Shown here one piece after another: positions 1-64,000 of a stretch of DNA of 64,000 nucleotides (positions are counted from its first letter, which is position 1; every line of letters starts with the position of its first letter). The translations under genes and the position numbers were made by a program. This DNA comes from Pachysolen tannophilus NRRL Y-2460 (Eukaryota), in contig KV454013.1 of assembly GCA_001661245.1 (NCBI GenBank), positions 1,396,502 to 1,460,501 on the forward strand. Reading direction: 5' to 3'. The notes below the pieces were generated by a model, which did no database searches, was not told the DNA's origin, and saw nothing but the letters and a program-made list of their open reading frames with translations.

Positions 1-1852
1 CAACCTTCATCTTTATGGGGAAATCTAAGTCGTTTCCGAAATAATCTAGAGATTTCAAATTACATCTAAAATGATATTCTCCTATTGTTGGTGGTGTTGT
101 TGCTTGTAATTGTAATTTAAAAGTTCCAACAATTAAATTACCATCATTTAAAAATTGTTTGTTATCTTTATTTAAATTTTGGAAAGAAAGATTTGTTATA
201 CGAGCTGGTAAATCTGATAATTTATTATCTCTTTGTAAAATTAATGAACAATACCATCCATTATGTTGTCTATTTTTGATAGGGAAAAATGGTGCATTTG
301 TTGGTGGAATAGGAGGTTGTTCAGAAACTATTTTGAATGGGTTTTTCAATGATTCTAAAGTTTCTTCTTCTATTAATGATTCTTTATTTAAAATAATTTG
401 ACCTTTTTGCAGTGGTGATTTAATTAAAATTTTTAATACTAAATGTGCATGTGATGATGGAGTAACAATTTTTTCTCCTGGAACTTTAAATTCTGCAGAA
501 ATTAATTTAATAATTGGAAATTTTTTACCAATTTCAATAATTTCTTGAAATTTATTATCATCTTGAATATTTAAAAAATTTTTTTGTTCAAAATCTGCTA
601 AATTAAAAAATTTTTCTAATGTATAACATTCAATTTTTTTATCTATTTTATCCAATTCAACATATGGTAATTGTAAAAAATGATGATATTTTTTGGAAAC
701 TGTTGGATTTACTGCTTGAATTATACATTTGTTTGTTTCAATTGCCTTTGATACTATATCATTACTACGAAATGTTGCAGCAATTTCAATTAAACCATCT
801 ATTAATATTGGTACCATTGAAACTATTCTTAAAGTTTTATCTAAATCTTTTGAATTAATTTCCAAGAAATTTCTATTTATATAATCTTGAATTAAAAAAT
901 AAAAATTTTCCAGAGAATCATTAGGATATAATAATTGAAATTCTTTTGATTCACTAATCCATTTTAAAATTGTATTTATTTTCACCACTTCTGCTGGATT
1001 ATTATTCATTAATTTAGAAACAAAATTTGCTGCAGTATCAACATGAATTCCCAGTTTTGTATAAGATTTAACATTATTCCACCATAATGAAACACTAATA
1101 GGTAAGAGTAAAACAAAACTCAGAGCATAAAATAATGTCAAGATCCATGAATATTGACCTTCAACAAACCATTTTGGTAATGCAATACCATGGGTAACTT
1201 GTTGAGGACCATCTGGGTGTCCATATTTTTCATAATTGGCTCTAGTAACTTCATCCGTTAATGCTTTATATGCTTTATTTATCAATACAAATCTTGATTC
1301 CAATTCTTTCTTATCCAGCTCTGAAGTATCTCTTGAAATCTTATCCGGATGAAATTTCAAAGAAAGTTTCCTATAATGAGACTTGATCTCCTTTTCTGTA
1401 GCTGAAGACGATATATCTAAAATTTCAAACGGATCAAATCCACCACTAGAAAATCCTGCAAGACCAGAAGTACCAGTACCGCCAGTACCGCCTGAAGCAC
1501 CCGAGGCACTACCGCCGCTGCTGCCACCGCCGCCACTCGTACTAACAGCATATTGAACAACCAGTGATATAAGCACAATTAAAACACAAAGAACAAAAAA
1601 TTTCCTACTGAAAACTTTTGATTTCTTTGCACCAGATTCAAATTTCTTTAAATTCTTATCAATTGGAGTCTTGTAATTATCAAATTTTTTTTTAATATAA
1701 TCTTTATCATCTTCTTTTGCCCTTTGTGAACCAGCGAAAAAATTGGCAATATAAGAATAAAATAAAGGAATCGTAATAACAATTAAAATACTCAAGACAA
1801 AGTACGGCCACACTTGAGCATTCTCATCATAGGCATACCTCGAATCACCCAT
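1..1852 (-). CDS. SEC63: Sec63, ER translocon J-domain subunit (3' end runs off the left edge of the window)
   Basis: Manual translation from the ATG at 1852: MGDSRYAYDENAQVWPYFVL..., J-domain FDPFEILDISSSATEKEIKSHYRKLSLKFHPDK, YEKYGHPDGPQQVTHGIALPKW, and ...SLDYFGNDLDFPIKMKV at the edge. Not in the ORF track because no stop codon lies in the window. Confidence 0.96.
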   Translation of the reverse strand, partial: MGDSRYAYDENAQVWPYFVLSILIVITIPLFYSYIANFFAGSQRAKEDDKDYIKKKFDNYKTPIDKNLKKFESGAKKSKVFSRKFFVLCVLIVLISLVVQYAVSTSGGGGSSGGSASGASGGTGGTGTSGLAGFSSGGFDPFEILDISSSATEKEIKSHYRKLSLKFHPDKISRDTSELDKKELESRFVLINKAYKALTDEVTRANYEKYGHPDGPQQVTHGIALPKWFVEGQYSWILTLFYALSFVLLLPISVSLWWNNVKSYTKLGIHVDTAANFVSKLMNNNPAEVVKINTILKWISESKEFQLLYPNDSLENFYFLIQDYINRNFLEINSKDLDKTLRIVSMVPILIDGLIEIAATFRSNDIVSKAIETNKCIIQAVNPTVSKKYHHFLQLPYVELDKIDKKIECYTLEKFFNLADFEQKNFLNIQDDNKFQEIIEIGKKFPIIKLISAEFKVPGEKIVTPSSHAHLVLKILIKSPLQKGQIILNKESLIEEETLESLKNPFKIVSEQPPIPPTNAPFFPIKNRQHNGWYCSLILQRDNKLSDLPARITNLSFQNLNKDNKQFLNDGNLIVGTFKLQLQATTPPTIGEYHFRCNLKSLDYFGNDLDFPIKMKV

Positions 1853-2456
1853 TTCCTTATCTTCAATCAATCACTCAATCAATCACTTAGTATCACAATA
1901 TTTCAGTTATATTTTACTATAGAAAAAACCCTCTTGTTTCCTCTTCCGCTTCTTTCGTCAAGAAAACTTTTTCTCTTTTTCTCCAACGTGTTATTTGTAT
2001 TATTGTGCACGACCTTGGTGTTTTTTGGGTGCTGGGGAACCCCTTGTAATTTGTTAAGTTTACAAAGTGTTTTAGTTTCAAACTTGTATAGTTGTTAAAA
2101 CAAACATTCTACTTTATAACTTGATTATAAATTACAATTGTTATTGATATTAGAATCAATCTAATCTAATCTAATCTATATAGATATAGATATAGATATA
2201 GATATTGTTAAATCAATTGTCTTTTTGTTTTTTGTAACAGTGTGTTCATTTGATCGTGTGTGTAATGCTAAATTCCCATTTTAGGAAACTGTTTTTTCAA
2301 TTTTGTAGTATCAAAAAATTAAAAAAAAAAATTAAAAAAATTTTTATTTTTTTCGGTTTTGAAATAACGTAATTTGTTTTAAAAGTGTTAATTGTATATT
2401 GTGGGTTTTTAATTTCAATCTATTGGCGGTAGAGGTCAAGGTGATTTTTTTATAAG

Positions 2457-4361
2457 ATGAGTTATAGAGGAAGAGGCGGAAGAGGCGGCAGATCTGGGTA
2501 TGGTAATGGTGGTGCTAATACGTTGCCGAATCAGTCGACTATAAACAATTTTGTGCAGCAGAATTTGATTCCCGTAGAGATTAAAAATTGGAATAATGCA
2601 ACAAAAGATGATCTTGTTTCATTTATAAGTAGGAAAACAAGAATATCATTACAACAAGTTTCGGTGGATCAATCCACTGGTGCTGTGATTGGGTATGTGA
2701 AAAATCAGAAGGAAGCTGAAGATTTATGTAATTGGACTGGAGTAAAATTTGCTGGTCAATCTTTACGTATAAATTTATCATCAATTAATAATGGATTAAA
2801 TAATTCAAATATTGGTATAAATCCAGGTACTTCATCAACAATTGATGCTTTAAAAGAATTTTTAAGAACAAGGTATAATCCTAATTTGAAAATGTTGGAT
2901 TTAACAAATATGATGAATGATCAAGTTTTAATGAATCGAGGATTATTAGGTAATTCAACAACTTCAAGTACTTCTTCAAAAATGTTTACAGCTTTAATGA
3001 AATTAGCTTCACAAGATATATCAATAATAGTAGAAACTGTTAATTTATCAAATAATAATTTTAATGATTTAAATTCAGGAATTTCAATTTTAGGTACAAC
3101 TTTCCCTCATTTATTAAATTTATCATTAGAAAATAATAAAATTTCAAAATTAAAATTTTTTGAAAATTGGAAAAATAAATTTAATAATTTAAGAGAACTT
3201 GTATTAATTAATAATCCAATTTCTTCAATTAATAATTATCATTTTGAAATTATGAAATTTTTCCCTAAATTAATATTATTGGATGGACAATATTTAAGAG
3301 ATGAAACAAAATTATTAAAAATTTATCAATTTCCAGTATTAAATACTCCAATGTTTTTCGAAAATCAAGAAATTCAAAATATTTCAACAAATTTTATTTC
3401 TAATTATTTAAAATTATGGGATTCAAATAGATTAGAATTATTACAATTATATTCATCACCAGAATCTCAATTTTCTTTACAAGTTGATACAACTGCTCCT
3501 TCAAAATTATCAAGTACAAGTTCAGAACATACTTCAAATTCATATTGGGCATATTATTTTTCAAATTCAAGAAATTTATTAAGAATTTCAAATGAAAGAT
3601 CAAGAATGTCAAGATTATTTAAAGGTTCTGAAAAAATTTCAAAAATATTTAATTCATTACCAAAGACAAAACATTCAATTTTAGAAAATCCAAATTTTTA
3701 TTCTATAGAAAGTTGGTCTTATCCACAAATAAATGGAATAATAATAACTATACATGGAGAATTTGAAGAAATTGGTATTCCAGAAACTACAAATGCCCCA
3801 TCTGGTCCAAGAAGTAATTCTCATTTTAGAGGCGGCCATTCAAATAATGCTAGAGGAACACTAGCAAAAAGATCTTTTGATAGAACTTTTGTTGTGGTTC
3901 AAGTACCAAATGGTTCAATGATTATAGCATCTGATTTGTTATTAATAAAACCTTATGCAGGTTATGAATCTTGGAATAGTAAAAATATCAATAATCCAAA
4001 ACAAGAAGTACAAGCACAGTTAAATCCTCAAGAGCCACAACAAATAAACATTAATAATCAAGTATTACCACCACCAGCTATAGCAGTGACTGGAACTCCA
4101 CCTCCAGGGCAACAACAACAACAACAACAACAACAACAGCAACAACAACGATCAATGCTATTACAACAGCAAGTTCCAAACGATATATTATCGAAATTGT
4201 CTATACAGCAGCAGCAATTACTAGCTAGGATCTTTGAAGAAACAAAGCTAAATGGAGAGTATTCGTTGATGTTGTGCCAACAAAGTAACTGGGATTATAA
4301 TCTGTGTTTACAAAGTTTTAAAAATTCACAAGGTAATATTCCACCAAGTGCTTATCAGTAG
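2457..4361 (+). CDS. MEX67: mRNA export factor Mex67 (RGG N-terminus, LRR, NTF2-like and UBA/TAP-C domains)
   Basis: FLRTRYNPNLKMLDL, LRR LSLENNKI/LRELVLINNP, NTF2 ITIHGEFEE/RSFDRTFVV/IASDLL, C-terminal TKLNGEYSLMLCQQSNWDY...IPPSAY. Confidence 0.95.
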   Translation: MSYRGRGGRGGRSGYGNGGANTLPNQSTINNFVQQNLIPVEIKNWNNATKDDLVSFISRKTRISLQQVSVDQSTGAVIGYVKNQKEAEDLCNWTGVKFAGQSLRINLSSINNGLNNSNIGINPGTSSTIDALKEFLRTRYNPNLKMLDLTNMMNDQVLMNRGLLGNSTTSSTSSKMFTALMKLASQDISIIVETVNLSNNNFNDLNSGISILGTTFPHLLNLSLENNKISKLKFFENWKNKFNNLRELVLINNPISSINNYHFEIMKFFPKLILLDGQYLRDETKLLKIYQFPVLNTPMFFENQEIQNISTNFISNYLKLWDSNRLELLQLYSSPESQFSLQVDTTAPSKLSSTSSEHTSNSYWAYYFSNSRNLLRISNERSRMSRLFKGSEKISKIFNSLPKTKHSILENPNFYSIESWSYPQINGIIITIHGEFEEIGIPETTNAPSGPRSNSHFRGGHSNNARGTLAKRSFDRTFVVVQVPNGSMIIASDLLLIKPYAGYESWNSKNINNPKQEVQAQLNPQEPQQININNQVLPPPAIAVTGTPPPGQQQQQQQQQQQQQRSMLLQQQVPNDILSKLSIQQQQLLARIFEETKLNGEYSLMLCQQSNWDYNLCLQSFKNSQGNIPPSAYQ

Positions 4362-4796
4362 TAATAATACTTGATTTCAAAAATAATACAAACAATTATT
4401 TTTCTAAAAAAAAAATAATAATAAAATATTAATATGTCTCGTTAACTCGTATATAGTCTAATAAAAAGTGAGAGTAAAAAGTTTTTTATTTGTTTATAAA
4501 ATAAACTGTCATTGTATATATCATTTTTTAAAATGTTTTCAAAAATTCAATATTTATTCATTTATATTGAACCCACCTTGGAGTCAAAGAAACTCATCAT
4601 AAAAAATAAAAAAAAAATAATCTCTAAAGAAAAATTCTATTCTTTAATTCAACTAAGGCTAAGTGACCATTTGAAATTAAGGAACGCCCAGCTCAACTTC
4701 AAGAAGAAATAATAATAATAAGTAAATAAAAATAATTTAAAAATAGTCAAGCCTATCAATTTCACTTCCAACCTCGATATTTTTGTAGGGAAGTAT

Positions 4797-4916
4797 TCAC
4801 GCAATAACACAACTGTAAGTAGTCAAGTACTTGCCATCGTAAAGAGCATTGTCAGCATTGTCCTTGTTCTTTTCAGATGGAGCAGCAGTTGAAATAAGTG
4901 GGTTTGATGGTTGCAT
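4797..4916 (-). CDS. MFA: a-factor-type mating pheromone precursor, copy 1 (39 aa)
   Basis: Translates to MQPSNPLISTAAPSEKNKDNADNALYDGKYLTTYSCVIA*. It has an MQPS start, an AAP..EK..KDN pro-region and a CVIA CAAX box, as in S. cerevisiae Mfa1. A near-identical second copy lies at 6143. Confidence 0.93.
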   Translation of the reverse strand: MQPSNPLISTAAPSEKNKDNADNALYDGKYLTTYSCVIA

Positions 4917-6142
4917 TATTGTTATATTTAAATAATTTAAAAGAATGTATTTTTTATATCTTTTTCCTTTAGTTGTTTAATAATTTATTTTCAACGTATG
5001 AACATTGTTTGTGATCAACAATGAGGAACATGATTCTTATTTATACGTTCTTCATTTTCGGCTTGTGTAAGTTTTACTTTATCCCTTCCACTTAACTTAG
5101 TATGATTTTTCTATTTCCCTGAGATTGGATGCATATTAGTTTCATTTAATTTAACTTTAACAAGATATCCCAACCAACCTTTAAAAGTGTTTGGATCAAA
5201 GGAATATAAAATCTTTCATGCTGGAATATTATATTATAACCTCAAAAACTTTTTACCTTATATATATGATGTTTGATTTAGTGATGATTAATTGATATGA
5301 AACAAGGCTTCTTCAAACAAGCTTTTATCTTCACCTCTCTGTCCTTAGCTATCTCTTTACTCATTCAGAATCAATTTGCAAGCATAAAAGCTTGAAACGA
5401 TTCTTTACAATGTTTGAAAGATAATTTGAAATGAAAAAATGAAATTTCCTCATTAGGACAACACAATTGAATTTTGTTGTAGTGGAGATGCATGATTATG
5501 CATACGAATCATAATATGGTAAATTCTAAATAACAAATACAGATGAGAATCTAATGTTATCATCGACAACAAAGTATAGAGGAAAAGTTTAGATTTCTAA
5601 AGAAAGTTTTTAAGAATTTGAGGTAATTAACTTCTATGGTTTCCAATAATTTAGAATAAAATTGCATTTTTTTTAAAAAAAAAAATTAAAAATATATATA
5701 TTTTTTTATTATTATTATTGTGGAAAAAGAGAAGCAAAGTATTAAACTTGAGGATTTATAATGTACATTAATTTAGTCAAGATTGATGTAAATGTAATAA
5801 TAAAAACAAAACTTAGATTTAATTAATTTTTCAAAAAATTCCTCTTGAAGATTAATTAATTCCAAGTTTACACTTGAATGAAAAAAAAAAAGCGGAAAAG
5901 GGATTTCAAATCAAAACTAAGTGGATTCATCAAATTGATTAATCAAAGCCCTTGCAAAGGCAACAAAACAAGAAGAATGAAAACAATATAAATAAGACAG
6001 TAATCTTCATCAAATAAACAGAAAAAAAAAGAAAAAATAGAAACTATTCTTTACTTTCTTTATCATTCATTATCATCATATAGACTCAAAACTCTTTGAG
6101 CATACTTTTAAACTATTCCAACTATTTTTCTAGAATTCAAAC
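4917..6142. promoter_or_regulatory. Shared divergent promoter of the two MFA genes
   Basis: Mcm1-type TTTCCTCATTAGGACA at 5445-5460; PRE TGAAACA at 5298-5304 and near-PRE TGAAACG at 5393-5399; HMG-like ACAATG at 5407-5412 and ACAATT at 5463-5468; TATAAATA at 5038-5045 (minus) and 5987-5994 (plus). Confidence 0.7.
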
Positions 6143-6262
6143 ATGCAACCATCAAACGTTATTATTTCAGCTGCTGCTCCATCTGAAAAGAACAAGGACA
6201 ATGCTGACAATGCTCTTTACGATGGCAAGTACTTGACTACTTACAGTTGTGTTATTGCTTAG
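6143..6262 (+). CDS. MFA: a-factor-type mating pheromone precursor, copy 2 (39 aa)
   Basis: Translates to MQPSNVIISAAAPSEKNKDNADNALYDGKYLTTYSCVIA*. Identical to copy 1 from residue 11 onward; ends in the CVIA CAAX box. Confidence 0.93.
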   Translation: MQPSNVIISAAAPSEKNKDNADNALYDGKYLTTYSCVIA

Positions 6263-6319
6263 ATATGATGTCTTTGCTACAGTATAGGGTGGTTTTACTA
6301 CATTTCTATTTCTTTTTTT

Positions 6320-8112
6320 TTTTCTTTATGATCACTTGCAACGTGATTACTGACGAGGGGCAGGAAAAACGTCTTTTTTAATTACAAATTTCTTATTACT
6401 TACTATTTTTATTTTTTTCTTAATTACAATCTTTTAATCATTTTTAATTTAAATCTTAAAAAAAAATTTTTTTTCTTTATTTCTTTTAAGATTACATCAT
6501 GTAGAATCATTGACTGAGTAAGGTTCTTAATACATTTAATTTTCCACAGGTTCACCTCAAAAATTTATTTATAAATATATTGAATAGCAAATCTAGAGGA
6601 CTTAATGAATATTGTATTGCTTTTACAGATACATAAAAACCCACTTTTTTTTTATAAGTTATGTTCTTTGCGGGAAATAAAAGATTGATCGGAAGATTAA
6701 ATTGGATAAGCTTAGACTTCCAATCAGCTTATTGTTAGACAATATTCAATATAATAATATAATTGTATAATAAAATAAAAAAAAAACTCTCAACTCAACT
6801 CTACTCAACCGGCGGTTAAAAGAGGAAAGTAGTGCTTTAAATCACATAGTAAAAACACTAACAAATTTTTCTTTTTTCTTTTAATTTTGTCTTGTTTAGG
6901 TTTATAACAGAAAACCAGCAACTTGTTTATTTATATATTTATTTATATACATAAAATAAAAATTTTGCTTAGTGAAAATCAATTATTGTTTAATGTGGGC
7001 TTGAACCAAGCAAAGAAAAAAGTTTACTTGAATGTATTGTTCCAAGTAAACTAGACCAAACTACGGGAATCCTTGTAATAATAGTTAAGTGGAATTTATT
7101 TTTTTTATTCATGATAATCAAATATAATAATAGTGATTACAATATTTGATTATCATGATTTTTTTTTTTATTTTNNNNNNNNNNNNNNNNNNNNNNNNNN
7201 NNNNNNNNNNNNNNNNNNNNNNNNNNNNNNNNNNNNNNNNNNNNNNNNNNNNNNNNNNNNTTTTCTTTATGATCACTTGCAACGTGATTACTGACGAGGG
7301 GCAGGAAAAACGTCTTTTTTAATTACAAATTTCTTATTACTTACTATTTTTATTTTTTTCTTAATTACAATCTTTTAATCATTTTTAATTTAAATCTTAA
7401 AAAAAATTTTTTTTCTTTATTTCTTTTAAGATTACATCATGTAGAATCATTGACTGAGTAAGGTTCTTAATACATTTAATTTTCCACAGGTTCACCTCAA
7501 AAATTTATTTATAAATATATTGAATAGCAAATCTAGAGGACTTAATGAATATTGTATTGCTTTTACAGATACATAAAAACCCACTTTTTTTTTATAAGTT
7601 ATGTTCTTTGCGGGAAATAAAAGATTGATCGGAAGATTAAATTGGATAAGCTTAGACTTCCAATCAGCTTATTGTTAGACAATATTCAATATAATAATAT
7701 AATTGTATAATAAAATAAAAAAAAACTCTCAACTCAACTCTACTCAACCGGCGGTTAAAAGAGGAAAGTAGTGCTTTAAATCACATAGTAAAAACACTAA
7801 CAAATTTTTCTTTTTTCTTTTAATTTTGTCTTGTTTAGGTTTATAACAGAAAACCAGCAACTTGTTTATTTATATATTTATTTATATACATAAAATAAAA
7901 ATTTTGCTTAGTGAAAATCAATTATTGTTTAATGTGGGCTTGAACCAAGCAAAGAAAAAAGTTTACTTGAATGTATTGTTCCAAGTAAACTAGACCAAAC
8001 TACGGGAATCCTTGTAATAATAGTTAAGTGGAATTTATTTTTTTTATTCATGATAATCAAATATAATAATAGTGATTACAATATTTGATTATCATGATTT
8101 TTTTTTTATTTT
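6320..8112. repeat. ~850 bp direct duplication (about 6320-7174 and 7261-8112) either side of an N-gap (7175-7260); probable scaffolding artefact
   Basis: By eye, the two copies differ only in homopolymer lengths, and both abut the gap. Confidence 0.85.
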
Positions 8113-9272
8113 AAACCTAAACTAAATTTGATCATCAAAGATCAATATTTCCGTTTAACTTAGCGATATATTATAAGAATAAGTAATATAAAAAAAAATT
8201 TAAAGATCGATCGAGGATCATTAAAAAATCAATATCAAAATAAAAGAAAAAACCAAACTAACTGACTGCATTGGCGCATTAAAGAGATTCAAAATAAACC
8301 TGATCCCCCACCCGATTCATGCGTAGTTGGTGTGGAAACCATTAGAAAAATAACAATTTTTTAAAAGTTCGATCTTTACTGGTTTTTTTGAGAGCCAACG
8401 TGTTTTTTCAAAAGAGCTTAACCCTCGGAGGGCTTCCCAATTAGGAAAAATGTAAATTTTAAAAATTTTATTTTTTTTTATTTTCCCTTTTCTTTAGTAC
8501 TTCAAATTTTTCCAATTGTGCATACAAACACGCTAAAAAAAAACAGGATTTTACTAGATAAGTTTTGATCTTGAAAATATAATTAATCTGAGATTAAAAT
8601 CTTTTTTGGAAATTTCCTTTTTCTTCTTTTTCCAATTGTAATGATAAGCCTTTCTCTTTTAAAAAGTTTGCTTAATTGCTTGTAAATCACCCAATCATTT
8701 AAATCAATTACAAGGTTTTTTTTTTCAAATTCTTTCTTTCTTTAAGAGACGGCTGGTTTTTAGTACACAATAAAAAAAATGGTAGAATATAATTATGCAT
8801 GTTAATGCGGGCGTCTGCCTTTGTATCTGCAATAAGCGAAACTTAATATTTTGATTTAGATCAAAATACGATCTTAAAAACCAGCCATATGCATTAATAG
8901 GTCTATTTCTTGCAGTTGAGCCCAGATTTCCGTGACGCGCAATCAGATTTTTTGTTCAATTGGCGAACAATTTCCAGTTATAAACAAATTGAATCCCAGC
9001 CATCTATCTAGCTTTAAGATTTGTTAAAAGCCTTTTGCGAGAAATTATTAAGTAAAAAAAGTCTTTGTTCGGGCTCAATCATTCGTTTAATTATACAGGA
9101 AAGAGTAATATAAATAAACTCTTGTTCCCATCATCTCGAGTTTATTAAGAACAATCCGACAATCAAAAGAAAAGAAAGAGGTTTGTCTTTTTTTTTTACT
9201 TCTTCTTCTTTTTGTTTTTGTTTTCAATTTTTTATCAATTCAATTTTGTGAACTAAAAATAAAAACGGAAAA

Positions 9273-11534
9273 ATGAAGTATTCAGTACTAGTAGCGTTGG
9301 CCGCAACATTTCAATTATCCAAGGCAGCTCGTGCGGAAACACTTACTCCAACTGAAGCAGCTTCTTCAGACGTTTCTTCTTTAGCTTCGTCTTCTTTAGC
9401 TTCATCTTCATTGGCTTCATCTTCATCATATGTTTCGGCTCCATATTTTTCGTCTTTATACAGAGCGTCTTCATACGCACCATATTATTCAAATCAGTCA
9501 ACAACAACAACTGATGTTACCACAATAATAACAGAAACAGACGAAGTTACAGTATATGATTATACTCTGGTTGAGTATATTACTATAACCAGTACTTATA
9601 GTTCAGATTCTTCATCAGTTTCAGCAACAGCTTCAGGTATAGCATCAAATTCCCTGTCTGCAGCAGCAGCAGCAGCAGCTTCTTCTTCTGCTTCTGGCTC
9701 ATCTGCTACTACAAGCAGTGGTTCAGATAGCAGCTCAGACGTTAGTGCAACAAGTACTCTTGGACCAGCAGCTCAGGTTACATCCTCTTCAAGTGGCGTT
9801 ACTGCTACAGCAGCAGCATCAGCTTCAGGTTCAGCTTCAATCACAAGTGGATCATCTTCATCTTCAACTGATGACAGCACTACTACTTATACCATATTCC
9901 TTACAACTTATACTACTATAACAGATTGTAACTATTATGGTACATGTACAACTTATACTCAAGAAATTATTGGTGAATCAGCAGCTACTTCAACTTTGTC
10001 AAACGGTAGTGTTGAAGGTACTACCACATACTACACAGTTGATGTTTCCGGTTCTTCTACTTCTACTGTCTCAGGCAGCTCAAGCTCAAGCTCAAGCTCA
10101 AGCTCAGGCTCAAGTGAATCATCATCATCATCATCAACTGAAAGCTCTGCTAATGCTATTGGTCTGGCTAACACTCTGACATCGTCAACTGCCACTGGTG
10201 CTGCCACTGGAACTTCAACTGGTTCATCAACTGATGCTTCAACTGGTTCTTCCACTGATGCTTCATCTAGTTCTTCTACTGATGCTTCAACTGGTTCGTC
10301 CACTGATGCTTCATCTAGTTCATCCACTGATGCTTCAACCGGTTCTTCTACTGATGATTCAACTGGTTCATCCACTGATGCTTCAACTGGTTCATCAACT
10401 GGTACCGCTTCAGCTACTGACTCTACAAGTGATGCCTCTACCACTGGAACTGGTTCAGCAGCAGCAGCAGCAGCAGATGCAGGAGAAACTTCAACTACAA
10501 CAATCACTTCAGTTTCAGGTTCCTCAACCAGTGTTATTACAAGTGTTGTTGTTGACCCAGAAGAAAGTACAACCACAGTTACTGTTACTCATTGTCTTAA
10601 CGATGTTTGTATCACTGAAACTTCAACTGGTATAGTTTCAGTTACCACCGAAACTCTGTACGGTACAACTACCATCTACACTACTGTTGTTCCATTGAGC
10701 ACTGAACTGCTGGAATCTTCTGGAGTTACTGTTTCCGGTGCTACTTCATCAACTGCTTCATCAACTACTTCATCAGCTACTTCATCAGATACTGCTGCCG
10801 CTGCCGCCGCCGCCGCAGCAGCTACAACTTCTGCTACAACTTCTGCCACAACTACTGCAGCTGCAGGTGGTGTCAGCACTGTAATTGATTTGGAAGAACA
10901 AACTACTACAGTTACTATCACCAGCTGTTCAAATGATGTTTGTACTACCGGTACTTCCACAGGTATTGCATCAGTTGTTACTGAAACCGTCTTTGGTACA
11001 ACTTATATTTACACAACTGTTGTTCCAACTTCTAGTACTCAACTGGCAGTTGCAGCTGAAACCAGCACAGGATCTTCTTCATCATCATCATCTTCATCTT
11101 CATCTTCGTCATCAAGTGAAGCTGAATTGACCACAGTTCCAGTTGCTTCAGGTACTACTATTTACGATATCGTCAGTGAAGAATCAACAGAAACAATCAC
11201 TATCACTTCTTGTTCAGGTGGTTCATGTTCATTAGTTACTTCCACAGTAACTTCATCTTCATCCAACACTGCAGCAGCAGCAGCAGGAGCAGGAGCAGCC
11301 GGTACTACTACAACTTCTTACACTTCTACTACTGAGACAACAAGTTCTTCTCTGACAATTCAAACACTCTTGACTTCTTCTATCTACGGTAACTCAACTA
11401 GAAACTACACAGTTTATAGTTCATCAACAGTTGCTCCAGAAGTCGTAGATTCTAACTTAGGTAACAAGATGACTTCAAAGAACTTAGCTACAACTATTGT
11501 TGGTTTAGTTCTTGGTCTGGCCCTCATGTTATAG
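9273..11534 (+). CDS. GPI-anchored Ser/Thr/Ala-rich cell-wall adhesin/flocculin-like protein
   Basis: Signal peptide MKYSVLVALAATFQLSKA; flocculin type-3-like CX4C repeats (TVTHCLNDVC, TITSCSNDVC, TITSCSGGSC); DAST(G/S)SST tandem repeats; hydrophobic GPI signal at the C-terminus. Confidence 0.88.
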   Translation: MKYSVLVALAATFQLSKAARAETLTPTEAASSDVSSLASSSLASSSLASSSSYVSAPYFSSLYRASSYAPYYSNQSTTTTDVTTIITETDEVTVYDYTLVEYITITSTYSSDSSSVSATASGIASNSLSAAAAAAASSSASGSSATTSSGSDSSSDVSATSTLGPAAQVTSSSSGVTATAAASASGSASITSGSSSSSTDDSTTTYTIFLTTYTTITDCNYYGTCTTYTQEIIGESAATSTLSNGSVEGTTTYYTVDVSGSSTSTVSGSSSSSSSSSSGSSESSSSSSTESSANAIGLANTLTSSTATGAATGTSTGSSTDASTGSSTDASSSSSTDASTGSSTDASSSSSTDASTGSSTDDSTGSSTDASTGSSTGTASATDSTSDASTTGTGSAAAAAADAGETSTTTITSVSGSSTSVITSVVVDPEESTTTVTVTHCLNDVCITETSTGIVSVTTETLYGTTTIYTTVVPLSTELLESSGVTVSGATSSTASSTTSSATSSDTAAAAAAAAAATTSATTSATTTAAAGGVSTVIDLEEQTTTVTITSCSNDVCTTGTSTGIASVVTETVFGTTYIYTTVVPTSSTQLAVAAETSTGSSSSSSSSSSSSSSSEAELTTVPVASGTTIYDIVSEESTETITITSCSGGSCSLVTSTVTSSSSNTAAAAAGAGAAGTTTTSYTSTTETTSSSLTIQTLLTSSIYGNSTRNYTVYSSSTVAPEVVDSNLGNKMTSKNLATTIVGLVLGLALML
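10214..10402 (+). repeat. 24-bp intragenic minisatellite encoding DAS(T/S)(G/S)SST, about 7-8 copies
   Basis: Repeated ACTGATGCTTCAACTGGTTCxTCx units, visible in both DNA and protein. Confidence 0.9.
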
Positions 11535-11633
11535 AATTAAAAAGAGAAAAAAAAAAACCACAAAAAAAAAAAAAAAAAAAGTTTGATAAGTCTAGGTCAA
11601 ATGAGATTTTTTGTTTAATTGTTTGTTAGTTGT

Positions 11634-12110
11634 ATATTATTTTAATCTTTTATTTTATTTTTTATTTTTATTTCAAATATTTGTTTATTCTTCTTCGGCA
11701 AGTGATTTGTTTATTATCTTTCAGTCAAATCACAANNNNNNNNNNNNNNNNNNNNNNNNNNNNNNNNNNNNNNNNNNNNNNNNNNNNNNNNNNNNNNNNN
11801 NNNNNNNNNNNNNNNNNNNNNNNNNNNNNNNNNNNNNNNNNNNNNNNNNNNNNNNNNNNNNNNNNNNNNNNNNNNNNNNNNNNNNNNNNNNNNNNNNNNN
11901 NNNNNNNNNNNNNNNNNNNNNNNNNNNNNNNNNNNNNNNNNNNNNNNNNNNNNNNNNNNNNNNNNNNNNNNNNNNNNNNNNNNNNNNNNNNNNNNNNNNN
12001 NNNNNNNNNNATATTATTTTAATCTTTTATTTTATTTTTTATTTTTATTTCAAATATTTGTTTATTCTTCTTCGGCAAGTGATTTGTTTATTATCTTTCA
12101 GTCAAATCAC
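11634..12110. repeat. ~100 bp direct duplication (11634-11733 and 12011-12110) flanking the N-gap at 11736-12010; probable artefact
   Basis: Identical sequence on both sides of the gap. Confidence 0.85.
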
Positions 12111-13114
12111 TAATTTTTTTTTTTTTTCAAAAAAAAAAAAACCCTTTTTTATACAATTTTTATGTATTATTTTTCAGTATAGGAATTTCCATAAATAATA
12201 ATATGATTTACTTCAGAAAATAAAATAAAAAAGAAAGAGAAATAGATCAAAATATGTATCAAGAACGCAGTTACTAGCTAATGCCATAGAAGATTCTAAA
12301 AATTTTTTTTTTTTAAAAATTAGCAATGCCCAGTATGAGGTCGTTGTTGAAAAAAAAAATTTTATCTTGCTTTCCTTTTCCCCTCCAGTCACCTATTAAT
12401 AGAAAAGATGGTGCAGTGAATAGGAAGCTGTTCGTATCAAAGAAAAGAAAAAAGAGAAAAAAAAAACAAATTCAAAAAAAATGAGGAAAAGTTTTCCAAT
12501 TTATACAAATTCAAAGATCAACACAACGAAATCAAAAATCAGTTTCCTAAAATGGAAATTTGGGTTTTAGCAACACGATTTTTGATTTGTTAATTAAATA
12601 ACATTTTTATTTATAGGGTAAATAAATAATGAAATGGTAATCATTTATATTATTATATAGTTTCTTTAAATAACAAGAATATTTTATAATAGAATCTAAT
12701 CATAAATCATTTTATGAAGTTATTTGTGATTAATATTTTTTTAGCTTGGTAGGTTCTAGGATCAATAGCAGGATCAGTTTTGTATTACTGAAGGAACTTT
12801 TTTTATTTTTATTTTATTTTATTTTATTTTGTTTTTTTTTAGTAGTAATAATAGCATTTTCTTTGGGCGGTTATAAAGTTAACAGAATAATATAAGAATA
12901 ATAAATAATATATAATTAGTGATTCTCTTTTTGTTTTTTTTTTATTATATTTTATTTCGAATTTTTAACTAGAATTATCTCATACTTTGCTTGAAAGTGA
13001 TTGATTATTATTTTGCAAATTAATTTTTGTTTGATTGCCATCAAGAATATAACGACAATACATATAAAACTTGTTCTTTTTCTTTTTTTTTTTTCTTGTT
13101 CTTTTTGTTGAGAA

Positions 13115-14086
13115 ATGGGTTTAAGGTCATGTTCATATAGTAGTGACGAAGAAGGAGATTCTTCTATTCATGGATTTACTTCAAGACGCAATCATAAAAG
13201 AGTTAGAATTTCGGAAGATAGATCAAGTACTTATTCTCCCCCAAGTTATACTTCGGCTGCTCGTCGTTTCAATAATGTTGAGAATGGGGGTTCTTCTAGG
13301 TTTACAAGTAATTATCCCACCTCATTTACAAGAGAAAGTAATAATAATAGTTTTGATGATGATATGGCGTCGGATATCTTGACCTCTCTTGGAAGCCATC
13401 GAGAAGGCAATATTGGTAGGGATAGAAGAGGAAACAATAGCGCAATCGGTAACAGCGGCAATAATGATGGTGTGCTGCTGCCCCACACATCTTCGGTTAT
13501 TCTTTCACCGGATCAGATTGAAGATCAAATACAAGATGATGATGAAGATAGTTCTATAATGGACTCGGAAGATAATTTCAATGCACACGAATTATACCCA
13601 GTTTCGTCAGACCCACAGTTACTTCCATCGACATTAAGACCACCTCCTCCAACTGCAGCAAGTGTTAGGCGTGAACCTTACCCGTTAACAAGACGGAATG
13701 CGATTTATAGACCACATCACGCAAGAAGCTCGTCTGCATTGTCCCTATCTTTATCATTAGATCAACAAAATCATCAAAATCAGCCACAACAAATACAAAA
13801 TCAGCCACAACAGCAACTGCAAGAACAACAAGATAGAAGAAGGAGAAGACTTGGAAATAATGCTGTGCCTTTAGGCGCTCTTTTGAATCCGGCTGATAAT
13901 ACTAACACGAATGAAAGTAGCAACAGCATCAATAGTAATGATAGCGTAGAAGGAACCCATTTATCTACAGAAGATCGCCGCAATAGACCAGTTTCAAGAG
14001 GCGATAGTACGGATGATCCAAATGGAGATGTCTCCTCAAATGATAACATCAGTGTTTTATCAACTGCGGACAGCACTGGTAACGGA

Positions 14087-14119
<33 letters not shown>

Positions 14120-15277
14120 CATCGTGTCAGATTTGTTGATAATGAACGCTATATAACTAGTCCAACCGATTTGATGAGAAACGATAATGTTTCATCATCA
14201 AATTCCGCACCAATGAATACCACGGGTGCCACCAATAGTAATAATACTGCAAGTACAGTGTTACCGCCAATACACCCAGATATGTTTAGAATAGATAATA
14301 ACAACAATAGGACCAATAATAGTGATAATTCTTCAAACGCTTTTAATATGGACGAGATCAATAGAAATGGTACAAGTGGTTCAAGATTAAATGGGCTAAT
14401 GAGGTCAGGAAGAAGTTTATCAAGAGGTGCTGGAAGAAGAAGAATTTGGCGTTCATCAAGATTTAATAGTTCTACCCATCCACAAGATATTTTAAATGAG
14501 TTGTTAAGAGATACAATTGATTCAGAAACAATATTAAGGAGAAGGCAAAGAGATTATAATAATACACATGGTAGTAATAGCAACAACAATAGTAGTCGTT
14601 CCCCAATGTTCCCATCTTTGTCAAATAATAGCAATTATATGATGAGACCTATTAGGTTTCATGATCCATTTACTTCTCCTCCTTATAGTGATAGTGCAGC
14701 AGGAAGCAATGCTTCTTCTTTCCATCATCACCGTAATAATAATAATAATAATACAGGAGATTTCAATACAGCTAGGACAATGTCGGGGACCAATGAGGAA
14801 AGTAGCACCTCGTTACCATCAACAGATGTGCAAGCTGGATCAGTATCTGCAAACGATGGAATTGGTGCTTTTGATGAGTATTTGACTCTATCCATGAGAA
14901 GATTGGCAAATACTTTCCACAACAGCGTTAGAAATTTCCAGAATTTACATCGGGATGAAAGCTACAACCCTGAACGTGGGTTCCATTATAGCCATAGCAA
15001 CAATAGTAACGCCATGCTTGATGAAGAAGATGAAGATGATTTTATGACAAGTAGAATTGACCCAAGGTACTTTGATAGATTTAGTGGATTAGAAGAATTA
15101 CAACCAAGAAATGAGGCTGATTTACTTAAATTGGCAAGAGAAAGAAGTATATTGAAATATGGTAGGTTTATGGCAGATGGAGTTGTTCCTTCGTCCTTCC
15201 GCCATAAGGCTCGTAATGATCGAAATAGAGACACTACTGATGAAAGGGAAAGAAAGAGACAAAAGCGCAATTTTTAA
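13115..15277 (+). CDS. Hypothetical 720-aa intrinsically disordered Asn/Ser/Arg-rich protein
   Basis: Long ATG-initiated ORF, GC-richer than its flanks, with poly-N/Q tracts and a basic NLS-like C-terminus (ERKRQKR). No family recognised. Confidence 0.8.
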
Positions 15278-15752
15278 CCTTGGAAATTACACTAAAAGAT
15301 TTATCGGTGGTAAAGAAAAATTAAGAAAAAGAAAAGTTTACACTTTTTTCTTATGATTTCATTCTCATTTTTTTTTATTTATTTTTTTTTTTATTATTAT
15401 TATTATGTTTTTGTTTTTCGGATTATACTTCAAGGTTGGGAATTTTGGATATTTAAAGTTTTTTTTTTTATTTTTTTTATTTTTAATTTTAATTTTCATT
15501 TTATACGAATACATTTCATCGATGAAAGTCGGGGATACTTTTATGACTATGGTGATATGTAACTTTGGTATGAATCATACGGTAATTGAGGTTTTTTTAA
15601 GGTAATAATAAATATAATATGATTATCATTAGAAAATATTATACAGAATTAAATTAAATTAAATAAAATAAATATAGATATGCATCATTAAATATCTTTT
15701 TTCATTTTTTTTTTTTTTTTCTGGGAATTTGACATTTTGCTAAAGCTGAAGT

Positions 15753-17606
15753 TTACTTTTTTCTTTCTTGATACCATGAACAAACATCTTTATATTTGCA
15801 TGGATACCTCCCATCACAATAAATATGGAAATCCACTGGTTCCACAGGTTTTAAATTTCTTTTCAAGTAATAAAAATCCAATGAATCATTCAATTTTTCC
15901 AAGAAAATATCATTATTATAAGTAACTTCTTCCTCAAATTTATTCAGTGAGGAACTTCGTGAAATATATTCGATAGAGCAACTTTGAGAGAGAAAGGGAT
16001 ATAATAATTTGAATAATTGAGAAAGTCTTGCAATTAAGAATCTTAATGTAAAGGGATATTTCCATTTTGTCAACAAGTTTTTTTTCATAAATTCTAAATC
16101 CGAAGCTGTTTTTAAATTATTCTCAAAAAATTTTTCATTTTCAGTTAAAGAGCTCAAATCATAATTAATTGAATTGGTTTTATTTGAATAATGAGTTTTC
16201 ACAAAAGAGTCAAATGGTTCAAAATTTATAGATTCTCCTTTGCATAATTTTAAAGCATCTGAGTGTAAAAATTTAAAATTTAGTAAAATTAAAAAAACAA
16301 TATCTGGTGATATAGGTGAATCTATATCGATACCTCTATCTGAATAATTTTGAACTAATAATTCATAACAAAATGGATCATCATTTTTTTCTTTTAATTC
16401 ATAATATTCATTAAAATTTTTTTGTTTTGAAGTTAATTCACCACTCATTATACCAATTAATTTTCTATAATAAAAAAGTTGAAATTTATGTGCATCTCTA
16501 ATTGATTTTTGTCTTGGTATTAAAATATAACCTCTTGTCTTTACATCACTTATTTTTAAATAATATTGAGAAATAAAAGAATTTATAATATTTGGTGCTG
16601 ATTCAAGAAATTCAAATAAATCATCTTTATATAGATTTAATTCAAAATTAAGATCAAAATTATCCTTTACTATTGGAAGTAAACTTAAATGATCAATAAT
16701 TCCAGTAATTAAAAGGTATGGAGATGTTTCTGAATTTTCCAATTTAAAAGAAGATTTATCCATCAATTGATTATTATTATTAACATCAACTAAGGAATAA
16801 ATTTTAATTTCTCTAGCCTCTCCAAATGAAAAAAGAGATATTAATCTTGAAATTTGTTCACTATCATACAAGGCTATTTCATCCAATTTAATTTGATCAA
16901 TACCTCTTTCTTTAATATCTTTTTCAACAAGTTGATAATAAGAAGATTCATCAAGATCTTTTGCTGGATGAGCTGTCATTTCTAAATCTTTATGAATTCC
17001 TGTTCCTAATCTCATCTCTTTTGTTGGCAATTCTTCTTCTTCCAGAGAATAAATCTTATAAAATGTTTGTAATTCACACCAATACCCAACTGCTAATGAT
17101 GATGCTGAAAATCTCAATTTTTCATTATTTTTGGGAAATTTTTTCATCTTTAATATTTGGAAAGGTTTAAGCATATTTTTTGGGAAATTTTTATAAGGCA
17201 AGAGATGAGTCTTATCATTTAACGGCAAGTAATTATGGAATGGTTTATATGAGCTCAAACTCAATGATGTCGGTTGTTGATATAATTGTGGGTCATTCTG
17301 TGATACTATTTGGTCATTAACATTTATCGATTCAAGTTTACCTTGCGGCTGAAAGAAATCAGTACGATAATTGAAATTTTGTGGAATGGGGAGTCTTTCA
17401 CTTTTATTCCTCAAATTTAAAAGAGTATCTTCATCTTTGAGCACAGGTGTAGTTTTTAACAGCACTTGTTGTGGATGTGGTATTTTAAGTAATATCTTTT
17501 TGGTATTAAATTTCCCAAGTATTTCTGCATCATCGGAGTTGAACCTTTTAAAATTTGTAAAGACTTTATCCGACCTCAATTTCGGAAACACTTTATATCT
17601 CAACAT
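15753..17606 (-). CDS. EXO5: Mitochondrial exonuclease V (Exo5/Dem1)
   Basis: Basic presequence-like N-terminus; YWCELQTFY, GTGIHKDLE, ITGIIDHL, ISDVKTR, FQLFYYR and a C-terminal Cys cluster CDGRYPCKYKDVC (Fe-S nuclease). Confidence 0.88.
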   Translation of the reverse strand: MLRYKVFPKLRSDKVFTNFKRFNSDDAEILGKFNTKKILLKIPHPQQVLLKTTPVLKDEDTLLNLRNKSERLPIPQNFNYRTDFFQPQGKLESINVNDQIVSQNDPQLYQQPTSLSLSSYKPFHNYLPLNDKTHLLPYKNFPKNMLKPFQILKMKKFPKNNEKLRFSASSLAVGYWCELQTFYKIYSLEEEELPTKEMRLGTGIHKDLEMTAHPAKDLDESSYYQLVEKDIKERGIDQIKLDEIALYDSEQISRLISLFSFGEAREIKIYSLVDVNNNNQLMDKSSFKLENSETSPYLLITGIIDHLSLLPIVKDNFDLNFELNLYKDDLFEFLESAPNIINSFISQYYLKISDVKTRGYILIPRQKSIRDAHKFQLFYYRKLIGIMSGELTSKQKNFNEYYELKEKNDDPFCYELLVQNYSDRGIDIDSPISPDIVFLILLNFKFLHSDALKLCKGESINFEPFDSFVKTHYSNKTNSINYDLSSLTENEKFFENNLKTASDLEFMKKNLLTKWKYPFTLRFLIARLSQLFKLLYPFLSQSCSIEYISRSSSLNKFEEEVTYNNDIFLEKLNDSLDFYYLKRNLKPVEPVDFHIYCDGRYPCKYKDVCSWYQERKK

Positions 17607-18487
17607 TGAATAGCAACATACATTTCTTAAATCATAACTGAATAACTTTGATATAAACTGGAAAGAAGAAAACCTACAAAAAAAAAAAAAAAAAAAAAGA
17701 AGAAAAACAGCAAAGAAAAGGAAAGATTAATCAATAAAATCTATTATGATTACTTTTACTTGTTGTTTTACGCGTCACTTCTCCACCAAACTCTTGTGAC
17801 ATGACACATCAAAAAAAAAAAAAAAAAAAAGTGTCACGGACATGTCAGTAGTGTCAATAGTGTCACAAGACACAAAGATAGTGTCACAAGAAATGACATA
17901 GATAGTGACACCTTTGTGACACTATCTGTGTCTGTTGATCTTAGAGCGTCACGAGATTTAAAAGAAACAACACCAGATCTGCCAAAAAAGAAAAAAAAAA
18001 CAAAGAAAAAGAAGAAAAAGGGGAACAGCACTCCCGGCAAACCGTCCGCAGCAGTTCCGCCAACTTCTTCAGCCACGGCTCCCTCTAGGCTTGCGGTTGA
18101 GGTTTTTATTTTTTTTTATTAATTTTTATTATTTTTCTTACGTTTTACGTGTCAATTTCTCCCCCGGTCTTTTTCAGGCGTTTTTCCTTCTAGAAAAAAA
18201 AAATCGGCTTTCGTAAGGCGGCCGGCCTTTAAATAAGGAAAAAAACAAAAATTGAGATTTTGTTTTGATGAGTTGTCACTTTTTTTAAAATATAGTTAAA
18301 ATATTTATTATAATTTAATTAAAAGAAACCGAATTTCTCATTTAAAAGGTTAAAGATCAAAGTTGAGTTTTAGATAGCCAAAGGCGGTTATTTTGTTTTC
18401 ACTATTACTTTGAAAAAAAAAAAAAAAAACAATTTTTTTTTCATTTTGTTGAATATCTTATTATTGATTAATTTTAATTTCAGAAAA

Positions 18488-20242
18488 ATGAAGTTTTCGT
18501 CAATTGCGGTTCCAACCGCTGCTTTACTTGTTGGTGCTATGGCATCTGATACTACTAAATCTTCAGTAGAACATCCTGAATTTACACCTTATTCTAAGGA
18601 TGAGTTGGCTTCGGATTCGTTTTATGAGGATTTTCAGGATGATGGGAGTGTGGAGAGATGGCTTGTTTCTCATGCAAAGAAAGATGATGAATTTACTTAT
18701 GTTGGTAAATGGGCTTTTGAACAATCAATTGTTAATCCTGGTTTTAAAAATGATAAAGGATTAGTATTGAAAAGTCAAGCTGCACATCATGCAATTGATG
18801 TTCAATTACCTGAAGTTTTTGATAATACAGATAATACTTTAGTATTACAATATGAAGTTAAATTACAAAATGGTTTAAATTGTGGTGGAGCTTATATTAA
18901 ATTATTAAGCGCCGAAGGATTCCCAACTTCTAAAGATGGAGATGAATTTAATAATGAAACTCCTTATCAAATTATGTTTGGTCCTGATAAATGTGGTATG
19001 ACAAATAAAGTACATTTTATTATTAGAAGGAAAAATCCAGTTACTGGAGTTTATGAAGAAAAACATTTAAGAACTCCTCCAATGTCAAGAATTGTTAAGA
19101 CAACTTCATTATATACTTTAATCATTAAACCAAATAATGATTTTGAAATCAGAATAAATGGAGAAGTTGCAAAAGCTGGTAATTTACTCGATGAACATTT
19201 GTTTAGTCCATCATTTAATCCTCCAACTGAAATTGAAGATCCAGATGATATTAAACCAGAAGATTGGGATGAAAGAGAACAAATCCCAGATCCTGAGCAA
19301 GCTGAAAAGCCTGAAGATTGGGATGAAGATGCTCCTTCGAAAATCCCGGATCCTAATGCAGTTAAACCAGAAGATTGGGATGAAGATGAATTGGCTTATA
19401 TCCCAGATCCTGATGCTGAAAAACCAGAGGATTGGGATGATGAAGAAGATGGAGAATGGATTGCTCCAGAAATTCCTAACCCAAAGTGTCAGGAACACGG
19501 ATGTGGCAAATGGGATCCTCCTTTGATTAAAAATCCAAACTATAAAGGTAAATGGAGACAACCTTTAATTCCAAATCCAAATTACAAAGGTGTTTGGAAA
19601 CCAAGAACAATTCCAAATCCAGATTATTATGAAGATGTTAATGCTTCAAATTTGGAAGCTATTGCAGGATTAGGATTTGAATTATGGACTTTACAAGAAG
19701 ATATATTATTTGATAATATTTATTTGGGTCATCATATTGAAGAAGCTGAAGCAATTGGTAATCTGACATTTGTTCCAAAATTAAAAATTGAAGAAGAAAC
19801 TTCAGCTGCAAATGCTCCAAAACCAGATTTCGAACCAGATTTACCACCATCATTAGAAGAAGATGCTAATAATATCTTGGCAAATGTTGTTGATTTTGTC
19901 AAGATAAAATCTTCAGAATTTATTGATAGTGCCGTTGATTATTACTACGATTTCCAAGCTGCCCCATTAAATACCTTAAGCTCAAGACCATTCGAAGCAG
20001 TCTATTACTCAGGTATTCTCTTGTACGTTGTTTTCGTCTTGGCAGGTGTATGGGGTGCTTTGGTTTACCTCTTCACCGGTGGAAGTGCTGCGAACCCAGC
20101 TGCAACAACTACAACACCATCAACAACATCATCAACAACAACAACAACAAACACAAAACCAAAAGAAACATCTGAAGAAGACGAAGAAATAATCGAAGAA
20201 AAAGATTCAAAAGCCACCGGGGCTTCTAGAAGATTGGAATAA
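18488..20242 (+). CDS. CNE1: Calnexin
   Basis: First ATG at 18488 gives the signal peptide MKFSSIAV. LVLQYEVKLQNGLNCGGAYIKLL, IMFGPDKCG, KPEDWDE P-domain repeats and a C-terminal TM helix. Confidence 0.97.
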   Translation: MKFSSIAVPTAALLVGAMASDTTKSSVEHPEFTPYSKDELASDSFYEDFQDDGSVERWLVSHAKKDDEFTYVGKWAFEQSIVNPGFKNDKGLVLKSQAAHHAIDVQLPEVFDNTDNTLVLQYEVKLQNGLNCGGAYIKLLSAEGFPTSKDGDEFNNETPYQIMFGPDKCGMTNKVHFIIRRKNPVTGVYEEKHLRTPPMSRIVKTTSLYTLIIKPNNDFEIRINGEVAKAGNLLDEHLFSPSFNPPTEIEDPDDIKPEDWDEREQIPDPEQAEKPEDWDEDAPSKIPDPNAVKPEDWDEDELAYIPDPDAEKPEDWDDEEDGEWIAPEIPNPKCQEHGCGKWDPPLIKNPNYKGKWRQPLIPNPNYKGVWKPRTIPNPDYYEDVNASNLEAIAGLGFELWTLQEDILFDNIYLGHHIEEAEAIGNLTFVPKLKIEEETSAANAPKPDFEPDLPPSLEEDANNILANVVDFVKIKSSEFIDSAVDYYYDFQAAPLNTLSSRPFEAVYYSGILLYVVFVLAGVWGALVYLFTGGSAANPAATTTTPSTTSSTTTTTNTKPKETSEEDEEIIEEKDSKATGASRRLE

Positions 20243-20639
20243 AGGCATTTATCTCTCTTGAAGCTTTTTTAATTTTTCATATTTTTTTTTTTGTTGTTTT
20301 TATTGTGTATAGTTTATAACCTTTTTTTTTCTTTTTTTTTCAAAAATCTTTTTATTTTATTATTCTTACTATAACGAATAAGCTATCACTAATCAGTTTA
20401 AAGACCAGATCATCCTTTAATCCATCAATCTCTTTTGTCTTGGAACTAAATAAAAATTGAAAAATTTACAAAAATTTTTCAAAATTTTTTTAAAAAGATT
20501 TTTCTTAACGCGCTTTATGTCTAAAAAATAAATAAATGAAAATAAAAATGTACCAAATCATCTTTAATATAAGGATATGTTCATTCACTTATTAAAACTC
20601 AAGTAATAGTTTATATTGAGAAGCTTTATATCATATCAC

Positions 20640-23048
20640 ATGCCCATGCCTGGTGGAAGGAAGGTACCTTTTTTCGATGCAGATCAACTAGTCAATTTTA
20701 ACGATGAACAAAGAGTTCTGCGTGTTACCAAAAAAAACAAATATCATTATAATTTTACTGATGTTGAATTGTTGGATAAAAATAATCAAGATAAAGATTC
20801 TAAAATGAAGTCATCTGTTAGTATTGAAAAAGAGAGAGAAAAAGCGGCAATCAAAAAATTACAACAAGATTTCTCTAATGGTAAAGAAGAAGAAGATGAT
20901 GAAGATGATGATGATGAGAATGAGGATTCAAATTTGAGTACAGGTTGGACTCAAGATAAGCATGCTTATGATAACGAGTTTCCTGAGATTAGAATTGCAC
21001 AAGAAATTGATCCAAGTGACCGGTTCTATAAACAATTGACAAATGATAAAGAGAAATTTTCTAAAAATAAGAGAAGAAGTAATATAATGAATTCATTGAA
21101 AAGTTCCTTAGTAGGATCAGATATAATAGAAACAAGAGTTAGTGATTCTCCGATAAGGCGTTCATCAAGAGTTATTAAATCCGTTTCTCCTTCTCCAGTG
21201 AATCAAAGGAAAAACAATCAAAAACCTTTGATTACAGAATCACCTTCTAAAAAGAAAATAAATTCAAAAAATATTTCATCTCTGAAAAATCATAATGGGA
21301 AATTAATTTCTACTGTTTCTAATAATTCAAAATCACCTGTATCTCAATTGAAGAGGAAACCTATAAGAGTGTTCAATGGAGCGAAGCAAAATTCAAAACT
21401 ATTTGAAGACACACAAACACTTGATAGTCAGGATATAGATGATATCATTTTGAACTCATCTCCAACAAAGAAGAATCGCTTATCATCCTCCTCTTCTTTA
21501 TCTTCATCAAGAATTGTACAAGATGATTTGTCAAGAAATGAGAAAAAAATTTTTTTCAAGAAGGACAAATTTTTAACCAAAGTACTTTTATCATCTGAAA
21601 ATTTCAAGAAATTTGTCCCACCTTCTGAACTAGATGTAGAATCTCTTAAAAATTCAATATTACCGAGATTATTAGGTCAAGCTCCTCCTTTAGAGTTATA
21701 TGGCTTGGAAGATCATTATCAGCAAATTCATAGATTGATTCAAAATAGTATCACCAATCATGAAGGTAATTCTCTTTTATTAATTGGGCCCTCGGGTTGT
21801 GGTAAGAGTACAACCATTAACAAAGTTATTGATGAATTGACAGCCAAATATCCGAAGCAGTTTATTACAGTAAGGCTTTCAGGATCTATACAAACTGATG
21901 AAAAACAGGCAATTAAATCAATAGCACAGCAAATCGATTCTGCTGTAAATAAAAAAAATGCTACATTTGATGATAGAAATATCAATAGAACTATGAAAAG
22001 TTTGTTAAAAGTATTAGACTATAGTGATTTACATGATTTCCAACAATCATATAAAGATTTAAGTGATGATGAGATTGATGGGAATGATAGTTCACGTCGT
22101 TCAAACATGGCTATCGTATTTATCATTGAAGATTTCCATAAATTTACTGAATATAAAAGACAATCATTACTTTATAATTTGTTTGATTTATCTCAAAATT
22201 CTACAACTCCAATATCAGTTATTGGAATAACAACAAATATAACTGCAAGAGAAATGTTAGAAAAAAGAGTAAAGTCACGGTTTTCACAAAAATTGATGAT
22301 GTTTAATAAACCTTTAATTGTAGATGATTTCATTGAACAATTTTTACAAAATATCTTGACAGATCCAGATGAACTTGGAAATTCTTTATATGCAGAAATA
22401 TTTAATGCTTACATGATTAAACTTTGTAAAGATAAAGATTCCGACTTGCACAAAAAATTAGTATCAAATTTTTATACAATTAAAAATTTTAAAGATTTAT
22501 TATCTTTATCCACGGTTCCGGTATCTTTATTAAATTCAGATAATCCTTTCCCAAATTTCGAGTATATATTAACAGAAAATCAAGAGCAATTACAAGACCA
22601 ACAAGAAGATTCGTACAACGCCGAATTGAAAAGGAAAATCTTGTCATTATCAGATTTAGAATTAACTATATTACTTGCATGTGCTAGATTAGTACTCAAG
22701 ATAGATGCTAACATTGTTAATTTCCATATGGCATATGAAGAATACTATAAATCGATGAAAATTTTACAAGAAGAAAGATATAGTTCTATGACGAATTTTG
22801 AAACTAGTACAGGTGTAATTGCAAATTTGAAAATATGGTCAAGAGATTTGACTAAAAAAGCATGGGAAACTTTACTCAAAACTGGATTAATTGTAGAACT
22901 GAGCAGCAATGGTCTCACAAATCATGATGATACTAGGAAAGGTAATCAAAATCAAGTTTTCAATTCATACAGCGTAGTTGTTTCATTAGAAGAATTGAAG
23001 AAATGTATGAGTCCACAAAACACATTGTATAATCTAACAAAATTGTGA
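20640..23048 (+). CDS. ORC4: Origin recognition complex subunit 4 with long N-terminal extension
   Basis: EGNSLLLIGPSGCGKST (Walker A), IVFIIEDF, RQSLLYNLFD, LEKRVKSRFSQ, SLSDLELTIL. First ATG at 20640. Confidence 0.92.
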   Translation: MPMPGGRKVPFFDADQLVNFNDEQRVLRVTKKNKYHYNFTDVELLDKNNQDKDSKMKSSVSIEKEREKAAIKKLQQDFSNGKEEEDDEDDDDENEDSNLSTGWTQDKHAYDNEFPEIRIAQEIDPSDRFYKQLTNDKEKFSKNKRRSNIMNSLKSSLVGSDIIETRVSDSPIRRSSRVIKSVSPSPVNQRKNNQKPLITESPSKKKINSKNISSLKNHNGKLISTVSNNSKSPVSQLKRKPIRVFNGAKQNSKLFEDTQTLDSQDIDDIILNSSPTKKNRLSSSSSLSSSRIVQDDLSRNEKKIFFKKDKFLTKVLLSSENFKKFVPPSELDVESLKNSILPRLLGQAPPLELYGLEDHYQQIHRLIQNSITNHEGNSLLLIGPSGCGKSTTINKVIDELTAKYPKQFITVRLSGSIQTDEKQAIKSIAQQIDSAVNKKNATFDDRNINRTMKSLLKVLDYSDLHDFQQSYKDLSDDEIDGNDSSRRSNMAIVFIIEDFHKFTEYKRQSLLYNLFDLSQNSTTPISVIGITTNITAREMLEKRVKSRFSQKLMMFNKPLIVDDFIEQFLQNILTDPDELGNSLYAEIFNAYMIKLCKDKDSDLHKKLVSNFYTIKNFKDLLSLSTVPVSLLNSDNPFPNFEYILTENQEQLQDQQEDSYNAELKRKILSLSDLELTILLACARLVLKIDANIVNFHMAYEEYYKSMKILQEERYSSMTNFETSTGVIANLKIWSRDLTKKAWETLLKTGLIVELSSNGLTNHDDTRKGNQNQVFNSYSVVVSLEELKKCMSPQNTLYNLTKL

Positions 23049-23763
23049 ATTATTTTAACTATATAGAAAAAGAGCAAAAGAAACTTTCTTTCAAACAATG
23101 AAATTACTAGCTATCACAAAAATTGCTCTATGATGCAATCAATACCTTGTAGCCATTCAACTGAAAATCAATATCTTTTATCAGTCATCATTAACCAAAA
23201 AAAAAAAAAAAAAAAAAAAGTAGAAAAATTTCGGATCTGCCCGAAAGCTGCAAATTTACCTAATGTAACATAAGTAAATCGATGATGCATATTCGTTTGT
23301 AGCTAAAAGAATAGCTAAAAGAATACCAGAAATATAGGTTTTAGAAGAACTCCACATGTGCCTTTTCAAATAGTAAAGTAGACTAAAGGAAAGAATGAGA
23401 GGTTATGGGCATAAATAGTTGTATATTGAAGGTGTCCGTGTAGAATTTCACATCAAATCTTTATGTCCTCTTATGTGTTTTTTCTAGCTCATCGAATGTA
23501 CTTCATGAATCTGCAGCAAAATTGAACGGACTTATTCGTTAGGTATGCCTTACCTGCAGCTACAGAAAAGAGATATCGGGTCTCCGAATTATGAATATCG
23601 TTCTTTGTGATTCCCATATATAAATGTATATATATATGTGTGTATGTGTATGTGTGGGTGGGTAATACTTTGTGTTTGGTGAATGATAATTTTTCATCTA
23701 TAACAATATTTAATACCGCTTTAGATAACTCAGATTGAAAGAGATTATTTTCTGAATTATTGA

Positions 23764-25791
23764 ATGTTATCATACAAAGTTAACAATAGTGAGATGCAGA
23801 AAGGCGAAATCAGACTTGAGGATGAAGTTTATGACTTCAAACCAAAACATCGGGGTCTTCCTGTTTGGTTTAAAAGTTTTTTAACTTTAGTAACCTACTT
23901 TACTTTAATTTCATTTTGTCAACCTTTGAGAAATGTTTTACCACAGCAAGTTGTTGAATTTACAGATAGTTTCAACCCGATGATGTTACTCGCATCCACT
24001 GGTGCAGGTTCTTCTGTTGATGCTGTTCCAACTCAAGTTTTCGAAGTTAAACCTAATGTTATAATTTCTCTGTCTTCATATGTCGTTTCTAGCAACTTGT
24101 TGAATGAGACTGCGTTGATTCCTGAAAATTCAGATATTGTTGTTGATTACTCTGCCCCTGAGATTTTTAACTTTACAGGTGCTTCACTTGGTTTGAATTT
24201 TTCAACTGAAGGTACACAGGAACCAATTGTTGCTGAAATTTATGTTGATGAACATCCAATTTGGAGAACTTCAACTCCAAATCCCTTAGGTGCTGAGGCA
24301 AATTCATCAATCGTCAAGAATATCACCGATTTCTTATCTTTGTTTACAAAAGATCGTTCTATTTATTTTAAAATTATAGATGGTGAGATTACTGGAAATG
24401 TTAATGTCTCAATAAATGCTACTTTTTACAATGACACATCATCGGTATCTTCAATTGACCCTACTACACCAATTGATATTGCTTCAATCTTTGAAGCACA
24501 AGGTCCTGCTGATATTGTTATTCCATTGTCAAATAAAGGTAGACCTTTCCAATTGCCAAAGGACAAATTTTCAGTCTTAGTTCCTCAATTAGCACAAAAT
24601 GTCACAGTTGCTAAATTGGCTTTATTCGCTTCAGCGAATGAAGATGAAACTAGATGGTTTTCAAACCCAATTTCAAACATCCCGGAAACTGCAGATGCTA
24701 TTGGTCCAATTAGAATATTAAATGTTTATGTCGATTCTATTTTCATTACTTCAATTGCACCAAATCCAGTCTTGTTAACTGCTAACAAGATCGGCGATAA
24801 AGTTGATGCAGCACCTGCTTGGTCTCCAATCGCCGCACCAGGTGCCTTTGATGCTTTGAGTTACCAAGTTGATTTGCTTTCTGTATTGCCCTTATTTTGG
24901 AGCGGTGCTACAACGATCGACATTGAAGTTGTTAGTCCAGTAAAGACTTCAACTATTGGTCTTCCTCCATCTCCAGAAAAACCAGTCTCCCCACCAGGTG
25001 TTGATCAAATTCCAACCTCTAAGTGGGATTTATCTGCTAATTTACTTGCTTGGCAATCTGATTCTGTCAATTCTTCGATTGGTGATCTCTTCTCAGCAAA
25101 TTCATCAGTTCAAGGCACCGGTATCTTGATTGCTCCTCCAAAAGGTGGTCTTAAGAACCAAATTGTCAGATCAACTATTTCATCTAATTTAAGTTCACAG
25201 TTAAACTTTACACTTGTTGATGGTACTACCCATAATTTAACTGCAGTATTTAACTCATCGAATAAGGCTATTTCAATTTTAAATTCAAAATTAGCTGGTG
25301 CTTCTAATTCTTTAACTTCAATTGGTACCAGTAAGACAAATATTGAAATTAGTGATTTATCAGACCCACTTGCTAAACCTTTATTTGAATATAAGCTTAA
25401 ATATGCTTACCCATTGATCATCAAGGAAGTTGAGAAAACTACTATACCTTTTGGCCCTAAGCTCAGTAGTAGCTTGAACATTTCAACTTCCATTTCAATC
25501 AATGAAAAAATTAATGCTGTAAGCACAATATTAGAAAGCAGGAAATTTAATGCTTCAATTGATGATACTTCAGTTTTAACAGATGCAGATGTCAAGGAAT
25601 TAGGTACAAATCTTCCAACTCCATTTTCTAGAAAAGTAGAGGCTCAGGACGGCTCAGTAGTCAAAGATTCTGCTGATCCATCCTTAGATATAGAGACCAA
25701 CGATGAAGATGTTGTTGTAAATGATAATGCGTTTGAACTTATTGAGCAACTCGAAATTTTATCACAAGCTGCTATGGATGAGTTTTGGTAA
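23764..25791 (+). CDS. Peptide-N-glycanase A (PNGase A) family-like protein, divergent, with N-terminal membrane anchor
   Basis: IWRTSTPNP, LFASANEDETRWFSN, GPIRILNVYVD and WSPIAAPGAFDALSYQVDL occur in the order of the PNGase A motifs. Many N-glycosylation sequons. Confidence 0.72.
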   Translation: MLSYKVNNSEMQKGEIRLEDEVYDFKPKHRGLPVWFKSFLTLVTYFTLISFCQPLRNVLPQQVVEFTDSFNPMMLLASTGAGSSVDAVPTQVFEVKPNVIISLSSYVVSSNLLNETALIPENSDIVVDYSAPEIFNFTGASLGLNFSTEGTQEPIVAEIYVDEHPIWRTSTPNPLGAEANSSIVKNITDFLSLFTKDRSIYFKIIDGEITGNVNVSINATFYNDTSSVSSIDPTTPIDIASIFEAQGPADIVIPLSNKGRPFQLPKDKFSVLVPQLAQNVTVAKLALFASANEDETRWFSNPISNIPETADAIGPIRILNVYVDSIFITSIAPNPVLLTANKIGDKVDAAPAWSPIAAPGAFDALSYQVDLLSVLPLFWSGATTIDIEVVSPVKTSTIGLPPSPEKPVSPPGVDQIPTSKWDLSANLLAWQSDSVNSSIGDLFSANSSVQGTGILIAPPKGGLKNQIVRSTISSNLSSQLNFTLVDGTTHNLTAVFNSSNKAISILNSKLAGASNSLTSIGTSKTNIEISDLSDPLAKPLFEYKLKYAYPLIIKEVEKTTIPFGPKLSSSLNISTSISINEKINAVSTILESRKFNASIDDTSVLTDADVKELGTNLPTPFSRKVEAQDGSVVKDSADPSLDIETNDEDVVVNDNAFELIEQLEILSQAAMDEFW

Positions 25792-26297
25792 ATGTTTTCT
25801 GTTGTTACATTACATATAAAAAGTTTTTGTGTTATCTTTATGAGAGTTTTATTTTAAATTATCTGTGTTTTCTGTTCTTTTATACCTCTAACTGTATGAC
25901 TTTCTTTTAATTATTATTTGTTTCTTTATCTATTGGATAATCCGTACTTTCATTGTAGTTTCCATATATCTGTAATTGCTTCATCTCGTTAAACGAATGT
26001 GGATTGTAGAAATTATACATCAGAATATAATGGAATTTCCTAATTCAAAATTTAATGCCATCAGTCCTTATCTATTAAATAAAATTGAAAATAAATAATT
26101 TTATTTTCTAATATACAAGTATCCAGATATTTTAACAACAGAGCAATCAAACAAATTGGATATAAGAAAACCTGAATTCTTAGTTACAACCACATAGAAT
26201 GATAGGTACAGAATCTATTTCTATAAAATTAAGCAGCTATTATTTTCGGAAATTTGTCTTCTATTTTCTTTATTTGACTACTTTCTTGCATTGGAAA

Positions 26298-28544
26298 CTA
26301 AAGAAACTTCCAAATATCATTAATGAAAGAGCTTTCATTCCAACAATCCTCAAAATTGAAATCTGTTTCTAATTTATTCATTTCCAAAAGAGTTGAAATA
26401 TCATCGAAGTAAGAAGGTGCAATAGAAAATTCATCAGAAGATGGGGAAAAACTATTAATGGTAAGATTCGGATCATCAAAAACATCATAGTTAACCAAAA
26501 ATTTTTTGTCATTAATGTGATAATCACTGTTATTAATATCGCTAGAGTCGTGGTCATCTTTTGCCAAACTATTATTGAAATATTTCATCATACATATCAT
26601 TATGAAAATGCCATAATCATCATATTTTAAAATGGATGCTTTATTTTCCAGCTTTGAGCCATTTTGAATTGTAATAATTTTATTTATCACTTTTGTCAGC
26701 ATAAATCTAAAAAATTTAGGATTATAAAACATTGCTTTGAGAGAATGACTTATGTTAAAGTCATCATTGGTACTTTCTTGTAATTCAGACAAGTTAAGAA
26801 TTAACACATCAGTGGTAGACTTTGGAATTGTCTTTTTAGTTTTATCAATCTGGGAAGATATATAAAACAAGGAAAACAAAACCATTTGTCCTCTAATAAG
26901 ACTTGTTTTCGTTGCACCAATAACAAACGCCATCACTTGATCTAAAACTGACAGCAGAAGAATGCATTTCTGCTTCATCATTTCGACTGATTGCATAACT
27001 TCAACAGAAGCTATTGAAAGTAATAACGAATACTTCGCAGTCAAAAGATATGAATTTGATTCTACTTGTTCGTTATTTCCATTACCGAAACGGTAGATAA
27101 TCATATATAACTGTTGAATTATGTTTAAAAATGGAAGCATCAAAGAAATTGTTTTGCATATTTCAAATGTTTCTGAAGTGCTTTCATGACGCAATTTATT
27201 AATCAAAGTGAAAATGGGTTCAAAATTCTCCGATAAGAAATTTTTAACACTTTGAATAATTTCAAAAACTTCGAAATCAGTTATGGAACTTTTAGTTAAC
27301 TTGGTCAGAATACCACGTAAATAAAAAGTTGTCTTTGTATCTATTTCAGTAAAATCAGCATTACCCATATAAAAATTATCATCAGCTATATGTAACGGTA
27401 CCCCTAAATCTAAAGAGTTAACAGCATCGTAATATAACACCACTTTCCACAATTGTTTTAATGATGTTTTATAACTTTGTGTTTCAGATGCATATAATAA
27501 ATCTATATCTTGATGTAAACCTAGAGTGATTGCCATTTCAAAACAAAGTCCAAATAACACAGAACCATTTGAGTTATCACCTCCATCTCCATCTTTAACA
27601 TTGAATTTTTTTAAAAGTCTTAATAAGAATACGCATTGTAAGGTGGGGACTGTAATTCTTTCCAAGAATCTTGCCTTTAACAATAAATGATGAATACAGC
27701 CAAATAATACTTCGTCACTATCATCAAATTCATCTTTTTCAGAAAAAGTTCTTTGAAATTTTGAACAAAGAACATATTTTAAAACCACCAATACAAGAGC
27801 AATTCTTGCAAAATCTGATGATTTGAATGAGATTAAAAATTTGATCTTTGAAGGATTATTTTCATCAACAACAAATATTCTTTTGAAATCATTCATAAAT
27901 ACTTCTTTATCCAACACAGGAAAAATTTTGAACCATACTCCGTCAAAGAATTCATTAATATATTTTTCAATGACTTCGTACTTTGGAAGATAGTTGCTCA
28001 AAATCTGTAAAAGATTATTCGAATCCAAGTCCAGCATGATTTGTAAATGTGATGACTTGAACTTGTCTTTCTTCCATTCATTCCTAAGCGCTTTAATTGC
28101 AGATTTAAGCATAGAAAATTGTTTTGACTCTTCATTACCGTAGCTTTGAAGTGCTCTTACTGATGTTAACCCAAAAAACACAGTCCTATTAGTTTTCTTA
28201 AAAATAAATTGAAATTGACTTGACTGGATTCTTTTCTCTACTTTTGGTCCAATGTTAGAATCTGCCGTCACTGCTTTCTCTTGAAGATATTTAATTTGTT
28301 TCTTCAAATTTTCATTCTCCTGATTTAAAATTTCATTCTTTTGACTCAAATTCTCAGACATGAAGGGTGAAGGTTCATATTGGCAATCTGGAATTCTTTG
28401 ATTGATACAAGAATTACAAATGGGCTTCGTCTGATCGCATTTCACCTTTCTAGCTCTACAATTCGAACAGGACCGAATAACTCTTCTTCTTTTCCTCAGC
28501 CCGGAACTATTAGCAGCAAAATTATCAACCGTTAAAATATTCAT
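26298..28544 (-). CDS. Zn(II)2Cys6 transcription factor (Yrr1/Pdr8-like) with fungal middle-homology domain
   Basis: RRRVIRSCSNCRARKVKCDQTKPICNSCINQRIPDC, a coiled coil, then MAITLGLHQD and KQLWKVVLYYD. First ATG at 28544. Confidence 0.88.
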   Translation of the reverse strand: MNILTVDNFAANSSGLRKRRRVIRSCSNCRARKVKCDQTKPICNSCINQRIPDCQYEPSPFMSENLSQKNEILNQENENLKKQIKYLQEKAVTADSNIGPKVEKRIQSSQFQFIFKKTNRTVFFGLTSVRALQSYGNEESKQFSMLKSAIKALRNEWKKDKFKSSHLQIMLDLDSNNLLQILSNYLPKYEVIEKYINEFFDGVWFKIFPVLDKEVFMNDFKRIFVVDENNPSKIKFLISFKSSDFARIALVLVVLKYVLCSKFQRTFSEKDEFDDSDEVLFGCIHHLLLKARFLERITVPTLQCVFLLRLLKKFNVKDGDGGDNSNGSVLFGLCFEMAITLGLHQDIDLLYASETQSYKTSLKQLWKVVLYYDAVNSLDLGVPLHIADDNFYMGNADFTEIDTKTTFYLRGILTKLTKSSITDFEVFEIIQSVKNFLSENFEPIFTLINKLRHESTSETFEICKTISLMLPFLNIIQQLYMIIYRFGNGNNEQVESNSYLLTAKYSLLLSIASVEVMQSVEMMKQKCILLLSVLDQVMAFVIGATKTSLIRGQMVLFSLFYISSQIDKTKKTIPKSTTDVLILNLSELQESTNDDFNISHSLKAMFYNPKFFRFMLTKVINKIITIQNGSKLENKASILKYDDYGIFIMICMMKYFNNSLAKDDHDSSDINNSDYHINDKKFLVNYDVFDDPNLTINSFSPSSDEFSIAPSYFDDISTLLEMNKLETDFNFEDCWNESSFINDIWKFL

Positions 28545-28934
28545 TCCAATCACCAACCCAACTCAAACACAAGCTTTAACCTAATCTCAATCAATCAATC
28601 AACCAACAATCCAAGTATTCTGATCAATTAATTTTTTTAAAATGATGTTCCTGAAAAGAAATATAGACATCTTTTAAATGTACGGCTGTTTTCGGCCGAA
28701 AGTTCCCAAAAAAGACATTCTTTGGGAATTTGCAATTGATTGAGTTATAAAACGAAGTAGAAATTAAATTGAAAGAAACTAGATGATATATAAGAGTTAG
28801 GACAAGGTCAACTCATTTGTTACTATCAGAGTTGTTAGTCAATTGTGTTATTATCAAGTGAATTTTATAAATTATTTGTTTTTTAAGAGTGTATATTTAG
28901 GGATTTCCTATTTATCAACTACATCAACTCTAAT

Positions 28935-31295
28935 CTACTCTGTTATTTTCCAAGTTGGAAGCCAGTTCAAGTATTTATACTCTGTATGTGGCTTGTCCAT
29001 ACCGAATGAGATTGGACTAAAGTAAATAAATGTCCCAACAACGGCAATATAAAATACAACATAAGAGGCACCGATTAAGATTTGATTTCTTAACAAATCT
29101 GTGGTCCTTTGGAAGACGTAGCAACATACAATCATTGCAAAATAAAGGGCAGGCAAATAATGATGAACGTATGTGACTCTTGACATGATAACAAATGGAA
29201 GGAAATGGATGAACCAACCAAGGAATGGATATACACCTCCCATTAAAAATAAGTTTTCTTCATTTTGAGAATGGAAAATAGGAACTTGACGTTGATATTT
29301 GATCAAATTAACAACAACTAGTAATGAAAACAGTAGCACCAGTACAGTGGAAGTCCAAGTAGTGGCAGGCGAACCCATCAAGTAATATTTGATAGTGTCA
29401 TCGGCCCAGCTACATAACCTGATACCAACGTGTAATGTTGGCCATTCCCATGCTTTTGAAGCCAAGTTATCTAATTTATCTGGGTCTGGAACTAACGCGT
29501 TATTAGTAGCCATCATTGCTAAATTAAGTTGAATAAAATCTTTTAAAAAATTTGTTCTTGGAAGTTTAAAATCTTCTGGAGGAGCTGGCAAATTTGGATT
29601 TGTATGATCTTCAACATTCCACCAAGTTCTTTTGTCTCTTCTGAAAGGATTATCTACACATACAACCTCACCTTGCCTAAAACCCCATGCTGGTAAAATA
29701 TTTCCCGTGGTACTTAAGTAACAACCAAGAACTTTTGATTTTAATCTGAAAGATGTTGTCAATGGATGTAATCTTTTCTTATCTTCTTTACCGTATTGAT
29801 CAACAATTTCAACAATCCAATCATCCTTTTCATCTCCAATAGTTTCATTACCATAACAACTAACTTCCCAACCGCTTTTAGAAACAGGTGGTTTTAAGAA
29901 ATGAGTATGTAAATTTCTTCCAGTCATAACATGTTGTACTCTTACAGTGGAACCTTCAAGAATATATGCCAATTCATCGTTTAAATCAGATCTATCAGTG
30001 GTTCTTCCAAATTCAAATTTCCAATCATTGTTACTATCCTTATGTGAATAAGTAGTAACTTGTTGTTGAAGTGAACCATATGGATAACCTTGAACATGAG
30101 AATGTAACAAACCACCACCTAAACCTTGATTTTTAATTGTGAGTATAGAAGAATCGGTAACAATTTCTCTTGGTCCACCACCAACTTCTGAACCAATCAA
30201 ATTAGCTTGAAACAACGAAGACATGTTTGCATCTCCAGAACCTGTTCCATAAAGTAAATCAAAATGAATCTTAAAAGAGATCAAGAAAACACCAAATGGA
30301 ACCAAGATTAAAGCTGCAATTCTAGCTAACCAGTGTTGAGCATATTTTTGATAGGATAAATTTCTATCACCAAACATTATCCATAATTCAACAATTGTAT
30401 AAACACCAACTACCGAAGTAATAAACAAACCAACCATTTTAACGGAACATACACAACCCAAGTTGATACCAGTTAATAATATCCATTTCCACCATTTTCT
30501 AGAAAACAGATTACCTGGTTTTTTATTCTCATTATGAAATTTAATAAAACAGTAAAAAGAAGTAACGGTGAAAAATAATAACAATGAATCCAAAAGAATA
30601 AATTTACCTAATGTAACAAATGAACTTTCAAATAACACCATTAAAGTAAATAACCAAGTTGATTTTCTATTAAATCCAATTTCCTTCATGGTAAAATATG
30701 CCAATGGAACACACAAGGCACTGAAAATAGCATGGAAGATTCTCATCTTCACATAATCAATGTAATCTGGGTAAGTTTCTCCTGATGGGAAATCCCATGA
30801 ACCGTTATAACCTGCCAAGTAACCTGAAAATCCAATCAACATTTTCAGCAAAGGAGGATGAACATCATGGTAAAAAGAATGGTTCAAATAATACGAACCA
30901 AATTTTCCAAAATGAGCTTCATCCCAAACAACTTTATTATTTGCTCCAATCTTGTATAATCTTGTAAATAATGCTACAGCAGTGAAAGCTATTGGCAGTG
31001 CAATCGATTCAAATTTATACCAACAATTGCACAATTCAGCATTGGTGTCAAATGTCACGTCACTCAAATTGTCTATTTGTTTAAGCTTATCTTTGACTTC
31101 AAGATCGGTAATCACCTCTTCTTCTTCTTCTTCTTCTTCTTCTTCATTATCATCATCTTCTTCCTCGTCATCATCTTCCTCGCCAATACCAGCTTTTATA
31201 TCTTTATTGTTTAGTACATCGTCATCAGAATATAATGCATCCACCTCGTGAGCCTTCGGTTTCTTATTCGCTGACCTCAATCTTCTTTGTGGCAT
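28935..31295 (-). CDS. PMT2: Dolichyl-phosphate-mannose:protein O-mannosyltransferase, Pmt2 subfamily
   Basis: [26 protein letters not shown] domains [28 protein letters not shown]. Confidence 0.95.
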
Positions 31296-31652
31296 CTCTA
31301 AATAAATTTAAAATATATCCAAAACAACAAGAGAACCACCTAGAACACAAATCAATCTCACAACGTTTATATAGAAAAGTATTCACTAGGTACTCTTGAT
31401 TATAATAATAAACATTGGACAGCTGAATTCCTCTGTTTTCACTGACACGTTGATTTTTTCTTTTTCACCTTTAAGCTTGATACAAATTGCACTACCACAA
31501 GTTTTGTATGGAAGATAACTACAACACCGACGACAACGGTGAATAGGATGGTGAAGATAGCGGATGAAGATGGTAGATAAAGACGGTGGATATAAGATTA
31601 TATTAGTATACAAAGTGAAAAAAAAAAAGTTAAAAGAGTGTATAAGCAAGTT

Positions 31653-34600
31653 CTAGTTGATGTTTAGTTGTTGGAAAACTTTTCTCTTTTGTGGACCTTC
31701 AGCATCTTTGCTTCTTCTGACAATGGTCTCACCAGTTTCCAAAGTATTGTTATTCTTGATGTCTTGTAGTTGTTGTAGATTACGAAGTTTGCTGGAATTG
31801 GTAGCCTGTGACAGCGACTTGATGGGTCTATCTGGAATGGGTATAGGTAATGGACTAAAATTCTCTAGATTTTCTAAAAAAGTTGTCGAATTCATGTTTT
31901 CACCAAAAGTATCGTTACTCATTGACATATCACTATTATCTTCAGGTTTTATTTCACCATTTTTCAAAGAATCAATACGAGGGAGTTTCCCATGTTTATA
32001 GATCAGTAGGATTTCCTCATCTGGCCTGGTTAATGGGATTTCTCTTGTGTATGAATATGGCTTTCTAGCTGGAATTTTTTGCTTATCCATCTGAGCAATT
32101 TCAATTGATTGTATTAATTGGTTTGCTTCATTAACTATAGCTGATGTATTGGCTTTGAAATCATTTATCATCTGCTTCTCATTAGAAGTATAAACATCAA
32201 TAATGTTTGGTTTGATCTCGTTTATTAAATGGTTACCGATTTCATTAAAATCTTGAGAAAGTTTGGCAAATTTAGTAATTGATTCTTTTTGTAAAGAACT
32301 CAAGACTCCATTGGTATCACTTAAATCACTATCAATTTCATTTTTCAATTTTTTAGAGTAATCATTCAATATGCTAATCTTCGGATCAATTTTGTCTACT
32401 GAATCATTTATTGAATCAATAATTGAATCTTTATTTGAATCTAAATTAGTATTTAGATCAGTAAATAATGTTGCAGTTTTCTCATGTTTGGAAATTAATT
32501 CATTTTTAATTCTTAATTTTTCATTTATCAATGCTTCTGTGAAAAATTGTTGAGTATGCAACCATTTGTACAATTTTTCATCGGTATATTCATTAAACTG
32601 ATGATTTTCATTATGAATTGTATTCAATGTCTTAGAACTAGAATCATATACAGTAGTCAGCCTTTCAATTCTATTGGAAGTGGAATTTTTAACTAACTCA
32701 ACAATTTTCTTAATTAGCTGTTGCTGTTCTTGTTCTTGGTTTTCAATTTCTTTCTTGTGAATAATCTCATTTGCAATCAATTGGTCTTTTAACAACTTAT
32801 TATATTTTAAATAATGTGAATTGGAATTATTTTTCAAAATCTCAATTTCTTCGTATTGGTTTACTAGTTGATTATGAACAACATCAATTGCTGATTTAAA
32901 TAATTTCCCAACTTCATGGAAAGAATCTTGAACTAAATTTTGAATTTCCCCAATACTTTCCATATTATTAGAAATATTTTCTTCAACAAATTTTTTTAAT
33001 CCAATTAATTGATTTGTAATTTCAGCTTGTAATTCTTTCTTAACATCTTCTATACCATCTGCTGAACTATTAAAATTTGATATCGATAAAGAAAGTTTTT
33101 TTAAAATGTCAGAGATTTTATCTTGGAAAAATAAATCTATATTTTTCACATTGCTAATTTTGTTACAAACTTTTAATTTATGTTCTTCAATTGCTGTGTT
33201 CAAATTTTTGTTTAATAAATTTGTTAAATCATTATTTTCTGCATCCAATTTTAACAAAAAATTATCAATTTTAATTTTTAACAAAGATGTTGTCTTAATT
33301 TTTTTATCTTCCAAAGATTGGACATTGTTATTTTCAATTTTTAATACTTCATCAATTATTTCATGTAATTCATTTTTGTTCAATATAACATTATCTAATA
33401 ATTTCAACAATGATTTATTTAATTCATGTAATATGGTTTCGGTTTTAACATGTTCTTTTTTCAATATCAATTCATCTTTATATTTTGTTTCAAAATCGAT
33501 AACTTTTAATTTACTTTCTTGTAATTCTTTTGTAGTTTTATTTAATTTTAATTCTAGTTCCAGTATTTTTAAATCATTTTGACGAGAAATTTCCTGTTGT
33601 TGTTCATATTGAGTTTTATATCTTTTATTTTGATCTTCTAATAAATCAATTCTTAATTTTTGATCTTCAGTTAAAATTCTTCTACTTTCACTTTCACTAG
33701 TTAAATTATTATAACTTTCTTGTGTCATATAAACTCCACCTGTTTGTGATCGTGTTGCATTTAAATCTTTTCTTAAAGATTCTATTTCTTGAATATATTC
33801 ACTTATTAATAATTGTTTACTCATACTATGATTAACTTGAGGTTTATTTTTAATACTTTTAGCTCTATTAGCATATTCTAAAGTACTCAAAGTTTCTTCT
33901 AAAGAAATTTTAGCAGGTGAAATTGTGGCAATTATACAAGTTTTCGTTTTACCACCAAGAGAATCTTGTAATAATCTTGTTAATTTTGATTCTCTATATG
34001 GAATATGAGGAGTTTTATCAACAAGAGAATTTATTACTCTTCCTAAAGTTAATAAAGATTGATTAATCATACCAGCTTCTCTAGCTCTTTTATTTTCAGC
34101 ACCAGAACGACTAATATTTTCAGAACCTGCTAAATCCACTAAATTCAATTTCCCAATTTTTAAAAATTCTTCACCTGTTAATGGATCAATTTTTTTCATA
34201 TGTACTGTTATTGTGAAAACTGTATGTGATCTTGAAGATAAATCATTACATTGTGTACTAGCAACTTGTCTCTTATAAGAACCATCATTTAATACTTTCA
34301 AACCTTCTTGAGCATTTTGAATGAAAACTTCTTCCATTCCTTGTACAACAATAGATTTTTTAGTGTGATCATCATAAATTCTAACTTTTCTTTCACAATT
34401 TTCTGGTAATAATAAATCTCTTAATTCTTCATTATATAATTCAATAAATGAGATTCTAACAGAAAATTCTGGATGATTACTTTCTTTTAAATTTTTGAAT
34501 AATTCAACTAAAGTCCTTGGTATTATTCCAGCATCGACACTTAACCCCATTGATGAAGTAGAAGAAGTAGTAGAAGTTAAATCCCCAGACATTGTGTAAG

Positions 34601-35075
34601 TTTTCCCCGTACCAGTTTGTCCATATGCAAATATTGTACAATTATATCCCTTTAACATTTCTTGTAATACATTTGATGCAACACCATCAAATAAGATTTC
34701 TTGATCACTTTCTGCACCAAATACTCTATCAAAAGTATATGTCTTATTTGTCGATCCATTTTGTTGAATGATCACTTCTTTACCATTATGGCCCAAAGTA
34801 GATATCACAACCCCACTATTTTCATTAATCTCTCTTTCATTTCTTGAACGACACCTTACATAAACACTTATATTCGATTCAGCTAATGTTGTATCTGACT
34901 TTTGTCTACCACCACTACCACTACTCCCACTACCATGATTCTGTAATTTTGGTTTCTTCAACGGAGGTGTTGGCGTTTCCGAGCTTCTCTTATTGACAGA
35001 ACTACCTGTAGCACTACCAGTATTGTTTGAAGGCGATCCTAGGCGATTTCTAAATGTATTCCCAGATGATGACAT
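31653..35075 (-). CDS. KIP1: Kinesin-5 (BimC family) spindle motor
   Basis: NISVYVRCRSRNERE, GYNCTIFAYGQTGTGKT, SSRSH, LVDLAGSEN, then a coiled-coil stalk. First ATG at 35075. Its neighbours PRX1 and SEF1 match the S. cerevisiae KIP1 neighbourhood. Confidence 0.9.
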   Translation of the reverse strand: MSSSGNTFRNRLGSPSNNTGSATGSSVNKRSSETPTPPLKKPKLQNHGSGSSGSGGRQKSDTTLAESNISVYVRCRSRNEREINENSGVVISTLGHNGKEVIIQQNGSTNKTYTFDRVFGAESDQEILFDGVASNVLQEMLKGYNCTIFAYGQTGTGKTYTMSGDLTSTTSSTSSMGLSVDAGIIPRTLVELFKNLKESNHPEFSVRISFIELYNEELRDLLLPENCERKVRIYDDHTKKSIVVQGMEEVFIQNAQEGLKVLNDGSYKRQVASTQCNDLSSRSHTVFTITVHMKKIDPLTGEEFLKIGKLNLVDLAGSENISRSGAENKRAREAGMINQSLLTLGRVINSLVDKTPHIPYRESKLTRLLQDSLGGKTKTCIIATISPAKISLEETLSTLEYANRAKSIKNKPQVNHSMSKQLLISEYIQEIESLRKDLNATRSQTGGVYMTQESYNNLTSESESRRILTEDQKLRIDLLEDQNKRYKTQYEQQQEISRQNDLKILELELKLNKTTKELQESKLKVIDFETKYKDELILKKEHVKTETILHELNKSLLKLLDNVILNKNELHEIIDEVLKIENNNVQSLEDKKIKTTSLLKIKIDNFLLKLDAENNDLTNLLNKNLNTAIEEHKLKVCNKISNVKNIDLFFQDKISDILKKLSLSISNFNSSADGIEDVKKELQAEITNQLIGLKKFVEENISNNMESIGEIQNLVQDSFHEVGKLFKSAIDVVHNQLVNQYEEIEILKNNSNSHYLKYNKLLKDQLIANEIIHKKEIENQEQEQQQLIKKIVELVKNSTSNRIERLTTVYDSSSKTLNTIHNENHQFNEYTDEKLYKWLHTQQFFTEALINEKLRIKNELISKHEKTATLFTDLNTNLDSNKDSIIDSINDSVDKIDPKISILNDYSKKLKNEIDSDLSDTNGVLSSLQKESITKFAKLSQDFNEIGNHLINEIKPNIIDVYTSNEKQMINDFKANTSAIVNEANQLIQSIEIAQMDKQKIPARKPYSYTREIPLTRPDEEILLIYKHGKLPRIDSLKNGEIKPEDNSDMSMSNDTFGENMNSTTFLENLENFSPLPIPIPDRPIKSLSQATNSSKLRNLQQLQDIKNNNTLETGETIVRRSKDAEGPQKRKVFQQLNIN

Positions 35076-35104
35076 TTCCAACAATATCCCACACACACAA
35101 ACAA

Positions 35105-35135
<31 letters not shown>

Positions 35136-35283
35136 ACTTTAACCACTAGTCACTATACCAATCAATGGATTAATATCTATTAAATTCCGTCCAGATAGAT
35201 TTGAATTTGACCAATATCAAATATATTAAAAAATTATTATTATATATTATATATATATATATATAAATTATTATGAAACCTAC

Positions 35284-35356
35284 TTGTTTACTACTTATTT
35301 ACTACTACTACTAATACTAACTACATGAGCAGCTTTAGCTTTGCTTATTTGTTTAC
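35284..35356 (-). promoter_or_regulatory. Two forkhead-type sites (GTAAACAA) upstream of kinesin-5
   Basis: TTGTTTAC at 35284-35291 and 35349-35356. Confidence 0.5.
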
Positions 35357-35828
35357 ATTTCCAGCAGATTCCCACCGCCCCCAAACAAAGAAAAAACAAA
35401 ATTTCAAGGGCGGCAGATGAAACTTAGAATCTTATTACCTTACAAGGGCTGCCTGAAAATTTTTTTGAAAAACAGAAACAACCCCTAATAGTTTAACAGC
35501 CCCCGAAAGCAACAACAATAAAAAAAAATCGCAAAGTTTTTTTTTATCAGCCGCCCCTGATGATGGAAAAAAATAGAAAAAAGTCACGTGCGATGATTTC
35601 ATTGACGCATAAGAATTTTAACATCCATCCATTCATTTGTTGCCATACAGAGAGAAGAGAGATATTCATAAAAGTTGGTTGGAAGTCAAAAAAAGAGCAA
35701 GTTGTATATAAGTTGTGAATAATCATTAATTATTATTCAATTCAATTTAGTTTTTATATTTAAATAAAAAAAATAAAAAATTTTTTTTTTTATATATATA
35801 TTAGTGTTTTTTTACTTTCTTAGCAAAA

Positions 35829-36575
35829 ATGTTTACTAGACAAGTTACCAAATTTGCTTTTAGATCAGAATTTCAATTTAAGCCAGTTTTAGTTAGAGGT
35901 TTAAAAACTTTTAACCAAGCTGAGCAACCAAGATTAAGAATTAATTCAATTGCACCAAATTTTACAGCACCATCTACTAAAGGTGAAATTAATTTTTATG
36001 ATTATATTAAAGATTCATGGACTGTTTTATTTTCTCATCCAGCAGATTTTACACCAGTTTGTACTACTGAACTTGGTGCATTTTCACTGTTAAAACCAGA
36101 ATTTGATAAGAGAAATGTAAAATTAATTGGTTTATCTGCAGAAGGTGTTGAAAAACATAAATTATGGATTAAAGATATTGAAGATACTTCAACTGGTGGT
36201 AAAGAATTTGAATACCCAATTCTTGGAGATGAATCAAGAGAAGTTGCCTTTTTATATGATATGGTTGATGAAGAAGGTTTTAAAAATTTGAATGGTGGTA
36301 TTGTTCAAACAATTAGATCTGTTTTCATCATTGATCCATCAAAGAAAATTAGATTGATCTTGACATACCCAGCATCAACCGGTAGAAACACCGCAGAAGT
36401 CTTAAGAGTCATTGATGCTTTACAATTAACCGATAAGAAAGGTGTTGTAACCCCAATTAATTGGACTGAAGGTAAAGATGTTATTATCCCACCAACAGTT
36501 TCTGATGAAGATGCAAAGGCAAAATTCGGTGAATTTAGAAAAATTAAACCTTACTTGCGTTATACCAAAGTTTAA
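35829..36575 (+). CDS. PRX1: Mitochondrial 1-Cys peroxiredoxin
   Basis: LFSHPADFTPVCTTELG, YPASTGRN and a presequence-like N-terminus. A Cbf1-type GTCACGTG lies upstream at 35583-35590. Confidence 0.96.
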   Translation: MFTRQVTKFAFRSEFQFKPVLVRGLKTFNQAEQPRLRINSIAPNFTAPSTKGEINFYDYIKDSWTVLFSHPADFTPVCTTELGAFSLLKPEFDKRNVKLIGLSAEGVEKHKLWIKDIEDTSTGGKEFEYPILGDESREVAFLYDMVDEEGFKNLNGGIVQTIRSVFIIDPSKKIRLILTYPASTGRNTAEVLRVIDALQLTDKKGVVTPINWTEGKDVIIPPTVSDEDAKAKFGEFRKIKPYLRYTKV

Positions 36576-36637
36576 AAAAATCTTTATTGACTGTATATTC
36601 TTTTAAATAAATAAATAATATTTTAAATTATAATATT

Positions 36638-36670
<33 letters not shown>

Positions 36671-37755
36671 AATATATATATATATATTATATATTCATCC
36701 AATAAAATTCCATTGAAAAAAAAACGAGAAACGCAAGAAAAAAAGTAGTTTTTAAAATTATGAAAAAAGTGTTTGCAAAGATATAGATGAAATGAGTTGA
36801 AAAGTAAATTGCAATTTTAATTGCAATTTTACTATACTCAATCGAATCATCTTTCTCTTAATCTCTATATATATATTAACTCTTTATAGTAGGTGATAAT
36901 ATGGAAAAGAAAATGTCTTTAAATTTAAATTCTTGTAGTTTTTAACAATACAACATTTGTAAAGTTGTATTTGAATTTTCCAATCTTTTGAATTCTTGCA
37001 TACTTCCCGAACTCACATAGTATACAATAACGGGCAAAAAAAAGCCAAAAACAAGTCAAAAAGTAGCAAAAAGTAGCAAAAAACAAGCAAAAAAGGGGCC
37101 AAAAGGGGCTAAAAGGGGGCAAATTCAACAATACTTTTTATATTTTTGGATGTAGATTGCACTACTCGAATTCCCACTTAATTGGGGTAACCGCGGGTAA
37201 TTTTTTTGTTTTCCATTTTAAATTCTATGCTTTGAACAAAGGAAAAATTATTCCAAAAAAAAAAAAAAAAAAAAAATTTAAGAAAAAAAGAAAAAAAAAA
37301 CGAGATTTTTTTGATTTTTTTTTTAATACGATGTCATATATTATTGATAAATATATATATATATAAATACATTTTCAATATTGTAATAGCGGTACACTTT
37401 TAAGTTCTCTTGAGAGGTTGAAAGTATTATCATTGTTTTTGTTGTCATTCAGAGAATTAATATTGGTACTTTAGAAATTAAGCGCCGTTATTAAATCAAT
37501 TCTGAGGGCCTGCCGATATATACCGTTTAAAAAGTTCAATTACACAAAGATTATTATTATTGTTATTAATTTTTTTTTTATATATATTTGAATTTAAAAC
37601 TTTCAACTAGAGTGTATATTCAAATGATCATTATACATTAAATTTGTCTTGTTTCAATATTCATTGACTAGGAGAAGTGAGAATCAAGACAGTAAGCTTG
37701 TGTGATTTTTTTTTTTTTTTCTTGGTGAAAAAAAAAAAAAAAATAAGCTTTCATA

Positions 37756-40611
37756 ATGGAGAAATCAGTGGTTGCTACTTCTAATTTTACTCAAAATCAA
37801 AATCAAAATCAACACATTGCGAAACATCAAGACCATGGGCGTTTAAGTCATAGTATTGAGCCTCCTTCGCCTCAATCTTTGCCTCCACCTCCACCAACTT
37901 CAACTTCAATTTCAATTTCAAATTCAAATTCATCACAGATTGCTAAACCTGAATCATCAGTTCCTTTGTCTTTTATACCCGCTGTTAGTAATATCAATAA
38001 TAAAAATGATCCAATGGCAGCTCCGATTATATCTGGTTCTGGTGTTGGTTCTGGTGTTGGGGCAGCAACTGGAGGGACGCTGGGAAAACGCAAGAATTCA
38101 GATTTGCCGAAACAGGCTCGTAAGAAATCTAAAGCTGAGAAATTAAGCAATAATAATGATAATACATTGGATAATAATAATAGTAATAATAATAGTAACA
38201 ATAATAATAATAACAATAATAACAATGGGAGTGCAAGACATTCTTCGGGGCATAGACCCGTTACATCATGTACTCATTGCAGACAACATAAGATAAAGTG
38301 TAATGCTTCTGAAAGATTCCCATCACCATGTGCAAGATGTGATAGAATGGGATTAAGTTGTGAGATTGATCCTCAATTTAGACCTAAAAAAGGATCACAA
38401 ATTCAATCTTTGAAAAATGATGTTGATGAATTAAGATCAAAAATCGAATTTTTGACCAAGAATGAACATTTATTAGTACAGCTGCTACAACTGCAAGGAG
38501 GGAACCCTTCAGCTATTGTTGGTAGTCCTTACACAACAAACAGTAGTAGTAATAATCTAGATAATAATAATAACAATAATAATAATATGGGGAAGGCACA
38601 AACAGAATCACCCCCATTAATAGCAAAGACTTTTTTGAAAAAAAATCCACGTTTGCTATGTGATAATAGATCATCAGGACAATCAGTTTCTAAGAATCTG
38701 GTACATCGTGGTAGTATTACCGAATTAAGTTCTAATTCAAATTCGAATACTCCAGATATATTAAATAGTGATTCAAGAAATAGTAACGATTTACCCCCAT
38801 TATTTGAAACTATAATGAGAAGAAATAATTCAGATTCACCAAACATGTATTACAATAGTAGTCATCGTCAAACTTATAAAAACACTACCAATAATAATAA
38901 TAATAGTAATAATAGTAATACCAACACTAGCAAAAGCAACCAATTTACTAATTTTCAACCCAACTTTGCTAATCAACAACAAGATCCTTATAATACCAAA
39001 AACATTTTACCGCTTCATACTGGTTCACCAGTTCCAAGTAATATAACTGAATTTATCTTAGGAGATGTTAAATTACCTATTGAAAAAGCTATAGAATTAC
39101 ATAAAAGATTTATGGAAGATTATTTACCGTTTTTACCAATTTTATCATCTAATAACCCAATTGAACTTTATCAACAATCACAATTATTATTTTGGACAGT
39201 AATGTTGACTGCATGTTTATCAGATCCAGAACCTATTTTATACATGTCATTACTGTCATTAATTAAACAATTGGCTATAGAAACTTGTTGGATCAGAACT
39301 CCACGGTCAACCCATATTGTTCAAGCTTTGTTAATTTTAGGTACATGGCCGTTACCAAATCAAAAAATTTTAGATGATTGTTCATATAGATTTATTGGGT
39401 TAGCTAAAAATTTATCTTTACAATTGGGTTTACATAGAGGTAAATTTATAAGTGAATTTTCGAGGACACAAGTTGCATTACCTAATGCTGAGAAATGGAG
39501 AACAAGAACCTGGTTAGCAGTTTTCTTTGGAGAACAATTTTGGTCATCGAATTTAGGATTACCTCCTTCAATGCAAACTGATTTCTTGTTAGAAAAGGCA
39601 AGAGTAGATAATACATTACCAAAGAATTTTAGATCTTTAATTAGTCTTGCAATTTTCCAAGCAAAATTGGTTAATGTTATGGGATTATCCGTAACTAGTC
39701 CTGATGGTTTGATTGAACCTAAAAATCGTGCTTGTACTTTATCAATTTTGGAAAGAGAATTGGATAGATTAGCTTTTAAATTACAAATTGATGACATAGT
39801 CATTGAAATTTATTATCTTTATGTGAAATTGATGATTTGTTGTTTTTCATTTTTACCAGAAACTCCATTGGAAGATCAAACCAAATATGTCACTATTGCA
39901 TACAGTACTTCTACAAGAATTATAACCATTATTTCAAAATTACTGGAAAAAAGACAATTAATTGAATATCCTATTTATGTCAGAAATTCTGTAAGTGTTG
40001 CAGCTTTCATATTATTTAGATTACATTTAACTCCATATTTATTACCTAAATATATTGATTCTGCAAGGCAAAGTATTGTCACTGTACATAGACTATTTAG
40101 AAATATGTTAGCAGCTTGGAAAGATGTTGAAAATGATATTTCTAGAACAGCCACTGTTTTAGAGAAATTGAATTTTGTTATTATTGCACATCCCGAATTG
40201 TTCACCAAAAATGAAGGAATTATTGTTAGAATGAGATCACATTTGACAGGGTCATTATTTTACGATTTAGTTTGGTGTGTTCATGAAGCAAGAAGGAGAG
40301 TATTAGCCAATGAAAAATCTGGTAATCCTGGAAATACTATGGTTAATTCAACTTCAGGTGACCAAGAGAGACCATTACCATTACCATTTTATAACCAGAT
40401 AACTAAGGACGATTTTAATACAATTACGTCGACAACACCAAACGGTACAACAGTAACAATGTTAGTTCCCACTGATCTGGCAATGAATAATGCTACTGCT
40501 AATGCTACTGCTAATGGGTTAAGCAAACCCACTGAAATTAATGGTATCCCTATTTCTATGTTGGAATCTACAGGAAGCATTGTCAATAGTAGTAACAACA
40601 ACAACAACAAC

Positions 40612-40652
<41 letters not shown>

Positions 40653-41115
40653 TGGCATTAATAGTAATAGCGCTAATATCAATAATACTACATATTTCAA
40701 CCCAAGTGGAAATATACAACTGCCTGATGTTCTGCTGCAATCCCATTCACATCAGAGTAGTTTCAGCTTTAGTAGTATACTTGGAAACAATAACAATAAC
40801 AATAACAACAACAATGGAGAAGTGAATACTCCAACAGGTAATCCTACCAAGGATTTATTGAACAATTCGGCTTCAAACATATCAGAGTTTTTAAATACTC
40901 CAACTTCGACCACAACAAATGCTAACAGCAATGGCAACAATCAACTCGGAACTCCATCACAACAGCAGGCAAAACAAAGTGGTTCTAAAGGTGCTGCTGG
41001 TACTTCTGATCAGCAGTTCATCGATAGTATATTTCAACAACAAAGTGCAAACTGGATGGAAGGAGGAGATGATTTCTTGGGTTGGTTTGATATGAATATG
41101 GCTCCTGAATTTTAA
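37756..41115 (+). CDS. SEF1: Zn2Cys6 transcription factor Sef1
   Basis: GHRPVTSCTHCRQHKIKCNASERFPSPC, IKQLAIETCWIRTPRSTH, RMRSHLTGSLFYDLVW, C-terminal DDFLGWFDMNMAPEF. Confidence 0.95.
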
Positions 41116-41425
41116 AAGTTGAAGAAGTTTTTCTAATTCTTTTTTTATTTTACGTTTTTCTTTTTTTTTTTTTTCTTTTTTGTGTTTGTTTAATGACAGT
41201 GTTATTTTAACCCTTATGTTTTTATAATTAGATACTCTCACAATTGATCACATACGACGTTATTAAATTTTTTATAGAAAGTTTTGTCTTTTTCTTTGAT
41301 TATATTTATTTTGGGCAAAATGTGTTCTTTATATTAATAATGAAATGGAGTTAATTTTATTTTTTTTGAAAAGAAGAAAAAAGCAATTGTAAAAGCTACA
41401 AAAGAAAAAAAAATTTTTTTTTCAT

Positions 41426-42493
41426 CTATTCGTCTTCTTCCTTTGGATCACCAATTCCGTCTTCATAAATTGCAAATAAGCATTCACTTTCAGGTAAGCA
41501 TGGACTATCATAAACTTTACAAACTCTATTTTCACCTTTTCTCTTATTAAGACTTAATCTTGTAGTTGATGAATGAGCCACGATATTACCACCAATTGGT
41601 TTTTTAGTTTCAGTATTACCATAAGCTTGATCCACTGTTGCTACAACTTGATTTGTTATTACCACAGCAATTCCAAATTCATCAGCTAATCTTTGTAAAG
41701 TTCTCATATACTTTGCCACTTGCATTTGTCTTGCTGATAATTCTCCTCTACCACTATAATCTGTTCTATATAAAGCCATTATAGAATCCACTATAAGTAA
41801 ACTAAATCTTGATTCTGACATCATTTTAGCAGCTTGGTTTAATAATTCCAATTGATGATCAGCATTAAATGCTCTAGCATATGCAACATTATCTAACGCG
41901 TCATCTTCATTTAAACCATATCTTTTAGCAATTGAAACTAATCTTATAGGTCTAAAAGTTCCTTCTGTATCAATATATAAACATTTCCCCTCTGCACCAC
42001 CAAGATCCATTGGAAGTTGACAAGTTATTGCCAATGTATGACATATTTGTGATTTACCAGTTCTGAATTCTCCAAATAATTCTGTAATTGAACCTGTTTC
42101 AATTCCTCCTCCTAATAAAGTATCTAATTGTTTTGATCCAGTAGTAATACAAATCAACTCACTTCTTCGATGATGAAATTCTGAAGCAGTTGTAAAACCC
42201 ATAGGAACCATTTTAGAAGCTTCTCCTAATAATCGATCAGCTTTTGCTTCACTAATTCCACGAACATTCATTAAAATTCTTCTTGGAGTATAAGCAATAG
42301 CTTCAACAGTATTAAAACCAGCATCTACCAATTTTTTCAAATCATTCTTAGAAATACCATTCCCTTCCAAACTATAAATATTCAATGGACCCTCATTGGC
42401 CTGACCTTGACTCAGACCTTCCCCATCATAAATCTCATTCCCTCCTCCTTGAACAACTAATGATTCACCACCAACCTCTGTTTGCTCAGACAT
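41426..42493 (-). CDS. RAD51: Rad51 recombinase
   Basis: [54 protein letters not shown]. First ATG at 42493. Confidence 0.97.
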
Positions 42494-42669
42494 CGTAACA
42501 GAAGAAAAGAAAGCAAAAAAAAAAAAAGTCTTACAAAATATTTCCAATCAATCAATAAACCCAACTAAAACCTTTTCTTCAATAACTCTTGCCCTCTCAC
42601 AGTTATTACCGTGATTCACTTCTTCTTGTTGTTGTTGTTTTAGATGATAATTTCTATTATAAAAACAAA

Positions 42670-42675
42670 ACGCGT
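42670..42675. promoter_or_regulatory. MCB element upstream of RAD51
   Basis: ACGCGT about 180 bp upstream of the ATG. RAD51 is an MBF target in S. cerevisiae. Confidence 0.6.
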
Positions 42676-43025
42676 TAAAAATTTTTTTCTTTTCTTGTTT
42701 TCATTTTCTTATTTAGGTTGACCCGTTTCGGGGATTTTAATTAGATACATTTAAAATCTTAGTTTAATTAGTTAAAATTAGTTTGAATCAAGAAGCGAGA
42801 GAGGAGTGAATTGGATTGGGAATTGTTTTATCCTTTTCAAATAGGGTTTCCTGTTTTATAAATATTAATAATTTAATTTTAATTCATTTAATTTTTGTAA
42901 TATTTTTTTTTTGGGATCGATAAAAGTTTTAAAAAGTTTTCCTTTGTTTTTTTTTTTTTTTGTTTCAGTTTATAAGAGAAAGAGAAAGAGTGTGAGAGAG
43001 AGTGTGAGAGTGAGTATATAAAACG

Positions 43026-46000
43026 ATGAGTGATGAGAATGTGCTTGATAGTTATGAGTTTGAAGATGGGTTTAAACAACACCAACAGCAGAAGCAGAAG
43101 CTGCAAGGTGTTGGTGTTGGTGTTGGTTTTGGAAGTGGCCATGGATATGTTCAAGGGTCAAATTTACAAGAGGGAGAAGGAGTAATAGAAGGAGAAGATC
43201 AAGGAGAAGATCAAAGATGGGATATGGATAAAACAATGACAGAGATGGATGATGATTTGAAGTTGGATTATTCGATATTGCCGTTTCCTTTGGTTGAATT
43301 TTTACAGGATGAACGATCAAGGGTTAAATTCCCTCTGATACTGTTATTAACAAATACAAGGTTAAGTCAATTAAGGTTAAGAGCTTTTAAAATGTATCAA
43401 ATCAAATATTATGAAATAAATTATAAAGGATATCTTCATTATCTTTGTTCTATAAATGATTTAGATACAACAATTATTCGACATTTTTATATGTCTTTTT
43501 TCAAATGGTCACCAAGTTTAGTTACATCATTAAGATCACTTTGTAAACATTTATTTTTTAAAGGAGAATCTCAAGATATTAATGTTATATTAGAATCATT
43601 TTCTGATTATTGGTATGATTATTTTAAAAATGATGAAACAATTTTATTTGGAAATAATAATGTTGGTGCTTATTTAATAAGTTATTCTTTAATTATATTA
43701 AATACAGATTTACATAGTTTTGGTGGAGATCCAAAAATTAAAAAAATAACTAAAAATGAATTTGTTAAAAATAATTTACAAGCTTTAAGTTCTAATGGTA
43801 TTAAAGTTAATTCTTTAAGACTTGAACATGAATTGAAAAATTATTATGATGATATCTTATACAATGAATTAAAACTTTATAATTTAAATCTTAAAAGAAA
43901 TTATAATATTAAACAACCAACAAGATCATCATTATTATTAAAACGATCATCAGCAATACTTCAAAAAAATCCTTCCAAGAAGCCATCATCTCCAAAGACT
44001 CCAACACCACCTGCTAGTAGTGCTAGTAGTACAAGAATAGGAAGTAATTCATCCAATTTTTCTACAAATACTTCAAGATCTGTGGGTTTTACCAATGCTT
44101 TACAAAATGATAGAAATTATAATCAGCAATTACTATACAATAGTTATAATCATGCCCATAATCATAGTCATAACCATAGCCATAGTCATAGCAATAGCAA
44201 TAGCCATAGTCGTACCCATAGTCATAGTCAAAGTCATAGTCATAGTCATAACCTGAGTGTGAGCCTGAGTGTAACTCTGAGTATAAGCCTGAGTCAAACT
44301 CTGAGTCAAACTCTGAGCCAAAACCATGGTATTGGTCACTCTAGAAAAATTAGTTCAAAAGATAGTGTAAGTTCCATTCATACTCAAAATAATATTCCAA
44401 CAACTAGAGGTAGTTCTTCAATTGGAACTTCTCCTTCTGAAAATGATAATTCTGCAAATACAGCTGATACAAGTATTGCAACCACGGTACCTTTAAATGA
44501 AAATCATCATTCAAATCATCATTATGGTAAAGAACATGATGAAATGGAAGAAGAAGAAGAAGAAGAAGAACTACATGAGAATGCACAAGAACGAGAACAA
44601 GAAATCGAAGTTGATGATAATGATACTGATGATATGGATGTTGATGATGAAGATGATGATGATGTAGAACAACAACATCAGCAAGAAGTTGAAAGGTTTT
44701 ATTGCCCAGGTGAAGAAGAAGGTGATTTGGAATTGGAATTGGAAGGTCCACCTTGGGTTAAAGAAGGTTTATTGAACGTCATCTTGGTTGATCTCGAACC
44801 AGAACCTCAAAACTCTTATCAAGCTACAACTAATGGTAACAACAATAATAGTAGTAGTAGTATTAGTAGTAATTCAAATGGGTTATTTGGAATGTTTAAA
44901 AGTAATAAGGCGAAACCTGTTGATAATTTTATTTTTAAAAACAAATGGAAAAATGCTTTTGTTGTTGTTTCTAAGGGAGAATTATCAATTTTTTCATTTG
45001 ATAAGAAAAAAAATTCTAAAAATAAGGTATCTTCTTCATATAATTTAAAAAATGATGATAACCGTGTTGTTGGTGCTGGAAATTGGTATGATACTGCTGA
45101 ATTTTTAGGTTCTTTTAATTTGTCTTCGTGTTTAGCCGAAGAATTCACAGATCCTCAATTAAGATCATTTTTGATCAAATACCATGATCCTAAAAGAAAT
45201 TTGAATAAAGAATCAGGACTTAGTCATGGATCATATTGGTGTTTAAGATTACCAACTTCTGAAGAACAAGCTGATGAGGAAGAAGAAGAAGAACAAAGTT
45301 TACAAAATGTTTATTATAATAAAAAATTAATTTTTCAAGCTGGTACTGTTGAAATAACAAGAGAATTCATAGACAGTTGTAATTTTTGGAGTTCAAGAAC
45401 AACTTTTTTCAAACATATAGATGAATATGAACCACTTTCTTCGATGGAATATGGATGGTCTAAAAATTTCATTAGTTATTTGAGTTCAAGTACTGTTAAA
45501 CAAGATGGTGAATTGATTAAACAATTAAGCAATGCCAAGATTTTTAAATGGACATCTTTTGCTACTACTTTAGTATACCAAAAAAATGATTTGAAAATGA
45601 ATGATCAATTTAATAGATTATTTACAATTGTTGAATCATTACAATATAAATTGAGTGAACATAAAAATTTAAAACCAATTTTGGTAGTTTTAGGAAACAC
45701 AATCAGATTCATTCAGGAATCATTTAATAACCAACATAATGCTAGTGGTAACAGTTTCTTGAAAAGATTTAGAGGAGGAAGTTCTTCATCCTGGTCATCA
45801 TCATCTTCATCATCTTCATCGGGAACTAATCAAGAAAATGTTGCTAAAATGGTTTCAAATTATAAATTGATTATTCTAAATTGGAACAATAGATTAATTT
45901 TCTTACAAAAAGAATTACGTAGGCATAAGATGTATTTAGCAATCTTGAAAAAAGCCATTGAATTAAGAATTGAAAAATTCAAAAATAAAAGAATTGATAA

Positions 46001-46184
46001 TCAAATTCCTGTTAAGAAGACAGAAAAAGAATTAAATGAAGATATGACCAATTTGAACGTCAATGAACTACAAGAAGAACGAGATGAAGAAGTATTAGAA
46101 AATACCAAAAGGACTAAAAACGGGTTGAAACTTAATCCCAAGATAATTTTAGTAGGTGACCCAACTTACGTTGCAGCTAATTGA
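43026..46184 (+). CDS. YEL1: Sec7-domain plus PH-domain Arf GEF (Yel1/EFA6-like)
   Basis: LFFKGESQDINVILESFS, YSLIILNTDLH, LELEGPPWVKEGLL, WKNAFVVVSKGEL, SSMEYGW. Confidence 0.8.
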   Translation: MSDENVLDSYEFEDGFKQHQQQKQKLQGVGVGVGFGSGHGYVQGSNLQEGEGVIEGEDQGEDQRWDMDKTMTEMDDDLKLDYSILPFPLVEFLQDERSRVKFPLILLLTNTRLSQLRLRAFKMYQIKYYEINYKGYLHYLCSINDLDTTIIRHFYMSFFKWSPSLVTSLRSLCKHLFFKGESQDINVILESFSDYWYDYFKNDETILFGNNNVGAYLISYSLIILNTDLHSFGGDPKIKKITKNEFVKNNLQALSSNGIKVNSLRLEHELKNYYDDILYNELKLYNLNLKRNYNIKQPTRSSLLLKRSSAILQKNPSKKPSSPKTPTPPASSASSTRIGSNSSNFSTNTSRSVGFTNALQNDRNYNQQLLYNSYNHAHNHSHNHSHSHSNSNSHSRTHSHSQSHSHSHNLSVSLSVTLSISLSQTLSQTLSQNHGIGHSRKISSKDSVSSIHTQNNIPTTRGSSSIGTSPSENDNSANTADTSIATTVPLNENHHSNHHYGKEHDEMEEEEEEEELHENAQEREQEIEVDDNDTDDMDVDDEDDDDVEQQHQQEVERFYCPGEEEGDLELELEGPPWVKEGLLNVILVDLEPEPQNSYQATTNGNNNNSSSSISSNSNGLFGMFKSNKAKPVDNFIFKNKWKNAFVVVSKGELSIFSFDKKKNSKNKVSSSYNLKNDDNRVVGAGNWYDTAEFLGSFNLSSCLAEEFTDPQLRSFLIKYHDPKRNLNKESGLSHGSYWCLRLPTSEEQADEEEEEEQSLQNVYYNKKLIFQAGTVEITREFIDSCNFWSSRTTFFKHIDEYEPLSSMEYGWSKNFISYLSSSTVKQDGELIKQLSNAKIFKWTSFATTLVYQKNDLKMNDQFNRLFTIVESLQYKLSEHKNLKPILVVLGNTIRFIQESFNNQHNASGNSFLKRFRGGSSSSWSSSSSSSSSGTNQENVAKMVSNYKLIILNWNNRLIFLQKELRRHKMYLAILKKAIELRIEKFKNKRIDNQIPVKKTEKELNEDMTNLNVNELQEERDEEVLENTKRTKNGLKLNPKIILVGDPTYVAAN

Positions 46185-47148
46185 GATAGAAGTTGATAGA
46201 AATTCTTTAATATCTCAATTTTTTTTTTTTTTTTTTATTTTTTATTTTTTATTTTATTTTATAATTTTATGCTCCCATGTAGTAGAGTTCACTTTTTTTT
46301 TTTAGATTTCGACTCCGCTGTACATTTTTTTTTCACATTTGATTATATTGGTTGTGTTTGCGTCGGCCGACAACTGTTGATCTCTTTGATCTTTCCACTC
46401 TTTTATTAGCTTCAATATTTCTTCCCTGATATTTTCTTTTCCTATTTTCCTATTTTCCTATTTTTTTATTTTACTATTTTACTATTTTCATTTTTATTTT
46501 ATTTTATTTATTTTTTTTTCCCTTTAGTATTAACTTGATTTTTTTTTCTTTTTGCTTTATACCACATGAGTGAGTTTAACGTTGAATATATTTTGCCTGT
46601 TGGTCCATTCTCCATTAAATACACCACCAACTTCAGTCTGTTGGTTACCTCCCTAAATATATGTAGCCTTATGGAGATTTCCTCTTTTGGACATTCTGGC
46701 CTCAGGCACGACCATGTTTATGTCTCATGCAAATGTTTACCTAAAGAGGAAAAAATTATGCAGAAGGTTCTTTGTTGATATAGATCAAGAACCAAAGGGA
46801 AATGACTACTGTTATTGGTGGCATGAGCAATAGCTAGTCAAACTTTGCTTTAGCGCCAAATTAAAAGAAAGACAAAAGAGTCGTTGCAGAACAAAACATC
46901 GAACCATTTTTTTAGGAATGAAGTAGTTATATAATATTTGAAAAAATAGTAAAGAGATTGGGAAATTTTCCAAGATAACGAAAAATTTCCATATTAGGGA
47001 GATATGAACGAGATGCATTATCAGTGAGTAAATTCCAAGCCGTAATATCTATATACATATACATATATATATCAGTTTTACTCTCTGGTTGTTTTGTATT
47101 TAAATTTATTCTCCTTTATTAATGATCATTATTGTTCACTTTTAAAAT

Positions 47149-48516
47149 ATGACGATGATTTTGGGAATTGAAGACAAGTATATTTTTTTGGTTAGTGGTT
47201 TAATAGTGTCATTGTTGCTTTCATATAAGCAACTTTTTATCTTATATAATAAATATAAGAAGACTACTTCAGCTAAGGCTAGTACCAAGAGTTCTGGTAA
47301 GAAAAGTTATTCGAGTTCTAAAGATGATCCTATTCCGCAGCCAACACCTTTAATGATAACTCCTGAACAAGTTGCTAATTATGATGATAGACCATGGAGA
47401 CCTTTTAGATGGCCTTATCATCAAACCATGAGTATTTTCAAATTAGATGTTAATCATTGGTTAGACATGGATAAGTATTATGTTCACTATATTGAAGAGA
47501 AAAAAAGAATCATACATAGATATGGAGATGAGAATATTGGTTGGTTACCTGGAAGTGAGGATGCATGTTTGGAGTTGATGCAATTTGTTAAAGATCATAT
47601 GTTGAAAAGATATCCATTATTATTTAGTTCGGAAGATAATGGTATTCATGTTAAAAATCATTTAACAGGAGAAATTTTGGATTTTTCCGAACCTTTAAAA
47701 GAACCACCTTTAATTTACGTTTCCAAGATGGCAAAAGAGGATTTCTATCTTGTAAAGAAAAATCCAGAAGATGATAGACATTATTTAGTAGCAGCAGTGG
47801 TTCCCTTCCCTGGTGGATCTTTTGGTATTAAACATAAATTGGGTAAACATTTGGATGTTATTCACAGCGAAGTACCATATTATGAATCAAAATTGAAAAA
47901 ATCGATGGAAAGATGGTTTGAAAGAATGGCACCTGCTGATCTAGTAGAAAGAGCTTCATGGTATATTTCATGGGATCATAAATTGTTATGTAACAATGTC
48001 TATGCTTTAAAAGAAGGTGAAAAAGTTGATAGCGATGTTGCTCCTGATCAATTCAATGTTAGAGTGGAAAGACAAACTTTAAGGAGATTACCTAAATCAC
48101 AGGCAATTATTTTCACAAACCATCCAGTTTTTTATTCAATTGATGAAATGAAAGATGAACCTTTAATTCCAAGTTTGATTAAAAAAATCATATATGAAGC
48201 ACCAGAAGGTATTAGCAAGTATAAGAATTTTGAGAGTTTTAGGGATCATATTGTAAAATATTTGGATGGCTTGATTGAAAGACAGATTGAACTTGGTTTA
48301 ATTAAAGAAGATACTCCAATAAAGACCTTACCAAGTTATCCCTTTGCTCATTTTGTTGATAATAAAGACGTAAATTATGGTTGGACGAATCCAACAGTAA
48401 AAGACCCAGAAAAGAATAATTATATTGACGTAGCAAAAGAAGAAATTAGACAAGATGAACTTCGAGAGGAAATGTCGAAGAAGACAAAAAGTGCCGAAAT
48501 ATCTGAACAAGTTTAA
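47149..48516 (+). CDS. DUF3445 (HRQ-family, heme-dependent N-demethylase alpha-like) protein with N-terminal TM helix
   Basis: RPWRPFRWPYHQTM, IHSEVPYY, RVERQTLRRLPKSQAIIFT. Confidence 0.75.
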   Translation: MTMILGIEDKYIFLVSGLIVSLLLSYKQLFILYNKYKKTTSAKASTKSSGKKSYSSSKDDPIPQPTPLMITPEQVANYDDRPWRPFRWPYHQTMSIFKLDVNHWLDMDKYYVHYIEEKKRIIHRYGDENIGWLPGSEDACLELMQFVKDHMLKRYPLLFSSEDNGIHVKNHLTGEILDFSEPLKEPPLIYVSKMAKEDFYLVKKNPEDDRHYLVAAVVPFPGGSFGIKHKLGKHLDVIHSEVPYYESKLKKSMERWFERMAPADLVERASWYISWDHKLLCNNVYALKEGEKVDSDVAPDQFNVRVERQTLRRLPKSQAIIFTNHPVFYSIDEMKDEPLIPSLIKKIIYEAPEGISKYKNFESFRDHIVKYLDGLIERQIELGLIKEDTPIKTLPSYPFAHFVDNKDVNYGWTNPTVKDPEKNNYIDVAKEEIRQDELREEMSKKTKSAEISEQV

Positions 48517-48703
48517 TGTGATGTTGACTAGATATATATATATATATATACTTATATTAATTTTTTTTAATAAAGAAAAGAAAAAAAAAAGAGAGAAAGA
48601 AAGAATTAAACTATATTATCATTATTTATTTTTATGTTAGTTATATGCTAATATCAGTTGTAATATTTTATTCATAATATAATACATTTATTAAAATTTA
48701 AAA

Positions 48704-50368
48704 CTATATAGTTGATAAATTTAAAATTTTGTTTAAATAAATCACATCTTCAACTGCTTTTGCCAATTGATTTTTATTAATATTTGGATATATTTTTTTG
48801 TTATTATTATCAAATTTTTTCTTATTATTTGAAGTACCACCAATTATATTTACAAAACCAAAACTTTCAAGACTACTTATAACTTCTATGAATTCTGTTT
48901 TTTTCAAATGACCAATTAATTTGTCTAAACTTACTTTTGTCTTATAATATTGATAAAATTCATTAATTGATCTATCCTTTATTTGAAATTGCTCTTCTTC
49001 AAATCTTATTAATGAGCATAAAGTTGTCTTTTGTTGTAAATTTAAAATTTTTAATTTATTTATTAATAAAATATCATTACAATTACCACTGTTATTATTT
49101 CCAAATAATGAACTACAAACTTTTGCAATAATGGCAATTGAAACTTTTGGTGCTTCAAATATTGTTAATTTTTCAAAATCTTGTTTTGATAATTTTGATC
49201 TTGTCATATCTTCAACCATTTCTAATGATTTATGACAAATATCAAATGCTTTTCTTAAATCTCCTGTATTAACAGCAACTTTTTTAGAACATAATTGTAT
49301 AGCAGCTGGATGAATTAAGGGTATTTCCAGTTTTAATAAATCATCATTTTTGGGTAATTGTAAAAATAAAGATTGTAATTTAAAAATTATAATTTGTTTA
49401 ATTTGTTCTGAATTATATGGTAAAAATTGTAAAATTTTTGGATTAACATTATTTGTTTTCAATCTTGGTAAAAATCTATCAGTTAAATCTAATGCATTTG
49501 AAATTCCAATTAATATTAATTTTGTATTTTTATTTTTAGCATATGAAAATAAATCAAATAAAATTGTTTGATTTTTAGTTATTAAATTATCTAATTCATC
49601 TAATATTACTATTGAAATATCAGCTATTTTATCATCTTTTAAAAAAATTGATAAATCTTTTGAATTATATTTTTCATTTTTATAACAATAATTTTTGTTT
49701 AAAATTTTTTTCAAAATTTCATCATATATATTTTCAGGATTATTTATTATCATACAATTAATATTAACAAATGCCACACGGCGTTGAATAAAAGTTTTTC
49801 TTATCTTATCATAAAGTTTCAAATCTTTAATACAAGTATCTTCATCCTTATTCTTCATATAACTTTGTAAGATGGAATTGACTTGAGCAGTTTTACCTGT
49901 TCCAGGTGGACCAGATATATATAAAGAATTTGAAGTTAAATTTATAATATTCGATTCAATAAATTCTTTTAATCCATTTGCTTCTATTTCTCTTGAAGGT
50001 AATATACAATCATCTGCAGATAAGTTCAATTTTGAACCTCTTTGAAATAAAGATTTTGCTTCTGTATAAATTGAAAGTGTTGATAATGATTCATTATTAA
50101 AAAATTTCACTCCATTTTTTTTAATAGGTGTCGTTGGTGGTGATAAAAAATTTAAATTTTTCTTTGATGATTCTATTGATTTTAAATCCCCATTTTTAAG
50201 TAAAACAACTCTGTTCTTCTCAGGTGTTGTTGGTGGAGTTGCAAAAGAATTGATGAGAATGTTATCCCTATTTGAAAATTTGGAACTATCTTGTAATACA
50301 TTGTTTAATTTTGTTCTTTTACAAGGACTATCCAAATTACTTGATGATCTTTTATTTCTAATTGTCAT
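48704..50368 (-). CDS. CDC6: Replication initiator Cdc6
   Basis: N-terminal CDK sites (TPEK, TPIK), SLYISGPPGTGKT, VILDELD, IGISNALDLTDRFLPRL, TGDLRKAFDIC. Confidence 0.95.
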   Translation of the reverse strand: MTIRNKRSSSNLDSPCKRTKLNNVLQDSSKFSNRDNILINSFATPPTTPEKNRVVLLKNGDLKSIESSKKNLNFLSPPTTPIKKNGVKFFNNESLSTLSIYTEAKSLFQRGSKLNLSADDCILPSREIEANGLKEFIESNIINLTSNSLYISGPPGTGKTAQVNSILQSYMKNKDEDTCIKDLKLYDKIRKTFIQRRVAFVNINCMIINNPENIYDEILKKILNKNYCYKNEKYNSKDLSIFLKDDKIADISIVILDELDNLITKNQTILFDLFSYAKNKNTKLILIGISNALDLTDRFLPRLKTNNVNPKILQFLPYNSEQIKQIIIFKLQSLFLQLPKNDDLLKLEIPLIHPAAIQLCSKKVAVNTGDLRKAFDICHKSLEMVEDMTRSKLSKQDFEKLTIFEAPKVSIAIIAKVCSSLFGNNNSGNCNDILLINKLKILNLQQKTTLCSLIRFEEEQFQIKDRSINEFYQYYKTKVSLDKLIGHLKKTEFIEVISSLESFGFVNIIGGTSNNKKKFDNNNKKIYPNINKNQLAKAVEDVIYLNKILNLSTI

Positions 50369-50484
50369 ATTTTATAATATCTTGAAATCAATCACAAATA
50401 AATAAATAAATAAAATAACTAAAATAACTTGAAAACTTTATCATCCAAATAAATCAAACAACAATATCATATCCTTATATATAT

Positions 50485-50520
<36 letters not shown>

Positions 50521-50639
50521 CTATATACTTAATTGAAAATTATATAAAATGGTGTTTTATAAATGCACCAAACTACGCTTTAAGGTTTAATACCGTACTT
50601 TTCAATATGTATGTAATTTTGTTAAATATAAAAGCGACG

Positions 50640-50699
50640 ACGCGTCAAGAAACTGAAAATTTTTGTGAAAAATTATTTCCTGATTAGGAAGTAACGCGT
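50640..50699. promoter_or_regulatory. MCB-ECB(Mcm1)-MCB module upstream of CDC6
   Basis: ACGCGT at 50640-50645 and 50694-50699 flanking TTTCCTGATTAGGAAG at 50676-50691. Confidence 0.7.
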
Positions 50700-51108
50700 G
50701 TGTTAAACCTAAAAGCGCTTTAAATGCGTACACATTATTTAGCACTGAATGGTAACAATTGTGCGTACGCTAAAAGCATAAGAAAGTGCGCATGGATCAT
50801 TGCACCAATAACACCGCCTTTGGTTTGTGTAAAAGCTGTGCGCATTAAGGTATAATTTTAGCTGTGCAAACAATACGCAAGTGCGGTACGCATAGCAATC
50901 GCAATTACATTTTTAAACGCGAAGGTCGTGCTCAAAATATCAAAAAATAACCAAAAAGAAAAAAAAAAAGAGTTTGTTGGAAGGCGACTTAAAATATAGG
51001 ACAAGTTCTAATGATTTAAATCTACTGTTGATATACATTTATATCTGTATCAATCAATTATAGATAGATAGATAGATAGATAGATAGCAATTGGAGTGGT
51101 TAGAGACA

Positions 51109-51829
51109 ATGTCAGATCCAAGTTCGATTAATGGTATGTTTTAAGAGAATGATTAATAATATTGTTTGAACTAATGTAAATTGGGGTTTTACTAACTTAA
51201 TTTTTTTTTTTGCCTTTGTTTTTGCTATTTATTGATTGATTAAAGGTGGTTCTGCTGTTGCAATGATGGGGAAAGATTGCGTTGCAATTGCCTGTGATTT
51301 AAGATTAGGAAGCCAGTCATTGGGGCTTGCTAATAATTTTGAAAAAATCTTTAATTTTGGCCATGTTTTCTTGGGTTTAGCAGGTCTTGCCACTGATGTT
51401 ACAACTTTATCTGAAATATTTAGAATGAAAACAAATTTATACAAAATGAAAGAAGAAAGATTAATAGAGCCTGAATCGTTTGCAAATTTAGTTTCTTCTA
51501 CTTTGTATGAAAGAAGATTTGGTCCATATTTTGTAAGTCCAATAGTTGCAGGAATTAATTCAAAAACTGATAAACCTTTTATTTGTGGATTTGATTTAAT
51601 TGGATGTATTGATTATGCAAAAGATTTTATAGTTGCTGGTACTTCATCAGATCAACTTTTTGGTATGTGTGAATCATTATATGAACCAAATTTAGAACCT
51701 GAAGATTTATTTGAAACAATTTCACAAGCTTTATTAAGTGCTACTGATAGAGATGCTTTATCTGGTTGGGGTGCTGTGGTTTATATTATAACAAAGGATA
51801 AAGTCTTGTTTTTAATTTATTTTTTTTAA
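51109..51829 (+). CDS. PUP3: 20S proteasome beta-3 subunit; exons 51109-51133 and 51246-51829
   Basis: Exon 1 MSDPSSIN(G); intron 51134-51245 GTATGT...TACTAAC (51190)...AAG; exon 2 GGSAVAMMGKDCVAIACDLRLG...DRDALSGWGAVVY. Confidence 0.93.
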
Positions 51830-52061
51830 TTTTGTAATATAATATAAATTAAATAAATCTTCATTTAAAATTATTTTGTATTTATTTATTTATTTATTTT
51901 ATAAAAGCGGTTAAATAACAAAGGTCAAAAAGAGCCAAAAAAAAAAAAGAAAAGAAAAAAAGAAATCAAAAATTTTATAACAAAACTAATAGAAAAATCA
52001 TCTATTGGAAAGATTTGAATAAAGAAAAGAGGTCCAAGAGAAGGTTAGGAAAAGAATAGAA

Positions 52062-52457
52062 ATGCATCCACATCTTGATCCAGAGAGGTTTAGTCGTAAG
52101 TATGGATTTTTGTGTTTCAAGAGATATAAAGTATTAAATATGAAATAATGCTAACTGAAAGAAAACAAACATTTGATATAATTTATAGCTTGTGAAAAAC
52201 TTATTGATGCTTTAGAAGAGTGTCATAGAACACAGCATATTTCAAAATTATTTGGGTTTTGTAATGAACCGAAGCAAGCGTTATCTGATTGTCTTCATGA
52301 AGTTAGGTTGGAGCTGGCAAGACAAAAAATTTTAGAAACAAGAGAAAAGAGAAAAAATTTTGAAGATAAAATGCAAAAATTAAAAGAAGAAGAGTATGGT
52401 AAAGATTTAAAATTAAAGAAAATTTTTGAAAAAGAGTATGAGTTGAATAAGAAATAG
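52062..52457 (+). CDS. CMC2: Twin CX9C mitochondrial COX assembly protein Cmc2; exons 52062-52095 and 52189-52457
   Basis: Intron 52096-52188 GTAAGT...TGCTAAC...TAG. The spliced product is MHPHLDPERFSPCEKLIDALEECHRTQHISKLFGFCNEPKQALSDCLHE..., with two CX9C motifs. Not in the ORF track. Confidence 0.92.
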
Positions 52458-52657
52458 GTTTTTCAGGAAAAAAAAAAAAAAGAAATTGATTTCTTTATTA
52501 CTTGTATATATATATATTAATTAAATTTAAATTTATCTTTTTCTTTTTTTAATCTTGACGAGATTTTAAATATTTTTTGATTTGGGAATAATAGTTGGAA
52601 AAATTGATTGTTTTAATCTCTTATCTATTGTTTGTGATTTGTGATTTGTAATTTGTG

Positions 52658-54037
52658 ATGTCTGAACCAAAGAAATCAACTGAAGCTGATGATGTTTTAG
52701 AATTTTTGAATTCATTGCCTGATAATAAGGCGGGCAATGAGGATTCTAAAAATGGTAATGGTAATGGTGAAAAGGGCGTTTCTAGTGGTGGTGGTAATGT
52801 TGGTAATGATAATAATATTTTGGATTTTTTAGATGAGTTGGCTGCCAATAATGTGAAGAAAGAAGAAGAATTGAAAGTTAAGGCTGAAGTGCCAAATCTG
52901 CAAGTTTCTGAAAAACAACTGGAACCTAAAGAGTTAGAATCTAAACAGCTGCTGTCTGAACAGCTGGAGCAACAAGATCGTTCAATTTCAGCTTGGACAA
53001 GTTGGTGGTCAAATGAGGGTGCTTCAAGGGTTAATTCATTATGGGGTACGGCACAATCAAAGGCAGAAGAAACGTTAAGATTGGCAAGAGAAAAAGGATT
53101 GGATCATGATGCATTGAGGAAAGCTTTTAATGAAATGGTTATTGCCAATGAAGAAGATGGTGATGGTAATATTAATTCAAGAAATGGTGAAAATGAAGAT
53201 GAAATTAAATTACCTGATCCTACAAAAGCAATGGAAACTTTAAATAAAGGTTTTGGATTATTTTCAACTAAATTAGGTAATGTCTTGGATAAACTTAATA
53301 ATGATTTAGTTGAATTTAATTCTTCACCAACTGATGAAATTTTAAATATTAAATTAATTCATGATTTAAAAAATTATAATTATTTAAATTCTTTAGTTGG
53401 AGGTAATTTTAAAAAAGTTATGTATTCACAAGTTGATGGTAATTTAATGATTAAAGTTAATGATAATCATATTTCATCAAAAAATGATGAAAAATTTAAA
53501 AGAAATTTAAATATTTTTTATGGTAAAAGCAGTGATTGTGAAAAATTAATCTTTGCTAATATTGAAGCTGCAGTTAAATCATTTGAAGATTCAGAAATTA
53601 TTAATGGAGAAAAATCATCCGTTCAATCTAATATTTTTATTGGATTACATCCAATTGCTATTTCTACATCTTCAAATATTGATTCTACATCTCAAGATTC
53701 TATTAATATTGATCCTTATTCACCAGGAAATTTTTCCTTTATTGTGATATTAAAAGATATAACTCATAATTTCACTATAATAACAAAATCACAACCTTTC
53801 CCTTTGAAATGGGCAAATTGGTTAGATGGAAGTGATTCAAGTAATAATAAAAATGAAGAAAAAGTTGGAGAAGAAGAAGAAAAGGAAGAAGAAAAACAAG
53901 AAAAACAAGAACAACTGAAAGATGAAGAAATTGTTGTTGATCCAAGTGATTGGGTCAAAAGTTGGATTAAAGATGGATTGAACTTATCCTTTGGAGTTTT
54001 AGCCCAAAGCTATGTTATTAAAAGAATGGGGTATTAG
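52658..54037 (+). CDS. MTC1: Maintenance of telomere capping protein 1
   Basis: ADDVLEFLNSLP, ILDFLDEL, KSQPFPLKWANWLDG, DPSDWVKSWIKDGLNLSFGVLAQSYVIKRMG. Confidence 0.85.
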   Translation: MSEPKKSTEADDVLEFLNSLPDNKAGNEDSKNGNGNGEKGVSSGGGNVGNDNNILDFLDELAANNVKKEEELKVKAEVPNLQVSEKQLEPKELESKQLLSEQLEQQDRSISAWTSWWSNEGASRVNSLWGTAQSKAEETLRLAREKGLDHDALRKAFNEMVIANEEDGDGNINSRNGENEDEIKLPDPTKAMETLNKGFGLFSTKLGNVLDKLNNDLVEFNSSPTDEILNIKLIHDLKNYNYLNSLVGGNFKKVMYSQVDGNLMIKVNDNHISSKNDEKFKRNLNIFYGKSSDCEKLIFANIEAAVKSFEDSEIINGEKSSVQSNIFIGLHPIAISTSSNIDSTSQDSINIDPYSPGNFSFIVILKDITHNFTIITKSQPFPLKWANWLDGSDSSNNKNEEKVGEEEEKEEEKQEKQEQLKDEEIVVDPSDWVKSWIKDGLNLSFGVLAQSYVIKRMGY

Positions 54038-54404
54038 TTCAGTTTTGAATATTGCTTCATCGTTATCGTTATTGAGTTTTGTTGTCTTTTGCTTTTGCTT
54101 TTCTCTTTTTTTTCTTTGTTTTTTGTTATTGGTGCCTTTTTACATTTATCTTTTAGCGGTTAAACTCATATCATTTTATATCATATATACTGTTTGATGA
54201 TACAACGAAATAAATATAAACTATTCTTGGAAAAATACAATTACAAATAATATTATCATTCATTCACATTTTCTTGATTTTTAAACAAACCTACCTATAC
54301 CTATACCTATACCTAAAATTAAATTAAATTAAATTAAATTAAAAAAAAAATATTAAATACATATAAATAAACCAAAGTTCATTCCAAAGTTAAAGCTGTT
54401 CTGT

Positions 54405-54997
54405 TCAAGTTTGAGTATGCTTTGCAATGATTTCATTCAAATGCTTCTCATCAACAGCGATTAAGCTATTATCCCAATCTACAAATAGTGGGGGATTATA
54501 AACACCACTTTCTATTAATTTATTAACAACTTCAGATGAATTCCCAGCTACACCACCACTTTCTCTTGACAAGATATCATCATAGTTTTCTCCATTAAAA
54601 CTTTTGGATAACTGATTCAAATCTTTACCCCATTTGGGGAAAGCAATTTGAAATGGATTTCTCAATTTTTCATTATGTTTAACAGCACTTAATATAAATT
54701 GAAATTGATCTTTTGTAGGAAAATTTGAACAAACATCAATTGAATAATTCTCTTGTTTCGAAGCTGATTTATCACTAGTTGCTTCTATTGGCATTGAATG
54801 TCTTTGAAGCTCAGCTAATAATGAATTGGAAAGAGGTGATTTTGCAGAATGACTAAATAGAAAAAAAAAATTATCATAGTTAGCAATTAATACCATCAAT
54901 TAGCAAAGAAACATTAAAACCATTAAAATATAATGAAAAAAACTCACAATAAGGTGATAACACCTGGCATATGTTGAAGAGACTTGAACATTGACAT
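54405..54997 (-). CDS. FMP46: Fmp46-like (DUF1687) mitochondrial thioredoxin-fold protein; exons 54997-54948 and 54852-54405
   Basis: Exon 1 MSMFKSLQHMPGVITL; intron 54947-54853 GTGAGT...TGCTAAC...TAG; exon 2 FHSAKSPLS...FPTKDQ...PPLFVDWDN. Confidence 0.8.
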
Positions 54998-55233
54998 CTT
55001 TTATAACCTCACTAGACCAATAGAAAAAAAGAATTAATGAATTAATGAATTAAATAAATATATTACAAAATGTATATATTTTATATATAAAATATAATAT
55101 GTTAAAGAGATAGCAAGCGGTTTATCCGATAAATAAAATACAGCCCTAATGGTACAATTAATAACCATATTAACCAGCTGATTAACCAGCTAGAGCTAGG
55201 TCTAGTTATATTAGATATATCTATACAGAAGAT

Positions 55234-56133
55234 TTAAATTTCGTATCCAAAGACATCTGGTCTTCTATGGTCCAACAATGGCATATCTTTTCTAACTGTA
55301 TTCAATCTTTCCAAGTCAATATCTGCAAGACATAAATCTTCTTTACCAGCGGTAACATCAGATACTTGACTTAAGACTGTACCCCAAGGATCTATGATCA
55401 TTGTATGGCCATAAGAGATTCTTGGTCTTATAGGTTTTTCACCATTGTCTATATCTTCTTGAGATTGTGTCTTGTGTTGACCAGCTTGGGCTGGTAAGAT
55501 AACATATGATTGTGTATCAATTGCTCTAGCTCTACCTAATAATTCCCAATGTGCCAGTCCTGTCTTCATGGTAAAAGCAGAGGGGAAAGTTAATAATTGA
55601 GCACCTTGTTTTCTTAATCTGAGTGCTAATTCTGGGAATCTTAAATCATAACAAATAGCTAAACCAAGTTTTCCCGCTGGTGTATCAAATGGTGGGATGA
55701 TTTCGCTTCCAGGTTGAACACTATCACTTTCCCTCATGATTGGCCCATTTTCAATCTCAACATTGAAAAGATGTATCTTTTGATACCTTTTCTCAATATC
55801 TCCATGATCATTGATCCATAGTAAAGTGTTTTTAACTCTTTGATCAATCTCACCACTAGGTTCATGAACACCAACACTAACAAAAATTGACCTACCTTCT
55901 TGATGAAGTTGCCTCAACTTCTGCTGAATTTCAAGCACAAATGGAGATTCATGGACTGACTTAGCAATCTGAATCGAGTGTTTAGCATTTTTAGCAATAT
56001 AATCAGCAGCTTCTGGTAAAAACAATATCTTTGCATTTAATGAAACTGCTCTAGTAATCAATCTTACAGCACTAAGACCATTTTCTTTTAAAGAAGATGA
56101 TGAGCACATCTGTGCTGCTGCTATCAAAACCAT
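55234..56133 (-). CDS. NIT2: Carbon-nitrogen hydrolase, deaminated-glutathione amidase (Nit1/yeast Nit2 type)
   Basis: LFLPEA, YQKIHLF, GLAICYDLRFPE, AHWELLGRARAIDTQ, SYGHTMIIDPWG. First ATG at 56133. Confidence 0.9.
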   Translation of the reverse strand: MVLIAAAQMCSSSSLKENGLSAVRLITRAVSLNAKILFLPEAADYIAKNAKHSIQIAKSVHESPFVLEIQQKLRQLHQEGRSIFVSVGVHEPSGEIDQRVKNTLLWINDHGDIEKRYQKIHLFNVEIENGPIMRESDSVQPGSEIIPPFDTPAGKLGLAICYDLRFPELALRLRKQGAQLLTFPSAFTMKTGLAHWELLGRARAIDTQSYVILPAQAGQHKTQSQEDIDNGEKPIRPRISYGHTMIIDPWGTVLSQVSDVTAGKEDLCLADIDLERLNTVRKDMPLLDHRRPDVFGYEI

Positions 56134-56563
56134 TTCGGCTTTCAAGATCAAAATCACACAAGAATTGATTTATAAATTAATATTATTAACAATAAATATG
56201 AATAAACTAATTATTAATTAAATTAAATAGAGAGAGTAAAAATAAAAAAATAGACAACTCCTTCCAAGATCAATTAATTATTTCAATAAGAGAAAGAAAG
56301 AAACAAAGAAAGATTGAGAGAGAGAAATAAAGCCACAATTGACGAGTCCTCTAAGACAAAGGCAATTTGTATAGAATTTCTAATTTCAAAGCATTGGAGA
56401 TACCGATAAATTAAGTTCAATGAGGCAAAATCATCTTGGGTTTTTAAAAATGTTTGCCGAAATCTCACTTTTCAATGTGGTAGAAAAGAGAGTTTAGTTT
56501 AGTTTAGTTTTCAATTAATATCATCATTCATATATACGTAGAAATCTATTTACTTAATTTTCT

Positions 56564-57922
56564 TCAGACTGGAGTTGGAACTTCGTTAGTATCATGGGTT
56601 GATAAATCATCTAATTCGAAATCATCATGAACTGCTGTGTATTCGCCGTGCATATCCACCTGTAGTTCATTTGCACCTACTAATTTCAAATATAATTGTA
56701 ATAATAGTAAGAACCAAAGATTAATCAAAGATGCAGCACTTGTTAATACCAAGATATAAGCAGAATGATCTGACCCTAATCTTGTGACCAACTCTAATTG
56801 TTCTTCATTAGCACCCATAAACAATATTCCAGATTCTATTAATAAGAAAGCAGGAAAATATTGGAAAGAAAGAATCTTATTAGGAACTGATCTTTCATCT
56901 TTTAAAAGAAACCCAATTTCAATGATTCTTGTTAGTCCACCACTCATCAACATGAGTCCAAACATTGAATGAACTTTAGTACTAACAGCTAAATGTTGTG
57001 TATGTTCAGACATGGAATATCCTGTAAACATTAACACCACTGCAGGAATAAACGATCTTCTTCCACCACGACTTAAATAAATCCCCAATAACCCCATAGA
57101 CCACCATACTATACCCATTGAGGTATGTTGATAATCACCCATATTCCAAGGTTCTTTACCCCATCTATGTTCTGTCCATGTATTGATAAAACCCCAAACA
57201 GTAATAATAATAGAATCAAACATTTCTGGACTTTGTTTCGAGTTTGTACCATTTCTAATCCAAGGAATAATAAGTAAAACGGTATAATAAAAACCATACA
57301 ATACAAATGAACTCCCCATAATACCATGAGCAATACATTGACCTGTAGATTTCCCATAACAAAAACCAAACATTGCAACTACTGCCATACATACTTTAAC
57401 CCAACCAGTTACAGTGGCCAATATTGATAAAATTTTATGTAATACAACTAAAAATTTTTCACTCAATCTTGAAGCCCATTTACTTAAGCTTTTATTTTCA
57501 TTATCCAAGAAAATATGTGTACCACTAGTTAAACTACCAACAAATGCTGTGAAAACAGTGAAAAAGGCCAAAAACCACGCAGTACCTCTTGAAGTGACGT
57601 TTTCATAACCATCTCTATCCGGGAACCTCAATATTATTGCCTCTAAAGTAGCATAAATAGCAGATATCACTTGTAAAACAGATGCTGTTGCATGTTTACC
57701 AGCAAAAACTAAAATAGTAGAAATTGATGGAATTATCAATAAGAAAAAAAGAGTCAATAACCAATGGAAAGTCTTTGAAACAGCATGTAAATCACTAAAA
57801 TCAATTGGCAGCAAGTCACTACCATCTTCCTCCTCCATATCCATTGCTCCAACTGATCCCACCAACACCGAGCAAATGAAAATGAAAATCATTTTGAAAT
57901 CAAGAATCAAAAATTGTTTCAT
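56564..57922 (-). CDS. YTP1: Ytp1 polytopic membrane protein
   Basis: GQCIAHGIMGSSF, NTWTEHRWG, GDYQHTSMGIVWW, STKVH, LFMGANEEQ. Adjacent to KEX2, as in S. cerevisiae. The start could be the next ATG, at 57892. Confidence 0.88.
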   Translation of the reverse strand: MKQFLILDFKMIFIFICSVLVGSVGAMDMEEEDGSDLLPIDFSDLHAVSKTFHWLLTLFFLLIIPSISTILVFAGKHATASVLQVISAIYATLEAIILRFPDRDGYENVTSRGTAWFLAFFTVFTAFVGSLTSGTHIFLDNENKSLSKWASRLSEKFLVVLHKILSILATVTGWVKVCMAVVAMFGFCYGKSTGQCIAHGIMGSSFVLYGFYYTVLLIIPWIRNGTNSKQSPEMFDSIIITVWGFINTWTEHRWGKEPWNMGDYQHTSMGIVWWSMGLLGIYLSRGGRRSFIPAVVLMFTGYSMSEHTQHLAVSTKVHSMFGLMLMSGGLTRIIEIGFLLKDERSVPNKILSFQYFPAFLLIESGILFMGANEEQLELVTRLGSDHSAYILVLTSAASLINLWFLLLLQLYLKLVGANELQVDMHGEYTAVHDDFELDDLSTHDTNEVPTPV

Positions 57923-58417
57923 CTTTGATGTGGTTTTGATTTTACCTTTCCCTAGTACACAAAAAAAAACAGAATATTAAGTAAAACCTTTTAATCAATT
58001 CTCAAACAACTCAATTCACAATTCACAATTCACACTCACTATCAACCCATTGACCAACCACGGGTTCACCAATTATCAGTAATTTCCTAGTATTTTTTAT
58101 ATGTTATATTCTCCTTACAAAGCACCTGATATCTACAGAGCAAAAAGGCGGAAATGTTCCCGCTAATTTTACACTACTTGGTCGCTCAATAAATCAGCCG
58201 GCTGAGCCATCTTGAGCAACAACAAGTACGGATTTATCAAGAATTGACAAGTGGGATAACTGAATTTTTATATAAAAGCCTATAAGATCAAAGGTGATAA
58301 TGATAAAAATGAAAAAAAAAAAGAAAAAGATAAAATAAGAAAAAGAGAATAAATAAAACACAAAAAACGAAAAATTCAAGCAGAAAACAAAAAACCAAGA
58401 AAAATCTCTATCATTAA

Positions 58418-61159
58418 TTATTTATCTTCTGGATCAGAGGTGATTTTGAACATCTCATCATCGTCTTCATCTAGACCGTTAAACGAATTGTATAGCCTTT
58501 CCCTTTCTTCATCATCCTTACGTTGGTATTCTTTGGCGTAATTTTTCTTTAAAGTTGGAAGTTTTGTATTTTCTTTTTGTTGTTGTTGTTGTTGTTGTTG
58601 CTGTTGCTGCTGTTGTTTCTTATCTTGCTGTTCAGAACCTTTCAGTGCAGGTTTTCCCTTCTTGATAAACGCATCGTCTTCATTGGCATCCAAATCAAAG
58701 GAATCGTTGTCGTTGTCGTTGATATCATTGGCATCACTTCTGAACGGATTTTGCAATGTATTCATATCATTAGGATTATTAGAACTACTATCATCTGTAG
58801 TTTCTTCTTCACTGTCATATTCATCTTCTGGTTGAAGTATATCAAACTCAAATTCGTCTCTTCTTCTACGGCGTCTATTTTTATTACTTGACTTCATCAA
58901 GATGTATAAACATACAACGAAACCAATGACAAATAAAAAGAATAAGTATTCGACAGTATGACCATGATCCGTACTATGTTGGAACTTACCAGTTTCCTCT
59001 GATTCATTGTTTTCTCCATTTTCCAGATCGTTTACCGATGTATCTTCATCAGAAGTACCTGAACCTAATGTAGCCAGTGCTTCCTCAGTTGATTTAGTGG
59101 TAGTAACAGCAGATGTCGTGGAGAGAGAAGTAGTAATTTCAGAAGTCGTTTCTGTTGTAGTAGAAGAACTAGAAGTAGTGACAGTAGCTGCTATTGAGGA
59201 AGAAGAAGAAGATGATGATGGCGATGATGAAGATAATGTAGCATATACTATTGTTTGTGTTGTTGAGAGTGAAGTCTGAGTTGATGTTGTCAAATACACA
59301 TCAGGATCATTTTCATGACCTGGAAGAGGGAATCTTTTAGCCTTTGATGGATCAATACATTCACCAAAAAATTTCAATCTCCAATCTCTAACATTGATTT
59401 TAGTATTATCAGTTCCAGACACTTCCAACTCCCAATCACCTTCTCCTGATTCACCCCAATGAGCAACACTCATAAAAGTCCAATCTTGAAACCCATCTCT
59501 GGCTTCATCAAGTTTCCTGAATGGAGCTAATTCAGATACTATTCCAGATGGAGAAGTTAATTTCACTTTAACTTTACCTCTTATATCAGCATCAATATTC
59601 ACAGTAACAGTAACTTGTTCAAGACTTTCTACATTAGCATCTTCTAATTCCTCTCTCTTGACAACAGTTTTAGTTGTCACCGAACCATCATTTTCAATCT
59701 GTTGATTAACCGTTGTTAATGGAGCATAATACCAAGCCTGTGGTTTGAGATTTGTCCAATTTTTTGCCATTTCAACAATTGCGTAAGCATCAATTTTACC
59801 AAACCCATATTTATGAGAATATCTTTTACTTATAGCAGTATTTTGCCAACTACCATCTTGACTATTTACCTCAACAGAGCTTAATACTGAAAGGTATTGA
59901 ACATCTCTCCAACTCAACTGTGGATTAGCTTCTAAAACTAAAGAATAAATACCCGCCGCCAAAGGAGCTGCAGCTGAAGTACCACCATGACGATTTGTAC
60001 ATGATCCTTTTATATCTCCAGTATTAACAAACTCTCCAGAACCTGATGAATAAGTTGTTACCAAGACAGCTGAACATGATTCAGCATAAGGTGGATGTAA
60101 GCCTTTATGATCTATAGCACTCACTGTGATTGAATATATGCTATTTGTATATCCATCAAAATTACAATTATCACCATGAAGTCCTCCATTACCACTGGCA
60201 AATACATAAATAGCACCCTTTTTATCCCTACCATCTAAGACACCTTTTATGATAGCGCTTTTAACTATAGTGTCAGGTGCTTGCATTGATTTTCCATCAT
60301 CCGGAGGACCCCAAGAGCATGAATAGATATCGTTAACATCTAACCCGTAGATTAACGCTGCAGCCTCATCTTCGGAAGTGATCTGAGCAGACAAAATTCT
60401 AATTCCCGATACTTTTGAATTATATGCAACGCCTACTCCACAGTAATCATTTCCCTTTTCTGCAGCAATTTCAGAGGCACATCTAGTACCATGATAATCA
60501 TCATTTAATTTAGGTTTTGGTAATTTTTGGTTATCATTGAAATCCCAAGATCCTTCTTCACAAAAGGCCCTTGATAAATCTCTACTCTCATAATCTAAGC
60601 CATCATCAACTATAGCAGTGACAACTCCTGTACCAGTTATTCCATTGTACCAAACACCTGTTACATTAATATCGTGTCCCGGAAATGAAGGATTTAACAA
60701 ATGCCATTGTTTTTCGAAAAGAGGATCATCTATACCTAACCTTTTCTCAGCATCATAAATTTTTTCCATAGATTTATCTTGAGCAGGATATCTCTTGTAT
60801 AATTTTCTCGGTGGAAGTAAAGATAAAGATTTTAATTTTGAATCTATTAACCCATTGTATAATTCACAATCTCTTTTCATTAAAACATGATCATTATTAT
60901 TTATATTCCCTAATAATTTTGAATGTTCATGCTCTTTCGGTATAGAAAAAACATAATAATCAGATAACCCACGAGCGGAATGTTCATAAGTGAAATTTGT
61001 AAAAATTTCTTTAAAACTGGTCATCTCATCAATATTTGAAAACTGTACTGCAAAATAGTCTTTGGAACTATAATCTCTTTCAGGAATCTTCATACATCTT
61101 GACAACGAGCACCATAGCAATGGAATTATTAGCACCAGATGTAATAACGTCAAATTCAT
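58418..61159 (-). CDS. KEX2: Kexin (Kex2) proprotein convertase
   Basis: AIVDDGLDY, HGTRCASE, YSCSWGP, HGGTSAAAP, P-domain WTFMSVAHWGE, Ser/Thr stalk, TM helix and acidic tail. First ATG at 61159. Confidence 0.97.
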   Translation of the reverse strand: MNLTLLHLVLIIPLLWCSLSRCMKIPERDYSSKDYFAVQFSNIDEMTSFKEIFTNFTYEHSARGLSDYYVFSIPKEHEHSKLLGNINNNDHVLMKRDCELYNGLIDSKLKSLSLLPPRKLYKRYPAQDKSMEKIYDAEKRLGIDDPLFEKQWHLLNPSFPGHDINVTGVWYNGITGTGVVTAIVDDGLDYESRDLSRAFCEEGSWDFNDNQKLPKPKLNDDYHGTRCASEIAAEKGNDYCGVGVAYNSKVSGIRILSAQITSEDEAAALIYGLDVNDIYSCSWGPPDDGKSMQAPDTIVKSAIIKGVLDGRDKKGAIYVFASGNGGLHGDNCNFDGYTNSIYSITVSAIDHKGLHPPYAESCSAVLVTTYSSGSGEFVNTGDIKGSCTNRHGGTSAAAPLAAGIYSLVLEANPQLSWRDVQYLSVLSSVEVNSQDGSWQNTAISKRYSHKYGFGKIDAYAIVEMAKNWTNLKPQAWYYAPLTTVNQQIENDGSVTTKTVVKREELEDANVESLEQVTVTVNIDADIRGKVKVKLTSPSGIVSELAPFRKLDEARDGFQDWTFMSVAHWGESGEGDWELEVSGTDNTKINVRDWRLKFFGECIDPSKAKRFPLPGHENDPDVYLTTSTQTSLSTTQTIVYATLSSSSPSSSSSSSSIAATVTTSSSSTTTETTSEITTSLSTTSAVTTTKSTEEALATLGSGTSDEDTSVNDLENGENNESEETGKFQHSTDHGHTVEYLFFLFVIGFVVCLYILMKSSNKNRRRRRRDEFEFDILQPEDEYDSEEETTDDSSSNNPNDMNTLQNPFRSDANDINDNDNDSFDLDANEDDAFIKKGKPALKGSEQQDKKQQQQQQQQQQQQQKENTKLPTLKKNYAKEYQRKDDEERERLYNSFNGLDEDDDEMFKITSDPEDK

Positions 61160-61728
61160 ATTTCTAATCAAACAGTCTATTCTTCTTCAATAATGCTATG
61201 AATTCATATATAATGATGAATTAATTGACAAAGGTTATAATGAAATGACAACTACTAAAAATAAAAATGAAAATCAAAAAAAAAAAAAAAACACAAACAA
61301 TTAAAACAAAATTAACCTTCTCTTTATGCTCTCTAGAAATTATAAAGACATCAATATTACCGCTTAGGACGGAATTATCATATAAAAGCTCTAACTAACA
61401 CAAATCTTAACTTCTAACTTCTTGGTTCTTCCTTTTCTTTAATACTACTTATATTTCAATTTGAGGACAGATTTTTTGATTTCATCTTCTGTTGAAATAT
61501 TTCCGCTTTTGGAATCTTTGCACACACGAACACGACCATAATTTTGCTGCTGAAGATGCTGCGAGAATACTGGTTCAAATGGAGCAAAATGGGATAGCTG
61601 AAGAACGGATAAAGCTTATCGAGAGAATAAATACAAAAAAAATTACAAGATTGATATCTCTCAAAATTATTAATTAAATTATTAAAAAATATATATATAC
61701 TAGAATTAAAAATAATTAATGCTCCCGG

Positions 61729-64000
61729 TCATAAGTTTTTGTTTAGTTGTCTATTTTCGAAGCACTCTTTTGCTGTTACGAATAAACTCTCTAGCTCACC
61801 GCTGTTTTCACATAAGCTGCGGAAAAGGGAATTTTCATCCAATAATAGGATATAAGGATCATCAAATTCTTTTAGCTCTCCTTCATCCAAGACCAAGATT
61901 TTGTCATAATCTATGATGGATTTCAATCTATGAGCTATAGTTAAGATTGTGCTATATTTGAATTCATTTCTGATGGTTGCTTGGATTTCTTCATCGGATT
62001 TATAGTCAATTGAAGCAGTTGCCTCGTCTAATAGGATAATCTTGGGTAATTTCAACAATGATCTTGCTAAACAAACCAATTGTCTTTGCCCTTGTGATAA
62101 ATTTGAACCATTCTCATTAACTGGACTATTCAAATCTAGAAATTGATTTTTATTTTCGGTCATATCATCTTCAACCATATCTAAGTCATCAATCAAGTTG
62201 ACACGTTTTAAAGATTCAAAAATACGCAGATCAGAGTATTGTTCAAAAGGATCAAGATTCGACCTTAATGTACCTTTAAACAATGAAGGGTCTTGAGGAA
62301 TAACAGTAATTGATCTTCTCAATTTTTGTAAACCAATCTTACTGATATCAATACCATCAATAATGATCTTGCTTCCTTCATCAAATTCTAAAAATCTAAG
62401 AAATGCTGAAATGATAGTTGATTTACCAGCACCTGTTCTACCAACAATCCCAATTTTTTCATTCGGCTTGACTTCAAAAGAAACGTGTTTGATAACAGGA
62501 GCCAACTTCTGACTATAACGTAATGACAAATTTGAAACCTTGATAGATCCTTTATCTGGCCAATTTTCATCAATAAGATTATCAATACTTGGAATGAAAT
62601 ATGGTCTCTCTTGTTTAATATTCATATATTCTTGTAATCTTTCAACAGAGTTCATCGACATTTCCACAGAAACATAAACTCTAATTAACCAAACGGCAAA
62701 AGTGTCAAAAGTCATCGCATATGTTAATGAAAGACCTGCAAGACCTGCATCTATATTGTTGACATTCAATATTAAAAAGGCACCAGCTAAAAATAAGATG
62801 AACGCTCCAATGTTATTAGTTCTAACAGCTAACCATCTATTCGCAATCCATAAATAATAGTAAGGCCTATTATTTTTATCAATCTTGGATAAATTCTCTT
62901 TAATGAATCTCAATTCATCTCCAAAGGCCCTAATGGTAGTGACACCAGTTAACGTTTCACTAAAATGTTGATAAATTGGAGATCTCGAAATCGAATCTAA
63001 CCTTTTCAATTCCCTTGATAATGTCAAGTAGAATTTTCCAACAATATAATAACCAGCAATTATGAAAAAAGTGAAGAAAATGAATTGTGGAGTTATAATG
63101 CAAATCAAAAGAATTGTGGTTATACAATGAATGAAATACATAAACATTGTTTCACCATATCTGACTAATTCTTGATCAACAGAAGCAATATCTTTTGAAA
63201 ATCTATTCATTATTCTTCCCTTTGGAGTAGTATCAAAAAATCTTAAAGGTGCTTTGAGCACTTTCGATAATACCTCCTTAAATATATTGTTTGAAGCTTT
63301 TATACCACACAAGAAGGATATATAGACTCTAATAGTAGAAATCAAAGAATACAAAACTCCAATGAAAAGGTAAATTGATACATAGTATAACGTACCATGG
63401 ACATTTTCCAAAGCATTCAATCCTATATTATTTATTACGGATTCAACTTTAAATGATTTTGTCTCGGAAGAAACATCATCATCATTAGTAGCTGTCCATT
63501 CTCTCAACCATAGCGATTGAAGAATATAAACATATTGGGTAAGAATGTAAATACTGATAATGAACAACCACACAAAAGGATTACCAAATTTCTTGGCATA
63601 ATTTCTGTAAACGGAGAAGGGTATTGATCCATTCAATTTTGTTTCTTCTTCAATTAATTTAGTTCCTTCGTTTTCATTATTTTCTCTTAGATCATGATCA
63701 TGACCATGACCAGGTCCATTTGCACGTCCACGGTCACGTTCATCACTATCATCACTTTCATTACTAACATCAATATTTCTTTCTATAAAATCCTCTGTTT
63801 TTGACTTTGGCTCAATCAAAGCTCTTCCTTTCCTACTTGCACTATCAACATCAAATCTGTTTAGGCTTCCTCTTTCCATTAATTCATCTACATATCCTTG
63901 ATCTTTAATTCTACCATTATCCATCACCACTACCCATCCGGCCTTTGGAGTAGTTAACGAAACGTTATGACTAACCAATATGCAAGTTCTGTTTTGCATC
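61729..64000 (-). CDS. ABCC/MRP-family ABC transporter (Ybt1/Vmr1/Bpt1-like), C-terminal part; 5' end outside the window
   Basis: RTCILVSHN (end of NBD1), FFDTTPKGRIMNRFSKD, VGRTGAGKST, NLSQGQRQLVCLARS, LDEATASID. Confidence 0.92.
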   Translation of the reverse strand, partial: MQNRTCILVSHNVSLTTPKAGWVVVMDNGRIKDQGYVDELMERGSLNRFDVDSASRKGRALIEPKSKTEDFIERNIDVSNESDDSDERDRGRANGPGHGHDHDLRENNENEGTKLIEEETKLNGSIPFSVYRNYAKKFGNPFVWLFIISIYILTQYVYILQSLWLREWTATNDDDVSSETKSFKVESVINNIGLNALENVHGTLYYVSIYLFIGVLYSLISTIRVYISFLCGIKASNNIFKEVLSKVLKAPLRFFDTTPKGRIMNRFSKDIASVDQELVRYGETMFMYFIHCITTILLICIITPQFIFFTFFIIAGYYIVGKFYLTLSRELKRLDSISRSPIYQHFSETLTGVTTIRAFGDELRFIKENLSKIDKNNRPYYYLWIANRWLAVRTNNIGAFILFLAGAFLILNVNNIDAGLAGLSLTYAMTFDTFAVWLIRVYVSVEMSMNSVERLQEYMNIKQERPYFIPSIDNLIDENWPDKGSIKVSNLSLRYSQKLAPVIKHVSFEVKPNEKIGIVGRTGAGKSTIISAFLRFLEFDEGSKIIIDGIDISKIGLQKLRRSITVIPQDPSLFKGTLRSNLDPFEQYSDLRIFESLKRVNLIDDLDMVEDDMTENKNQFLDLNSPVNENGSNLSQGQRQLVCLARSLLKLPKIILLDEATASIDYKSDEEIQATIRNEFKYSTILTIAHRLKSIIDYDKILVLDEGELKEFDDPYILLLDENSLFRSLCENSGELESLFVTAKECFENRQLNKNL

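Follow-up and report, generated by a model that had tools for sequence, protein, structure and literature searches.

A divergent pair of candidate a-factor precursor genes in the yeast Pachysolen tannophilus

Two short open reading frames (ORFs), arranged head to head in the genome of Pachysolen tannophilus, are very likely a duplicated pair of MFA-type genes whose product is an a-factor of 13 or 16 residues, farnesylated and methyl-esterified, as judged from their nucleotide and predicted peptide sequences. They lie in a 64,000-nucleotide stretch of contig KV454013.1, referred to here as the window, and are called copy A and copy B (Table 1). A preliminary description of this DNA had noted two 120-nt ORFs on opposite strands, 1226 bp apart, and both are returned, with exactly this geometry, when ORFs of 20 aa or more are listed from ATG to stop with the standard code; the encoded peptides are MQPSNPLISTAAPSEKNKDNADNALYDGKYLTTYSCVIA and MQPSNVIISAAAPSEKNKDNADNALYDGKYLTTYSCVIA for copies A and B, respectively. 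Each copy is a single exon of 39 codons, counted from the first ATG downstream of an in-frame stop, and each has an A at position -3 of this ATG. The peptide start was given in the same description as MQPSN(PL/VI)IS(T/A), and a codon-by-codon comparison bears out the variable residues 6, 7, and 10. The description had also proposed that the ORFs are the a-pheromone genes of this species. The precursor length, the CVIA-stop ends, the Asn sites, the twin copies, the codon usage, the TATA elements, and the absence of both peptides from the public protein set examined all argue for this assignment.

Table 1 Positions of the putative a-factor genes and of the associated repeat and promoter features, counted from the first nucleotide of the window
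Feature	Positions	Strand	Description
Copy A, putative a-factor-type precursor gene	4797-4916	minus	39 codons + TGA; peptide ends in CVIA
Copy B, putative a-factor-type precursor gene	6143-6262	plus	39 codons + TAG; peptide ends in CVIA
Divergent intergenic region, containing both promoters	4917-6142		1226 nt separating the ATGs
Left arm of the inverted repeat (128 nt, 92%)	4794-4921		Copy A extended by 3 nt beyond the stop and by 5 nt ahead of the ATG
Right arm of the same 128-nt inverted repeat	6138-6265		Coincides with copy B
22-nt promoter element with TATAAATAAGA	5035-5056	minus	TATA begins 129 nt before the ATG of copy A
22-nt promoter element with TATAAATAAGA	5976-5997	plus	TATA begins 156 nt before the ATG of copy B
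Mcm1 P-box-like site TTTCCTCATTAGGACA, then ACAAC ACAAT	5445-5460		Distance to the ATG: about 530 nt (copy A), about 685 nt (copy B)
TGAAACA, heptamer resembling a Ste12 pheromone-response element (weak)	5298-5304	plus	Motif match

The properties expected of such precursors have been laid down by Srikant, Gaudet and Murray, whose screen of 332 Saccharomycotina genomes found candidates in 238; they kept ORFs of fewer than 100 aa that end in a CAAX box and a stop, that have, 5-20 residues ahead of the Cys, an Asn whose next residue is uncharged, and that occur in at least two copies with mature regions more than 85% identical (bioRxiv 10.1101/2021.09.28.462209). The window ORFs come through each of the filters stated in the main text of that preprint. 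At 39 aa in a single exon they are well within the limit for MFA precursors, CVIA stands directly before the stop in both copies, and there are two Asn sites, Asn20-Ala21 and Asn23-Ala24, from which 16 and 13 residues, respectively, lead up to the Cys. The copies are two in number and their mature regions are 100% identical. Across the window, 16 ORFs of 15-100 aa run from a Met to Cys-x-x-x-stop, and 7 of these have aliphatic residues at a1 and a2 under a loose rule. Copies A and B are the only intergenic ORFs among the 7; the other five overlap long ORFs.

Based on these features, we propose a maturation route modeled on that of Mfa1/Mfa2 from Saccharomyces cerevisiae and Komagataella phaffii. 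An Ala at the X position of a CAAX box favors farnesylation, and Cys36 of the CVIA box would be farnesylated by Ram1/Ram2. The VIA tripeptide would be cut off by Rce1 or Ste24, and the new C-terminus methyl-esterified by Ste14. The N-terminal extension would be trimmed twice, by Ste24 first and then by Axl1/Ste23 after an Asn. Cleavage after Asn23 would produce the 13-mer ALYDGKYLTTYSC, and cleavage after Asn20 the 16-mer ADNALYDGKYLTTYSC. A Ste6-type ABC pump would export the resulting lipopeptide, which would be sensed by Ste3 on cells of the opposite mating type. We infer every one of these biochemical steps, as well as the exact N-terminus, by analogy. Residues 11-39 are identical between the copies, and all three amino-acid differences are confined to the N-terminal extension, that is, to the part predicted to be discarded during processing, leaving the predicted mature part untouched.

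The organization of the predicted precursors is that of S. cerevisiae MFA1/MFA2, two redundant genes, in that an extension is followed by a mature part and CVIA, with cleavage proposed after an Asn. The preliminary description had stated that Mfa1 is trimmed after an Asn and lipidated at the CAAX Cys, in agreement with the reported cuts at T7/A8 and N21/Y22, the lipidated Cys at C33, and the VIA that follows it (PMC2134810). In contrast, the predicted mature part in P. tannophilus has no sequence relationship to the dodecamer of S. cerevisiae, YIIKGVFWDPAC (PMC2134810). It would also be more polar: a hand calculation from Kyte-Doolittle values gives a mean hydropathy of about -0.15 for the 13-mer or about -0.45 for the 16-mer, against about +0.7 for the dodecamer. 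The genomic arrangement differs as well, as S. cerevisiae MFA1 and MFA2 are unlinked and do not form a divergent pair.

A further parallel is offered by K. phaffii, which has two 40-aa MFA genes, missed by annotation, for which cuts after EDN/ADN were proposed (Heistinger et al. 2018, PMC5993090). As described there, the two genes were validated by RNA-seq, deletion, and a synthetic peptide, and their double deletion blocks mating of a cells. Like K. phaffii MFA1/MFA2, the P. tannophilus copies are two short, putative genes absent from annotation, with a C-terminal CAAX box and few residue differences between them, and an Axl1-type cut is proposed after an xDN motif in each case, with ADN found in both species. 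The K. phaffii genes are reported to lie on different chromosomes and to be 63% identical, with 4 differences in a 17-residue mature part (PMC5993090), whereas the P. tannophilus pair is divergent, 1.2 kb apart, and has identical predicted mature parts of 13 or 16 residues.

Alternatively, the ORFs might give rise to a small prenylated product, peptide or protein, that acts outside pheromone signaling. CAAX boxes are found on many proteins that are not pheromones, and the homology of the two peptides to known a-factors does not reach significance in Pfam. However, the known CAAX proteins of this kind, such as Ras/Rho GTPases, G-gamma subunits, and lamins, are folded; none is a 39-residue peptide carrying a hydrophilic extension and Asn sites. 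The MQPS start and the CAAX box match the S. cerevisiae Mfa1 sequence quoted in the preliminary description, with which the peptides also share AAP-x-EK and KDN. Moreover, duplication with a constant C-terminal and a variable N-terminal part is the pattern of a-factor genes set out in the main text of the 2021 preprint (bioRxiv 10.1101/2021.09.28.462209). We therefore regard a role outside pheromone signaling as very improbable.

The only Pfam family found for either peptide at E<=10 is MFA1_2 (PF17317), with 7.8 bits at an E value of 3.6 and 6.6 bits at an E value of 8.8, and alignments of residues 10-39 and 9-39 to model positions 6-34 and 5-34 of 34, respectively. Since the gathering cutoff of 25 is not reached, the ORFs are placed in the functional class only and not in the Pfam family. 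Neither peptide matches PF08015, the basidiomycete-type fungal lipopeptide mating pheromone family, in Pfam at E<=10. This family does appear in the ESM-Atlas, where the nearest cluster is 34 aa long and carries PF08015 on 22% of its members; its score of 0.86 is below the 0.9 threshold, and a family shared by only 1 of the ten best hits, as here, is probably wrong. The two peptides share 195/256 and 192/256 features with this cluster. Both the ESM-Atlas and the Pfam matches are weak leads.

At the nucleotide level, copies A and B differ at 8 of 120 positions. Codon 6 is CCA in copy A and GTT in copy B, all three bases being changed (Pro/Val). Single-base changes distinguish codon 7 (CTT/ATT, Leu/Ile), codon 10 (ACT/GCT, Thr/Ala), and codon 39 (GCG/GCT, synonymous), and the stop is TGA in one copy and TAG in the other, with two bases changed and its position retained. 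The remainder includes an exact 88-nt inverted repeat (4801-4888 = 6171-6258) in which every synonymous site is conserved. This likeness runs from ATG to stop only. Beyond the repeat arms the flanks are at random identity: ungapped comparison of the adjoining 10-300 nt gives 0.23-0.45, against 0.29 expected from base composition, and no convincing similarity outside the arms is seen in a MAFFT alignment.

Only in this frame does codon usage resemble that of genes. Log-odds derived from 23 long ORFs in the window are +10.2 and +13.3 bits in the reading frame, while the other five frames range from -7.3 to -44.0. Among 2464 intergenic stop-free windows of 39 codons, 2.2% and 1.3% score as high, in a set that includes windows overlapping the ORFs themselves.

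These observations make very improbable a non-coding reading, in which the 128-nt inverted repeat arose by duplication of, for instance, a small RNA gene, regulatory element, or mobile-element remnant, and the ORFs are incidental. A stop-free run of 39 codons is by itself not very rare in DNA of 30% GC, with an estimated frequency of about 4%, and because the two copies are not independent, their open frame counts as evidence only once. An incidental frame would, however, leave unexplained why the ends of the repeat coincide with the ATG and the stop, why the stop has changed between TGA and TAG without moving, why a three-base change is kept within one codon, and why the codon usage is gene-like in that very frame. 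No Rfam family was found at E<=1 over 4300-9300 and no tRNA in the window, and the peptide carries the full set of a-factor precursor features.

In the region 4000-7200, the 88-nt core forms a contig of its own, with about twice the neighboring depth, in all four public genomic runs examined: 48.8 vs 24.4 in X1, 307.6 vs 170.8 in X2, 128.4 vs 71 in X3, and 259.8 vs 120.9 in X5. This ratio fits two genomic copies with an identical core, depth being distinct from a formal copy number. The genomic contigs of the four runs contain no variants inside either ORF. That the pair consists of genuine MFA-type genes which have become silent or redundant relics, the working a-factor being encoded elsewhere, is hardly to be expected, for although more divergent copies elsewhere in the genome are conceivable, the ORFs are intact, TATA elements are present, the predicted mature parts are identical in both copies, and the doubled core depth recurs in every run.

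For the two MFA-type genes, the identity of synonymous sites throughout codons 11-38, together with promoters of near-random similarity, points to short-tract or recent gene conversion and not to purifying selection on the peptide alone. We thus infer gene conversion as the probable cause of the 88-nt identity.

The intergenic region contains elements that could drive both genes. Two 22-nt TATA-containing elements match at 18 of 22 positions (82%), each pointing at its own ORF, and the 11-mer TATAAATAAGA that they share occurs twice in the window, both times in these elements. Roughly midway between the two ORFs lies a site resembling the Mcm1 P-box palindrome, followed by ACAAC ACAAT, which we take to resemble HMG/alpha-box cores. 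Purely as a hypothesis, this site at 5445-5460 may be put forward as a candidate cell-type control element shared by the two genes. With at most 2 mismatches allowed, the P-box palindrome is matched three times in the window, where 0.13 matches would be expected, and none of 100 shuffles reaches 3. The Ste12-like heptamer TGAAACA is found once in the intergenic region and carries little weight because it occurs 19 times across the 64-kb window.

The two other Mcm1-type matches are found elsewhere in the window. One, flanked by two ACGCGT motifs, precedes a CDC6-like gene by about 310 nt, and its position suggests that matches of this kind are genuine Mcm1 sites in P. tannophilus. The other is about 830 nt upstream of a gene for a Ser/Thr-rich wall protein.

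The preliminary description had recommended a check of existing annotation. Both peptides are absent, by exact look-up, from a collection of 15 billion proteins. The same collection does contain P. tannophilus Pmt2 (P0123), which indicates that the two genes are missing from the P. tannophilus gene set represented there. a-Factor genes are among those most often absent from yeast annotations, because gene callers pass over such short ORFs and homology searches fail on sequences that diverge so fast. An MFA pair is expected in a sexual budding yeast, and a published pipeline exists for finding such genes.

Wider searches returned no relatives of the peptides. A word-index search of 5.8 billion cluster representatives, with the peptide plus two upstream window codons as the query, yielded no protein of 22-72 aa with three shared 5-residue words. 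In phmmer, run against 1.84 billion representatives, the matches were two long repetitive proteins aligned on the low-complexity residues 8-33, which we did not accept as homologues. Metagenomes searched with a degenerate version of KYLTTYSCVIA gave 0 matches. Conserved gene order was also used, by scanning for CAAX ORFs of 20-70 aa beside MEX67 in the 9 best of 68 metagenome loci that encode relatives of Mex67; these nine (L001-L009) are yeast-like, with 36-45% identity, and the other 59 belong to distant fungi (25-38%). No a-factor-like ORF was found beside MEX67 in the nine loci. Two CAAX ORFs that they contain are unrelated, and neither resembles an a-factor.

As to earlier reports, none of P. 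tannophilus pheromone genes was found in the literature, judged from titles and the beginnings of abstracts, and fragments of either peptide do not occur in the literature searched. Pachysolen, CUG-Ala, Nakazawaea, and Peterozyma are absent from the main text of the 2021 preprint, the part of it that our search covered (bioRxiv 10.1101/2021.09.28.462209). If this genome was included in a multi-species phylogroup, that screen would very probably have listed the ORFs, and the pair may already be in the species tables of the preprint. According to its main text, 32 singleton species were not taken through the homology filter.

Taken together, the observations allow a more ambitious picture, which we offer tentatively and consider possible but doubtful as a whole. 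In this picture the CUG-Ala clade would gain its first defined a-factor genes, and the pair would encode an unusually polar, tyrosine-rich lipopeptide; one central Mcm1-plus-HMG-type element would drive both genes as a bidirectional, cell-type-specific unit; and short-tract conversion would keep exactly the mature-coding part (88 nt) identical while the promoters drifted.

The MFA-type pair would complete the pheromone-receptor parts list of a MAT-inverting, CUG-reassigned yeast that ferments xylose. It would also give a testable lipopeptide-Ste3 system for the co-evolution of pheromone, receptor, and Ste6 substrate, and would be a data point on the concerted evolution of pheromone gene copies. 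No concept is altered by it: genes of this class, the way they are processed, and the logic of screening for them are already established.

A working pheromone system is to be expected in this host, since P. tannophilus is a sexual yeast with an invertible MAT region; it is a member of the five-species CUG-Ala clade, and its MAT inversion is reportedly induced by nitrogen depletion (PMC6692504). Other CUG-Ala yeasts are Peterozyma toletana, P. xylosa, Nakazawaea holstii, and N. peltata. The G+C content of the window is 29.8%. Two of its proteins indicate the nearest named relatives: Mex67 is 49% identical to that of Komagataella, 47% to that of Candida arabinofermentans, and 44% to that of Kuraishia, with protein P0001 at 53%, and Pmt2 is 67% identical to that of Komagataella, 65% to that of Kuraishia, and 63% to that of Ogataea, with protein P0124 at 71%. 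By both proteins, K. phaffii is among the nearest named relatives.

The genetic code of the host can be read from the Pmt2 gene of the window. The protein P0123, which is this Pmt2, differs from the table-1 translation at exactly the 3 of 3 CTG codons covered, with Ala at each. Among 119 aligned homologues, the CTG-encoded residue 100 is Ala in 80, residue 150 is Gly in 115, and residue 652 is Gly in 58 and Ala in 45; Leu is found in none of the 119 at any of these three positions. The Ala residues of P0123 and the Pmt2 columns together indicate that the organism reads CUG as Ala, a code labeled the Pachysolen tannophilus nuclear code, and that the public annotation was made with it. Neither a-factor-type ORF contains a CTG codon, so that the predicted peptides are the same whether CUG is read as Leu or as Ala. 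Two further CTG codons of Pmt2 fall in less conserved columns, residue 263 in a variable one (Ala in 9 of 119) and residue 655 in a mixed one (Val 40, Leu 30, and Ala 20 of 119), and the only CTG of Mex67 likewise sits at a variable position.

Both stretches of ambiguous bases near the two head-to-head a-factor-type precursor genes (copies A and B, together the MFA pair) are bordered by the same sequence on either side, over 855 nt at 99.6% for the first and over 100 nt at 100% for the second. These duplicated flanks look like contig overlaps left unmerged at scaffold gaps, rather than a true tandem repeat. If they are, copy B and the next gene in fact lie about 940 nt closer together.

Features of the window and, for the N runs, their matching flanks
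Feature	Position	Strand	Detail
MEX67	2457-4361	+	
First N run	7175-7260		flanks 6320-7174 and 7261-8112
753-aa Ser/Thr/Ala-rich protein, next gene after copy B	9273-11534	+	
Second N run	11736-12010		flanks 11634-11733 and 12011-12110
CDC6-like gene	48704-50368	-	
Kex2-type proprotein convertase	58418-61159	-	Peptidase_S8 + P-domain

The protein encoded by that next gene is hydrophobic at both its N and C termini and contains Flocculin_t3 repeats; a role as adhesin or sexual agglutinin is conceivable for this neighbor of the pheromone genes. A Mcm1 P-box-like site (at most two mismatches to the P-box palindrome) lies at 8433-8448, about 830 nt upstream of the gene. On the other side, MEX67 and copy A are arranged tail to tail, with 435 nt between the end of MEX67 and the copy A stop. 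No public entry for this Mex67 was found among the homologue-search matches, the best of which reached 53%, unlike for the window's own Pmt2, whose entry was present.

This database copy of Pmt2 carries Ala at all three of the CTG codons that it covers, and three of the five CTG codons coincide with Ala/Gly columns in the alignment of 119 homologues. CUG is decoded as alanine in this organism, at 28935-31295 (-) as in all long ORFs. Among 15112 codons, CTG (79) outnumbers CTA (57) and CTC (29).

Alpha-factor, the other pheromone, is processed by enzymes of the Kex2-type class; nothing indicates that the convertase gene is linked to the MFA pair by anything other than chance. In the region that precedes the CDC6-like gene on its upstream side (50640-50700), another P-box-like site (50676-50691) is flanked on each side by an ACGCGT (MCB-like) motif, which we take to be the layout expected of a cell-cycle-regulated CDC6 promoter.
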